DNA of 64,000 bases from Dimorphilus gyrociliatus. Lineage: Eukaryota > Animalia > Annelida. The translations under genes and the position numbers were made by a program. Positions 1 to 64,000 of the stretch are shown here, piece by piece. Position 1 is the first letter of the stretch; each line of letters begins with the position of its first letter. The notes below the pieces were generated by a model. It worked only from the letters and a program-made list of their open reading frames with translations, did not search any database and had not been told where the DNA came from. Where the stretch lies: NCBI GenBank assembly GCA_904063045.1, contig CAJFCJ010000010.1:1612001-1676000 (forward strand). The letters are read 5' to 3'.

Positions 1-239
1 CCTTCATTAGTAACATCGCTTATTGTTGTATTTACACTAATCTGCTCCATCTCTGTCTAAATCGTGTAAAGCACTAAAAGAACTAGTAAACTATAAAGGC
101 GGGAACCTACGAAACACATTTCGGTAATTTAAGACTATAAATTGTGGCCATTGTAAATCCTTTACCTTATAGCACTAAATTAGCATGTGCTCCTAATTAA
201 CTTTAATATTTGTTTAATACCATTTTTATTCTTCTATAG

Positions 240-1417
240 GATCGATTGTAGATGCACGTCAATTATTATCGAATGTACGTCATATTCTTCGGGACAATAG
301 GCCTGCCCCAGATCATCCTCTGGGTTATCTGACATCGGACAATAGAGATATATGGGCGAATGCTAGAGATATTCTCATTGCTGAAGGAAATACAGATGCA
401 ATAAAATTAGTTGACGATGCCGCTTTTATGTTGACCCTTGACGATTTGGATACAAGTGATAATGTTGAAATTGTTAGGAATTTCTTACACGGTGACGGAT
501 GTAATCGTTGGTTCGACAAAAGTTTCTCTTTAATTTTGGACAAGAATGGTCATGCAGCCGTTAATTTTGAACACGCTTGGGGAGATGGAGTAGCCGTTGT
601 TCGATACTTTAACGAATGCTTTGAGGATACTACTAAGAATCCTAGGGTAAATGGAGGTGTCGAATACGATTTACCGTCCTCTCAAGTTAAGCCTATTGAA
701 TTTAATTTAAATGATAAACTCAAGTCAATCATTGATTCGTCGAAACAAAAATTTGACGATAAAGTTGATTCGTTGACTTTAAATTATTCTCAAGTTCTTG
801 GAACTGGAAGAAAAACTTGTAAAGCTATGAAAATTAGTCCTGATGCCATGATGCAACTCCTTTTCCAAATGACATTTTATAAAATGCATGGTCAGGTCGT
901 GCCAACTTATGAATCTTGCAGTACGGCTATATATAAACACGGCAGAACAGAAACAATTCGACCAGCTACGTTGGCTACGAAAACTGCATGTGAACTTTTT
1001 AGCAAAACGACTGGAACACTCCCAAGCTCTTCTGAATTACAAGAAGCTGTTAGAAAATGTTCAACCGTTCATACAGAATTAACAAAACACGCAGCAATGG
1101 GCAAAGGTTGGGATAGGCATTTGTTTGCTTTGAAAAACTTGGCTACACAGTCTGGAGACGCTTTACCAGAGATATTTCAAGATCCAGCTTACGTAAAAAT
1201 TAATCAAAACGTTATTAGTACATCGACATTAACAAGTTCTGCCTTATTGATTGGCAGTTTTGGTCCAGTAGTTAGAGATGGTTTTGGAATTGGTTATGGA
1301 ATTGAAAGAGACCAATTAGGATGCACTGTTTCAGCATATCCTGAAAGGGATAGCGGTGCGTTTGTAGAGACATTTAAGTCATGTGTTGACGATATAGTGA
1401 AAGCGTTTAATATGTAA
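240..1417 (+). CDS. CPT2: Carnitine O-palmitoyltransferase 2, final exon (5' exons lie upstream of the window)
   Basis: AG acceptor at 238-239. The exon reads SIVDARQLL...PLGYLTSDNRDIW...RWFDKSF...FEHAWGDGVAVVRYFNE (catalytic His motif as in CPT2 FEHSWGDGVAVLRFFNE), YESCST, GRTETIRP, MGKGWDRHLFAL, GFGIGY. Stop TAA 1415-1417; AATAAA at 1437. Confidence 0.93.
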
Positions 1418-1652
1418 TATAATTCCTAATTCGTTGAATAAAATTCAAATAAAAATGAAACGTGCTATCAGTAAGGTCATAAAAAGGGGCTCGTATTGAA
1501 TGCGGGCCTAAAACCAGTTGAAATTCTACATTACCATTCACATTCTTGGATTATATTGTTGACAGTAAAATATTCTTGTATATATAATGCTTTGTGCCGC
1601 TACCAGTTTATGTTTAAAACGCACTCTATTAACCTGGTTTATTAGTTCAACA

Positions 1653-3925
1653 ATGGCCAGAAAAAGTATAAATGATAATTTAGGGGATATAAAGGTAAGA
1701 AACATAATAATATTGTTGTATCATCGAAAAAGTAAATGTTTAACCTTTTAAAAAGCGTAATTTTAGATATTTTGCCTAAAAATCGAACGTACGGCCAACT
1801 CCTTCCTTAAATTATCATCTGATTAGCATCGGTTTTAGTATTGCATTTACTGTAGAATAAAATTAATATATTGCAATAATAACTTCACTAGAAGATTTTC
1901 ATTAATTTCCCTTTATATATTACAATGTTTAATAGAAAAAGGTTTTGGTTCTATATGTTGAATATCAATATATTCATTTTAAAATATGCATACTATTTGT
2001 ATTTCTAACGATATCAATTCGTTTTTTTTAGAGAGTTCCAAAATTAGGTCATAAGATAAAACATCTTACACAGTTTTTTCGAAAGTAGTTGTTGGTCAGC
2101 TAGGATGACCAAATGTTAAGAGCATTGACCTCCAATTCGACTTAATAATTATAAAGTTTCTAGATTGCAAAGTTACATGTAATGATGACTATGCTGCAAT
2201 TTAAATATCTATATTTTTCTTATAGATTGAAGGTCAAAAACGGTATAAATTTGAAAATTGGTCGAAGACGTTTTCATGTAACCCAGAATTATATTTTGAA
2301 CCAAAAAATGTTGAAGAGATCAAATCTATTTTGAGGTTAGCAAAGCAAAACAACAAGAAAATTAGAATTTCTGGAAATGGACACTCTCCATCAGATATAC
2401 CATGCACTGATGACTATATGATTTCGTTAAAGGCGATGAATAAGATAATAAGAGTAAGATTAAATGAAAGACTAGTTAAATTTATGACTTCATACTTCCT
2501 ATTGAAATCAACAGCTTGATAAGAAAAATATGACAGTGAAATGTGAAGCAGGAACTGAAACAACCGCATTGAATGAAATTTTAGAAGAAAATGACCTTTG
2601 TCTTAGCCTGTAACTTATAAAACATATATCATTAATAAACATATATAATCTAATTATTTGAATACAGATTAGGTTCAATATCGGATGCAACTATAGCTGG
2701 TATGCTATTGACTGCCTATCACGGATCTGGAATAAATTATAAATGCCTGACATCAACAGTAAGGATTCTCTTTTAACTTGTTCTATATATTATAAATATA
2801 TCTTATGGAATACTTTATCATAGGTTCTTGAAATGGAAGTTTTAACGAGCGATGGCGAAATTGTATATTTCAATAGAGAAAACGACGAAGTAGAATTTAA
2901 AGCGGCATGCGTTTCCTTGGGTTGCATGGGAATTGTTTTGACTGTAACTATCCAATGTGAGAAATTATACTCTATCAGACAGAATAGAGAGCTTGGGCAA
3001 CTGACTGATGTTCTAAATAATTTGGATGATCATTTAAATCAATCTGATCATTTTAAATTCTACTGGATTCCTCATACTGAAAATGTTGTTATTGATCATC
3101 AGTATCGTTGTCCTAAGAATGAAGAGAAACGTATTCGATCATCTGATTATATTAGGGATGTTCTTCTTAATTATCATCTTTTACAATTTCTCTACTGGAT
3201 CTGGTGAGAACTTAATAGTTTATTCAAAATCAAGAAATATAATTAAATTTTATATATTTCAGTCTATTTATACCGCAGTTGATAGTTTTAGTTAATAGAT
3301 TTGTTGCTTTACTCTTTCGAAAACCAAGACTGGACTATGATATTGGTTACAAAATATTCAATTTTGATTGCTTATTCTCTCAACACGTAATGGAATGGGC
3401 TTTTCCACAGTAAATTCAGACCATAAATATGTTAGTTAGGTAATTTTTAACCTTAATATACAGAGATAAAACAGCTGATGTTCTATATGAATTAAAAGCT
3501 TGGTTGAAAAAGAACAATTTTTACGCTCATTCATGGGTAGAAGTACGATTTACGGCCCCTGATGACCTATTATTGAGCCCTTCGTTTGAAAGAAAATCAG
3601 CCTGGATAAATATTATAATGCTTAGGTAGAATTCACCTAAAATAGTTTATTTTATATCTATAAAAACTATCCAGAGTATCAAAATTTTCTTTATAGGCCT
3701 TATTATAAAGAAGTTGAATACGAAAGATACTGGAATGCTTTTGAAGATATTGCAAGGAAGTATGGAGCTAGGCCACATTGGGCTAAACCGTGCAATTTTA
3801 GCGGTGGTGACTTTCGAAAAATCTACCCTGAATGGGATAAATTCAGAGCTATAAGAGATAAATATGATCCCAAAGGGATTTTTCTCAACCAAAGACTCCA
3901 AAAATTATTTGTGACTGATAATTAA
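1653..3925 (+). CDS. GULO: L-gulono-1,4-lactone oxidase, 8 exons, ~457 aa
   Basis: Exons 1653-1694, 2226-2453, 2515-2609, 2668-2758, 2824-3203, 3263-3409, 3464-3625, 3697-3925 join in frame via GT-AG introns. Motifs: FENWSKTF, GHSPSD (covalent-FAD His), LGCMGIVLTVTIQC, FKFYWIPHTE, VEVRF, RPHWAK, DPKGIFLN. Exon 1 is the least certain. Confidence 0.9.
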
Positions 3926-4124
3926 TTTATCAGAATTTATAAAAGTCTGTAGAATTTCGTGAGTAAATGGTTTATATTTTTAAGAAATACATCACCAACA
4001 ACAATATTTACTCAGTATTTTCATGCAAAACATTTCGTTAACTTATTCTTTAAATCCTAATGTTTTGTCAAAGTAAGTATTTACTACATAAAAATTCTTA
4101 GTTGAATTTTCTTCATGACAATCT

Positions 4125-4740
4125 CTAGAACCCGTGAACCTGTAAATATAGAAAGCATTAGCGATTTGTATTAATAAGCTTTAAGGTTACCTTGATTTGC
4201 TCGGTTTTTGCAAGACCAATCTTGATAAGAAAGTCATTAATGTTTTGTCTTTGATCTCCTTGAAATTGAATTACTTCCCCATATTCTGGATGCTCGACAA
4301 CAGTTCCGTTACAGGCAAATTCCTGCAAGAATTTTCAACTAAATATTTGCATTTTAAATGAAATTATACAAGAAAATGATAAATAGAAGGTAATTCTATT
4401 GTAGTTAAAAGAATACATTTAAATTTAACGTCTATAAAACCGGCATGGTTTGTAGTTTTATTACCTTTTTGCACACTTTCACAATTTTTTTCAAATCGAA
4501 TTCATCCTTTATACCTTGGACAGTAGTTAGCGTCTTTCTACCATTTCTTTGTTGGATTCGTATGTGTATTACCCCACCTTGACTTGATCCAGATACAGCG
4601 TTATCGCTAAATGGATCTAGAACAACGAAGTTAATAAATATGGCTAGCTTTTTCGACATTATTCGTGTATACAAATACGATCAGAAAGAGCAATTACCGT
4701 TCTGTTGTAGGTTAACGAAAGTTGTTTTGTTATTGCTCAT
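4125..4740 (-). CDS. EIF1: Eukaryotic translation initiation factor 1 (SUI1), 4 coding exons, 113 aa
   Basis: Exons 4740-4698, 4616-4465, 4322-4191, 4139-4125 give MSNNKTTFVNLQQNDPFSD...IHIRIQQRNGRKTLTTVQGI...EFACNGTVVEHPEYGEVIQFQGDQR...IKVHGF*. Confidence 0.96.
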
Positions 4741-5232
4741 AAGATATCCTTTTTTTTATCCGAAATGGATATTGTAGTTGGTAATAAACTGCGTTCCTTT
4801 GGTTGTGGTGGCGCTACTAGTTCATCCGGTTAGAAATCATTTTCGTATTAACTAATTTTCATTTAAAGCATTCTTTTCATAGTAACTTAAATATTTTTAT
4901 TTAAATTTTTTTTGGATAGTATAATAAAAAAATAATAAAAAAATTTGTTGTTACTCACCGAGGAGATAAATCTTGAATTATTCACTATTTATTGATAAAA
5001 ATATTTCAACAAATGAAAAAAAGTATAAATAAAACTATCTAGTTGATTAACAGTCTAAAAACTATGTATTTAAATATGGTTGAACAACTTTATATTTCAA
5101 TAGAAAACTCAACAGATATATGACCATATATACCGTATATATGTTACCCATATTAATATTTAGAGATTATCACACTATAATTTGCACATCTTAACAGAAC
5201 TAGTGAAAAAATATGATCATAAAATCGATTGT

Positions 5233-8200
5233 TTACGTTAATTTTCGTAAAAATTTAGCCTTGGGCAATTCTTTTGATAACTTTTGGTCCAAATTGTTTA
5301 TTCCACACTGATCAAGTCCAAGAAAAGTTAAATATTTACACGATTGTTTGAATGATTCAATAAAATTTTCAAATCCTTCATCTCCTATTGGATTGTCCGT
5401 TAAATTTAACAATTTAAGATATGATTGCTCCGTTAAGAGAAGATTAAAAGTTTGCGTTGTTAATATTTCTATTCCACATCCTTGAAGATGTAATTCGTTA
5501 AGATTCGAATTAAAATTACTAAGACAGTAGAATAGAGAAATAATGCTATTATTACCAAGTTTGTTATAAGATAAGGCCAATATTTTTAAAAGATGCTGTT
5601 TCTCAAGAGCTCTTATTAAGCTTGGCATTGAGTGAGAGTCAAAATTACAGTGTCTCAAATGGAATCCTTCCAGTATAATGTTTGATTCGTATAACGATTC
5701 GAATAAGTTTATTGCTCCGTCGTTTTCCAATTTACACAGGGATAAGTCTAATATTCTTAGATTAGGCAATCGAATTATAAGCTTTACAATTGTTTCAGTA
5801 GCTTTTGAACCGGAAAAAGTATTCGTCAACCGTAAATTACAGCATTCTTTGCAAAAGCACGCTAAACTCTTCGATAGGCTTAGAGCTGAGAGATTACTTA
5901 TATGATTGTAGGAAATATTTAAGGTTTTTAAAAGTGTTTGTTTTTTTAAAACTTCCGCCAGACCATCAATTCCTCCTTCTTTAAGTGAACAATTCTGCAA
6001 AAGAAGAACTTCTAGTCTGTTTTTAGAGTCTGATAATACTTTAAAAAGGTATTTGGCATCCTCTTCCTCTAAATGATTATTGGAAATGTTCAAATAAGTT
6101 AAAGTTGTTATATGTTGAATTGTATAACAGAGTTGTCGGATACTATTAACATTTAATTCGCACTTTTGAAGATGAATTTCTTCGAGGAAGGAAGAAGATT
6201 TAGGAAAAGAATAGAACAATGTATCGTCCATATTATTTTCAATTGGATTATTGGAAATATTAAGTATTTTCAAGTTTAATTGGGTTATGAAAATCTTGTT
6301 CAATTTATTAAAGGTGTTAGAGCTTAATTGGCAGTCTTCTATAAGTAGTATTTCAAGCTTGTTACAATAGGCAGCAATAGATTCTAGTATCAGTGACGAA
6401 GTCTGATCGTTAAAATAATTTGATGAACAGTCCAAAATCTTAAGGGAATCGAGATTATATAGGGCTTTGGCAAAGTGTTCTCCTCCCGATGATCTTAATT
6501 GGCAAGCTCTGAAACGTAGTTCCTTCAAGTGATTACAAGATGATTTTGATAGCATTTTAAATAAAAGTTCTCCTCCTTTCTCTCCGACAATATTTTGCGA
6601 AAAGATCAAAGTACGTAGAGAATATAACTTTAGAATGACTAAAGCCAAACACTCAGCACCGTATAGTCCAAAGCCACACTTTTCAACGTTCAATAGCTGA
6701 AGACTTTTGCAAAATAGAGCAACAGATTTAAATAGTACAACAGCACCTTCATCTTCAATAACGTTGAAAGAAACGTTTAAATGCTGTAGATAAGATTGAT
6801 TTTTAATTGCTTCTGCCAAGTATTCCGCTCCTGCAACTCCCAAATTGCAGTTGGAAATATCAAGTACCCTTATATAAATGTTAAAGTCACTCATTGTTTT
6901 AAATAAATTATATACTCCTGTATCACTTAGATAGTTATTGGAAAGTTGAATAACTTCAATATGCAACTGGCGTTGGAGAAAAGGAAGTAAGGGTTTCACA
7001 CTATCACCCCATAAATTAATGTCATTTAACCATAGTTCCTTGAATTCGTTCAATGACACAGCCATTGATTCGAAGAGGATTAACAGTGACATTTTATTCA
7101 TGATATTTCCGGATATATTAAAGTACGTTAAATTTGTTAATTTCTCAATTACTGCTGCTAAAAATACAGTACTTCCACCATCAAAACGACATGATTCCAT
7201 ATTTAGTTTTTCCATTCTTGAATTAAATCGATAAATAGATTCTAGAATTTTATTTATAGCCCTAGTACCAATGGGATTAAATGAGATGTCAATAATTGTC
7301 AATTTTTTGAAATTTCGAAGAGCGTCGGCTAAACTTTCTCCTCCTTTCCAGTCAATATTACATCTTCTCGAATGTAATTCTTCAAGATTATTTATACAGT
7401 TGTTCAACGCTTTAAATAGGGTAATGGAGCCTTTACTATCAATTTTATTATCGGAAATGTCAAGTATCTTTAAATTAGTCAAGTTAATCATTTCTTTTGC
7501 CAATTTTTCAGCTCCGTACGATCTAAAACAACAATTATTAACCTTCAGCTGATAGAGTTTATTCTTTGGATGGGATAAGGCTTTAAACAATTCGGCAATA
7601 CTTTGATCGAAGATGTTATTGTTTGACAAGTAAACAGCCTCTATATGTGTAAAGTTTTTAATTATTCTAACAACCTCCTCTGTTAGATCATTACCTCCTA
7701 ACTCTGTATTTATTGTCAAGTAAGAATTGGATAAATCAATAACTTTTATTTTGTTAGGATATCTAAGGCTATCTAGTAGCTTGGGAATGAACTTGCTTTC
7801 TGTTTTCTTAACTGAGATCCTCATAGATCGTATATCATTAAGCAGGCTGACAAAGGTCATTAGAGAATCCACTTCAGGCTCATTCCATCCATATGATTTT
7901 ATTTTTAGTCTCCTTTCACAAAAGGTTAACTTTGTACTATTGTTTTCCATTTGTATAGTTTCGATGCTTTCAAAAACTTCTAAGAATTTCAAGAGTATGT
8001 AAAGGGCGTCGTTACTCTTTATCTCCAAGACTTGAAGATGGTTTTTAAACGAAATACTTTTCGTTTGTTTGATCAAAAACCTCCAATTAGCCTTTGCATT
8101 AATTAGAGTTATATTTTGAATTAGATGCCAATATTTATTGACTAATAGTTTTACTATTGCATTAGATAACTCTTCGTCTCGTACAATTAAACTATGATCA

Positions 8201-9882
8201 GTAGGACCATCGGTGATGATTTTTCTAATTGTGTCACTGACGCCATCTAGTATACGTCTGAGTTCTCTATTATCTTTGACGAGTTTGTCATAGATTTGTC
8301 TATTTAACGCCCTAACAAATCTTAAAACGTTTAACATTGTGTATACGTTTCCATCGTCTGTCAGACGCTTTCCTAATTGAGATAAGAAGTTGAAATGTCC
8401 GCAGCAAAATGGCGCCAAGAGATCGGTTAAGGCCTGATTTGATTTGCTAATGATGTATTTTGCGGCAAAATATTCCTGGATCGTTAGATGGAAGAATTGA
8501 AATTCTTGGGAGCAAGAATGAAATTGTTCATTTGTATAATTAATCTTTATCACTCTTAAAAGTCCTCCTAAATAATTAACAGCGTGCTGTAGGCGATCTG
8601 CGCCCTTTTTGTTCTCATTTAAGATAATCCGCTCCTTTCCTAAATTATCGTACGCTAATTCATAGCAAAATTCTAAAGTTTTCTTAAATTTCTTTGTCTT
8701 TCTATTTATATTCATTTTTGAACAAAGAACGTTGACAAATTGCTCATAGATTAGGTAATGATTCACTGATAATTCATTTCCGGGTTCTTTCCAAACTAGC
8801 CAAACTATTAAAGCTAAAAGAGGAGTGGAGCAAACTCTGAAAAGATCCTCTTTTTCCCTTTTCAAATATGCAACTAATTCTCTTCCACGTTCCTCGTCCA
8901 GGCACTTAATATAGTACAGTTCCAACTGTTTCTCATTAAAACCGCATAATTGAAAGATAGCGTCGTAGGTCAGTTCGATTTGATGAGCTCTCCATTCTCT
9001 AGACCAAACAATTATGGGAAACGGAAAGGACTTACCATTTAGAATATCGTAGACTTCACTAGTTTTCTCGTAAAATTCATCGGCTCCGTCCAGAAAGAAG
9101 ACAATTTTATTTCTCGTTTCTGCTTTAGACGCTTTTAATTCTAGGAAGTACGTAAATGCCTCTTTATTCAGTTTAGGAATTTTGTGAAAATTATTTTGCT
9201 CCCAGATAGCGTCTATAAAACGCTGACCTTTTCTAACCTTCCTCAAAGTAAGGGGAAGAACCATTTCTAAATGGGGTTTTTGACTCGTGGAGTTTGCCCA
9301 CCAGCTTACTAATTTACGCATGTGAACAGTTTTACCAATCCCTGGTGGACCTCTTACAATAATTCTCTTGCATTCATCGTTAATTATTGATAAAAAATTC
9401 CAACTCTCTTCGAAGCTTTTATTAAGTTTTTCATCTAAAAGAGTTTTGTTTACCTTTATTATCGTCATAGGCGTAAGAACTCTTTCAACCGGTATAGGAT
9501 TACCATTTTCGAATGGGGATATTGGTACAGTTGAATAATCTGTTTTGAATTTATTCATTAATTCTTCAATAATCCTTTTCCAAGTATTAGCAATCTCAAA
9601 AGCCAATTCGGTGCATTGTTCTTGTTGAGTTTTCATAAGACAAATTAAAATCCAATCGGTTCTAGTATTTATTAATATTTTAAATAATTCTTTAAATAGG
9701 TCATCAGCAACAAACTCTCCCTTATTATCAATTTCATTTTTGAATTTATCTAAATGATCAATAGTTAATATATTTTTTGTAATTAATTCATTACAAAACT
9801 CGATAAAGGTAACAACATTTTTAAGAACTACACGAAATTCATTTTCATATAGTAATAGCAAATGATTTCTTGCCTCTTCCAT
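5233..9882 (-). CDS. Intronless NACHT-LRR (NLR-like) protein 1, 1549 aa: N-terminal helical domain + NACHT + ~30 RI-type LRRs
   Basis: Single ORF. Walker A GPPGIGKT, Walker B IVFFLDGADEF, CSTPLL, winged-helix FFHLTIQEYFAA, 28-29 aa LRRs. The ORF track starts at a TTG (9930); the ATG at 9882 (MEEARNHLL) aligns with the paralogue start MDITQNHLL. Confidence 0.9.
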   Translation of the reverse strand: MEEARNHLLLLYENEFRVVLKNVVTFIEFCNELITKNILTIDHLDKFKNEIDNKGEFVADDLFKELFKILINTRTDWILICLMKTQQEQCTELAFEIANTWKRIIEELMNKFKTDYSTVPISPFENGNPIPVERVLTPMTIIKVNKTLLDEKLNKSFEESWNFLSIINDECKRIIVRGPPGIGKTVHMRKLVSWWANSTSQKPHLEMVLPLTLRKVRKGQRFIDAIWEQNNFHKIPKLNKEAFTYFLELKASKAETRNKIVFFLDGADEFYEKTSEVYDILNGKSFPFPIIVWSREWRAHQIELTYDAIFQLCGFNEKQLELYYIKCLDEERGRELVAYLKREKEDLFRVCSTPLLALIVWLVWKEPGNELSVNHYLIYEQFVNVLCSKMNINRKTKKFKKTLEFCYELAYDNLGKERIILNENKKGADRLQHAVNYLGGLLRVIKINYTNEQFHSCSQEFQFFHLTIQEYFAAKYIISKSNQALTDLLAPFCCGHFNFLSQLGKRLTDDGNVYTMLNVLRFVRALNRQIYDKLVKDNRELRRILDGVSDTIRKIITDGPTDHSLIVRDEELSNAIVKLLVNKYWHLIQNITLINAKANWRFLIKQTKSISFKNHLQVLEIKSNDALYILLKFLEVFESIETIQMENNSTKLTFCERRLKIKSYGWNEPEVDSLMTFVSLLNDIRSMRISVKKTESKFIPKLLDSLRYPNKIKVIDLSNSYLTINTELGGNDLTEEVVRIIKNFTHIEAVYLSNNNIFDQSIAELFKALSHPKNKLYQLKVNNCCFRSYGAEKLAKEMINLTNLKILDISDNKIDSKGSITLFKALNNCINNLEELHSRRCNIDWKGGESLADALRNFKKLTIIDISFNPIGTRAINKILESIYRFNSRMEKLNMESCRFDGGSTVFLAAVIEKLTNLTYFNISGNIMNKMSLLILFESMAVSLNEFKELWLNDINLWGDSVKPLLPFLQRQLHIEVIQLSNNYLSDTGVYNLFKTMSDFNIYIRVLDISNCNLGVAGAEYLAEAIKNQSYLQHLNVSFNVIEDEGAVVLFKSVALFCKSLQLLNVEKCGFGLYGAECLALVILKLYSLRTLIFSQNIVGEKGGELLFKMLSKSSCNHLKELRFRACQLRSSGGEHFAKALYNLDSLKILDCSSNYFNDQTSSLILESIAAYCNKLEILLIEDCQLSSNTFNKLNKIFITQLNLKILNISNNPIENNMDDTLFYSFPKSSSFLEEIHLQKCELNVNSIRQLCYTIQHITTLTYLNISNNHLEEEDAKYLFKVLSDSKNRLEVLLLQNCSLKEGGIDGLAEVLKKQTLLKTLNISYNHISNLSALSLSKSLACFCKECCNLRLTNTFSGSKATETIVKLIIRLPNLRILDLSLCKLENDGAINLFESLYESNIILEGFHLRHCNFDSHSMPSLIRALEKQHLLKILALSYNKLGNNSIISLFYCLSNFNSNLNELHLQGCGIEILTTQTFNLLLTEQSYLKLLNLTDNPIGDEGFENFIESFKQSCKYLTFLGLDQCGINNLDQKLSKELPKAKFLRKLT

Positions 9883-10216
9883 TTCTTTTGATAGAATAGA
9901 ACGTTTTTGTTTAAAAATATTTGCGATCAAGTTTACTTAATAAAAATATATAAGAGATCAGCTGATTTCCTCTCTTTCTCTTTCTCTCTTTTTCTTTCTT
10001 TATATTGTTATAGAAAAAACAAAAATAGCAGGAAATTTATACAATATTCAGATCAAATATTATTGTGATAAAAAGGCCTACTCTGCCCTATTTTACCCTA
10101 TTTTTATAGTTTAAATATACAAGTAAAGTATAAACAGTATATCAGAGTTGAAAAACATAAAACATTTAGTCGAAACATTTTCTACTTTATTAATAAAATA
10201 TAATAAAATGAATAAA

Positions 10217-13200
10217 TTAATTATTAATTAACTCATTAAATGAATATTCATTTAATATAAATTTTAAATTTCCATGATATTTTTTTGCAGTATTTAACAG
10301 ATTTTCTTCGCTTTTCTTTGAAATATTACAATCAGTAATGTAAATTTCCTTTAAATTCTTTCTAAAATCGTTGTTTATGGTATTACAGAGATTAAATATT
10401 ATATTATCGTTAATATAATTTCCAGATATATCTAATATTCTTAAATCGATTAATCTTCTAATAATCTGTAATAACTCGTTAAAGCTAAATATACCAATAT
10501 TACAGTATTGAATATGAAGTTCCTCAATTCTATTACAGTGTTCGGCGATAAAGTGTAGAATGAGGGCTGACAGATCGTCTCCAATTCGATTATGAGAAAT
10601 ATCTAATATCCTTAGGCATTTTAATCTTTGAAATGAGTACTGAAATTGCAAAGAATCGGCTGAATCGATATCGCAATTTGCTAGATATAATTCTTCGATA
10701 TTGTTTAATGAAAATAAAAGATTAAAGGTTAAAGGCGTCTGTAGTTTATTATTGGAAAGATCAATTAATCGTAAGTTGTTGAGAGAAGGTAGAGCTTCGA
10801 ACAGATATACCATTGCAATTGATGTAAATCTATTATTAATTAAAGATACTTCTTCCAGGTTATTATTAAAATCTATTAGAGATTTGAATAAGAATGATGA
10901 TCCTTCATCTTCGAATGGATTTTCGGAAAGGTCGAGTATCTTCAATCGATCAAACAATTTAATATAAATCGATAGAATTTCTGAGCATTTACTAGTTAGA
11001 TTACAATTACAAAGATAAAATTCTTCCAGATTATCAGAATTCATAGATAATATTACCAAAAGCATCTCTAACGTTTCGTTTGTTATACTGCTATTCGATA
11101 AAGATAATATAGCCAATTTTGATTGATTTCCGACTAATTGAGCAAATGTTTCCATTATTACAAATTGATCAAAAGCTGATGATTCAATACGAATTTCGTT
11201 TAAATTACAGTTACGATGTTGTGAATTGAGAAATTCCTTAAAGTTGCAATCTTTATTTTGAGTAACATCAAGTACCTTCAAATAGGATAGACTCTTTATA
11301 GCAATTGATAGACTTTGATCTGATGTCCTTCCAATTTTACAATTACACAGACGAAGCTCCTCTAGGTATATATTGTTAGTGCAAATAGAATCGATAAGTA
11401 ATGCTCCTCCCTCATCTTTAATTGGATTTCGAGAAACATTTAAACATTTCAAACTATCTAAACATTCAATTAGTTTACTTAATTCGTTAATTCCCTCAAA
11501 GCCAATTAAACAATTGTCTATAATTAAAACTTCTAGGCAAAGATTTGACATTTTCATTGATTTGAATAGATAAACTGCACCGTCATTGCCAATTTTATTA
11601 TAAGAGATATCTAATATTCTTAGTTTATGTTGGTTTTTTAAGGCATTACCCAATTTCTTTGCGCCAGACGAATGAAATTTACAAGCTTTTAAATATAATT
11701 CTTGAATATTATTACAAGAGTATGAGATCGATTCAAACAGACTTATTGCTCCCTTTTCTTTTATATCCGTAAATGATAAGTCCAATGTACTTAATTGAAT
11801 TTGATTAGTAAATATTTGATTAAGACTTTTAATTCCATTCTGATTAAGATGACAATTTCTTATATATAAATTTTCTAGATGAGAGAATTCACTAATGATC
11901 TCAAATATCGTTGATGCTCCATTGTTAGCGTTGATTATACTGTTAGAAATATCTAATATTTTCAATAAAGGCTGCATTTTAATCGTTTGTAGAAATTTTT
12001 CCACTTCTGTACAGCCTAAGTAACAGTTTCTTAGGTAAAGTTTCTCCAATTGACCCAATTGATAATTGATAACAAATGGTATTATTAATTCGTAGTTATT
12101 CTCAATAATATTACAAGATAAATCTAATACTTTAAGGTTGTTTAGTGTAGAAATAGCGTCGAATAGTTTGTCGGATGACATCAAACCAAAATTATATCCT
12201 CTTATTGGTAATTGATGGAATTTCGCTTGATATTTTATTAAATATCTATAAAAGTCCGTACGATTAACATTAAAACTATTAATTTTTCTATTAATTATTG
12301 ATAATGTCACTTGAATTCTTTGACGAACGTGTTTAACGCCTTTTAAATACAACTCACAAATATTTCCGTGCTGGATTATCGTTGTCAGTAATTGAGATAT
12401 TTCCTCATCCAGAAAGTAGTTTTCAGATATATCTAAAACATAAAGATTTCTCAATATTTTCATATTTTTAATTAATCTCTTTAATCCAAATATTCCAAAT
12501 TTACAATTTCTAATGAAAAGCTTCTCTAAATTCCTATTATAGTCGGCTAAAGATGTAAATAAGACAAGAGCTCCTTCATCGTCCAATACATTATTAGAAA
12601 CATTTAAAATCTTTAATAGAGGTTGTCTACTAAGCGCTTTGGATAATTTATCGCAAGCCGTTACTCCTAGATTACAAGAATTGAGGTAAATTTCATTCAA
12701 ATCCTTATTATTGTTTGTTAACGAATTGAATAAAATAGATCCACCAGCGTCACCGAGTTTATTAAATGAAACGTCAATAATCTTTAATAACCGTTGCCTC
12801 TTTGTCAATTGAGCTAAACTTTCAATACTATGAATAGTTAAATTACAATTTTGAACGTAAATCTCTTCGAGTAGTTTAACCGAGTTTGTCATCGCTTGAA
12901 ATAAAATTATTAAATCGTTTTCTTTAAAGTTGTTATAAGAAATATTGAATAGCCTTAAATTGATGAACACTTTCGTATAGAATTGTATTGATGACGATTC
13001 CAAATTACGTAATTTGCAATCAACAAAGAAACACTTTCGAAGATTATTATTTGTATTGATAATACTAGATAATAGATTTATCCATCCTTCATTATCTAAT
13101 TTATTATGAGATATATCCAATAAATGTAAATTATGCAATTTTCCACCAATATCCATCAATTTCTTTCCAATTTCGCTTGAAAATCCACAAGTATTTAGGA

Positions 13201-16200
13201 ATAGTTGTTGTATATTTCTTTGATATTTTAATAATGATTTTAAAAGTATTATAATACCTTCATTTTTAACTTTATTATAGGAGATATTCAAGATTTTTAA
13301 ACATTCTATATTCTTTATCCCTTCAACCAGATGATGAATATTGAAATTAGTAAAATTACAATTAGATAGATTTAATTCAATTATTCTAGTTATATATTTT
13401 GATAAGATTTGAAAGATTAAATGAATTCCAGTATTACCAAGATTATTTAATGATAAATCAAGAGTTTTTATATTCTTCCATAAATTAGGATATTCACCAA
13501 GAGATTCTATAATTCTATATTCTAAATTACAATTACTTAAGTATAATTCTTCTATAGTATTGAAATTATTAGAATTATACTTAAATAGGTCAATAAATCC
13601 GTTATTTGTTGTCAAATTATTCGATAAGTTTATAGTTTTTAATATATTTCCATTATTGAATAATATTGATAATGATTTCAATCCGATATCTGTAAAATTA
13701 CATCTTTCTATATAGAATTCCTTTAGTCTTATATTATTCTTGTTGAAATTTGTTGAAAGTAGTTTTATGGCGTCATCTCCGAAAAGATTTCGTGAAATAT
13801 CTAAAGTTGATAGACCATGTAGACTTTCCAATGAACTACAAAGAATTCTTATAAATTCTATATTTAGATTGCACCTATAGAGATATAATTGTTGAAGATT
13901 AATACAACAAGCTCGTAGAACTTTTAGGATAAATGTTGCCCCTTCGTCGCCTATATTGTTGTTTGTTAGAGATAAAATTGATAGATTTCGTTGATTTTTA
14001 ATCGATTGTCCAATATTTATAGCCCCGGCGGAAGTAAATTTACAAGAATTTAGGTTAATCTCTTCTAAATTTTCCAGAAAGTTAATAATTGACAATGAAA
14101 TAATAGAAATACCATTATTCCTTAACGTATTCCTACTCAAATCCAATATTTTTAAGTGTTTCAAATTTTCAATTGCTGCTGATAAATACTTGGCACCTTC
14201 CTCTGTAAAATTGCAGTTTTTCAATCTCAATTCGAGTAAATTCGTACAATATTTCGATAAAACTTTCGACAATATCATTATTCCATCGTCTCTTAAGTCA
14301 TTAAATGATAAATTAAGTAGTTTTAACTGTCTATATTGTTGTATTGAATTAGCAAAGTTTTCTATACCGTTAAATCCAATATTGATGTTTGATAGGTTTA
14401 ATTCTTCAAGGAATATAGGCCTATCGTTAATAAATGCGAATAAATCTAAAATACCAGAATCAGAAATAAGATTTTCAGATAAATGAATCGATTTAATATT
14501 TGGCAGATAATTAATTAACTTATTAATATGGCAAATGTCAACATCAGCAATTCTACAATCTGTTATGTTTAATTCATTTATATTGTAATGATTCTCCATT
14601 AATTCCAGAGTTGAATTCCAACTTTTATCATTCATATTACTTTTAGTAAAATCTAAAGATTTAATATTAGGATAATTATTAAGAATTGTAATTAGCGAAT
14701 TCTTATCAATTTTGCACCAGTTTAGACAATGGATTGTTAATTTATCATCAAACAGTCTAAGATTAATATCATTATTTTGCAGTGTAAAATTTCTTAAATT
14801 GTTACAACTGCAAAGTAAACTTGTGATTGTTTTTAGGGGAAAATCACATATTATTTCCAAAGTACTTAAGGTTTTGGTTAATTTTCCATCGGCCATTTTA
14901 ATAAAGTTATCCCAGTCGAGTTCTATATTAATTAGACATAATTTTTGTATAATAAACCAATATCTTTCAATTATTAATTGAATAATCGATATTGATAAGA
15001 TTTCATGCTTTATAGTGATTGTATTATTATTAGGACCATTGTTAATGATGGATCCTATTCCGTCGCTAACATTCTCTAACGCTTTTACAACGTCCGGCTT
15101 TCTCGTAACAATCTCTTCGTAGACGGAAAAATCAAGAGCTTTAACGAATTTTAGAACGTTTAACATTCTATATAAATTTCCATTTACATCCAATAGACTT
15201 TGGATATTGGTCGAGAATTCATGACGTCCTCCTGTACACATTTCCAGAACATGGGATAATCTACTTCCAGACGATCTCTTCTTCATCTCATTTATTATAT
15301 ATTTGGCTGCAAAATATTCTTGTATTGACAGATGAAAAAATTGAAATTCCTCAATTGACGATGGTCTCTCTGTTGTATATTTAATATTAATAACTCTTAA
15401 AAGACCTCCAAGGCATTCAGTAACGTATTTTAAATGATGAATACTCTTATTAGATTCAAGGACTATACGATCATTTCCTAAATGTTTGAACGCCAATTCG
15501 CAACAGTACTGAAAGGCCAATTTAAATTCTTTAGTTTCCCTATTGACATTTCTCTTAAAGCAGAGAATCTTAATGAATTGATCATATATTAAAAAATGAT
15601 TCTCAACAATATTATGATTTTCTTCCTCCTTCCAAACCAACCAGACTAAAAGCGCTATTAAAGGCGTTGAACAGGTTTTAAATAGGTCCATATTGTTATT
15701 TTTTAAATAATCAACTAATTCGTTACCTCTATTTTCATTTAAGCATTTTCTATAGTAGATTAACAATTGGTTTTCGTCAAATCCGCACAACTGGAAGATA
15801 AAATCGTAGGTTACATCAATACGGTGAGCTTTCCATTCTCTAGACCAGACAACAATAGTAAATGATGAAAAGGAATTTTCTCTATTTTCAAGAATTGAAT
15901 GAATTTCGTTATCAATTATATGGAATTCATCGGCACCGTCTAAAAATAGTACGATATTTGATTTCATATTTATTTTTAACAAATAGTTGAGCGTCTCTTT
16001 ATCTAACCATTCTATATGAATAAAATTTTGTTCCCAGATAGCGTCTAAAAGTGATTGACCTCTTCTGACCTTTCTTAATAATATAACTAAAACTATGTCT
16101 ATTTGGTTTGTATTTAAATGATTATTTATCCATTGATTAACCAATCTTTTCATATGTACAGTTTTACCAATACCAGGTGGACCCCTTATTATAATTCTAT

Positions 16201-16717
16201 TTCCTCTACTCGAGATAATAGATAAAAGGAAGTTGTCAACATCCTCTAGATATTCAATATGACCTTCTTCGTCCGTTAGATTCTTATCAATTCTAATTAG
16301 AGTCATAGGTGTCAGAATCTTATCAATGGGTATAGCATTTTCATCATCAAACGGCGATATAGATATAGTTGAATAATCAATTTTAAACTTTTCCTTCATT
16401 CGCTCAATTACTCTTTCCCACGTTCTACTTATTTCGGAGGTTAACTTTAAACATTGCTCAGAGCCTAAACTATGCAGACAGTTTAAAATTACAGCAGTAT
16501 CGTTACAGGCAATAATACGAAATAATTCTTCAAATAGATTATCCTTAATTTCCTTTATTTTATTAATTTCGTATTGAAATTTTTCTTTATGATTGATCGT
16601 TAAAATATTCCATTCAATTAAACTTGAACAAAAACGTTCAAAAGTTACAATATCCTTTAATAATTCTTTAAAATTCCTTTTATATATCTTTAATAAATGA
16701 TTTTGAGTGATATCCAT
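10217..16717 (-). CDS. Intronless NACHT-LRR (NLR-like) protein 2, 2166 aa: N-terminal helical domain + NACHT + ~50 RI-type LRRs
   Basis: Single 6.5-kb ORF. Walker A GPPGIGKT, Walker B IVLFLDGADEF, CSTPLIAL, FFHLSIQEYFAA, then ~1570 aa of LxxLxLSxN / LxxLxLxxC repeats. Clear paralogue of the gene at 5233-9882. Confidence 0.92.
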   Translation of the reverse strand: MDITQNHLLKIYKRNFKELLKDIVTFERFCSSLIEWNILTINHKEKFQYEINKIKEIKDNLFEELFRIIACNDTAVILNCLHSLGSEQCLKLTSEISRTWERVIERMKEKFKIDYSTISISPFDDENAIPIDKILTPMTLIRIDKNLTDEEGHIEYLEDVDNFLLSIISSRGNRIIIRGPPGIGKTVHMKRLVNQWINNHLNTNQIDIVLVILLRKVRRGQSLLDAIWEQNFIHIEWLDKETLNYLLKINMKSNIVLFLDGADEFHIIDNEIHSILENRENSFSSFTIVVWSREWKAHRIDVTYDFIFQLCGFDENQLLIYYRKCLNENRGNELVDYLKNNNMDLFKTCSTPLIALLVWLVWKEEENHNIVENHFLIYDQFIKILCFKRNVNRETKEFKLAFQYCCELAFKHLGNDRIVLESNKSIHHLKYVTECLGGLLRVINIKYTTERPSSIEEFQFFHLSIQEYFAAKYIINEMKKRSSGSRLSHVLEMCTGGRHEFSTNIQSLLDVNGNLYRMLNVLKFVKALDFSVYEEIVTRKPDVVKALENVSDGIGSIINNGPNNNTITIKHEILSISIIQLIIERYWFIIQKLCLINIELDWDNFIKMADGKLTKTLSTLEIICDFPLKTITSLLCSCNNLRNFTLQNNDINLRLFDDKLTIHCLNWCKIDKNSLITILNNYPNIKSLDFTKSNMNDKSWNSTLELMENHYNINELNITDCRIADVDICHINKLINYLPNIKSIHLSENLISDSGILDLFAFINDRPIFLEELNLSNINIGFNGIENFANSIQQYRQLKLLNLSFNDLRDDGIMILSKVLSKYCTNLLELRLKNCNFTEEGAKYLSAAIENLKHLKILDLSRNTLRNNGISIISLSIINFLENLEEINLNSCKFTSAGAINIGQSIKNQRNLSILSLTNNNIGDEGATFILKVLRACCINLQQLYLYRCNLNIEFIRILCSSLESLHGLSTLDISRNLFGDDAIKLLSTNFNKNNIRLKEFYIERCNFTDIGLKSLSILFNNGNILKTINLSNNLTTNNGFIDLFKYNSNNFNTIEELYLSNCNLEYRIIESLGEYPNLWKNIKTLDLSLNNLGNTGIHLIFQILSKYITRIIELNLSNCNFTNFNIHHLVEGIKNIECLKILNISYNKVKNEGIIILLKSLLKYQRNIQQLFLNTCGFSSEIGKKLMDIGGKLHNLHLLDISHNKLDNEGWINLLSSIINTNNNLRKCFFVDCKLRNLESSSIQFYTKVFINLRLFNISYNNFKENDLIILFQAMTNSVKLLEEIYVQNCNLTIHSIESLAQLTKRQRLLKIIDVSFNKLGDAGGSILFNSLTNNNKDLNEIYLNSCNLGVTACDKLSKALSRQPLLKILNVSNNVLDDEGALVLFTSLADYNRNLEKLFIRNCKFGIFGLKRLIKNMKILRNLYVLDISENYFLDEEISQLLTTIIQHGNICELYLKGVKHVRQRIQVTLSIINRKINSFNVNRTDFYRYLIKYQAKFHQLPIRGYNFGLMSSDKLFDAISTLNNLKVLDLSCNIIENNYELIIPFVINYQLGQLEKLYLRNCYLGCTEVEKFLQTIKMQPLLKILDISNSIINANNGASTIFEIISEFSHLENLYIRNCHLNQNGIKSLNQIFTNQIQLSTLDLSFTDIKEKGAISLFESISYSCNNIQELYLKACKFHSSGAKKLGNALKNQHKLRILDISYNKIGNDGAVYLFKSMKMSNLCLEVLIIDNCLIGFEGINELSKLIECLDSLKCLNVSRNPIKDEGGALLIDSICTNNIYLEELRLCNCKIGRTSDQSLSIAIKSLSYLKVLDVTQNKDCNFKEFLNSQHRNCNLNEIRIESSAFDQFVIMETFAQLVGNQSKLAILSLSNSSITNETLEMLLVILSMNSDNLEEFYLCNCNLTSKCSEILSIYIKLFDRLKILDLSENPFEDEGSSFLFKSLIDFNNNLEEVSLINNRFTSIAMVYLFEALPSLNNLRLIDLSNNKLQTPLTFNLLFSLNNIEELYLANCDIDSADSLQFQYSFQRLKCLRILDISHNRIGDDLSALILHFIAEHCNRIEELHIQYCNIGIFSFNELLQIIRRLIDLRILDISGNYINDNIIFNLCNTINNDFRKNLKEIYITDCNISKKSEENLLNTAKKYHGNLKFILNEYSFNELINN

Positions 16718-18265
16718 CGCGTTCGCTCAAAGACAAATATCATTCCACAGTCGTTAATAAACAATCTAAAAGCGAAGGGGAGAGAGGGCGGGGGAAAGAA
16801 GGAGCCATAATCTGTAGTATATTACTAGGCCTGAGTTAGTCCAAATACGTGATTCTACTAGTTATTTACGTGATTTATGTCGTATTATTGATTCCTTTTT
16901 TATTAATTATTATGATTATGGAATAATTAATCATTTCTATCAATAATTAATAAAATTTTTTCATTATTTTCAACTTTTATTCATTCTATTAACAGTTTAC
17001 ATAACATAAATACTGTTATATTTATAATTAGATAACCTGCTCTTTATAGAAGAAGAGGAGGAGCAGCAGCAGCAGATAAAGATATTTACACCATTTTGCT
17101 TTTTCTCATTCTCTCTTGAACACAAATCAAAAACAAAACAAACAAACAATAATAAAAACAAATAATATTTGCTTTTCTTTGTTTTCTCATAGTTTAAACA
17201 GATTCTCTGTCTCTTTCCCTTGAACAAACTAGTTTGAAAAGTGAAAGTAATGTTTGAAAGTTTGTACTATAACTGTTATATTTTTTAATTAAAGATAAAA
17301 AGATATGTTTATGATATTTATACTATTTTTTTCCATCTCGAAATTGTATATAACATATAAAGAAATCAATAAGAAATATACTGTATCAGGACAAAAATGT
17401 ACTTAAAAAATGTTTACAATGCAAAACATTACTAGACGATCATGCAAATTTAAAAGAAAAGTAAAAGAATTCTTGAAAAACTCTTGCGCAACTTTGGCAC
17501 AAATAATTGAAAAAAAAATAAAAAATCAGTTAAAACATAAACAAAGAGAATACTAGGCTAGACGCTTCAATTATAAACAGATACATCTAGAAAATTCAAA
17601 TACAGAAATCCTACATTTTTGAACGTTCGTATTTTTCCTTTGTGAAACTATATAATCATTCATTTTACTTTTGGTTCGATTAAGAATATTCATAATTGAT
17701 TAAATATATAATAAACATAAGAGTATTTTCATAAAAAAATACCAAAACAAACAATGTTTTCGGAGACAAAAAATAATCATATGAGATATTTTGTACAAAT
17801 CAAAAATTGATCATTTTTGTTTTTTAAAAGAAACAACAAAAGATATAAAAAAGTCTTTTTATCTTTCCTTTTTTCTTTCTTTCAGAGATCTTTCTTTTGA
17901 AAAAGGAATAAAAACAATCGATAAAAAAGAAATAGAGAGCCATAACGAAGAATAAAGATAAAACTGAATATGTAGGCGACAAGACCTTTTTTTTGATATT
18001 TCATTCATCGTTTTCTCTTCTTCTTTCATTTTGATTTAAAAATGAAGAGAAAAAATAAAAAATGCCTTAGTTTTTTTCCTGTTATTTGGATACTGAACAT
18101 TTTAAAGTTCATGTTGATTGAAAGAGAATAAAAGAAGAAAAATAAAGTAAAAGGAAGAGTTTAAATTGATTTTTTTTTTAATTTTTTGACATTTTCCTTC
18201 TGAAGTAAAGTTTGCTAATCAAGTTTTCTCCTTTAAGTCTCAACTGCGAGTAAAGAAACTAAAAC

Positions 18266-18288
18266 ATATATATATATATATATATATA
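18266..18288. repeat. (AT)n microsatellite
   Basis: Direct reading; lies 3' of the SRGAP stop. Confidence 0.9.
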
Positions 18289-18366
18289 CATGCGTGTATA
18301 TATAAACCTAATTATATACATATACCTATATTTATCGAGAAAAAAGTTTTGAACAAACAATACATT

Positions 18367-21300
18367 CTAAACGTTTGATTCGTCTCCTCCATCTGGAGGT
18401 GTAAGACTTTTACTCTTCCCCAAAGAAGGCTTAGCCTTTATCGGAGGCTTTGGTTTAACTGGTTTAATAGCAGCTATAGGCTCTTCAGGTTCGTCTTCGT
18501 CGTCCTTAACTTCGACGCTATCTACACTATGACCTTTTTTAATGGTTCCTGTTTGTGTACAAGCAAAAGCCTCGGCCGCTGAAGTAATACCATCGTTTCT
18601 TTTGGGTAAGTCTAAAACTAAATCGGGCGTGCGTCTCTCCTCGGCTGCCTCTAATTGCTCGTCGATATTCGGTTCTTCCATACTATCAACATCGGAGGAG
18701 GTGGACGACGAGGAAACGTTTTCTTCTTCGTCGCCTTCTGATTTAACATTTGCTACCTTAACAGGTTTAAAATCGCCTGATAATCGAAAATCCGCCGATA
18801 AGGAAGATTTTCTAACTATGTAGTTTGCCGGAATAAGACCCTTTCTACCTTTAAAAGACCCTCGCCACCATTCATCCGACGCTTTATTATAGACGGTTAA
18901 TGAGGCACCTTTCGAAAAGGTTAGTTCCAAAGAGGTTCGTCCTGTGAAATCATACAAGGCAGTCATTTCCAATCCCGAATCACGTTCAGTAGAGCTTTCT
19001 TCTACAGAGAGATCATTAACCTCTTCTTCGTCATTATCGGAAACATTATCGGTTGTATCATCCCTAAAGAAATAAACATAAACAGAGTCAATTAGTACGT
19101 TGCGTACGTCGTTAATAAACAGAACAAGTTACACTTTGATATACATTATACTGTATATACTAATATAACATTTGTCAACCTATATGCACAGAAACGAAGA
19201 CGGGAAAAAAGAATAAATATATCAATTATCTTACCGAACAGTCATCATAAATTTATTGTATAATTCCCCACCTTCCTGGGGGAATATGGCTTGATTATGT
19301 ATAATTATGCTCTTGATTAACTCATTAACAGGGCCACGAAAGTGTACTTGATCCTTATCGTGTGGAACTGGAAAAAGTGTAGGTCCCAAGCATATGGCTA
19401 AATTCGACGGATCCATCATATTTTCATCGCTGTACTCCGATAAATGACTAAAGAAAGCAAATAGGTATCTCATCACGACTAGGACAGGCCTTGGAAGGGC
19501 AGTTGTTAGGAGATCGTGTAGTTGGGGAATAATATCAGCCGATTTAGAGCAGCTGATTAACTGATCAAAAAGTATTGGAGGGAAAAGAGCTTCCCTCAGT
19601 TCCCTGATATATAATTTCAACACTCCGGCAACGGAATTGATATCTTTACCGTCATTTACATCGGCTAAAGGATCTTCGCCCCTTTCGAAGGCGTTTCGGA
19701 ATTCATTGATTTCCAATTGGGCTCCAGGAACCCTGAATATACCTTGGTGATGTAAACCAAACTTAACTATAACTCGTATACAACTTCTAATAACTAATGG
19801 TATATCATCTCCAACAGCTTCAACATACTCTTCGATAGTTCCACCGAACAGTTTAAGAGGCTTATTGAATATGCTTTTGCGGAATGGTCTACTTTTTGGC
19901 TTTGGGGGTAACTCTTTGAACGGTCCTTGAGTCGGCGTCTTTTCTCCTACGGATTTTTGTAAACAAGCGTGCTTAGCTTCTAGTCTCGTCATTAAATTTA
20001 TATTAATCAAGTACTCTTCTAATCTCTTTAAGTAGAATTCTTCCTGCTCTAATCTATCGTTTCTGCGTTTTTGATAATTGCAGTTTTGTTTATTAACTAG
20101 TTCGGCATTATCACCCAAAACATCCATTGCTTCTTGGTCGACGTCATCGACGAAAATCTTACTCAATGAATGCTCTGTAGCCTCTAGAGTTTTCCAAATC
20201 TCTTCTGTACATAATTTTAGCGAATCGATACGCTCCCTAAGGGACCTGGCGCGTTCGATTAGATCGTCGTCCGCTTGTGCTATTGCAGGCGACAAATCAT
20301 CGTCTACATGACGTTGAAAATCGAAGGGAGGTGGAACAGCGAAAATTGGACGAAAGTTGTCCTTCAGCACCTGCAGTTCCTTTTGAGTGTCAATTTCAGT
20401 GGCGCATTTCTTTAATTCATCATTACATATCATTTGTTGCTGACAGGCCTATAAAAAATATTTAATATATTAACTCAGTGCATATATATATATATATATA
20501 GTATATATATTTATAAATAATGCTATAATTGAATAGTCTAAATATAGAAGAAAATTGAGGGAATATGATGGCAAGGCTATCTATTCCTAAATTTTCCAAC
20601 AGTTTTACGTCAAACGTTCCTAAGAACATAAAGAAGAAATGGAAAACGTCTATATTAGATGATTTTAATTGAGTATTTAATTTTCTTTCAAATATCATCT
20701 TTTTTATCTATCGCACTCATAGATATTATTAAAATAAGATTGTATTTTTATAGTCTAAAAGCTATTTTTAAAAATATATACACTACATATTTACATAAAA
20801 ATTATTATAACGTTAGAGACCATTAACCCTTCTAGCCGTAGTTTTCGCCCTGCATTAGGTCTTTATAGATCTCTAGAGATATGGAATAGTCATAGAAGGG
20901 TTGAAGGGGAAAGGTCCCTACCCCTTAAGATTATTATACTAACCTGTTCGCCACAGGAGACGTGAAGGAGGAAAATATTCCTTAAAGAAGCGTGATAGCC
21001 ATGGTCCATTGTATCGATTAAATCGTAAATGTCGGACACATAAAAGCGTTTAATAGCAGCATTAGCGGCTTCAACACATAGCATATATTCATTTCGAGCC
21101 CTTACAGCAGCCTTTCTCTGCTCTGAATATTTTCTTTCCTTCTTTTCGGTTGTTTTCGCCAATTGTTTAGACTTTTTACTACTGCTACTCTTTAATTTTT
21201 CCTTTTTAACACTTTCTAATTTAACTTCGGCATTCTTAAAGTTCTGTACAAAAAAGAAAAAACACAACATTATTAGTTTACAATTAATAGTAACGAATTT

Positions 21301-22591
21301 AAAATATAGATGTCACCAGTAATATATCGTATATATACAGTATATATATCTATATATATATATATATAGAAAATGTCAAATAGAGAGTTAGTAACTAATA
21401 TACAAAGCAATTTCTTCATCCTATACATTTAACATGAAAAGAAAAATATGAATATGATGAATAATAATAATAATAATAAAAAATTTGAATAGCGAAAAGA
21501 GATACTCGTTTGAAAATGAAAATTTTTACTGGATAGCTCTCTCTAGTAGGAGAAAGAGAGATAGAGGGAGAGAGAGCGAGAGAAAGGGGATAGATAGATA
21601 GATAGATTTTTTTTGTCTACGTTGCCTCATTTAAAAGAAAAAGAAAATTAAAATTGATATATGATTAATACCATTAATAGGTCAATAGATTAACGTTATT
21701 TAAATGATATTTTAGATACTGTATATTTAATTAGAGACTCTGTAGTAAAGTTGAATAGGATAAGCATAAAAAAAGTATAATATTAAACATTTCAATTTCA
21801 TATATGAGTAAGGGCGTTAACTGTTAAAAGTTCCGTTCTTTTTTACAATAAATAAATGAATATAATTATATATATTTGTTGGAAAATTTATCTATATCTG
21901 TATAGGTTTAACGCTAAATCTTGAATAAATAAAAGAACATGAAGTTAAACAATGGAAGAATCTTTTTCGTGTTTTTACAAAGGTTATTAGTATTAGAACT
22001 GGACCGATGAGAAAAAGAATATTTCTTACCTGCTGAGTATAATTATACACTTTCAAAGAAGACTGCAATTCGTTCAAGCATTTAAGAATTTGTTCGTGGG
22101 CTTTTGCGCCCATCTCTCTGCACCTTTTCTGCAAACTTTGAACGTCATTTTCTAAGTCGGCTAACCGATTACTAATGTTATTCGAGTAAATCCCATATAA
22201 CTTTGAATGGAATCTATACTGTTTTTCTACAGATTTTACAACTGATTCCCAACAATCCCATGGTGCTAAATATCTCCAAAAATCTTTAGTTCTCTCATCT
22301 TTTCTGGGTTTATATGAGCGATGCAGACGATCCAATTGTCTAGCATATTCCAATTCTATATCCGCTCTTCTTCTATAGAACTCTTGTAATTCACTGAGTA
22401 GTTGAATTTGATATTCCAATCTTTGATCGAGACATTTTAGTTGATCTCCTAATTGCTGTTTGATTTCTAGTTGAGAAATAAACAATGGAATTAGTCAAGA
22501 CTTGTAAGGTGTGGACATTTTTACCTTTTATCCTCGACTCTGCTTCCGATTCAATCTCTTTCGTCTTCTTTACTCTTTTAACATCCGACAT
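18367..22591 (-). CDS. SRGAP: SLIT-ROBO Rho GTPase-activating protein (F-BAR + RhoGAP + SH3), 5 exons, ~904 aa
   Basis: Exons 22591-22525, 22466-22030, 21243-20944, 20448-19235, 19063-18367 are phase-compatible (2715 nt). F-BAR (EIKQQLGDQLKCLDQ...ARNEYMLC), RhoGAP (GIFRVPG arginine finger, VAGVLKLYIREL, NMMDPSNLAICLGPTL), SH3 (ALYDF...WWRG...GLIPANYI). Confidence 0.93.
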
Positions 22592-23044
22592 AATTAATAA
22601 ACGGCGTTAAACGCCAGTAGGATCGCTGAAAAATGGCATATTTTGTGAGGGATAAAATTGGTAAAGCACCAAACCGGAAGTAGATGGCGTTAGTGAGAAG
22701 GAGTCACGGGGAACGCGGGAAAATTTTAAATCAAGTTTTATTCTATTTATAATAAGTTATTCGCAATCTACTTAAGTATTATTTAAATGAAAGTTAACTG
22801 TGTTAAACTACTGTTTTAGTTGAAAACTATTCTTATTAAGGCATGAGTAATATAATTAGAGAAAATAGTAAATATATAAATATATGTTGTATGTATGTAT
22901 GTATGTTTATATACTGTATATATGTATCGTATATTGTTCAAGAAACTTTAACAAAAAATAAAGATAAAAACAAAGAAAAACTATGAAAACTATGTATTTA
23001 ACTATCTAAAAATACCGATAGCATTTTTCATCACTAAAAAAATT

Positions 23045-23317
23045 TTACACAATACTCTGGACAGAACTCATAGAAACGTGATGAGCTTGAACCGGCGTTA
23101 ATCGAGGCGTTGAAACAGGAGTTTGAACTTCCGCTACGCTTTGGATGTTGATGTAGCGAGCCGTTTCATCAGGCGTTAACATCTATTTTTAAAGGAAACA
23201 GGAAATAATTTAATTAACATAAATGAATAGAAAATAAGAATAGATTTTTTTTCTTTTTCTTTTTTAAGTTCTTCCCGAAAAAATGTAAATTTAGAAAGAG
23301 ATAATTATGAAATAAAT

Positions 23318-23356
<39 letters not shown>

Positions 23357-25317
23357 TATATACACAACTACATGTATGTTTAATATATTCATTATTCATT
23401 AGTTATACATGTAGATATGTATAGTCAATAGATAAAACATATTTCTAATTTCAACCTTATAATTTTCATTTAGAAACAAATCAAAATAGATTTAATTGTT
23501 TAGATTATAATAAAAGACAAAGAGACATGATACTGATGAGCCCAGAGTTACCTGATAGTACCGAATATAAATGGTACACCTAGTGAACTCCATAACCGTG
23601 CCACAGGTGAGAGCAAACAACTTTTTTTTTTTCAAGTTTAATAACGATGCCATACCTCTTTTATTAATGACCAAAATGTGGCTATTTTCCACTTTCTCAA
23701 TAGGATGGAACCCTTAAAAATTTTGTACTAATGGGATCTATGACCTCTTGTTTTTATATCTTTAGAATAATTTTACAATTTTTACACAAATATCAGATCT
23801 GATTGTACACGATACGAAAAAAAAATTACCTATTTATATATTACTAAAGCTTTACTAATAGTATACATTACAATAAACGATCTAAAACAATAAAAAAGAG
23901 AGTAATAGTAAACTCTACTAAAACTAGGCTGAATGAGAATTCTTGTTTTCTTTTTTTTTTCTGCTCGTGAGTATAATTTACGTAATAGAATTGATACGTA
24001 CCGGTGGTGTATCATCAACACATTGAACATAGCCAGGAAAACCTCGTTTTGGACTTGGTTCTATTAAAATAAATTAAAAAAAATAAACAAACAGGTAAAT
24101 TAAAAATTGAGGCGTAGTGAAGTTTCTTTTTCCTATTATTCTCCTTATATTTGTTTATATATAAATATATATATATATATATGATATTTTATTTTGGTAT
24201 ATGAAAACAAATCTTTCATTTTATAAATGTCAAACCTTTAATGTCATATAACTGAGACATTTTATTGCGACTAGAGGTTGCACCAAATGGTCCAGTTTGA
24301 TCTGTATTATCGTATGAACTGTTTACGATTCCTGATGAAAGAAAAGATTTGGTATAAATGTTAGGGATAAATAATAGAAACAAGACTTTAAAATCACTTG
24401 TATAAGTTATATTATTCGATTATTAGGCCTAGTTAGCCGTATAAATTTTTATTTATACACTTTTATCTTATATATCTTTACACTGATTTTATTGTTTACC
24501 TTCATTACTGCCATTCATTTTAACTTCCGTTCGGTTTGAACCTCCCTCCCCACTTCCGAATTCTGTTACTTGAATATTAGATTTCATCATACTTTTATCT
24601 CTGTGTCTATAGACAAAAAGAGATGCTGCCGTACAAATACCAGCAAATAATAGTACGGCGCACGTAATAGCAGCTGTCTGGCCGGAAGAGAGGCCACTTT
24701 TAGACTCTCTCTTCTCTTCGAAATTTCTCCATGAAATAGTTCCCAACATTACTTTCTCAATTAGTATTTTTTTGTTCTTTCTTACATGGACAATTAGTAA
24801 TTTTCCTTCTTCCATCGACACTAAAGTTTTTAGGTCGCCATCTGTATTAATTCGATATTGGCCTTGAAGTTTTAAATCTTCCAGTCTATAAACAATTATA
24901 TATTTATTACCTATATATTTATTACATATAAACGAAAAAGCTATAAAAAACCCCCCCATCAAATTATATAAATAGACTTACCCAATTTTTAGGAAAGTAT
25001 TCGCACGATAAACGTATAAATAGGCTCCTTCGTTGAACAAGGCACTGATTTCGTCAATATTACCATTACCATCGTCATCATCATCAGTATCAGGGAAATT
25101 TAGATTACTAACAATATTTAAGTTATTATCCCATATAGAACCATCGGAGAAGATGAGATAATTCATTGTTCGAACAAGCCAAGATTTTTTATGAGATATA
25201 GATTTTTGACTATTTGATAATTCATTATCGGTTATTAATTCCATATTGCAATTACGTTTAATTTGAATTTTGCTCATAATTGATTTCTCCACTATCGATA
25301 TAACGTTGCTTTGATGA
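23045..25317 (-). CDS. Uncharacterised single-pass (type I) membrane protein; 5' end unresolved
   Basis: Exons 25317-24982, 24885-24500, 24331-24236, 24060-24002, 23182-23045 are phase-compatible with GT-AG ends. TM segment TAAITCAVLLFAGICTAASLFVY followed by RHRDK. The tail contains NSSY, LYDI and YINI and ends QSIV*. No family recognised. Confidence 0.6.
23321..23353. repeat. (AT)n microsatellite followed by CAGTATA
   Basis: Direct reading; intronic. Confidence 0.9.
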
Positions 25318-25551
25318 CTAATTAATTAAATATTTGTTAGGCATAGATTAAAATGTAATTCACAGATATTATTTTAGATTAGCGCCATCTATTAGCTAAT
25401 TGAAATAGAAATATATACGGTATACCGTAATATTGTATACTTTAATAAGGTATTAGTATTTCAATGATCGATCAGGTTGGTTAGATAAATTAAAAGAATA
25501 AAAATGGAATAAAGATGAATAAGAGGTATGTTAATTAAAAATCTCATTATA

Positions 25552-26133
25552 TTAAAATCTATGCCTAAACGATGAAGATAGACGTAAATATTGATAATCT
25601 GGGCTATTTGTGGTTGTTTGTACACATTTCCAACAAGTCGTACTCTGCCTGGTATTGGACGAATTAAAGCACTCAACAGTAGGCTTAAATCGTCCTAAAC
25701 TATCCTTAAAATAGAATTGAATTAAGAATATATCGTTGTTGAATACGTAAACTGGAATATTTGACCAATTAAAATTTAAGGCATTCTCATTTCTTGTAAA
25801 CGTAAACATCTTCGTATTTTGTTGATTCGATCTTTCGTTTATATAAATTGTTTTATATTCATTTTCGTTTGGTAAACAATTTATTGTTATCCATTTACAA
25901 TCTTTATCAATGTTAACTTGAATAATTGAGCAGTTATATTTACCAATTAAATTCTTTTGTTCCCTTAAATTTGTATCATATTTCGCAAAATTCTGTGAAT
26001 TTGTCTCCCAACCGTAAATTTTCGAAGAGCATATCTGGATATTCTCATAATTAAAATCGATGCTCCATTCTTCAGCAGAATTACGCAATATTAAGAAGGT
26101 ATAGGCGTATAAAAAGAAAAATAAAACCGCCAT
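25552..26133 (-). CDS. Possible signal-peptide-bearing 5' exon(s) of the orphan membrane protein, or a separate small secreted protein
   Basis: 193-aa ORF with a hydrophobic N-terminus (MAVLFFFLYAYTFLIL), several Cys and N-x-S/T sequons. I could not find a convincing phase-2 donor linking it to the exon starting at 25317. Confidence 0.35.
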   Translation of the reverse strand: MAVLFFFLYAYTFLILRNSAEEWSIDFNYENIQICSSKIYGWETNSQNFAKYDTNLREQKNLIGKYNCSIIQVNIDKDCKWITINCLPNENEYKTIYINERSNQQNTKMFTFTRNENALNFNWSNIPVYVFNNDIFLIQFYFKDSLGRFKPTVECFNSSNTRQSTTCWKCVQTTTNSPDYQYLRLSSSFRHRF

Positions 26134-28218
26134 TGTTCATATTGGTACTCCTCTGTTCACGTACATGTCTCACCTTGATTTGCAAGGTATCCTGTTCCAA
26201 CCCGTTATTTTATTGATGCTGTTGCGTGTTTAGGTAAGGTGTACGCGGGGGTAATGTATGGTTAATGTTCCTCGTAGCGAATATCGACGAATACATGTAA
26301 AAGCAAATGAGGGAACCGCTTTAATAATTCCAAAAATCATATGTAACTTATTGACTAAGTTCAATTTACCATGGTTACAACCCAGTGAAAAACAATATGA
26401 ATGTATTGATTACTTTTCATTGTATTTATAGAAATTAATTTGGTAATTAAAAGGAAAAAAAAACTAAGAGGATTAAAGTAGATTCCTCCATTAATCAAAC
26501 AAAGAGACAAACAAACCTTAAACTTTTCATAGAGATTTTTTTATGTTTGTCTATTAAATAAAAAAAATATATAGTCAATATTCAAATTTTTTTCTTTTTA
26601 ATTTATTCAACGTCTGAAAAGAATGTTTAGAAATAAGAGATAATGATTGATAAATGAAAAGAAAAGTATTAGTGATTTAACTAATATAACCTCGTTTACC
26701 CTATTCAATGGATAATATATATTTAAAGATTTTTAGAGGAGGGAACAAAATGATTTTTCAATTTACTATTCAATTTAATATAATTATTGAGGAAGAATGA
26801 AGAAGGAAAAACAGCAGGAGAGAATTGATTTCTTCAGTTTTTCATTTATAGTAAAAATAGCAGAAATAATTTGTTTAAAAGCATTTTTTTGAAAAAGAAT
26901 ATGTAGACTTTACATATACTTTATATTTCTAATGTATAAAAATGTTTTTTGTTCAAATCTATAACAAATCTTAACCAATCATTGTAGTACCCTTGTACTC
27001 TGTTGTTGCTGATGACTGCCACAGCTGTCATCTACAGAATCAAATTTAAATGACTGTTGTCAACTAAGGCCTATTTGTTTTCATTAATTAAGTACTATTT
27101 GACTGGAAAAATCTTTTTATTCCACTACTTTCATTCGCTTTGTGTAGAGCGTTAAATGTTCTTACAAAACTTTTAAATAGCTTAAAATTCAATAGTGCCA
27201 TCTCGTAGTAGAACTTTAACACGATTCCTATAAACTGTATTTATATTTATTAATTATATAGATTGTTGTTTTAAATAAACTAAATTCATCAGAAGGAGAC
27301 GATGTCAAAGGCGTCCATCTTTACAAAAGCAACTTGAATTTTATATACTCTATAAAATAAAGTATAGAAGAGATAAAGTATTTAAAAGATTGGCCTGCCC
27401 TAGAATCTTCGCCTCCTTTCCATTAAAAATCTATGGGTCTTACTGGCAATAAATCTATAGAATAGACTATAAATTTTCAATTATAATAATCAAAGAGAAA
27501 TAAAATGATAGAAAGATTGAAAGAAAATAATCTAAATATAACTAAAAGTTTCATTTCAAAGTATTTTAAATCAATCAAATTTCATACTTTATATTAATTT
27601 AAGAGACACACAGAGAGGGAGAGAGATCAACTACGACTCAAGACACGTATCTTTATGCTGTAAATGTTGTTCTATTGTCGTTTTATATAATAATTATATC
27701 CATCGTAGTACTCTAAAGTAGAGGTAATAAAATACATTAATTCATAGAGTTTAATTAAAGATAAAAAGAATATATGAAGGAATATTGATTGTTTGAAACA
27801 GATGGAATATGCTGATCAGTTGATAGTGAAGATATAATACTTGTATCAATATTTTTGTATTTTATTATCGAAAATGTAAAACTTTTCACATCTTTGGAAG
27901 AAAACTAATGTAGATAGATTAAGATTTCTTTCATTTGGGAAGAAGAGTGCATAAAAAACAAGAACATAACACAACTCCTATTCATTGTCCCTCTCCAATT
28001 CCTCAAAGTGACATCTGCTTTATAATAAATAGAAATATCTTTTAAGTATTTAAAAACTGTTGCCAGGACGAAATTAGAAATAGAGAACAAGTATAGCAAT
28101 AATGGATTAACTCGGAAGAAGTTTTGCATAAATGTTAACTAAAATAGGGAAGAGAAAGAGTGAAAATATGAAAGAGATAGCGTTCGTTTCTTCTTTATCT
28201 TCCTTTATTAAGAGTTGA

Positions 28219-30121
28219 TTATAGAGAAAATGCTTTTTCATAAATTTCTCCACTATTCTTTAAAGACCTGTTGATAATGATTATTAAAAAGTATTTTGAA
28301 TATAAATTTCAATCTGACAAACAACATATTTTAATAATTACCTAAATATGTCGGCAATTGCAGTTTCCAACGATTTTACAGTATATGGTAGATTATGCTT
28401 TCTAAATAATGACTTTACAAGTGGTGCAATCCTGTATATAAATTTTATAGTTTAAATGTTGTTATCATTCTCTGGACATTGTTTAATTAATTAGATTTTT
28501 AATTGGCGTATAACAATTGACTATTTCAGAGTGTTATGCAATTCGTAATTGATTAATGTAATATCCTACATACTTTGCATAGTTATGTCGAGGCATTGTA
28601 GGAAACAGATGATGCTCAATTTGATAATTTAAATGACCAGACCACCAATCATTAAAATAACCAGGTTCAACGTTACAAGTTGCATAAGCCTATATAAAGG
28701 GATATATTTACTTGTACGTAGAGGGTTTAAATAGTTTTTAAATTATACCTGGGCGGTAACCCAATCTATTTGTTTATCAGTTGATTTTTCGTAACTTATT
28801 TTCATGGGTAAATGACTCATTTGGGTAGCAAAAACAAACCAATGAGATTCGAAAAATCTAACAAATAGATAGAAATATAAAGCAGATTTAACTCCGTCAA
28901 GTAAAGGTGCAAATATTAGAATCCATCTGACAAAGAAAGTCATACAAATGGCGAATTCCTATTTAAAAGACAAGTTTTATTACAATTAATATATTAATAT
29001 TTAATTTATTAACTTACTTTGAAGTATTTACGCTTTAGAACAAAGTATATATTTTCAAAGTGAAAATATCCTGGCAACAAGAAACAAGGGCCAACTGAAA
29101 GAAGAATAAAAATAAAGAATATATTAATATTAATTAATCGAAAAATATTTAAATTACTAATTAAAATATTAGTTAGTACTTACGTAAATAGAAGTAAATA
29201 TGCTGCCATTTATATGGCATTATACCTTTCTTCATTTTACCCCAATGCTCGGCTATTAAGTCTCCAATAAGTATTATAATTGGAAACGTAACATCGGGAT
29301 CTTTCTTATAAACATTCACTTTTACATGATGTTGATGATGCCTAAAATTCCACCATTTAGATGAAGCTCCCTTAATGTGCATTTGAGCTATATTTTGAGC
29401 AATGTGATTAAATTTTGTTGATTTAAAAACACTTAGATGACCGTAATCGTGCATAGTCCAACCAGCTTGAGCCTGAAATTGTTAAAGATTTATTATTATA
29501 ACAATAATAATAATAATGCAAAATTGATAATATTATTTCCAAATTACTTGTGATATTGTTAAAAGTAATGTTGCCATCATATAACTTGTCCATTCATTAC
29601 CGAAATAGAATAGTACTAATGCTCCTAATATTTCAAATAAGATTACTTGTAAAAAGTGTAAAGTATAGAAAAGGTAATTGGGATTAAATAGTTTATTTTC
29701 AATGACAAATTCTTCTAATTGTTTAAAATCTTTCAGTACATTTTGCTGACAAAGGAAAAATGTTTTAAATATATAATATAAAGATAAATAGGTATACATA
29801 CCTGTTCAATTGTATAGTTTGAACCCTTTACTTTGCCAATTTCGTATTTTTTCATATAATTCTTTATTTCTTTATGATTTATATGACTATTTTTCCAAGC
29901 AAACTTTCGATAAGAGAATTTATTAGTACGTTTTAATAGAATCATTCTTCTTTTTTACCTACCGTTGCATCTTGACCAGCGTAGTGTCCTAGGATTCTCC
30001 TTCCACCGGGATGGGAATATTGCCATTCTGTGACGTCATAGACGTTTTCCTCTATAACTATCCACCTACTCTCCTCAGTCCTATGGTTTTTTATGTCATC
30101 CCATGTATAGAAATCGGACAT
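28219..30121 (-). CDS. FADS: Front-end fatty acyl desaturase (FADS1/2-like) with cytochrome b5 domain, 9 exons
   Basis: Exons 30121-29963, 29903-29802, 29745-29548, 29472-29184, 29094-29018, 28958-28749, 28689-28574, 28431-28342, 28267-28219 join in frame. HPGG heme motif; His boxes HDYGH, HHQHH, QIEHH; [24 protein letters not shown]. Confidence 0.93.
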
Positions 30122-30668
30122 GTTGATTTTCAATTAAGGTAATGTAGAAGGCTAATCGATTCGGTTGGTGTGTTTGTTTATTTGGAAATAGGGAAGAATA
30201 GGGTAAAAAAAATCGATTTGTTAAGGGATGGCTAGCGCCCTCTCTCGAACTGAGAATATAAAAAGAAGAAATAAAGGATTAAGCCTATCTATTATCAATA
30301 AATTACACACTGTATACATAAAATGCGTGTTTTAAAGTTCCTTAATCACACTTAAGTAGTGAATAATTCTATTATGATCTTGGATTAGAACTAGGTCATT
30401 ATATTAGATTTAGCTTACAATAATAACTATGGAACAAATTTTGTATTCAAACAAATCATTTAAAATTGAATAATATCAAATTGAAACAAAGAAACTAAGA
30501 GAGAAAAAAAAACTCGTAAGCATATTATATTAAAATATTACACGCTTGTGAAATAACAGCTTTAAAACGGTTAAAAGTACAAATTTATCAAATGTTATAA
30601 ATTGGGAAAGGAATTGAAAAGGTCATTTTTTTTTTGTTTCGTCATTTTAGAAAAAACAAAAAAAAAAT

Positions 30669-32343
30669 ATGAAATTCGTTCTAATTTCAAGTTTTATTGT
30701 TTGTCGTTAGTTTATTTATTCATTTATTAATTAATTTCAATTTGAGGTGTTTTCTTTTATTATTCTATTCTATTTTAATAGTTGTGATTGCTGAAAACTT
30801 CGAACAATCTTGGCGTTATGTTGATGTTCGTCCTGGTGTGCATATGTTCTATTGGCTATTTAAAACCTCTCATGCCGATGGACCTACACAGAGACCTTTG
30901 GTTATGTGGTTACAGGGTGGACCTGGAGGATCGTCAACTGGATACGGAAATTTTGAGATAATTGGACCGTACAATATCGACAAAGAGTATAGAAATTCTA
31001 CTTGGGCACAGGAAGCTAACATTCTCTTCGTGGATAATCCCGTTGGTGCCGGTTTCAGGTAATAGGGGAAAATAACTTCAACACACATTTATTTATTTAT
31101 TATTCTTTACAGCTACGTCGACGATTTAAATGATTTAACAACAACGACTGAAGAAATATCGCAAGATTTATTTGTTCTTTTTAAATCATTCTTGGATAGT
31201 CATCCAGAATTTAAGACTGTTCCTTTTTACATCTTTGGCCAAAGTTACGGTGGTAAAATGGCGGCAAACTATGCCAGAAAATTGCATACTGTATGTAATT
31301 CTATTCTGATAGTATCTTATTATAATTATGATTATTGCTCTTGAATTGCTCTAAAGGAAATTCAAGCTGGTAATTTGGAATGTAATCTTGGAGGATTTGC
31401 TATGGGAAATGCTTGGACTCATCCACTCGATTCAACTCTTACTTGGGCAAACTTTTTGTTTGAAATGAGTACCGTTGATGAGACTGGTAGAGACGAAATT
31501 CAAAGGGTTGCTGAACAGGTAAAAAATTTGTTACAATCTCTCCAAATCTTTCTCTTATATTTCCTTTCAAATTTGTTTGTTAGAGTGAACAAGCTGCTTT
31601 ACAAGGTAGATGGCGCGAAAGTACGCAATTTTGGAGAGCTACCCAAAGGGCTGTTAATGAACATACAAATTATGTTGATTTCTATAACATTTTAAAATTT
31701 AGAGTATTCAGTCAAAATGAAAAAAAACCAACTGGAGTTAGTTTGGGTAAGGAAAACAATTTTCCCTTGTTTTGCTTGCTTAATAAATTCATTGTTATAT
31801 TGTTAAGACGATACTTTGAGCATCATCAATGCCAAGCAAGATCCCAGATTACCCCTCTTCATGAATACTGAAGTTAGAGAGTATTTAGGAGTTATTCCCG
31901 ATAACGTCCTTTGGGGAGGTCAACAAGGACCAGTATTTGCTGCTCAGGAAGAAGCTTTCATGAAAGATGTCTTAGACGATGGTAAAAGCTAATGCTACTG
32001 TTGAAATTATAACTTTCTACATGTTCTTTTTGCAGTTGACTATTGTTTAAATAAAACGGACATGGACGTAATTGTTTATCAAGGTCAATTAGATTTAATT
32101 TGTGATACAACTGGATCTATGTTGTGGGTTCAAAAGTTGAAATGGGAGAATATGCCTAACTATTTCTCTGCTGATCGCGTAGCACTTACCACTCCTGAAA
32201 ATGGTCAAACAGAAATGTTTGTTAAAGCCCATGAGCAGTTTAAATTCTATTGGGTTCTCAGAGCAGGCCATGCAGTACCAAAAGATCAAGGAGATAGCGC
32301 TCTTAGAATGTTACAAAGAATCATTAGAAAAGACGATAATTAG
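30669..32343 (+). CDS. SCPEP1: Retinoid-inducible serine carboxypeptidase-like (peptidase S10), 7 exons
   Basis: Signal peptide MKFVLISSFIVCLVIA; PLVMWLQGGPGGSSTGYGNFEIIGP, LFVDNPVGAGFSY, GQSYGG (Ser), GQLDLIC (Asp), LRAGHAVP (His). Exons begin 30669-30705, 30782-31058, 31113-31290 and continue to the stop at 32343. Confidence 0.9.
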
Positions 32344-32951
32344 GAAACAAACGGATAGATTTATCAATGAAAAGTAAATTGTATAAATAACTTGAAATTC
32401 ATTCAAAATACGAATAAAATGCATAAACGTAGATTATTTAATCTCTATATATCTTTGATTTCAAACTCCGTAACAAACAATGAATATCTTCTTTATTTCA
32501 AATTCATTTAAATAAACAAAAAAAGTCATTTGCATAATAAAAAAAAGCTTAATTAGGTTTTGTTACGTTACAGTTATTACTCTCTAATTATTATCTTTTT
32601 AAAAAAGTATTACATAGTAACCTAGTATTTCACATCAAACTTGAAGTAAATACATTGCAAAGTCTTATTAATGTTCCTTTCTATTGCGTTATCGAAAAAG
32701 TTTATTATATTAATGAATGAGAGACTCAGTTGAAAGTAAATTCAATCTAAAATAAACTAGGTTGATAGAAAGAATAAAAGAATAAACGCATGAACAAATA
32801 AGATAAAATTCCGTGAAACAACGGCTGTGCATTAAAATGTATATTTATAAAAAATTAAAAAGAGATAAACTATGACAAAGAAAAACTATATAAAAAGACA
32901 AATTTCTTAATCAACTATTCTTTAAATTATTATCTATAAGATTTCCTAAAA

Positions 32952-35073
32952 ATGAAGAATAATCTTAGATTATTCTTGGTTCAGGCTTTCTTAGTTTATG
33001 GTATTCAATGTATTGGATGGGTAAATGTTTAAAGTTTTATTAAATTGTTTAATTCTAAAATTATATTAATAATTAGGATGAAAAAAATGCTTTGGATGAA
33101 TATGTTTGGAAAGATGACGGCTATTATAAATATGAAATTTTAGACTCATTCAGATCTGTAACTAATGAATCTACTATTTATGTTTTAAATATGACTTCTC
33201 AAAAATGGCTTGACGGTTTGCTATTTCAATAAGTGTCTCAATACCTCTACCCTACATAAAACGTATTGTTTCTTATACAGATAGTGTTAGTGATAGCTCA
33301 GTTTGGTGGCATTATATGGGAATAGCTATTCCTGATGTTGTAGATCTTACAGACGCTGCTCTCGTGTACAATGATGCTGGAAGAAACGATCCCAATTCTA
33401 GGTTAATATGACGAATTTTCTATTGGTTAATTATTTCTAAGAGATTACAATTCGCTTATTAAAATAGCCCACCGGATAGAGATGATCTCGTTAACTTGGC
33501 TATATCTGTTATTGCAGAAGAAATTGGAATTGTTGTTTCCTACGTCAAACAAATTCCAAATCAACCAATAGTGTTTAAAGTAGATTTTCTTAGTTTTCTA
33601 ACTAGAACAAGTGAAACTTATATCTTTATCGCATATATCTTTTATAGAGTGATCCAGAACAAAAGAGAAAAACTGAAGATAGACTTATTGGCTATACTTG
33701 GAGAATGTTTATCGACAATCCAGAATCACCAGGTCCAGAGGTTTTGGCTAGATTCCCAATGACTAAGGCGGTTATCAAGGCTTTTGAAACAACTAGGACT
33801 GTTGCTGCTGAAATGAGACCAGAGTTAAATATTCAAAGATACGCTATTACTGGAGCATCTAAGGTTTGTATTAATACTAGATAGTTTATAGGGGGGAATA
33901 CTTTATTAGGTATTACTTACAATTAATTCAGAGAGGATGGACTGCATGGATGGTTGCATGCGTTGATAAGAGAGCTATTTTTACTATTCCTATGGTTATG
34001 GATCTACTCAACTTGTTACCCGTAAGTTAGAACAAAATGTCTTCCTATTCCAGAGTAATATATTCATTTATTAATATAAATAAATAGAATATGAAGCATC
34101 ATTATAGAGCGCTCGGTGGATGGACGTTTGCTTTTAAACCATATTATGAACACAATTTAACAGTTGAATTAGACAATCCAAATACAAAGAAGCTAGCTAG
34201 TTTTGTCGATCCATACGGTAAGAGGAACTTAGAAACTGTTCGACTACTTTTACATAAATACTTAAATATTCTCTTAATAGAATATAAAGAGCGCTTGAAC
34301 GAAACTGTAAAATTTATTATCTCTGGAGCCAGTGATGAATTCTTTTTGACTGATGACTCTCATTATTTCTTCCACGATCTACCTGGTCCAAAATATATGA
34401 TGCTTTTAGAGAATGCTGGACACGCAATGTTCCCTCATTATCTCGATATTTTAGAAGCGGTCGGAGCTATTATCAAACCCGTTTTCACGGTATTAAATTA
34501 ATAGTAATTTAATATTTTCGGATAATGATAAAAATTAATTAACAGGGTCAAAAGTTGCCTCAACTAGACTTTGAATATAAAGAAACTGAAATGAATGGTA
34601 CAATCATCATGAGGAGCGATACTCCATTGGATGCTGCCTATGTTTTGATCTCAAAAACTGTTGACAACGTTCGGTAAGATTGAATACTGTATATAGTGCA
34701 TATCCTAACTTTAATACGTTCGTCTTATTTATTTACAGTCGTGATTGGCGTCTTCACAAAGGAGAACCACCAAGTGCAAGTGACATTGAGTGGGATGATT
34801 ACGAGATTCAAGCAAACGTAAGATGGCGCTTTATATTAATCAAAAAAAAATTATAGTTCTAATTTTTTATAATAATACTAATAGCCTGATGGAAGTTATT
34901 CGTATACCGTTGAAAAAGACCCAGAAGGAAAATGGACAGCCTTTTTCCTAAGAGCTGAATTTACCGGAGAAAACGATTGGGATTATATAATTACATCCGA
35001 AGCTCATATTGTTCCCGACGTTTTTCCATTTCCAGAATGTTTCGGTCAAGGTTGTCGGGGTGAATTGCTATAA
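32952..35073 (+). CDS. AprA/PqaA-family secreted alpha/beta-hydrolase-like protein (autocrine proliferation repressor A-like), ~11 exons
   Basis: Signal peptide, then ALDEYVWKDD, YVLNMTSQKWL, VWWHY...IP, KQIPNQPIVF, EDRLIGYTW, ARFPMTKAVIKA, TGASK|RGWTAW, VDPY, SGASDEFF, ENAGH, and C-terminal PDVFPFPECFGQGC. These match PqaA/AprA family motifs from memory. All introns are GT-AG. Confidence 0.85.
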
Positions 35074-35929
35074 ATAATTGAAAAACATTGAATATTTTTA
35101 TATTTTAATAAATGAATAAATGAATAAATAGATAAAATAGTCAATGAAAAGAATAGGTATGAAATAAAAGTAGAGGAAGAAATAAACGTTATCAATGTTT
35201 TCACTAAATTATAAATAAGTATACAAGTAAAAGCATAAAGCCATAAAGAAAAAGAGAACAAAGGAGAGAGAGGGACACACAGTCATAGAAAGAGTGAGAG
35301 AATGAGATATGATAAAAAAGTATATAGATATAATGAACTTGACCTATTTTAAAACACGGATTTATTTGATTTAAATATGATTAATTTATCAAAAAAATGA
35401 AGTTTTCAACTAGTAATAAAGTAAAGATCTTTTAATATTTTATATACTTCATAACAGATATTTTTATTGAATATATCTACCTTAATTCTAATTTGTCATT
35501 TATTGCATATTTTTTATATTAATGTCATAAATTGAATATAATAATTTTGTTTCCGTTAAACGGTTATTGAAGAGGAGGAATATATGAAAATAATAATAAT
35601 GAGTTGGCCTATATAAAAAGTTATAAATAGAATACATAGTTTGAACAGTCTACTCTTCTATATAATTACGAAATACAACCTTGAACGCTTTTAACGATCG
35701 CTTTTAATATTACATAATTAATTATAAATATAGATTGAAAGTAGTGATTACTATACACAAATACTTTATTGTTTCTTGAACAGGAACACGAGATGCTTTA
35801 CTTATATTACGTAATAGTTTGTATTAAAAAAAAGAAGAATTTACAGTAGTAATATAAATGCAGATATGAAATTAATTTTACGAGAAAGGAAGAGAAAGAC
35901 AAAGAGAGAGAGAGAGTTATATACATTGT

Positions 35930-38248
35930 TTATATTATACATATCTTCCTGAGAGCATTTTTTGTTAATATACTTCTTACACCCTCTAAAACTTTCTCTA
36001 TATTTTTAGTATCAACTGCGCAAGTATAAAAGTATTGGCAATCGTGATCCTTATGCAAGTCTCTTCCAGTTTTAGTCTTTTTTGAGGATACTGCTATTTC
36101 CTGTACAGACAATAGGGAAAATATAATGTAATAAACTATTAATATATATCTAATAATTAATAATTTATTTACCATAAACACTCTTTTAATGAAAACTGCT
36201 GTTTTTATAACCTCTTCAGATACTTTTGGTTGTATGCATTGTTTCTTTCCTTTTTTTGTTATAATTGTTTTCGTAGTTGTTTTACACATTGATAAAGAAT
36301 CAACAAAATATTTTCTCTCGCCGTCTGCAGGAAGGGAAAAATTAGAATGATGAGATTTAATAGATTCAATTCTTGTTTTTTATTTTTTTACGACTTACCT
36401 GTTATATCGTTGAATGATTTATACATTTTTTCGTAGAGAGGATAATACTTATGAGAGGTTGGAACTGTTTTAAGTAGACTTTCAATTGAACTACTTCCAG
36501 ACATTATCTTTTCTACTAATAGATCGATTTTATTTATAAAGAGTAGAATAGAGACATCTTTTAAAAATCTACAATTCCATATATGTTCAAATACACCTGT
36601 CGCTTCAAGTAATCTATTTGATTCGAAATCATCTCTAACGTTAACATCGAAAGTTGACGAATCTAATACGAATAGAATTGCGGTTGCTGAATCAAACATT
36701 TGAATCCATTTCTTTCGTTCTCCCCTCTGTCCACCTACATCAAAGACGTGAAATGGAATTTTGAACTTGTTTTCGGTTATTGTAAATTCAATTTTTTGTA
36801 TTGTATTCGTTAAAGTTCTGCAATGGAGGATATCCTGTTCGGTTGGTAGATAATCCTCCCTCCTTATAACGTGTATCTTATCGAGGAAACTGTAAAGAAG
36901 CGACGAAAGAGAGGAATGAATAAATTTAATATTTGTTAACGATTTATATTTATATTATTTATAGTATTTGGCTTAATAATAACAACTTTTGTTTATATGG
37001 AATTTCCTTTAAATAACGCAGTAAATTAACAACGTTTACGACTTTACACTAACTTGTTATTAGTTATAATCTAATAAATAAGGTTATGTATGTCCTGATT
37101 CGTTTCTAGAGTTGTATATTAATGTTATTTTGTTCTATTTTTAGCTGATTATTTCAGAATATCTAGGTATTTAATTAAAAGTTATAAAATATATATTTAT
37201 AGATATTAACTGTACAGTTCATTAGTTTATGATCACTTACTATTTCGCGCAATCGATTAACTGATACTCGGCACTTCTCTTATAGCACTTTAATACTCCC
37301 TTATCCGACCATAAGTTCGATGTGTGATCGTAGAACTCCTGTTAGGTATAGTAACAAAGTTACCTATATGAACAGAATATGAATATATTAAGCAATAACT
37401 TACGTCTGGATATTCAGATGAATCTTCAATACATTTAGTTAAAAGATAATTACTACTCTCCTCTAATTTTTCATCTTCCAATTTTATATCTAAACGTTTC
37501 ATAGCACCAAGAATTGTCTATAGGGTGAAAAAACGAAACTATACATTGTTAATATATACTATATATGTATATATATATATATATATATGTACCAATATAG
37601 AATCTCTAAGGTTTTTTCTTATCCACAATACATTTTGTCTTCTTTCCCTAGAAAATTAAAAAAGAATAGTTATGAAGTGCATATTCTAGGATTAAGAGAT
37701 TTCTTATCAATTGTATCTTTCTATAATAAAGAAAACTAATTTTTTTCAATTATTTAACAATAGAATTTCTAATTATTTCACACGATTTTAAAGATAAATT
37801 TATTTAAAGCTATTTTCTGAATGATTAAAGAACAATTATATCTTAATCAGGAAATTCTATATCAAGTACTTTTTTTTATATTCCCTAAATGTAACTTGAT
37901 AACCAAGGTCATGTATTTCGCTTGTATAGGCTTTTGTTCAAACTGATTATGCAAGTTTATTAATAAAAGAGGAAAGATCTTCACTTACTCTTCACTATAT
38001 CCATTTATATGTATAATTTTCATTTGTTTAGTTATTGTACTTTTTCCTGATTCAGCAATACCTAATAAGTTTATTTATTTATTGATACTTTTGAATAGTT
38101 ATGAATAAATTATGTACAAACCTAATAAAAGAATTTTTATAATGCTTTTTTCTCTTTTGTCAGCTTTCTTTAATTGTTTCGATATCATCTTGTCTCTTTT
38201 CTCGTCTTCCGTTCTACCGATACAACGAAATAATTCTTTTACCGACAT
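35930..38248 (-). CDS. Divergent heterotrimeric G protein alpha subunit (Gs/Gf-like), 8 exons, ~426 aa
   Basis: Exons 38248-38122, 38061-37989, 37647-37593, 37517-37404, 37338-37241, 36889-36399, 36324-36173, 36100-35930 total 1281 nt in frame. G1 [19 protein letters not shown] (Gs-like), G2 [10 protein letters not shown]3 DVGGQR, G4 NKID, G5 TCAVDT. Confidence 0.9.
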
Positions 38249-38555
38249 GGTCTCTCTCCTTCTTTCGGTTATATAATTGTAACTGCTTATTCCTTTTTCT
38301 CTCTTCTCAGTTGCCTTTAAAAACGAAAATCGAGGCCTTGCCTTATCTCATTCAACTATTTAAGAAATCTATCACTTGATCTATTCTTCTCCCAATGTCG
38401 TTATATAATCTATATGCATTTATATATTTCCCTGTCTATAGTTTATTTCAATTAGTTTGATATAAGTAATTGATATGATTACTCATAAAACAACTTAACC
38501 AGCTTTGTCGGTTCTGTTCCAATTTGAACATTTTATGCGTTTTCATTCAATAACA

Positions 38556-38570
38556 ACCGCCCTCTAGCGG
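38556..38570. promoter_or_regulatory. CTCF-like motif ACCGCCCTCTAGCGG upstream of the G-alpha gene
   Basis: Close to the CTCF core AGCGCCMYCTAGTGG, ~310 bp upstream of the ATG. Confidence 0.4.
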
Positions 38571-39728
38571 AGTTTGATAAGCTGATTAGCAGTTTTGAAT
38601 ACTTTGATTTTTATATTTATAGTTGAAAAGGATGTTCTTGAAAAACATAGTCAATTTGTTGACCTGATTAAATATCGTTACGTTTTGTCAACTTGAATAG
38701 TATCTATGTATATTTTGCTTAAAAGAAAAAGCTATTTCATTTAATCGCATATACAAATGCAATAATCTCCACTTACAACTATCCGTCTTAATTTTATATA
38801 TGAATATTCATTAGATATATTTCTTGTTAATAATGCTGTGTAACAACAAGCTTTCTGCTCTAGTCAACAATCACAATTTTCTTTCGATAAGATAAAGGAT
38901 ATGTATTAAACGAGATCTGTAATAGATTACGCATGAAGCTATAACTCATATTCATGAATGGAGATATCTACTGCATGTTCTCATTATTTACCTAATGAGA
39001 ATATAAATACTCTAGGCACGATGAATATTATAATAAGAATGATAAATTTAAATGTACTGAGTTTTTAAGACAATATATAAGGCTATAAATAGTCTCCGCA
39101 AATGATGCAACTTTACCAGAATTGACTATGAACGCGTCATAATTTGGTACTCGTTTACCTAACCATTCCGCCCCTCCCCCCACCCCCCTCCCTCCCTTTC
39201 TTCGCAAACTATTCATTTCTTTATTAATCACTTTTGTTTATAAAGTTACGAAGGGAGAGACAACAAAAAGCACCATGAATAAATGAATCGTGACAAAATT
39301 CTACCTATGTTTTTCTATAAAATAAATAAAATTAACCAAAGAAAGCATTTTTAAAAGAAAAACAAAAAGAGATGAGTAGTTATCTTATCTTTTTATTTTC
39401 GTATATTGAATAAATAATCATATCGTACTTTATTTCAACATGATAAGTTTTCATCTTTATATATTTATGTATTATATGTGTTTTAGAATATACGTAGTTA
39501 AACAAAATGGCTAACGATTTGAATATTTTGCAAGCATAAATTAGCATAAATAGAGTGTGCAAGTACAAATGAATAATATTTTTAATGTTGATCCTCTTTT
39601 TAAGTGTTTTTATTTTATTTTTGACAGAAGTATGTCAATTTATAAAATATCCAAAACATCTGTGACACAGTTTAGGATACAACGCATTAGTAATAGACGA
39701 TTATTAACGAATACATTAAAGATTGTTT

Positions 39729-40781
39729 TCAATTCGATTGAAATGAAGATGATATTTCTCCAGTTGAACGTCGATTCTTTGAAAATAATTTTTTGAGTTC
39801 AATTCGAAATTTCGATCCAGTTAAGGTGTAAATAAAAAAGTTTGCGCAATTATTGGTGGCAGATAAGGCTCTTAATGAACGTCCCAAAATATATATTGTA
39901 TTGCTTTCCTGAGTGGTTGCCGTGTCCCAAAATCCATAAAAATGAACAAATAATAAAGTTATACAAATCGGTAATGTTGATATTATAAAATATGTTGAGA
40001 TAAATATTAAGGTTAAAGTCATTGTCGTATTATTTTTATTGGCTTTAGAAGAATCCGAAGTTAGAGTTTTCCTTACTTTTATTGCTCTTGAAAAATTGAT
40101 TAAAATTGAAACATTGACAATAATCATAATGAACGAAGGTATCAATGAAAATATTAAACCATCCATTGGTAAAGTAATGTCGTATAGGATGAAAGCATTC
40201 AATTTCTTCTTACTCGTACACAATAGTAATGAATTCCATTTGTTTAATGGTTCCACCCGAAAGCGTACAGTATCAATAAGATAATAGAAAGGATGATATA
40301 ATATGAGAAAGAATAGTATTATTAGGATACATGTAACCTTGGATCGAAACTTTGTAGAGATTAAATTGGCTTTTGTAGGGAGGAATATGTGTATACTTCG
40401 ATCTATTGTCATTGCAACAATCAGCCAAGAACAAACACTTCCGCTAGTGAATACTATTTGAGATATAAAACTACACATGAAATACCTTAAAACTGGTGCT
40501 GATAAATGATCTAAAAAGCCTAGAAAAGATGATATTGGAAAAATAACACAATTGGAGAACAAAGCAAAAGTATCAACAACAGCCAGAAATCTTATATAAA
40601 TCGACATTGTTGTTCCATTCATTGAGTTTTTACTGAAGATAATAAAACTTAGAATATTACCAATTGTACCAATGATAAATAGAATGCCAGATAAAACAGC
40701 CACACTTATATTGACATCCTTCGCTTCAGGAAAGAGAATTTTAGGAGGTAAAAACAAGGTTTTATTTAAACTGCTATTCAT
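39729..40781 (-). CDS. Intronless class A GPCR (FMRFamide-receptor-like/orphan clade), 350 aa
   Basis: Seven hydrophobic segments; TM1 GN, TM2 LAVVD, TM3 MTIDRS, TM7 NNCANFFIY, helix 8 GSKFRIE, TM3/ECL2 Cys pair. Confidence 0.9.
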   Translation of the reverse strand: MNSSLNKTLFLPPKILFPEAKDVNISVAVLSGILFIIGTIGNILSFIIFSKNSMNGTTMSIYIRFLAVVDTFALFSNCVIFPISSFLGFLDHLSAPVLRYFMCSFISQIVFTSGSVCSWLIVAMTIDRSIHIFLPTKANLISTKFRSKVTCILIILFFLILYHPFYYLIDTVRFRVEPLNKWNSLLLCTSKKKLNAFILYDITLPMDGLIFSLIPSFIMIIVNVSILINFSRAIKVRKTLTSDSSKANKNNTTMTLTLIFISTYFIISTLPICITLLFVHFYGFWDTATTQESNTIYILGRSLRALSATNNCANFFIYTLTGSKFRIELKKLFSKNRRSTGEISSSFQSN

Positions 40782-41321
40782 TTTTTGTTGCTTTAAATGT
40801 TTTTACTGTTTATTTCAAAAATCTATATGGCTTTATATAACATTTTATAGTCTTTTGATTTTAATTAACCGCAGGCGTTAGCTAACTCTTTTGCACGATC
40901 TTCCTTTCTTCTCTTTTATGAAAAAGAATATGTAATTAAGAGGATATATACGAACTTATAATGCAGAGAAACATATCCTCAAACATAAATTGCCCTGAGG
41001 GAATGGGTAAGGAAGAGGGAGAGTATAAGAGTATAAAATTTTCCTCCTGTTCTTTACGCTCTATAATGAATCTTATGTGACGTAAACGAATTTGTTAGGA
41101 CTTCTTTTTCTTTCCAAGTTTATCTAAATAGAGAGAAGGTAGGAAAATTGGTTGGGACGGTTGATTGAAATATATAGGATAAGAAAGTACATTCTCTGAC
41201 AGACCTTTTATTTATTAAGAAAGTCTAACAACTGGGAAAAATATATAGATACATAAATATATTTTTCCCTCCATTTGTCTCATTTGATTTGTCTGCTTAT
41301 CATAAAACACTTTCTTCTTGT

Positions 41322-41346
41322 TTCTTCTTCTTCTTCTTCTTCTTCT
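41322..41346 (+). repeat. (TTC)n tract forming a polypyrimidine tract before an AG (41353-41354) upstream of GPCR 2
   Basis: Direct reading; acceptor-like ttcttag 16 nt before the ATG. Confidence 0.8.
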
Positions 41347-41369
41347 ATTCTTAGCTGAATGTCCAAGAT

Positions 41370-42452
41370 ATGAATAATACAAATTTCTCTATAATTGATA
41401 ATTTTACATCGACCGTTAAACAAGATGAAGAAGTAATATTTCCAGAAGCGAAATATGTCGTTATTGGCTTAACAATATTTTCTATTAGCATATTTAATAT
41501 TGGACTTGTTGGAAATATCTTCAGTTTTATAGTCTATAATAAGTCATCAATGAATATTACTACCTGGTCTATATACGTAAGATATTTAGCAATATGGGAT
41601 TCAATTAATTTAGTTTTTAATTTATTGCTACCTACAATAAGACTTTATCTTGGCTTTTTAAATTTTTCACAAGTCATTCTATTATATTTTCCTTGCACAA
41701 TAACCTTATACGGAGCATACTTGAGTTATGGAATAAGCAGCTGGACCATTATTATGATGACACTTGACAGAAGTATCCATGTTTTCCTTCCGACAAAAGC
41801 TAATACTATTTGCACAAAGTTTAGATCAAAAACTATATGTATAACTATTAGCGCCATTTTAATACTTTTTTATCATTCAATACTCTACTCATTCGATAGG
41901 GTAAAACTTCAAATTCATGAAAATAATCCTTGGAACATAGCTATTAACTGTAAAGCAAAAACACCTGTTTTTCATTTTCTAATTTACAGAGTATATTCAA
42001 CAGTGGATACTTTCATTTCAACCGCTTTAACAGCACTTTTAACTTTTTTCATAAATATGGTAATGGCTATTGGTCTTTTTAGATCAAGAGTGAAAAGGAG
42101 AGCATTAATACAATCTAATAATATAAACAATATGAAATCTAATAAGAAAACAATAACTCTACTATTAATATCAATGTATTTTATAATTTCAACTGGTCCC
42201 TATACTATTTTAATAGTATTAATTCAGAATAGAGGATACTGGGAAAATGGTAGCGATGATGAGTTTAAAAAGTTAACAATATTGTCTCAATCATTAGCTT
42301 TTCTAGCAGCGACAAACAGCGCCATTAATTTTTATTTCTATATTTCAACTGGTGTGAAATTCCGTAAAGAATTTAATAAGCTGATTGGAAGGAAAAGTAT
42401 CAGAAGTAAAGAAGAATCGTACCAGTCAAAATCGTATTTGACGAATAGTTGA
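41370..42452 (+). CDS. Intronless class A GPCR (FMRFamide-receptor-like/orphan clade), 360 aa
   Basis: FPEAK N-terminal motif, GN, LAIWD, MTLDRS, TNSAINFYFY, GVKFRKE. Paralogue of both flanking GPCRs. Confidence 0.9.
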   Translation: MNNTNFSIIDNFTSTVKQDEEVIFPEAKYVVIGLTIFSISIFNIGLVGNIFSFIVYNKSSMNITTWSIYVRYLAIWDSINLVFNLLLPTIRLYLGFLNFSQVILLYFPCTITLYGAYLSYGISSWTIIMMTLDRSIHVFLPTKANTICTKFRSKTICITISAILILFYHSILYSFDRVKLQIHENNPWNIAINCKAKTPVFHFLIYRVYSTVDTFISTALTALLTFFINMVMAIGLFRSRVKRRALIQSNNINNMKSNKKTITLLLISMYFIISTGPYTILIVLIQNRGYWENGSDDEFKKLTILSQSLAFLAATNSAINFYFYISTGVKFRKEFNKLIGRKSIRSKEESYQSKSYLTNS

Positions 42453-42475
42453 ATAGAATATTTTTGAACTTAACT

Positions 42476-42503
42476 TTCTCTCTTTCTCTCTCTCTCTCTC
42501 TCT
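42476..42503 (+). repeat. (CT)n microsatellite filling the GPCR2-GPCR3 spacer
   Basis: Direct reading. Confidence 0.9.
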
Positions 42504-42508
42504 ACTCT

Positions 42509-43558
42509 ATGAAAATGAATAATGTAACGAAATCTCCATCTAATACAGATCTTATATTTCCAGAAGCTAAAAATTTTGGAATATCATTAATAACTTTTTC
42601 TTTCTTAATTCTAATACTTGGAACGATTGGCAATATTCTTAGCTTTAAAGTTTTCAGTAAAGAATCAATGAATAAAAATACATTTTCCGTATTCGTTAGA
42701 TTCCTGGCTGTTGTGGATACTGGAGTATTAATATTTACTGTTCTATTTGGTTGTCAAATGCTACTTGGATTCTTCTATGTACATAAATTGGTAATAACTT
42801 ATTTTTTTTGCGCAACAACCTACTATGGTCAGTTTATGCTTGGACATTCGTCCAGTTGGTTAGTTGTAGCTATGACAATAGATCGAAGTATTCACGTACT
42901 CTATCCAACCACATCTAAAACTATATCAACAAAATATCGAGCCAAAGCTATTTGTACTTGTATTATTGTCTTTTTCTCGTTACTTTATATTTTCTTCTTT
43001 TACGCTTTTAGTTCAGCGAATATAACAGTCCAACCCAATAATGAATGGTCCGCTACATTATATTGTGTGGGTAGAGATGAGGGATTTGAATATTTTTTAT
43101 ATCAGTATGTCGGATTCTTTGACGTTCTGGCTTACACCCTTATACCTTCAATAATAATTGCCATTTTTAATATTCTAATCATAAATACATTGATAAAAGC
43201 AAGAAAAAGGAGAAAGACAATGACTCAAGATAAACTAAAGAGCGACAGAAAATCAAATCAGATGACAATAATGCTTGTCTTTGTTTCAACCTATCTAATG
43301 ATTGCTACCTTGCCAGTTGGAATACTATCAAGGTATCTACAACAAAATGAAACTTGGAAATATGGTTCTATTGAAATAGTAAATAAATTGATAATAATCA
43401 CTAGAATTTTAAATATGTTTGCAGCCACGAATAGCGCAATTAATTTTTATATTTATTTTGCAAGTGGTGGGAAATTTAGAAGAGAGGTTTATTTGCTTTT
43501 TGATAATAAGAAAACGAAAGAAACATTTACAAGCATCTCATCTATATCATCAAAATGA
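42509..43558 (+). CDS. Intronless class A GPCR (FMRFamide-receptor-like/orphan clade), 349 aa
   Basis: First ATG at 42509 (MKMNNVT); the ORF track begins at a TTG at 42449 and translates a (CT)n tract. FPEAK, GN, LAVVD, MTIDRS, TNSAINFYIY, GGKFRRE. Confidence 0.9.
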   Translation: MKMNNVTKSPSNTDLIFPEAKNFGISLITFSFLILILGTIGNILSFKVFSKESMNKNTFSVFVRFLAVVDTGVLIFTVLFGCQMLLGFFYVHKLVITYFFCATTYYGQFMLGHSSSWLVVAMTIDRSIHVLYPTTSKTISTKYRAKAICTCIIVFFSLLYIFFFYAFSSANITVQPNNEWSATLYCVGRDEGFEYFLYQYVGFFDVLAYTLIPSIIIAIFNILIINTLIKARKRRKTMTQDKLKSDRKSNQMTIMLVFVSTYLMIATLPVGILSRYLQQNETWKYGSIEIVNKLIIITRILNMFAATNSAINFYIYFASGGKFRREVYLLFDNKKTKETFTSISSISSK

Positions 43559-46500
43559 AATTATTTGTATTGTAACATAAATATTTGCATACTCTATTCA
43601 TGTATATAAACAGGTTTACAGTATACATTCACTTTGTTTGTCATTGTAATGCTATTGTAATTTGTAACATGGAATAGAAAGAGCTAGAAAAGGATTACAA
43701 GTATATTTCTTTGTTTTAATCAAGTTTTAGCAAAGTAAACTTAATTTTGGCACTTAATATTTTTTAATATGGGGAATAGACAGTTGTTGAAATTGTAATT
43801 GATTGATCTTAGTTGTATTTAATATATAATATATTAGAATAGATTGGACTTAATCATTGACTTATACAATATATACATATAGGAATAAAATCTAAAATTA
43901 GAATATGTACTATAAGTTTGCCACTAAATCTCTTGCACTAGAGCTATATATAAAAAGAAATATTACGAAATAATCATTACAATATGGATTATTTCTAAAA
44001 ATACATCATCTTAAATACCTATGACTTGATATCTTTGATATCTTTTTCTTTATTAGGATAGTGAAGAGTTTATTACATATAATTAAGACATATTATTGTA
44101 TTCGTAAAAAAAAAAGGACAATAATAGACAAATATTACTCTTTTCTTATCAGCTATCTCGTGCTAATTATCATTTAATTGTATTTTTCCTCCTTATTTCC
44201 TCAACTTTTACTTATCTCGATTAATTTTTAGCATGATACATTAATTTGTTATTTGTAATACTTCTCTTTTCTATATTATCTTTTCAATGCTGTAAGAGTA
44301 TAAGATGAAATAAAATTAAAAATTCGGTTTTTCTGTAAGAATAGTTTCGTAAAGGTGTCCAAGAATAGAAACTACTTTACATGATAAACTTAAAAGATAA
44401 ATAGAATTTAATAGAGGTTGCAAAGAAGAAGAAAACTAGGTTTCGCTTTTTTTTAGTAACTCTAAATTAATAAAGAAAGCACTGGAAAAAGGAAAGAGAT
44501 GTGGAAAATAAGTCTAAATTTTACATAAAAAAGCACGTTTACTTTTTGAAAGCTATTTCCGAGAAATAATTACTACAATTTGCTGATTGGCTAACAAAAA
44601 CTGTGAGATTTCATAGTCTGTTGTTAATTTTCACTAACTTTATAGATTAATGAAATGCTGTATACGGTATTCTAAATATATATAAACAACGATAGACTGC
44701 TTTTATTTAACAAATGATGATTTTCGCAAATTTCTAACATCCGTTTATTATTAAAATACAACTATGTTCTTTTGTTTTCCATACTAGATAATTTTTTACT
44801 TGATATCCTATTCCAATCGGTATTTGTTTTGTTGGAGAGAGAGCAAGTGTAGTTTAGTGATTTAATTGGAGCGAATACCAAGTATAGTATGACGTAGTTG
44901 TAATCAGTCCATCCGTAGTTTATCTTATCAATATGTCTATATTAAGAAAAATTTACAGAGAATAGGAAAAAGGAGAAAGAGTGTGTGTGACCGTGTCTAT
45001 TATTATTATATTTAGATGAGAGGGTGCGTGAGCAGAGGACGGAGTGAGTGAATGAGTGAGTAGTGAATATGAATTAGTGAAGAGACTGAAATGGAAAGAG
45101 AGATACATAGAGATAGAAGTCGAGATAGGAAGAAAACATGGGAGGAGGGAAATTCACAGATAGAAATCAAAATGAACTATCAAACGAATAAATCAGTATT
45201 TAAGATTAAAAGTAGTTAAAAATTTTGCATTGAATACACCAATTACATTTACTAAGTAGAACAATGAAATAGATACCAACACACTCTAATTACATATATA
45301 TATATAAATTTATATATTTTTATAAATAGTACGTAAGGAGAAAAACTAGGAAAGGGGTGGATAGGTGGGCGTTATATCTTGACCGAATTTATGTTATAGC
45401 TTGCCCTTCGTTTTCTCTGTTATAATAAGAAATATTATAATAATTTAATAATATAATTACCATTAAGGATAGCTATATTACACGGTATATATATATATAT
45501 ACATCTAAATTATATAGAATTAATAGCTATAGGCTGTTTTTAAGAAATGATTTTATATTACTAAATATATACACGTATTTAGGAGAAGACAGTATTTGCA
45601 TGTGAAAATTCAATTTAGAGAAATACTTCTTTTCTCCAACAAAATCAATAGTCAAATAATCTAAGAGTAGCAAATATATAATAGGCATATTAGTGCTTGA
45701 ATTAAATTAGGTTAATTTTTAAGATTACTATTCGATACGATCAAAGTACTCTTTCTCTCTTTTGACGGTAGATGGCATTTCAATTTTGAAATATATATAT
45801 ACTGTATATATAGATAAAAATATTTATGTAAATGTACTCCAGTTTTATAGAAAAATAACAATACGATATTCAATTAAAATCCATTAGAGAAAAAGAGTTT
45901 AAACTTCTCTTTTAAATACTAGAAATAAGAATTTTCTTGACCTAAAAAAAATTCTAAACTTGTTGTATTTTTAAAGATTGAATACAATACTTAAATTCAT
46001 TACGCATAGTGTTATATTTATGCGAAAGTATAATGTATATGCATATTACAATGTTAGTAAATGGTGAGTTGTTGTTTAAAGAGGGCTGGAAAAAAATTGT
46101 ATAGGTGTATATCTATTACAAAATAAACAGAAAACAGTCTAGTCTATTGATACGAAAAACATATACATTACGAATGCTTTGACTCTTTTTTTTGTTGGTG
46201 TAAAACTTACTGCCTGTTAACACAGTTTTTTTTTTATAATGATTTAACTCAAGTAGATGTTTGTTTTTTACTCCCTTTTCCAAATAGACGATATATAAGT
46301 CAATATGAAAATAGTCTAAAGTAAGCATTAACATATAATAAATTCTCCCAAATCTGTACAACAGTGTTTATTCGGTTTATGCTTCAGCTAAATTAAAAAG
46401 TAAATATTGAATTTTCTCAGATTTATTTCTATTGTTTTATGAATTACTGAAGTTTTATTTGGAAAACTCTAGAAGGATAACAATAAATTTCGAATTAAAA

Positions 46501-46559
46501 TCGAGAAATGCCAAATTGGATAAGAGGAAACGGAAACGCCCAAAGCATTTGTATTAAGT

Positions 46560-46700
46560 ATGATGATTGGCTGATATTAGAATCACTTCACCAATGAACG
46601 ACCGGAAAACTTTTTGCGAAAAAAATATAAACTGTCATGGCGAATGCGATGCAAATCTTCGATAGGACTCATGGATTGGTAATCATTTTTTATAATTATA
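46560..46700 (+). promoter_or_regulatory. Probable RERE promoter (CCAAT boxes, ETS-like site)
   Basis: GATTGG (twice), CCAAT and ACCGGAA cluster in a locally GC-richer stretch ~700 bp upstream of the first RERE coding exon. Confidence 0.35.
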
Positions 46701-47426
46701 TCCGTGTTTTTTTTAAATTATATATTCATCGAGTTAATAACCGAGCTCATATATTCGCTGTCCATTAATTTATCAGAGCGGACAGTTTGCCCGATTCCGT
46801 ATAAAACGAATTTTTATCACCCGGTTCAGCATCTTTGTGTAGTATGCTGAATAAATTTATAAATCGTACAATCTGTGAAGCTTAGACATTTAAGAAGCAT
46901 AGTTACCTTAATACTTACTAAATTTAGGGCTAAAGAGAATTGTTTTTTTTACGTGAAATTATATAATAACGTGTGAGAATAGTCGTTGACTAATTGGCAG
47001 TTGGAAGAGTAAACAAAATAAAAAGAGGATTAAAATTGTGTATATACCTTGGCAAGTGTACTATTACAAATTCATGCCTTAACTGTCAACCTGCAGGAAG
47101 ATTTAATAAAAGAAAGCGAAAGACTTCAAAAACGTTCTGCTTATCTAAATAACAAATCGGAGTTCAAACATAACACGCCTGCTAACGATTTATTGATAAT
47201 GTATTTTTTTATCTGATTGATGCATACTCGATTTTTCTCTTTAAAAAGGTTCTTTAAGAGCCTTACTCAAATATTAGTAAAGTAGATAAATTGTAGTTGA
47301 CAGATCGATTGCCGAATAATGAAATACGTAAAGTAGATTTATCGCACTTTATTTAAAAATTTTTCTCTTATCTTTTTAGAGTAACTAACAGAAGGGAAAA
47401 GATCATCGACATCGAAATTCAGCACC

Positions 47427-50400
47427 GTGGCTTCTACACAGGGTGAAATACGTGTAGGTTAGTATATATATATATATATATATATATACTGTATATAAAA
47501 AACTGTATCATCTATATTATATACTGCATGCATTACACCTGTCTAACCTCCTTATTGTTCGCAAAGTAATACGCCTCTCCAATTTTTTTTCCTGTTATTA
47601 TCTAAATCATATCTCTTTAATCATGTAGTTATCACTACTTTTTTTACCATTAACATCAAATACATACTATTAATCTTACATTTCTAATCAAGCATTACTT
47701 TTAACCTACGTTATTTTTATTAGCGATAATCCGTTTACTAAGAAAAACTATCAATAAGACAGTTTGAATAATAGATATTAGTAGCATAATCCTCGTGGAA
47801 TTGTTTAGTCGTAAAGGTATTTTAAAGATAAATTAGTCTTTTCAGAAATCTTGTTTTTGTCCTATACAGTTCTAGTTTTTTTTTTTATATAATATGGATT
47901 TCTTCTCTTCCTCTCGCTCTCTCTATTGTTTTTGTTTTTTTACCAATAATAAAGATCCGAGTTTGTGTAATCTTTCTAATAATACCCTTTTTATTTAGCG
48001 ATATTTATCTTTTGAAAACTATCTTGATCTATCTATCTATCTATCCATCAAGCTATCTTTATCTTTTAGCACACCACTACTATACCTCTTTCACACCATC
48101 TAACTTACCCCCTGCCCCTCTTCCATACATTAAGCTGATACGCCCTAAAAAGAACGAATTCTTTTTTTTAGTCGTGTTCTTACACTTTGAAACTTTATAT
48201 CCAATAAAGCAAAACAATCAACTAGAAAATTTTTGTCGACCTTTATTCCCAATATACTAGCCCTTTCTTGACCTCTTCTTTTTATTTTTCTTTTTTAAAC
48301 GATACGATACGGGGTCAAAGATGACTTTTTTGTACGCCCGATTTATTTTCATAAAAAGCCGAGAAGAAACCCGCACCTGTCAACTGGCAAAATAACCTCT
48401 ATTAAATGATTTATTTTTTTTTTTACACCTTTTTAAATCCGATAGGGCGTTAAGTCGAATATTAAATTCTGCATTTATGATAATATCCCAAGATAAATTT
48501 TTTGTTGTTGCCGTGTCAATTAATCAATTCGTGACTTTAAAATATGTTATTTTTTTTTTAAATCAATTTTTAGGACCTGGTCACCAAGCTAGGCTTCCGG
48601 AATGCAATCGTTTAGAGTATGATGACGAAAAACCAAGAGAAAGCCTAAGATGGGTTCCATCTTCGATATCCGATCAAGATTTAATCATGTATCTGAGGGC
48701 AGCCAGGTCAATGGCGTTCTTTGTAGGAATGTGCGACCCCGGCTCAGGGGATGACGGCAGCCAGGCAGCTTCTCAAGATAGTACGACAGTTAATGCTCTC
48801 GAGATAGTAATTATACCTTTTACTTTCCTTCTACTTAACCCATGCATCATAACTTATCCCCCCTTGTTTCGTTATTCTAATATAATATTTTTGGAATTTT
48901 GCCAGCTGCACGATTGTAATTACAACAAAGGTGAAGCTTTACAAGTATTGGTCAAGTGTCCAGTTCCAATCAATATAGAACAGAAGTGGAATGAGGAAGA
49001 AACGGTAAATAGACTCAATTAAAATCTAAATTTCACTAGGAAAGAAATAAGCCTACTAATTATCTTCAATTATCGTTATTTATGAATAAGAAACCTAACA
49101 AAAATACGCCACAAAAACCTAAATTAAAAAGCTTTCGAAAACGTCTCGACTTAGATATTACGTAATCGGCATTAAAAAAAATGTTTTAAATAGAGAATCG
49201 TGGGAGATTTGTTTTTTTCTTACGTAATCTTGCACTTGTGCCTTAAATTTACGGCTCTTTTTATTATTATTCTTTGTTTCTTTATTTCTTTTTATCGTTT
49301 CATCCGTAAGTTGATATCATAAATTTTTCTCTTTGTCTTCTTACTTCCTATAAGTTGTAAGGAAAAAAAATATTAGTAAAAGAAAATTATACGTGCTCTC
49401 TGTGTGGTGTTTAGAATCGGTATAAGACAAACGCCGCGCATGCGTAGTCAATTACTGTGTTAACCTCTCCGGTTCGTTTTTTATCCCATATTCAAAAGAT
49501 AACTTAGCATTTATGACCTATACATAATATCAATACTCGTCATTATTGTCTCTTCTATTTATATTTTTATCAATCCATTCGTTCCGCCCTCTCTCCCTCT
49601 CCCTCTTTCTCTTTTCTTTAATATATAATTATCTATACTGTATAATCGTATATATTTAAAAACACACATAGCCAGAATGACTAATTAAAAGGCCCGTAAT
49701 TTCATTCTCTATAATTTAATATTTAGGCCTACAAATCTATGTAAGTGAGTAAAGATCGGAAAGAAAGAAAAGATTAAAAAAATCAATTTCTTTCTTTTAG
49801 AATGTAAAGCCTTATTATACTTATGACCTACTTACATACTGAATAGAAAAAATTTACACGTACGAATTCTATCTTCAACAAAGATCTGTCTTCCATTTTT
49901 GTGGTTTTTTTAAAGCGTTGTAAACGCTCTATCCCTTGTAGAATACGTCATAGGAAACAAGATAAATAGGATGGATTAAAATATTCCTTTTTCCTTTATA
50001 GAAGAGATTCTCGAAGGGATTGAGACAATACGGAAAGAATTTCTTCAAGATCCGAAAGGAGCTACTTTCTCATAAAGAGGTCACCGATTTGGTTGAATAT
50101 TATTATATTTGGAAGAAAACTCAGGCTGCCAATAATCTCAGACCGACTAGACGTAGAGTTAGTCAAAAGAAAAGTCAGAGAACTCCTAGAACTCCTAATC
50201 CTGAAGAAGAGGAGGGCGAAGAAGCTAGTAGTTCGGGCGAAAGCGACGAAGAAGATAGCGACGGTTTAGTTTCTCATTGTTCAAACTGCTTTGCTTCATC
50301 AATAAGTTCAGATTCGCAAAGTTGTTCGAAAGGTTTATTGTGTGGTCTGTGCTTTGATCATTGGAAGAAATTTGGAACAGATCGACCGACCGATAGGAAT

Positions 50401-52566
50401 AAGGAACCACCTTATTTCGATCAAGAGCAAAAGACTTCTGCGTCTACCAACGGCACTAGTAGTACTGAAGGTGCAGAAGAAAGTGAGGGAGCAGACGCGG
50501 ACGTAGAGGAAGCGAATAACGAGGAGAACGATAACGACTCCTATTGTTCATCGACGTGTTCGACCCCTATACCTAATCCACCACAGATTGTTTCATCAGT
50601 TCCCATATGTTCTACTCCTATGAAAGCCCCTCAATTGACTTCATCATCATCAGCGTCAAGTTCGGGTTCTAGTTCTAGTAGTTCTAGTTCAAGTAGTTCT
50701 AGTTCAGAGGCTCATACAGAAGAAGAAGGCCATATATCTCCCCCTCCCCAACTCGCAGCTGTTCCACCTCCGAAACCTCAAATCCTAACGCCAACCCCTC
50801 ATAGACCAGAACCATTCATCGTGAAAACAGAAAAACCAGACGAAGTAGGCGGACTAGCTGGAGAATCCAAGCATCGTCCTGTATTAGCTGTGCCTCCCGT
50901 CCAACAGCAGCAGCAACCACAACCACCTCCTTTAATTTCCTCACATATCAAGGAGGAATTGAAGGATCCTGCAGACATGACCATGGCTTCTCTAAGCCAT
51001 CAAGGAGGCCATAGTAATCCGCCTCCGCCGGGTCCTCCACCACCATTACGGCCTTTACATCATGTAAAATCGGAATTGGAGTCTGAAGAAGATGAAGCTA
51101 ATTCAACAGTTCAATCAGACGTTTGTGAAGATAGAGATGCTCAAGAAGTATCAATAGTTTTGAAGGAAACCAAAAATGCGATTCTTATGAAATATCTAGA
51201 TAGAGGAGGAAATTCCTGTTCAAGGACGGATATTGGGTTCCGCATTAAGCCTGGTTCAAATTTCGCGTTGAAGAAATCATCAAACAGCGAAAAGAGATCG
51301 TCGACTGGCAAAACACCAACAATTGTACCCGTTAAGGAGGACAAAACGAAAATGATTCCCGAGAGTGGAAAAACAGCCGACGCTCAAATAATGTCGCATA
51401 TTGGACAACCAACTCTACCAACTGCGTTCGAAAGAAACCCGAGATTCTTAGGAACAGATACCCCAGCTCTTTCCCAACTTAGAGCTTACAGTGATAGAGC
51501 TCACGCTTTGGGCTTGGGTCATACAGTACCTACTAGTTTGGCTTATAGCGGGGCATTGGTGCCAACCTCGGATCCCCTCCATCAGAGAACCCTCTTTCAG
51601 CATCCTACACCAACAAGTAGGGATAGACTGGAAGCTGAATTACTTAGGGATAAACAGGAAAGGGATGCAAGGGAAAGGGAGATGAGGGAAAGAGAATTAA
51701 GAGATTTTGAATTGCAAGAAAAGATGAAGAGAGAATTAGAAATGAAGCCGCAAGCCATACCAACGGGTGACGCTCACCTATTGCAACTTCAAAGAGAATA
51801 CGCTCTTAGGGGATTAGCTTTTCCGCCTCATTTATCCGCCTTATCCGGATCTGGATTGCCTACTCCACCCCATTTGCCCGGAATCTACCCTCCGGCTTCT
51901 CTAGCAAGCGATCTGATACACAGAGAACGGGAAATGAGAGAAAGAGCATTGGGTAAGTGTTATGTAATGATGTATACAAATCGGATGATCCCAATCCCAC
52001 CAGTGACAAAGAGTTTATTATAGCTGTGATCGAGTGACATAAGATAAGCTAAGCTTGTTGAATTATCTAGTATTTTTTCCGATTTTACACCTTTTACCTT
52101 ATTTAAACATATGCATTAAAAGTATAGATAATGAAGCATATCTTCTCCCTCAACAGCCGAGAGATTTCAAGCCGAGAGAGCAATGGCCTTTGCAAACGAT
52201 CCCGTTGCCCGATTACAAATGGCATCCGCTGTACACGCACATACTCATGCTCATGCTCATACTCATTATCACCTTCATCAGCCGGACGGTACTCCCACTA
52301 ATCCTGGTTCTTTGCACGGAGCTCCGCAACTTCCTTCGCACTTAGCGCCTTATCAACCGCCAACTTCAATGGCCAGCAGCCTTCCTTACGCCGGCCACGC
52401 AGCTTTACTAGAGAGAGATACTCTTCTACAAAGGGAGCTATTGGCCAGACAAGCGGGCGCAGATCATTTAATCGCACAACAGCAACACGCGCTACATCAT
52501 GATGCCCTTATGAGAGAGCAATTACTACAGCGGGAGCGTTTAGGCGTACATATTCCACCTCATTAA
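47427..52566 (+). CDS. RERE: Atrophin/RERE (ELM2 + SANT + GATA-like finger + RE repeats), 5 coding exons, ~907 aa; start codon proposed as GTG
   Basis: Exons 47427-47457, 48574-48806, 48906-49004, 50002-51952, 52157-52566 join in frame. [10 protein letters not shown]|[39 protein letters not shown]...YYYIWKK (SANT), C-x2-C-x17-C-x2-[29 protein letters not shown]. Gene identity is secure; the start position is a hypothesis. Confidence 0.9.
47463..47488. repeat. (TA)n microsatellite at the start of RERE intron 1
   Basis: Direct reading; followed by CTGTATATA. Confidence 0.9.
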
Positions 52567-53371
52567 AAATTACTATTTATACGTGTGCATGAATGTGTGT
52601 TCATCTGTCCGCCTTGTTTACAACTGTTTTACTTGGGACAAAAATGCCATAGATAACACGTGTTGGATAGGTACTAAAATATTCCCTTTCGGAGATAGGT
52701 TATAATCGTTTTCCAATCTTCTAATCTAGTTTTAGTAAAGGAAAACGTTGCAGAAAAATATATTTGACACATCTAGAAGAAATTAAATACGTGTTATCTG
52801 TGCCAAATGGTAAATAAAAAAATTATAAAAATATATGATAATCAATTCTCTATACTCATATATTCTTGTAATTTATCTCTCTCTCTCTCTCTCTTGGTTA
52901 TTGTGCTTTTTACGTTTATAGTTGGACATTTTATTTTTTTTTTTTGAATATTTCAGGCGAATTTAAAAGTAACGCTTTTTTGTGAATAGAAATTCGTCTT
53001 AGCTTTCTCTATACATTGCATACGTTATACTTTCTTGTGCTAGATCTATTCGATTGATAACGTAAACAGAATAAATTTTAAAAGTATTGAAATAAATTAT
53101 TAAATTTTCTTCCTTAGTTTGCGGAACAAACATTAAAAATAGTGCAATATAAAGATAGGCAATGTAAAAAAAAATGTTTATTATTGAACAACAATATATA
53201 AATTAAACTCTGTAAATAATTTTTAATAATATTTAGTATCGAAATGTAGGTTAACCATTAAACATAAATAATCCAACTAATCACAAATAACAAACTATTA
53301 CGGTGAATTTGTCTTTTTTATAAATTTTAATGTACCTATTTTTCGCATAAAGAAATCAGTGTTTTTAATAA

Positions 53372-56300
53372 TCAAACTGTCAATAATCTTGTTCGTTTAC
53401 CTTTTAGTCTTCTAAATATGTTGGCAAGAAAGGTGAAACACGTTCTATAACAGAGAATAAACCATCTTTCAACCTATTGGAATAAGAAAAAGGGCAAGGA
53501 GGACAGGCAAAGAAAGAGCAGATTAAATAATGTTCTGATAGTTTATACGTATTAGTTATGTAATTAAGAAAACTTACAATAGACGGTATTAAGGACCAAA
53601 TAATCCCTAGAGTGAGCAGGCCGACAAAAATATATAGATAAATTTCTATTGAGTCTTTTCTCCCTTTCCTTAAAAGTGTATAAATATTTAAAAATATTAA
53701 TATTTATATAGAAATATAATTATTACATACCATTTACGTAATTCTTTAACAGATAAATATTTATTCCTAAAAGTTCTGGGTAATTCAAATTGTGATGGAA
53801 TTGGGAACATAGCCTCGTAAAAATCTTGTAGAATTGCTTTAACCTAATTAATAAATATAATACATATATATAATATAAACATATAATATGTATAATTACT
53901 GTTTTTGCATGTTTGCTCTTGTGATCTATATTGTCATTGAGACAGATGAATTTTTTCGATTGTTTTCTAACTTCGTCCAATTGGCCAATAACGTGGGATA
54001 TATTAGAATGTATCATTTTAAACATGATATCATCTTCACCAACAATCTCGAATCTAAATTATTAAACAATCAAGAATTAATCATAATAATAATAATAATA
54101 AGAAATGACTTTATTTCTAACTTACTTATATTTATTTAAATTAAATGAAGCTTTTCTAATAAGCTTTAAAATCGGTTCACAATTTTCTAATAAATATTTC
54201 GTAACTTGTGGCTATGTTTTACATATAGTCAACAAAATAATTCATTATATATATACTGTATACCATTTTGTTTAAATAATAAACTTCTTTCTTTATACTA
54301 TTCGATATATTCTCAGGAAATTCGTATGAACAATTAATTAATGCATTTTCGAACGAGTTCAAAGTCTGTAAAAGTAATTCTTATTAATTAATTAATTAAT
54401 AAACTATATATTAACTCCTATTCTTACATGAACGTCTATCGGTAATTTATATAATTTTGTAACAAGTGTACGAAGTTCCCGATCCGATAGGATACTGAAA
54501 TATATAATCCGTCTCTGATTAGGGACAAAAAAACGGGGGAGGGGGCGGGGGGCGGTGCGAAGAAATGTTATTATTTACCTTGAAGAATCGGTATCAATTT
54601 GATTGAATATTTCAGATATTGAAAAATTATTTTGAGCGCTCATTAAATAATAAAAGTACGTAAATGAAAATTGCATGTCTTTACTACTTCGAATTTTTCT
54701 TGATGAAGTATCGTCCCATTCTTTTCGAAATATTTCTTGCAACTCGTACATAACATTTCTGTCAATCATATGAGCCATGTGAGCTGGAACCTTCCTCGGA
54801 GAATAACCGAATGCTTTGTTATAAATTCTATTAACGTGACGAAGGGATTCGGCGTACGTATCCAAAAGATGTCGACCCCTAAAACGATCTATTTTGTATT
54901 CTTCTGTTCTTCTTTCGGATTTCTCCTTCATCTGTAAGTAAAACACGGAAATTATTTACAATTATATTAATACTATTAGCAATCTAACGTTAATTAGGTT
55001 GTTAAATATTCCTTGTTTTTCCCAAGGCAAAGCTCCATTTAAATTTTGAGGTTGCTCAAAAGGTAAATCCTTGATGCTTAATAATCTTCTTCCCTTTTTT
55101 ATATATTTGTCCAAGTCTTCCTGAGGAACATCTTGCTTTTGTTGAGATTCCAATATTTTCAAATGAGAGAGTTTCGACTCTTCATCAAACTTTCTAACTA
55201 GAACATTTACTTTATACTTAAATCCCTTGTCTGTCAACTGTCCTTCCGCTTTCATCCTTAACAATTCTTTGTACATATAGGTTAAACTTGAATTTTCTGA
55301 TAGAATTTGATCAGTTAAATTCCTTGGGGGAAGTGTCAAGTGTTCGGGGATTGAATATTTTTGAGCTTTTGGTTGTCTAATTTAATATTACATAATATTA
55401 CATAATCTGTCAACTGTTTCGAGCAGATAATATACCTTAATTCATCGGGTATACCAGTAAACGAGTATATTTTATCAATATTGACTTTGGGAGTTGTTTT
55501 AACTTCTCTCTCTCCATTAGGTTTAGCTCTAATTTCGAAGTGAAACGCCTAATTAATTTAATAAAAAATATTAGCGTTTCTTTTTACCTACATACAACTA
55601 CAAACCTTTGAATTATTTTTACCAATATTTAGATTGATTTCTAAATTCGTCTCATTAGAAAAGGCGTCAAATACAACTATAATCAAAGAAAATTTCTTAG
55701 CGTAAACAACTGTTCTAATTCCATTTTCATTTTCAAAATCTCCATAATTAAATGTCATATTCTTTGTTAAAGATTTTGTTAAATTTAAATATGCAGACTT
55801 TTCGCCATTTGGAATATTATAGATTTTTATATCTGGTTTAAATTCAATCTCATAAATATTTCCATAATTTTCTATACCGCAATCTCCAGCATCAAAACCG
55901 CAATCAAGAACGTTACATGCCTTAAGTTCAATTGTTGTTATTATATATAAATTTGTATGATAAATGGTGTAAATATGATTTTACCTGATCACAATAACGA
56001 TCAGCCAGCCAAGTATCAGCGCAACCGGAATGGCAGAAAGCTTTAGATGACAAATCAAAGTATCAACTTTAATGCATAATATAATATTTTTATTATACTT
56101 TGTGGAATAGGGTCTCTAAGAGCTAAACCTGCTCCTCCTCCACCCTGACCTTGAGCACCTACTTTCTTTGCTCCAGTTCCTATTGAAAACAAATTAAATC
56201 CCTTTATCAATTGATTCCTTTAAAAATAAATTTAATGGAAAAAAGTCTTCGGACGTACCTATACAATCTCCACCATCGTAATCGCATTCAGTATTATTAC

Positions 56301-58371
56301 AAGCCTTATCGCAATATCCATCCTTTATCCATGTTGTTGGACAACCTTCCTGACAGTTTGGAACTGACCACGTTAAATAAACTTTTTGCCCATTCGATTG
56401 CGAATAGAAGTCATCCGGCCAAATTCTACTGCCGTACATAACGTCATCATTCATATAGATAAATTTTTCTGATAATCCTTTAATTTTATGAATATGAGCT
56501 TCGATTGCTGGCGAACTAAATGTTGGCAAATGAGATTTGTTAGTGAATATTTCTTCATGAGTAACAATGGAAACTCTTTCATTATCCATATTTAACCAAT
56601 ACGGAATCTTTATTTATAGAAATGTCTCATTTATCATATATAAATATTATTGTAAGCATATTCTTTACCTGTCCATTAGTAACAATATAAATATGGCGAA
56701 CCCATGGCATATATTTTTCAACCGATCTCAAGGAATAGCGTAATTCTTCATTATCTTCAAATCGGTTAGGATCAATGATATCCTGTAGCAAACCCTATTC
56801 AGAATAATATAATAATAATATTAATAATAGAATTTCATTAATCCAAAAATAATGTTTGTAAAACAAACCTTAGTTGAATCCCAAACTAGATAGGCCTTCT
56901 TTATGGATGGAAATGAAGAGTCGTTTGAATATTTCTATTCATAAAAAACAAAAGGATAAACGAATTTATTATGTCATTATGTTTGTTGTTGCTTCGGAAA
57001 AAGATTACCAACGTTTATAAATGATGAAACGTATCTATCTTCTTTAAATTGAACTATATAAGTCTGCTTTTCAGTTTCTTTCTGAATCTATAATTGATGA
57101 GAAAACGATAAATGTCTAGCCTATTTATTAATCGGATAGATAGTATTTACATAGGTGATTTTATTTAAAAATTCTTTATTCAAGTAGGAATCGAAAGAAT
57201 CGAATGAGTAGTTCCCTCTGAATTGAGTAATGATTACTGTGTCTTTTACTTCGACGGATACCGGTGTAAAATTGTCAGAGGTCTGTTTTTAAATGAGAAA
57301 AAGTATAAAGTAATTAATACCTAACTTTTGTTTTCTTAAATTAAATGGTTTTTTATAAGAACTTACAACAAAGGCTAATGTAGCTGTTGTGTTAATACTT
57401 GTATCAACAGTAAGACCATGAGCTTTAGTAACTTTGGCTATAGTTAATTAATCAACTTTTTAATTAATAAAGATATATTATATTAGAAAATTGATTACTT
57501 ACCATCAGATATATTTCTAAATGTTATAACTGTTAGAGTTTTACTACCTTCCCCCTTAATGTCGGCCTTATACAGTTTAGTGGCTTTGAGCAATGATTTA
57601 AATACGGCCTTTTATTGTTTTATTGTTCAAAGAAAACAATTATTCTTATTTCATTATAATTAGATAATAACTATTACCTGTAGATTGGGTAGTTGTAAAG
57701 TATCAGATATAGTCGGTTGAACTATAAGAGTTGGCATTAGAAAACAATTTTCCAAACTGCACACGCTACCATTGACTCTGATATTTCGAAGAAGATTTAT
57801 AAATATAGACAGTATATAAGATATATTAATGTAATAAATAGAATCATTTTAATATAAATTATCAGGATAAAGCTTTAAAAATCAAAATTTAATCAAATAT
57901 TGCATACGAAGCTGCGTTATACTGTTTTTCCAACAATCTTCTTTGGAGATATACGTCCTTTATTAATTCAGGATCTGACCCATTAACCCATGTATATACA
58001 ATATCAATTGGCACAGGATGACACAAGCTATTATATATATAAATATGAAATTAACATAGTATTGTTAAGATTTTTAATATTAGAATATTTACTTTTTTTG
58101 GAATGACTTTCTAGCAATATTATCACTAAATGAGTTGAAAACTGCTTGATATTTTTCCGTACTCCATTCTAGAACAACCTTTAAATAATTATGTACAATT
58201 ATTCGCAACCTTTTTGCAGGTAAACCTTAACATACTTCACCGAATTGGAGAGCAGATATTATAAGTAAAAAAACACCCAGCATAAGAAATAAAATTCCGT
58301 GACGATGGGATAGTACATCGTAGGTTCGTTTTTGCATCAATTTCAACATCTTTAAGATCATTTATAGGCAT
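53372..58371 (-). CDS. GNPTAB: N-acetylglucosamine-1-phosphotransferase alpha/beta precursor, multi-exon
   Basis: N-terminal TM ...[10 protein letters not shown]...SALQFGE|VVLEWS. Stealth CR1 [15 protein letters not shown]2 [10 protein letters not shown]...FIYMNDD, two LNR repeats ([15 protein letters not shown]), S1P site [14 protein letters not shown]3 [15 protein letters not shown]-hand DTDSSSILSDRE, CR4 [13 protein letters not shown]-terminal TM. Internal exon boundaries only partly resolved. Confidence 0.93.
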
Positions 58372-58416
58372 TATATTACTTTTCAAGGATATTATTAGAA
58401 AAGTGACACATTTTCA

Positions 58417-58426
58417 GTCACATGAC
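58417..58426. promoter_or_regulatory. CLEAR/M-box-like E-box GTCACATGAC upstream of GNPTAB
   Basis: One mismatch to the CLEAR consensus GTCACGTGAC; contains the MITF-type TCATGTGA on the minus strand; 46 bp upstream of the ATG. Confidence 0.5.
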
Positions 58427-59118
58427 CAGGTATTGTGTCCTTCACCTTGTCTTTCTAGTAAATGTTCCTCAACTTTGAAAAGAATCTGGTAAATTGAAAA
58501 TTTTTTTGTAATATTTCGCTAAAAATGCTTGTTTAAAAAATTAGAAATTATTTAATATAATTAATAAATATACAGGATATCAACTTTCACAAAAATTTAG
58601 TAAATTTATTGAAGTTTTAATGATTTAGCCCGACAATGTGCAACTTTAAATAAAAAAGAAAAAAAATTTATATAAAAGTATACACAAACAAATAAAAATT
58701 TAGCAGAAAACTTTACTAGACGAAAAAAGATGGATATTTTGGGCAAAAAACATATTTCATTCAAACTATTAAGAAAAAAACTGAAGACAGGCGAAAATAT
58801 CATTATCTCTCTCTTGATTGTCTTAAAAGTTTAAGTAAAGGCAAAAAGAATATTTGTTTTATTGCATAGGAACGAACGTACATTCAAAGAAAATAGTTTG
58901 ATTGACTGGTTTATTAAATTAAATTTTATTTAAAGTTTCGTTGTCCTTCCTTACATTAGGTTTAAAGGCAATATTGGGTTGTACAAAACAGCAGGTTAAT
59001 GTTGTTTTTTTTTTCTTTTTACAAGCATTACTCCTCTTTCAATAAAAAAAACAAAAAAAAGGGAATTTTTTTTAAAGTTTTAAGTGAATATTGCTTGTGA
59101 ATAAGATGGTCTTGGCCG

Positions 59119-61057
59119 TTATGACAACTTTTTTGCTCTATTATACAATGAATCGACTACTTTTCCCATACTTTGTATAGTTTCCAAAGAATTGGCGTAA
59201 GTTTCGTCTGTTGGTTGCTCTTCGAAAACTTTCAAAACACCTGTACCTTGATCCAATATTCCAGTGAACTTCTTATCCAATATCATTTGAGACAATTTCT
59301 TCTCTACAGTATCCTATAAAAGATAAATAGTATTAAATTTTCCTCTATCTCATATGTATTTGTGGAGCTACTACCAGGGGCAATTTTATTAAATTGGCAA
59401 TATGCTGGATCTGAACGCGAGAAAATGGTTCAATCAAACGGCATAAATTCTGTTCCATCAAATTGTCATACAAAGAATCCAAGTGACTTTGAACAATTCT
59501 ATCTTGTTGAAGTTGCTGCCTATATTGCTCGACAGTCTATTTGAGAAACATATTGATTAATAAAAGATCAACAATCGTATTTGAAAAGAGTACTTTTTTA
59601 AAGTCAGCTAGAGATCGTTTCTTTGCTGCTGTTGCTATACTTTTCATAGCATCAATTTCTGGACCTTTATATTTTAAAGCTAATTTTCCGCCTACAAGAG
59701 CCTGTACTTCATCAGGCTGGTTCAGCATAATTTTCGACAACAGCATGTACTTGAGGGATATTACAGCCTTTGGGCTATCAATTGAATCGTATCCCTCAAA
59801 AGCTTCATAAAAGTATGAAAAAGCTGTTTTAAAATCTTTTTCATCGGCAGCGTGCAATACTCCTTTAAAATATAAATTTAGTATAATTTGAAATTCCATT
59901 AACTTATAAGACTTATTAAATTACCCGATTGTTCATCCAGATCTGCTTGTAGTTTCGGTGGACAATAAATTCCATTAGCTGTAGTTCTCGCTGATGTCAA
60001 TGCTGCTCTTGCTTTAGCAAAATTATTCAACGCATGATACGTTTTAGACTCAATTAATTGAACCTCAACCAAAAGGGCTTTGTCATCCAATTTTTTTAAT
60101 TCTCGCAGTAGATTGGTTGTTAATTTTATCGCAGAATCGAAGGTGTTGGAGCGATAATATAGGTCGATAAGTCTTACCTAAATAAAAAAATATTAAGGGA
60201 TTAAATGATATATAATAAAATATTTAAAAATTTCAAGTATTTTGCTTTAGTTCTAGCTTTTTTATTTACTTCAAAATATTTAATATGGGCTCAAAAAATA
60301 TGATAGACTAGACTTACCTCAAGTGCTTGTCTCAAGAATGTTCTTCTTTCCTCCTTTGCCCATTCAATGCATTCCTGACACAAGATTATTTCCTTTCCCG
60401 TGGCTGCTTCCATATCTAGAAACTTATCTACCAAACTTCTAACAAGTTTTGCAGCCTTTGCTTTACTAACAAGACGCAGAAATGGTCTAGTAAATTTAAT
60501 TAAACCCGCCAATTCATCAGCCTTTCCTGTAGATGCAAATAAATCTCCTAACTCTATGATAGCTTGCTCCTTTGTTTTAATTTCATCTTCCTTTTGCTCG
60601 TCCACATCTTTCTTCACTATAATGTTTTCATAATTATATTATATCGGATATCTCAAACGGTTTTTTCCACATTTCAAAGGATACATGACGCAGAATATTT
60701 TACAAAGTGAAATTGGACAATAATCTGGCCTTTATATTTTTTAAAAATACTATTTTTAATTGGCTTAATATAAAAAATTTCTCGTTAATAATAATATTGT
60801 ACTAAGAATTTTGTGGTTGAGATGGATTTTGTTTTCAAAATAGATATAATGGGCGATAATTGGAGAATACTGACTCAGCACCGGACGTCATTGTTAAATT
60901 TATTTTTAAAATGTTGAAAATAACAATTTTTACAATTAAATTTAAAAGGAATGATAGATCTACATATATGCTAACCTATTTTACCCAGAACTTCAATTTT
61001 CTGGGGTGTATTCAATGGTTTATATAAACTTTGTTGTTGAACATCACACGACGCCAT
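59119..61057 (-). CDS. PSMD11: 26S proteasome non-ATPase regulatory subunit 11 (Rpn6)
   Basis: Exon 1 at 61057-60985 splices in phase 1 to 60616. [94 protein letters not shown]. Confidence 0.96.
60871..60880 (+). promoter_or_regulatory. Perfect ARE/MARE (CNC-sMaf) motif TGACTCAGCA in PSMD11 intron 1
   Basis: Exact consensus in sequence, ~105 bp from the exon-1 donor of a proteasome gene. Function is inferred. Confidence 0.55.
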
Positions 61058-62479
61058 TTTGCTTCGGCAAAGATTCTGATATGCGTCACCACTGCTGCGC
61101 GAGTTTTTATCAAAATTTTGTTTTTCGTTCGACATTTCTTATCCAAATGATACTTAGATATTTAAAAAAAAGAAATGTACGTATTCTCACAGCTTTTACT
61201 TTCAAAATTAATTAATCTAGGTGTCACTACTATTCAAAAATATTTAAACGAAATCTTTTATAATATTGGTTATAAAGTACAAATAAATTTTTTTTAAATA
61301 GTAAAAGTTTTTTTTTGATACATTAAAAAAATGTAGAAAGAAGCAGTCTAGAACAAATATGATCTCTTTCATAAGATATCTATAGTTAAGCTCTAAATAA
61401 GAGCCAAAAAAAGACGTTTATAGGATTATCCTACAAATGCTAATACGTTATAGAATTGAGAAAGCACCTTATTAACCTAGCTAAGAATAGTACTCAAGAA
61501 ATCCTAACGAGTATGTTAGCCGTGTTGTTCAGAAAAGGACATTTAATTTAAAAGCATTTGTACACACTTAACAATTGATCACTTTCTGAATATGGAAAAA
61601 AGTAATTTTCAATAAAGGATTGAGGCCCAAACTTATTATTCTTATAAAGGTATTTTAAAGAGATAGACAAGACAATACTTTCCAACCTATTAAAAACTCT
61701 AGACAATATTCTATTCAGTGGGTCAATGTTTAATTATGGGAAAGTAACATAAAAATTTACACGAACAATAATTGAAACTTGTTTTAACTAATAAAAGTTA
61801 AAAGAGCGATAACTAAACATTTGTACAAATACAAACAATTTATGTTTTAAAAAATACCATTTAACAAGAATCTTTTTGAATGTAAAGTCAATAAGAAAGT
61901 CCTTTTTTTCAGTTTTATCAATCAACCATAACATATACTATTTATTGTATCTTTAAAAAGTTCCCTTAATCTCTATTGTTAAAGATTCTTTTTCTTCTTT
62001 TTTTTAATAAAATTGGATAGAATACTGGAAATATTATAGTATTTTAAAGCATTTTTCATATAAATCACTAAATTAAAAATATTATTCAATTTCTTAAAAA
62101 TATGAACAGTAAACGTAAGCGTAATTTGTTATTAACTTTCCCGCCAGAATTACAAGCATGTTCTTTTCTATTTAGTGCTCAATATTAATTTTTAGATTTC
62201 TGGAAGCAAATTAAAAACTTCCGGTTACAAAAATTTTAATTAGAATTTTTTAAATTAATTCATAATAATATTTAAATTATGAAAGATTATAAGTAAAAAG
62301 AAAATCTTTTTTAGTATATTTATTGAGAACTAAATTCTAGTCGTCAATGGTTACAAAGCAAACATGCCGATTCTAAAACTAGTGCAGTGCCGGGAGCAAC
62401 TCAAACAAAAGCTGCACTAGAAGCGTTTGATTTAATTTGATTTTTGGTAAAAGGTATCTAAAAACATTTTGGATAAAAG

Positions 62480-64000
62480 ATGACGAAGTATTGTATATGT
62501 CAGATTTGTAACTGCGGGTTAGTAAGACGATTAATTCTTTGTTTTGATATTCTTTCCTATTGTTTTGGAATATGAAGACTGAATGGATTTATATCATTGC
62601 ATTATTTTCTATCTTATTCATATAGGAGACATCATTGCCCACTTCATTCACGAGGGCCACTAAGAGCAAGAAGTAGTGGACCTTGTCCAATAACTGAATA
62701 TGCCCAGAGATATAGAGAACACCCTCTTCAAGCTACTAAAACTGCTAAGCCGGACGCAACAGCTTTCCGTAGTGATCAACCACTGGACAATAAAACAACC
62801 CATAGGTAAGACCTGTCAATCCATAGATAATTAGTTTAAACAGAAAATTTACTCTAATACGCTTGTATCATATACTATTATAGACAAATTTTTACGTAGT
62901 TTATTTTAATAGTAACTGATATTATACTCTAAAGATAAGTCTTATCTATAAAAGGAAACAAATTGTGTCTATAAATCATAAACACTTGTACTGTTTTTTA
63001 TGATTATTGAAAAGTGATCTAAAAGCAACTTATCTCTAAATCTTGAATTTTATTATAAATGTTGTTGATATATATTGAGACATTCACGCGACTTTCCAAT
63101 CTTATTAGTGGAATGATGTCACTAAAACAATAAGAAAAAGGCTGAAAAATTCTTATTAATGTCTTTTTAATTGTTTTTTTTTTTGGTTGCCTATAACGTT
63201 TCATTTATTTTCTTTTTCAAATAGAGTTGACTTCATAAAGCATCCTCTTGAGAGGCCTCATGTTCACCAAAGTGAAGATTATAAACCTCCTGAAGGAGAT
63301 TTTGAAGGAATGACTAATTATCGTAAAGATTTTGATCGTAAGTTAATTTTTTATTGATCGTTCGACATAAAAAGTCATTGTATTATTGATATTTCTTAGG
63401 AAAACAAATTAATAGGGCTAAACCAATGAAACCGGCGGATTTAAAGAAATCTTTAGGACCGTTCAAAGGCGAACCAACATATAGAAGTAAGATTTTACAA
63501 CATGCTTTCATAGTCCACCTTACTGTCGATTCTTTTTTTATTCAATTATTCTAATACCTTTTATATTCTTAGCTGACTATAGGAAGTGGCCGATGGAGAG
63601 GAATCTACCAATCATGAAATCTGACTACTCACCACCAGATGCTAAGTTTGAAGGCCTTCCAACTTACAAGAAAGATTATGTCAAATACAATGAACCCCCA
63701 AGGCAGTCAATGAAGCCTCTAGATGTGGCGAAGGGCTCCGATCATCCCTTCGATGATAGAACTGGTTATAGAGATCATTACATTAAACATCCTCTACCTG
63801 AGAAAGAGATTAAAGAAAAGGAAATGTGGAAACCTAACAAAGCTCCTTTGGATGGCTTGTCTAACTATAAAAAAGATTATACAGAGAAATTTGGTGGCCC
63901 CACCGCGAGTTGTAAACCCGATGCGTCTGCTTTCCAGAGCGGAGCGCCACTGGAAGATACCACAACTCACAGGAATGATTTTAAGAAATGGGATGCTGAG
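62480..64000 (+). CDS. SAXO: Stabilizer of axonemal microtubules (SAXO/FAM154) family protein, 5' part (runs off the window)
   Basis: Exons 62480-62517, 62626-62805, 63225-63337, 63400-63486, 63573->64000 join in frame. N-terminal MTKYCICQICNCGRHHCP and repeated P-F/L-D/E-G-x-S/T-x-Y-x-x-D-Y/F (Mn-type) motifs. Confidence 0.88.

Follow-up and report, generated by a model that had tools for sequence, protein, structure and literature searches.

Translation of the Atrophin/RERE co-repressor gene in the window, by which is meant the whole analysed stretch of 64,000 nucleotides (G000:C10:1612001-1676000, from the 78 Mb genome of Dimorphilus gyrociliatus), probably starts at a GUG codon at 47427-47429. 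The mature mRNA of the splice form found in two RNA runs carries no in-frame AUG ahead of the conserved coding sequence, and the pattern of codon substitutions between two paralogues indicates that the region 5' of the first AUG is translated and under purifying selection. A first-pass annotation, made from the letters of the window alone, had proposed the GUG start; this reading is supported by a start context that is conserved among the paralogues, by coding constraint that holds from the GTG onwards and by the presence of an ATG at the homologous codon in other animals.

The gene is one of three Atrophin/RERE genes in D. gyrociliatus and lacks a BAH domain; the co-repressor is encoded by plus-strand exons at 47380-52566 (Table 1). 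In a Pfam search in which the exons were searched singly, a match to ELM2 (PF01448), a histone-deacetylase-binding domain, was obtained at E 6.6e-9, better than the cut-off, and the Atrophin-1 region (PF03154) was found in the exon at 50020-52023 with 33.2 bits, the cut-off being 29.9. The stretch between the two can be read as a SANT-like part followed by a CxxC..CxxC part (a GATA-like finger), for which the same single-exon search gave no match at E<=0.01, these domains being split by introns. A search for relatives returned 106 at E<=1e-10; the nearest named relatives are 'grunge' and RERE. The ELM2 of the window copy opens with the motif GEIRVG..HQA.LP, which is the most conserved part of the domain and is common to all orthologues recovered, across animal phyla. 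A whole-genome search for BAH (PF01426) yielded seven matches, none of them on the contig of the window (C10) or on that of its C7 paralogue. A BAH domain is present at the N-terminus of vertebrate RERE and absent from fly Atrophin; the lack of BAH in the window copy thus agrees with the fly Atrophin type.

The exon structure was read from RNA by comparing positions 43500-49100 with four runs, all of them in the form of contigs, from which presence and junctions, and not levels, can be read; Logan contigs of this kind lose rare variants, and minor isoforms may therefore be hidden. The run X1 is a metatranscriptome that is letter-identical to the window, and X3 stems from a related lineage that is about 90-95% identical. 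Contigs of both runs contain the GT..AG joint 46678|47380, so that the acceptor in use ends at 47379, and the same contigs run on into 48574-48806 and 48906-49004; the joint 48806|48906 occurs in X1, X6 and X2, and a loose contig end after 49004 matches exon 5 from its start at 50002. The AG at 47378-47379, which had been singled out beforehand as the strong acceptor, has a pyrimidine tract on its 5' side, and no use of the weaker AG at 47391 was found in the two contigs, one each from X1 and X3, that cover the leader. The connection from the donor at 47457 (G|GTTAGT) to the exon start at 48574 was assembled from contig pieces and the sequence, as a TA repeat at 47453-47503 is masked; two unplaced letters and an ambiguous 'tag' at this joint fit the donor 47457|GTTAGT and an acceptor at 48573. 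Another contig, from X6 (depth 444), begins at 47406.

Table 1. Features of the Atrophin/RERE locus, in window coordinates.
Feature	Positions	Strand	Evidence and remarks
Promoter-like block, CCAAT 46591-46595 and ATATAAA 46625-46631	46591-46631	+	Both motifs kept in the C7 paralogue; putative function
Candidate uORF, ATG 46637 (G at -3, G at +4): MANAMQIFDRTHGL, then SN	46637-46678	+	Stop at 47386-47388 after splicing
Exon 1 as far as supported by RNA; carries no codons of the main protein	46644-46678	+	X1 and X3 joint; donor TTG|GTAATC
Intron 1, GT..AG, 701 nt	46679-47379	+	RNA joints; includes ATG 47319
Intronic block, 78% identical to C7, with three conserved WGATAR motifs	47113-47235	+	Alignment
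Exon 2	47380-47457	+	X1/X3 junction at the 5' end; donor at 47457
5' leader part of exon 2	47380-47426	+	Stops in two frames; no ATG, no in-frame near-cognate codon
Proposed GUG initiation codon, context AGCACC-GUG-G	47427-47429	+	Comparison with C7, C13, L008 and L011
Opening codons, ASTQGEIRV plus base 1 of the Gly codon, where ELM2 begins	47430-47457	+	
Exon 3, ELM2 core and RERE-specific segment	48574-48806	+	First in-frame ATG at 48687-48689
Exon 4	48906-49004	+	RNA joints
Later exons, with a SANT-like part, a putative GATA-like finger and the Atrophin-1 region	50002-52566	+	Inner boundaries approximate

The 5' end of the transcript probably lies near 46644, given that an Illumina adapter stands immediately 5' of 46644 in the X3 contig and that the X1 contig ends at 46650, although contigs do not prove a start. 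Within intron 1, the block shared with C7 (Table 1) is probably a regulatory element; it has no RNA coverage in the contigs and no Rfam match.

Around the proposed start codon, the letters of the genome and of the RNA agree. The GTG sits in gcACC-GTG-G, with A at -3 and G at +4, directly ahead of the conserved block, exactly as the first-pass annotation had described it. An ATG at 47427 in the RNA, which would have disposed of that reading, is not what the X1 contig holds: it reads GTG and matches the window over 47379-47452 with zero differences and zero gaps, and this match is the reason for rejecting a misassembly or an edited transcript at the GTG and in the leader. The GTG in RNA is read from X1, since for X3 the differences within about 30 nt of the ends of pieces are unlisted.

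The frame of the protein is closed upstream by the TAA at 47382-47384, and a sequence scan found no ATG anywhere in 47380-47457; both statements had been made earlier and stand. The only in-frame near-cognate codon between this TAA and the conserved Ala codon is the GTG at 47427, and the first in-frame ATG, at 48687-48689 (MYLRAARSM), falls towards the end of the ELM2 match in Pfam, which bears out the prediction that the next in-frame ATG would lie inside this domain. Exon 1 and its immediate surroundings contain ATGs at 46637, 46644, 46649 and 46671. Read across the TTG|AGTAACTAAC junction, 46637 and 46649 share a frame that ends with the TAA at 47386, and 46644 and 46671 one that ends with a TGA composed of 46677-46678 and 47380. 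An upstream ATG-bearing exon spliced into the acceptor at 47391 had been named beforehand as a way around the GUG; such an exon does exist, and it is joined to 47379; from its ATGs, each frame meets a stop either at the junction itself or shortly after it. The 47391 acceptor was rejected as a route for an AUG in any case, being unused in the contigs and giving, from exon 1, either a TGA or the wrong frame. The ATG at 47319, likewise, is intronic (46679-47379) and was discarded; the first-pass annotation had read it as out of frame in the donor/acceptor combinations tried there.

Other sources of an AUG were considered in the same way. An upstream exon coding for BAH or for another segment was dismissed, there being no BAH on C10 or C7 and no spliced RNA between the neighbouring GPCR gene and exon 1. 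A high-depth segment at 45791-45827, taken up as a candidate spliced leader, is really a TA-rich simple repeat. Trans-splicing has not been found in D. gyrociliatus (PMC7854359), and a spliced leader therefore cannot supply the AUG.

When all AGs in 47379-47426 are paired with the four exon-1 ATGs by frame arithmetic, a single pairing remains open, that of the donor at 46678 with the AG at 47421-47422; it is open from ATG 46644 or 46671 and from the latter reads MDCTVASTQ. This pairing, or else an upstream exon, could provide a minor or stage-specific isoform with a normal AUG, in which the GUG would be an internal Val codon, a reading that is judged unlikely. The exon-1 donor and this AG are open and in frame, but the 47422 acceptor lacks a pyrimidine tract, and C7 has neither the AG (GG stands there) nor the ATG (CTCG), yet its protein N-terminus is conserved. 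Similarly, contigs drop rare variants, and the X6 contig, starting at 47406, misses the 5' part, but the isoform is absent from both contigs that do cover the leader; an upstream exon, for its part, is opposed by the 3.8 kb up to the GPCR gene, which are without spliced coverage, and by the absence of a BAH exon from the C10 contig.

Initiation at the GUG is favoured further by the two paralogues, whose splicing was assigned by homology to the window copy. The C7 paralogue, on the minus strand and annotated as DgyrCDS6434, has GCACCGTGGC, identical to the window at the GTG, and its exon 2 is free of ATGs. A homologue of exon 1 is present in C7 at 76% identity, and its last codon is a TAG in the protein frame; the stop that closes the C7 copy is thus not the one that closes the window copy. 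In the third ELM2-bearing copy, at C13:446469-446717, which reads ..GGCAAG-CTG-GCG.., translated as KLASNIQGQIRVG, the homologous codon is a CTG flanked by A at -3 and G at +4; the ELM2 start is not preceded by an ATG, and RVG is not followed by an intron. A contig from a sister lineage, 92% identical to the C13 copy, retains both the CTG and its surroundings. Three of three paralogues therefore have a near-cognate codon (GTG, GTG and CTG in C10, C7 and C13, respectively) whose -3 base is A and whose +4 base is G. A candidate exon 1 of C13, with the motif ATGGCAAA, was observed about 120 nt upstream.

Coding constraint, as measured between C10 and C7, begins at the GTG or a few bases 5' of it, judging by the distribution of the differences. 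Across the 46 codons that lie between the GTG and the first in-frame ATG, dN/dS is 0.12, the differences by codon position number 5, 7 and 20, and the one indel is of 3 nt and in frame; dS is about 1.2 over the same codons, from which it follows that the duplication is old. Within ASTQGEIRV, three synonymous changes and one Val/Ile change separate the copies. The leader from acceptor to GTG, on the other hand, measures 47 nt in the window and 42 nt in C7 and aligns poorly, and this non-triplet difference of 5 nt marks the stretch as non-coding; 10 of the last 12 bases 5' of the GTG are shared.

It is very improbable, in the light of this constraint, that the protein starts at the AUG at 48687 (MYLRAARSM) and that the ASTQGEIR.. 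stretch is not made. This is the sole in-frame AUG, and the internal MYLRAARSM is where the public model DgyrCDS6434 begins, which means that the pipeline behind the annotation found no ATG either; however, the 46 upstream codons that such a start would leave untranslated show the low dN/dS, the third-position changes and the in-frame indel, they hold the most conserved ELM2 part in all orthologues recovered, and the out-of-frame AUGs at 48602 and 48619 come earlier in exon 3. The public model, being without the first 49 residues, including the conserved ELM2 start, looks truncated.

The role of the AUGs in front of the GUG depends on where transcription starts. The 5' ends of the RNA contigs are at 46644 and 46650, both 3' of the ATG at 46637. 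If transcription starts near 46644, this ATG would be promoter sequence, and a cap-proximal AUG and the two-codon AUG-GAU-UGA would precede the GUG. With a transcription start further 5', a strong-context uORF of 16 codons would end 38 nt 5' of the GUG (42 nt in C7), and such a uORF in front of a weak start would be an awkward design. The ATGGCGAA motif of the uORF is conserved in C7, its peptide is poorly conserved, and in the sister lineage of the C13 copy a stop follows after three codons. As for RNA structure, no Rfam family was found in 46400-47600, and exon 2 of the window and C7 copies folds no better than shuffled sequences. A fusion of the uORF to the main frame by recoding, with stop read-through in C7 or frameshifting in the window copy, can be set aside as scarcely credible, for although the conserved ATGGCG ORF of C7 lies in the main frame and is parted from it by one TAG, the uORF of the window copy is out of frame with all three frames stopped, the peptide is poorly conserved and cut short after three codons in the C13 sister lineage, and exon 2 has no significant RNA structure.

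The comparison with other animals bears on the GUG reading from two sides. Whether orthologues keep GTG or ATG at this position, a question raised by the first-pass annotation, has a divided answer: C7 keeps GTG, C13 has CTG, and the BAH-less orthologues have a true ATG at or next to the homologous codon. For example, the genomic contigs of two other animals (L008 and L011) read ATG-GTT-TC.-AC.-CA. at the homologous codon, mosquito Atrophin starts MATPPTEGEIRVG, and a metatranscriptome contig shows the start MSEGPAEGEIRIG after a 189-nt leader. The start almost at this position that the first-pass annotation gave for Drosophila Atrophin is real in the two flies compared, Lucilia cuprina and Stomoxys calcitrans. 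As in the worm, the protein of fly Atrophin/Grunge and of other BAH-less RERE orthologues opens directly with the ELM2 motif, and the SANT, GATA-like finger and Atrophin-1 region follow; these genes of other animals use AUG, whereas of the worm's three paralogues two have GUG and the third CUG. In the BAH-bearing RERE of vertebrates, oyster, crustaceans and a nemertean, the same ELM2 start is found, but it is internal, about 200-250 residues after BAH, and the Val/Leu codon of the worm aligns with a conserved Leu (RRL-ASTQ) of these orthologues. This tells against the GUG reading to the extent that the Leu/Val at the start codon is also an ancestral internal residue, and the presence of the codon alone is consequently no proof of a start.

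In the mRNA, a short non-coding exon 1 (to 46678) is spliced to exon 2 at 47380, and the resulting leader offers no AUG that is readable into the protein frame. In the mechanism proposed as the most likely, cap-dependent scanning would lead ribosomes to the GUG at 47427, where initiator Met-tRNA would be used with the aid of the Kozak-like ACC-GUG-G, and the product would be (M)ASTQGEIRV.., with a complete ELM2. Historically, the BAH exons may have been lost, and the ancestral Leu CUG, standing in a good context, may have taken over as the start, as in C13; the change from CUG to GUG would have preceded the C10/C7 duplication.

Animal main ORFs that start only at a near-cognate codon include EIF4G2/DAP5 (GUG) and TEAD1 (AUU). 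The worm gene resembles the EIF4G2/DAP5 class in lacking an AUG before its conserved coding sequence, in the strong Kozak-like context of a codon that is kept in homologues, and in the tendency of automatic annotation towards truncation at the first AUG. It differs in that it belongs to another family and is known from the genome and transcript contigs only, and in that the case is confined to one annelid lineage, other phyla having AUG at the homologous codon. No literature linking RERE/Atrophin to non-AUG initiation was found; the term 'non-AUG' in papers on polyglutamine disease most likely refers to repeat-associated translation. Provided that the GUG reading holds, as seems likely, Atrophin/RERE is an addition to the known class of non-AUG-only main ORFs.

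Only a small number of animal main ORFs rely entirely on a non-AUG start, and every one of them is a natural gauge of how stringent initiation is. Near-cognate starts respond to the levels of eIF1 and eIF5. A uORF role of the upstream AUGs and a tuning of dosage by start-codon stringency may be envisaged for the window gene. More speculatively, and with considerable doubt, it is conceivable that in all dinophilid Atrophin/RERE paralogues the near-cognate-only start that followed the loss of BAH (Leu CUG, then GUG), placed behind a conserved ATGGCRAA element, forms a translational rheostat, with the dose of an HDAC co-repressor being set through eIF1/eIF5 stringency or reinitiation. Gene finders that require an ATG will repeat elsewhere the truncation seen in the public C7 model, and the three paralogues, together with the AUG-using orthologues, are ready comparisons. 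If the GUG start is true, the dosage of a chromatin co-repressor would be set at translation.

Within intron 1 of the Atrophin gene, approximately 200 nt upstream of exon 2, the segment 47113–47235 of the window aligns with G000:C7:3249027–3249146 at 78% identity between two old Atrophin paralogues, and outside this block the remainder of the intron is unalignable between the window copy and the C7 paralogue. Three WGATAR motifs (CTTATCT, TTGATAA and TTTATCTG) are kept in the block, for which there is neither coverage in the RNA contigs nor a match in Rfam; it is probably an enhancer common to the C10 (window) and C7 paralogues.

The public model of the C7 protein (848 aa) begins at an internal MYLRAARSM, and 49 N-terminal residues that are conserved and in frame appear to be missing from it. 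Where the C10 and C7 copies have their GTG codon, the third Atrophin-like copy, on C13, has CTG, and its exon structure differs from theirs in having no intron after RVG. This copy may be part of the gene annotated as DgyrCDS9347 (P0002), the protein of which comprises 570 aa without ELM2/SANT. Immediately upstream of the Atrophin gene in the window lies a cluster of GPCR genes, encoding 350, 360 and 369 aa, with an Srw-like match in one.

Coordinates of the receptor genes in the window and of the further Atrophin copies on C7 and C13
Feature	Location	Strand	Related record
C7 Atrophin paralogue (L002, L006)	G000:C7 ~3244500–3249630	minus	public protein DgyrCDS6434
ELM2-bearing Atrophin-like third copy (L014)	G000:C13:446469–446717	minus	sister-lineage contig L015
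Three intronless rhodopsin-type GPCR genes, clustered	window 39729–43558	one minus, two plus	PF00001

Among the assembled RNA runs, a spliced X6 contig with a depth of 444 has its 5′ end exactly at window 47406, and no X6 contig covers window 47380–47405 or Atrophin exon 1. The contig may begin there because coverage falls off, because the graph branches or because a transcript starts internally. At window 50011, the X1 and X3 RNA contigs carry G versus T in the window and X6 (TTCGCG versus TTCTCG). The encoded KRF[S/A]KGLRQY then has Ala in place of Ser, apparently a polymorphism between strains. The short segment 45791–45827, of very high contig depth and found at the ends of many unrelated X3 and X6 contigs, was considered as a spliced leader and rejected, being a TA-rich simple repeat with many genomic copies.

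An ENA metatranscriptome contig (L007) carries an orthologue that uses AUG; in it, a short out-of-frame upstream ORF (L007:162–200, ATG at 162) overlaps the ATG of the main ORF at 190. It may be common for Atrophin leaders to contain upstream ORFs.
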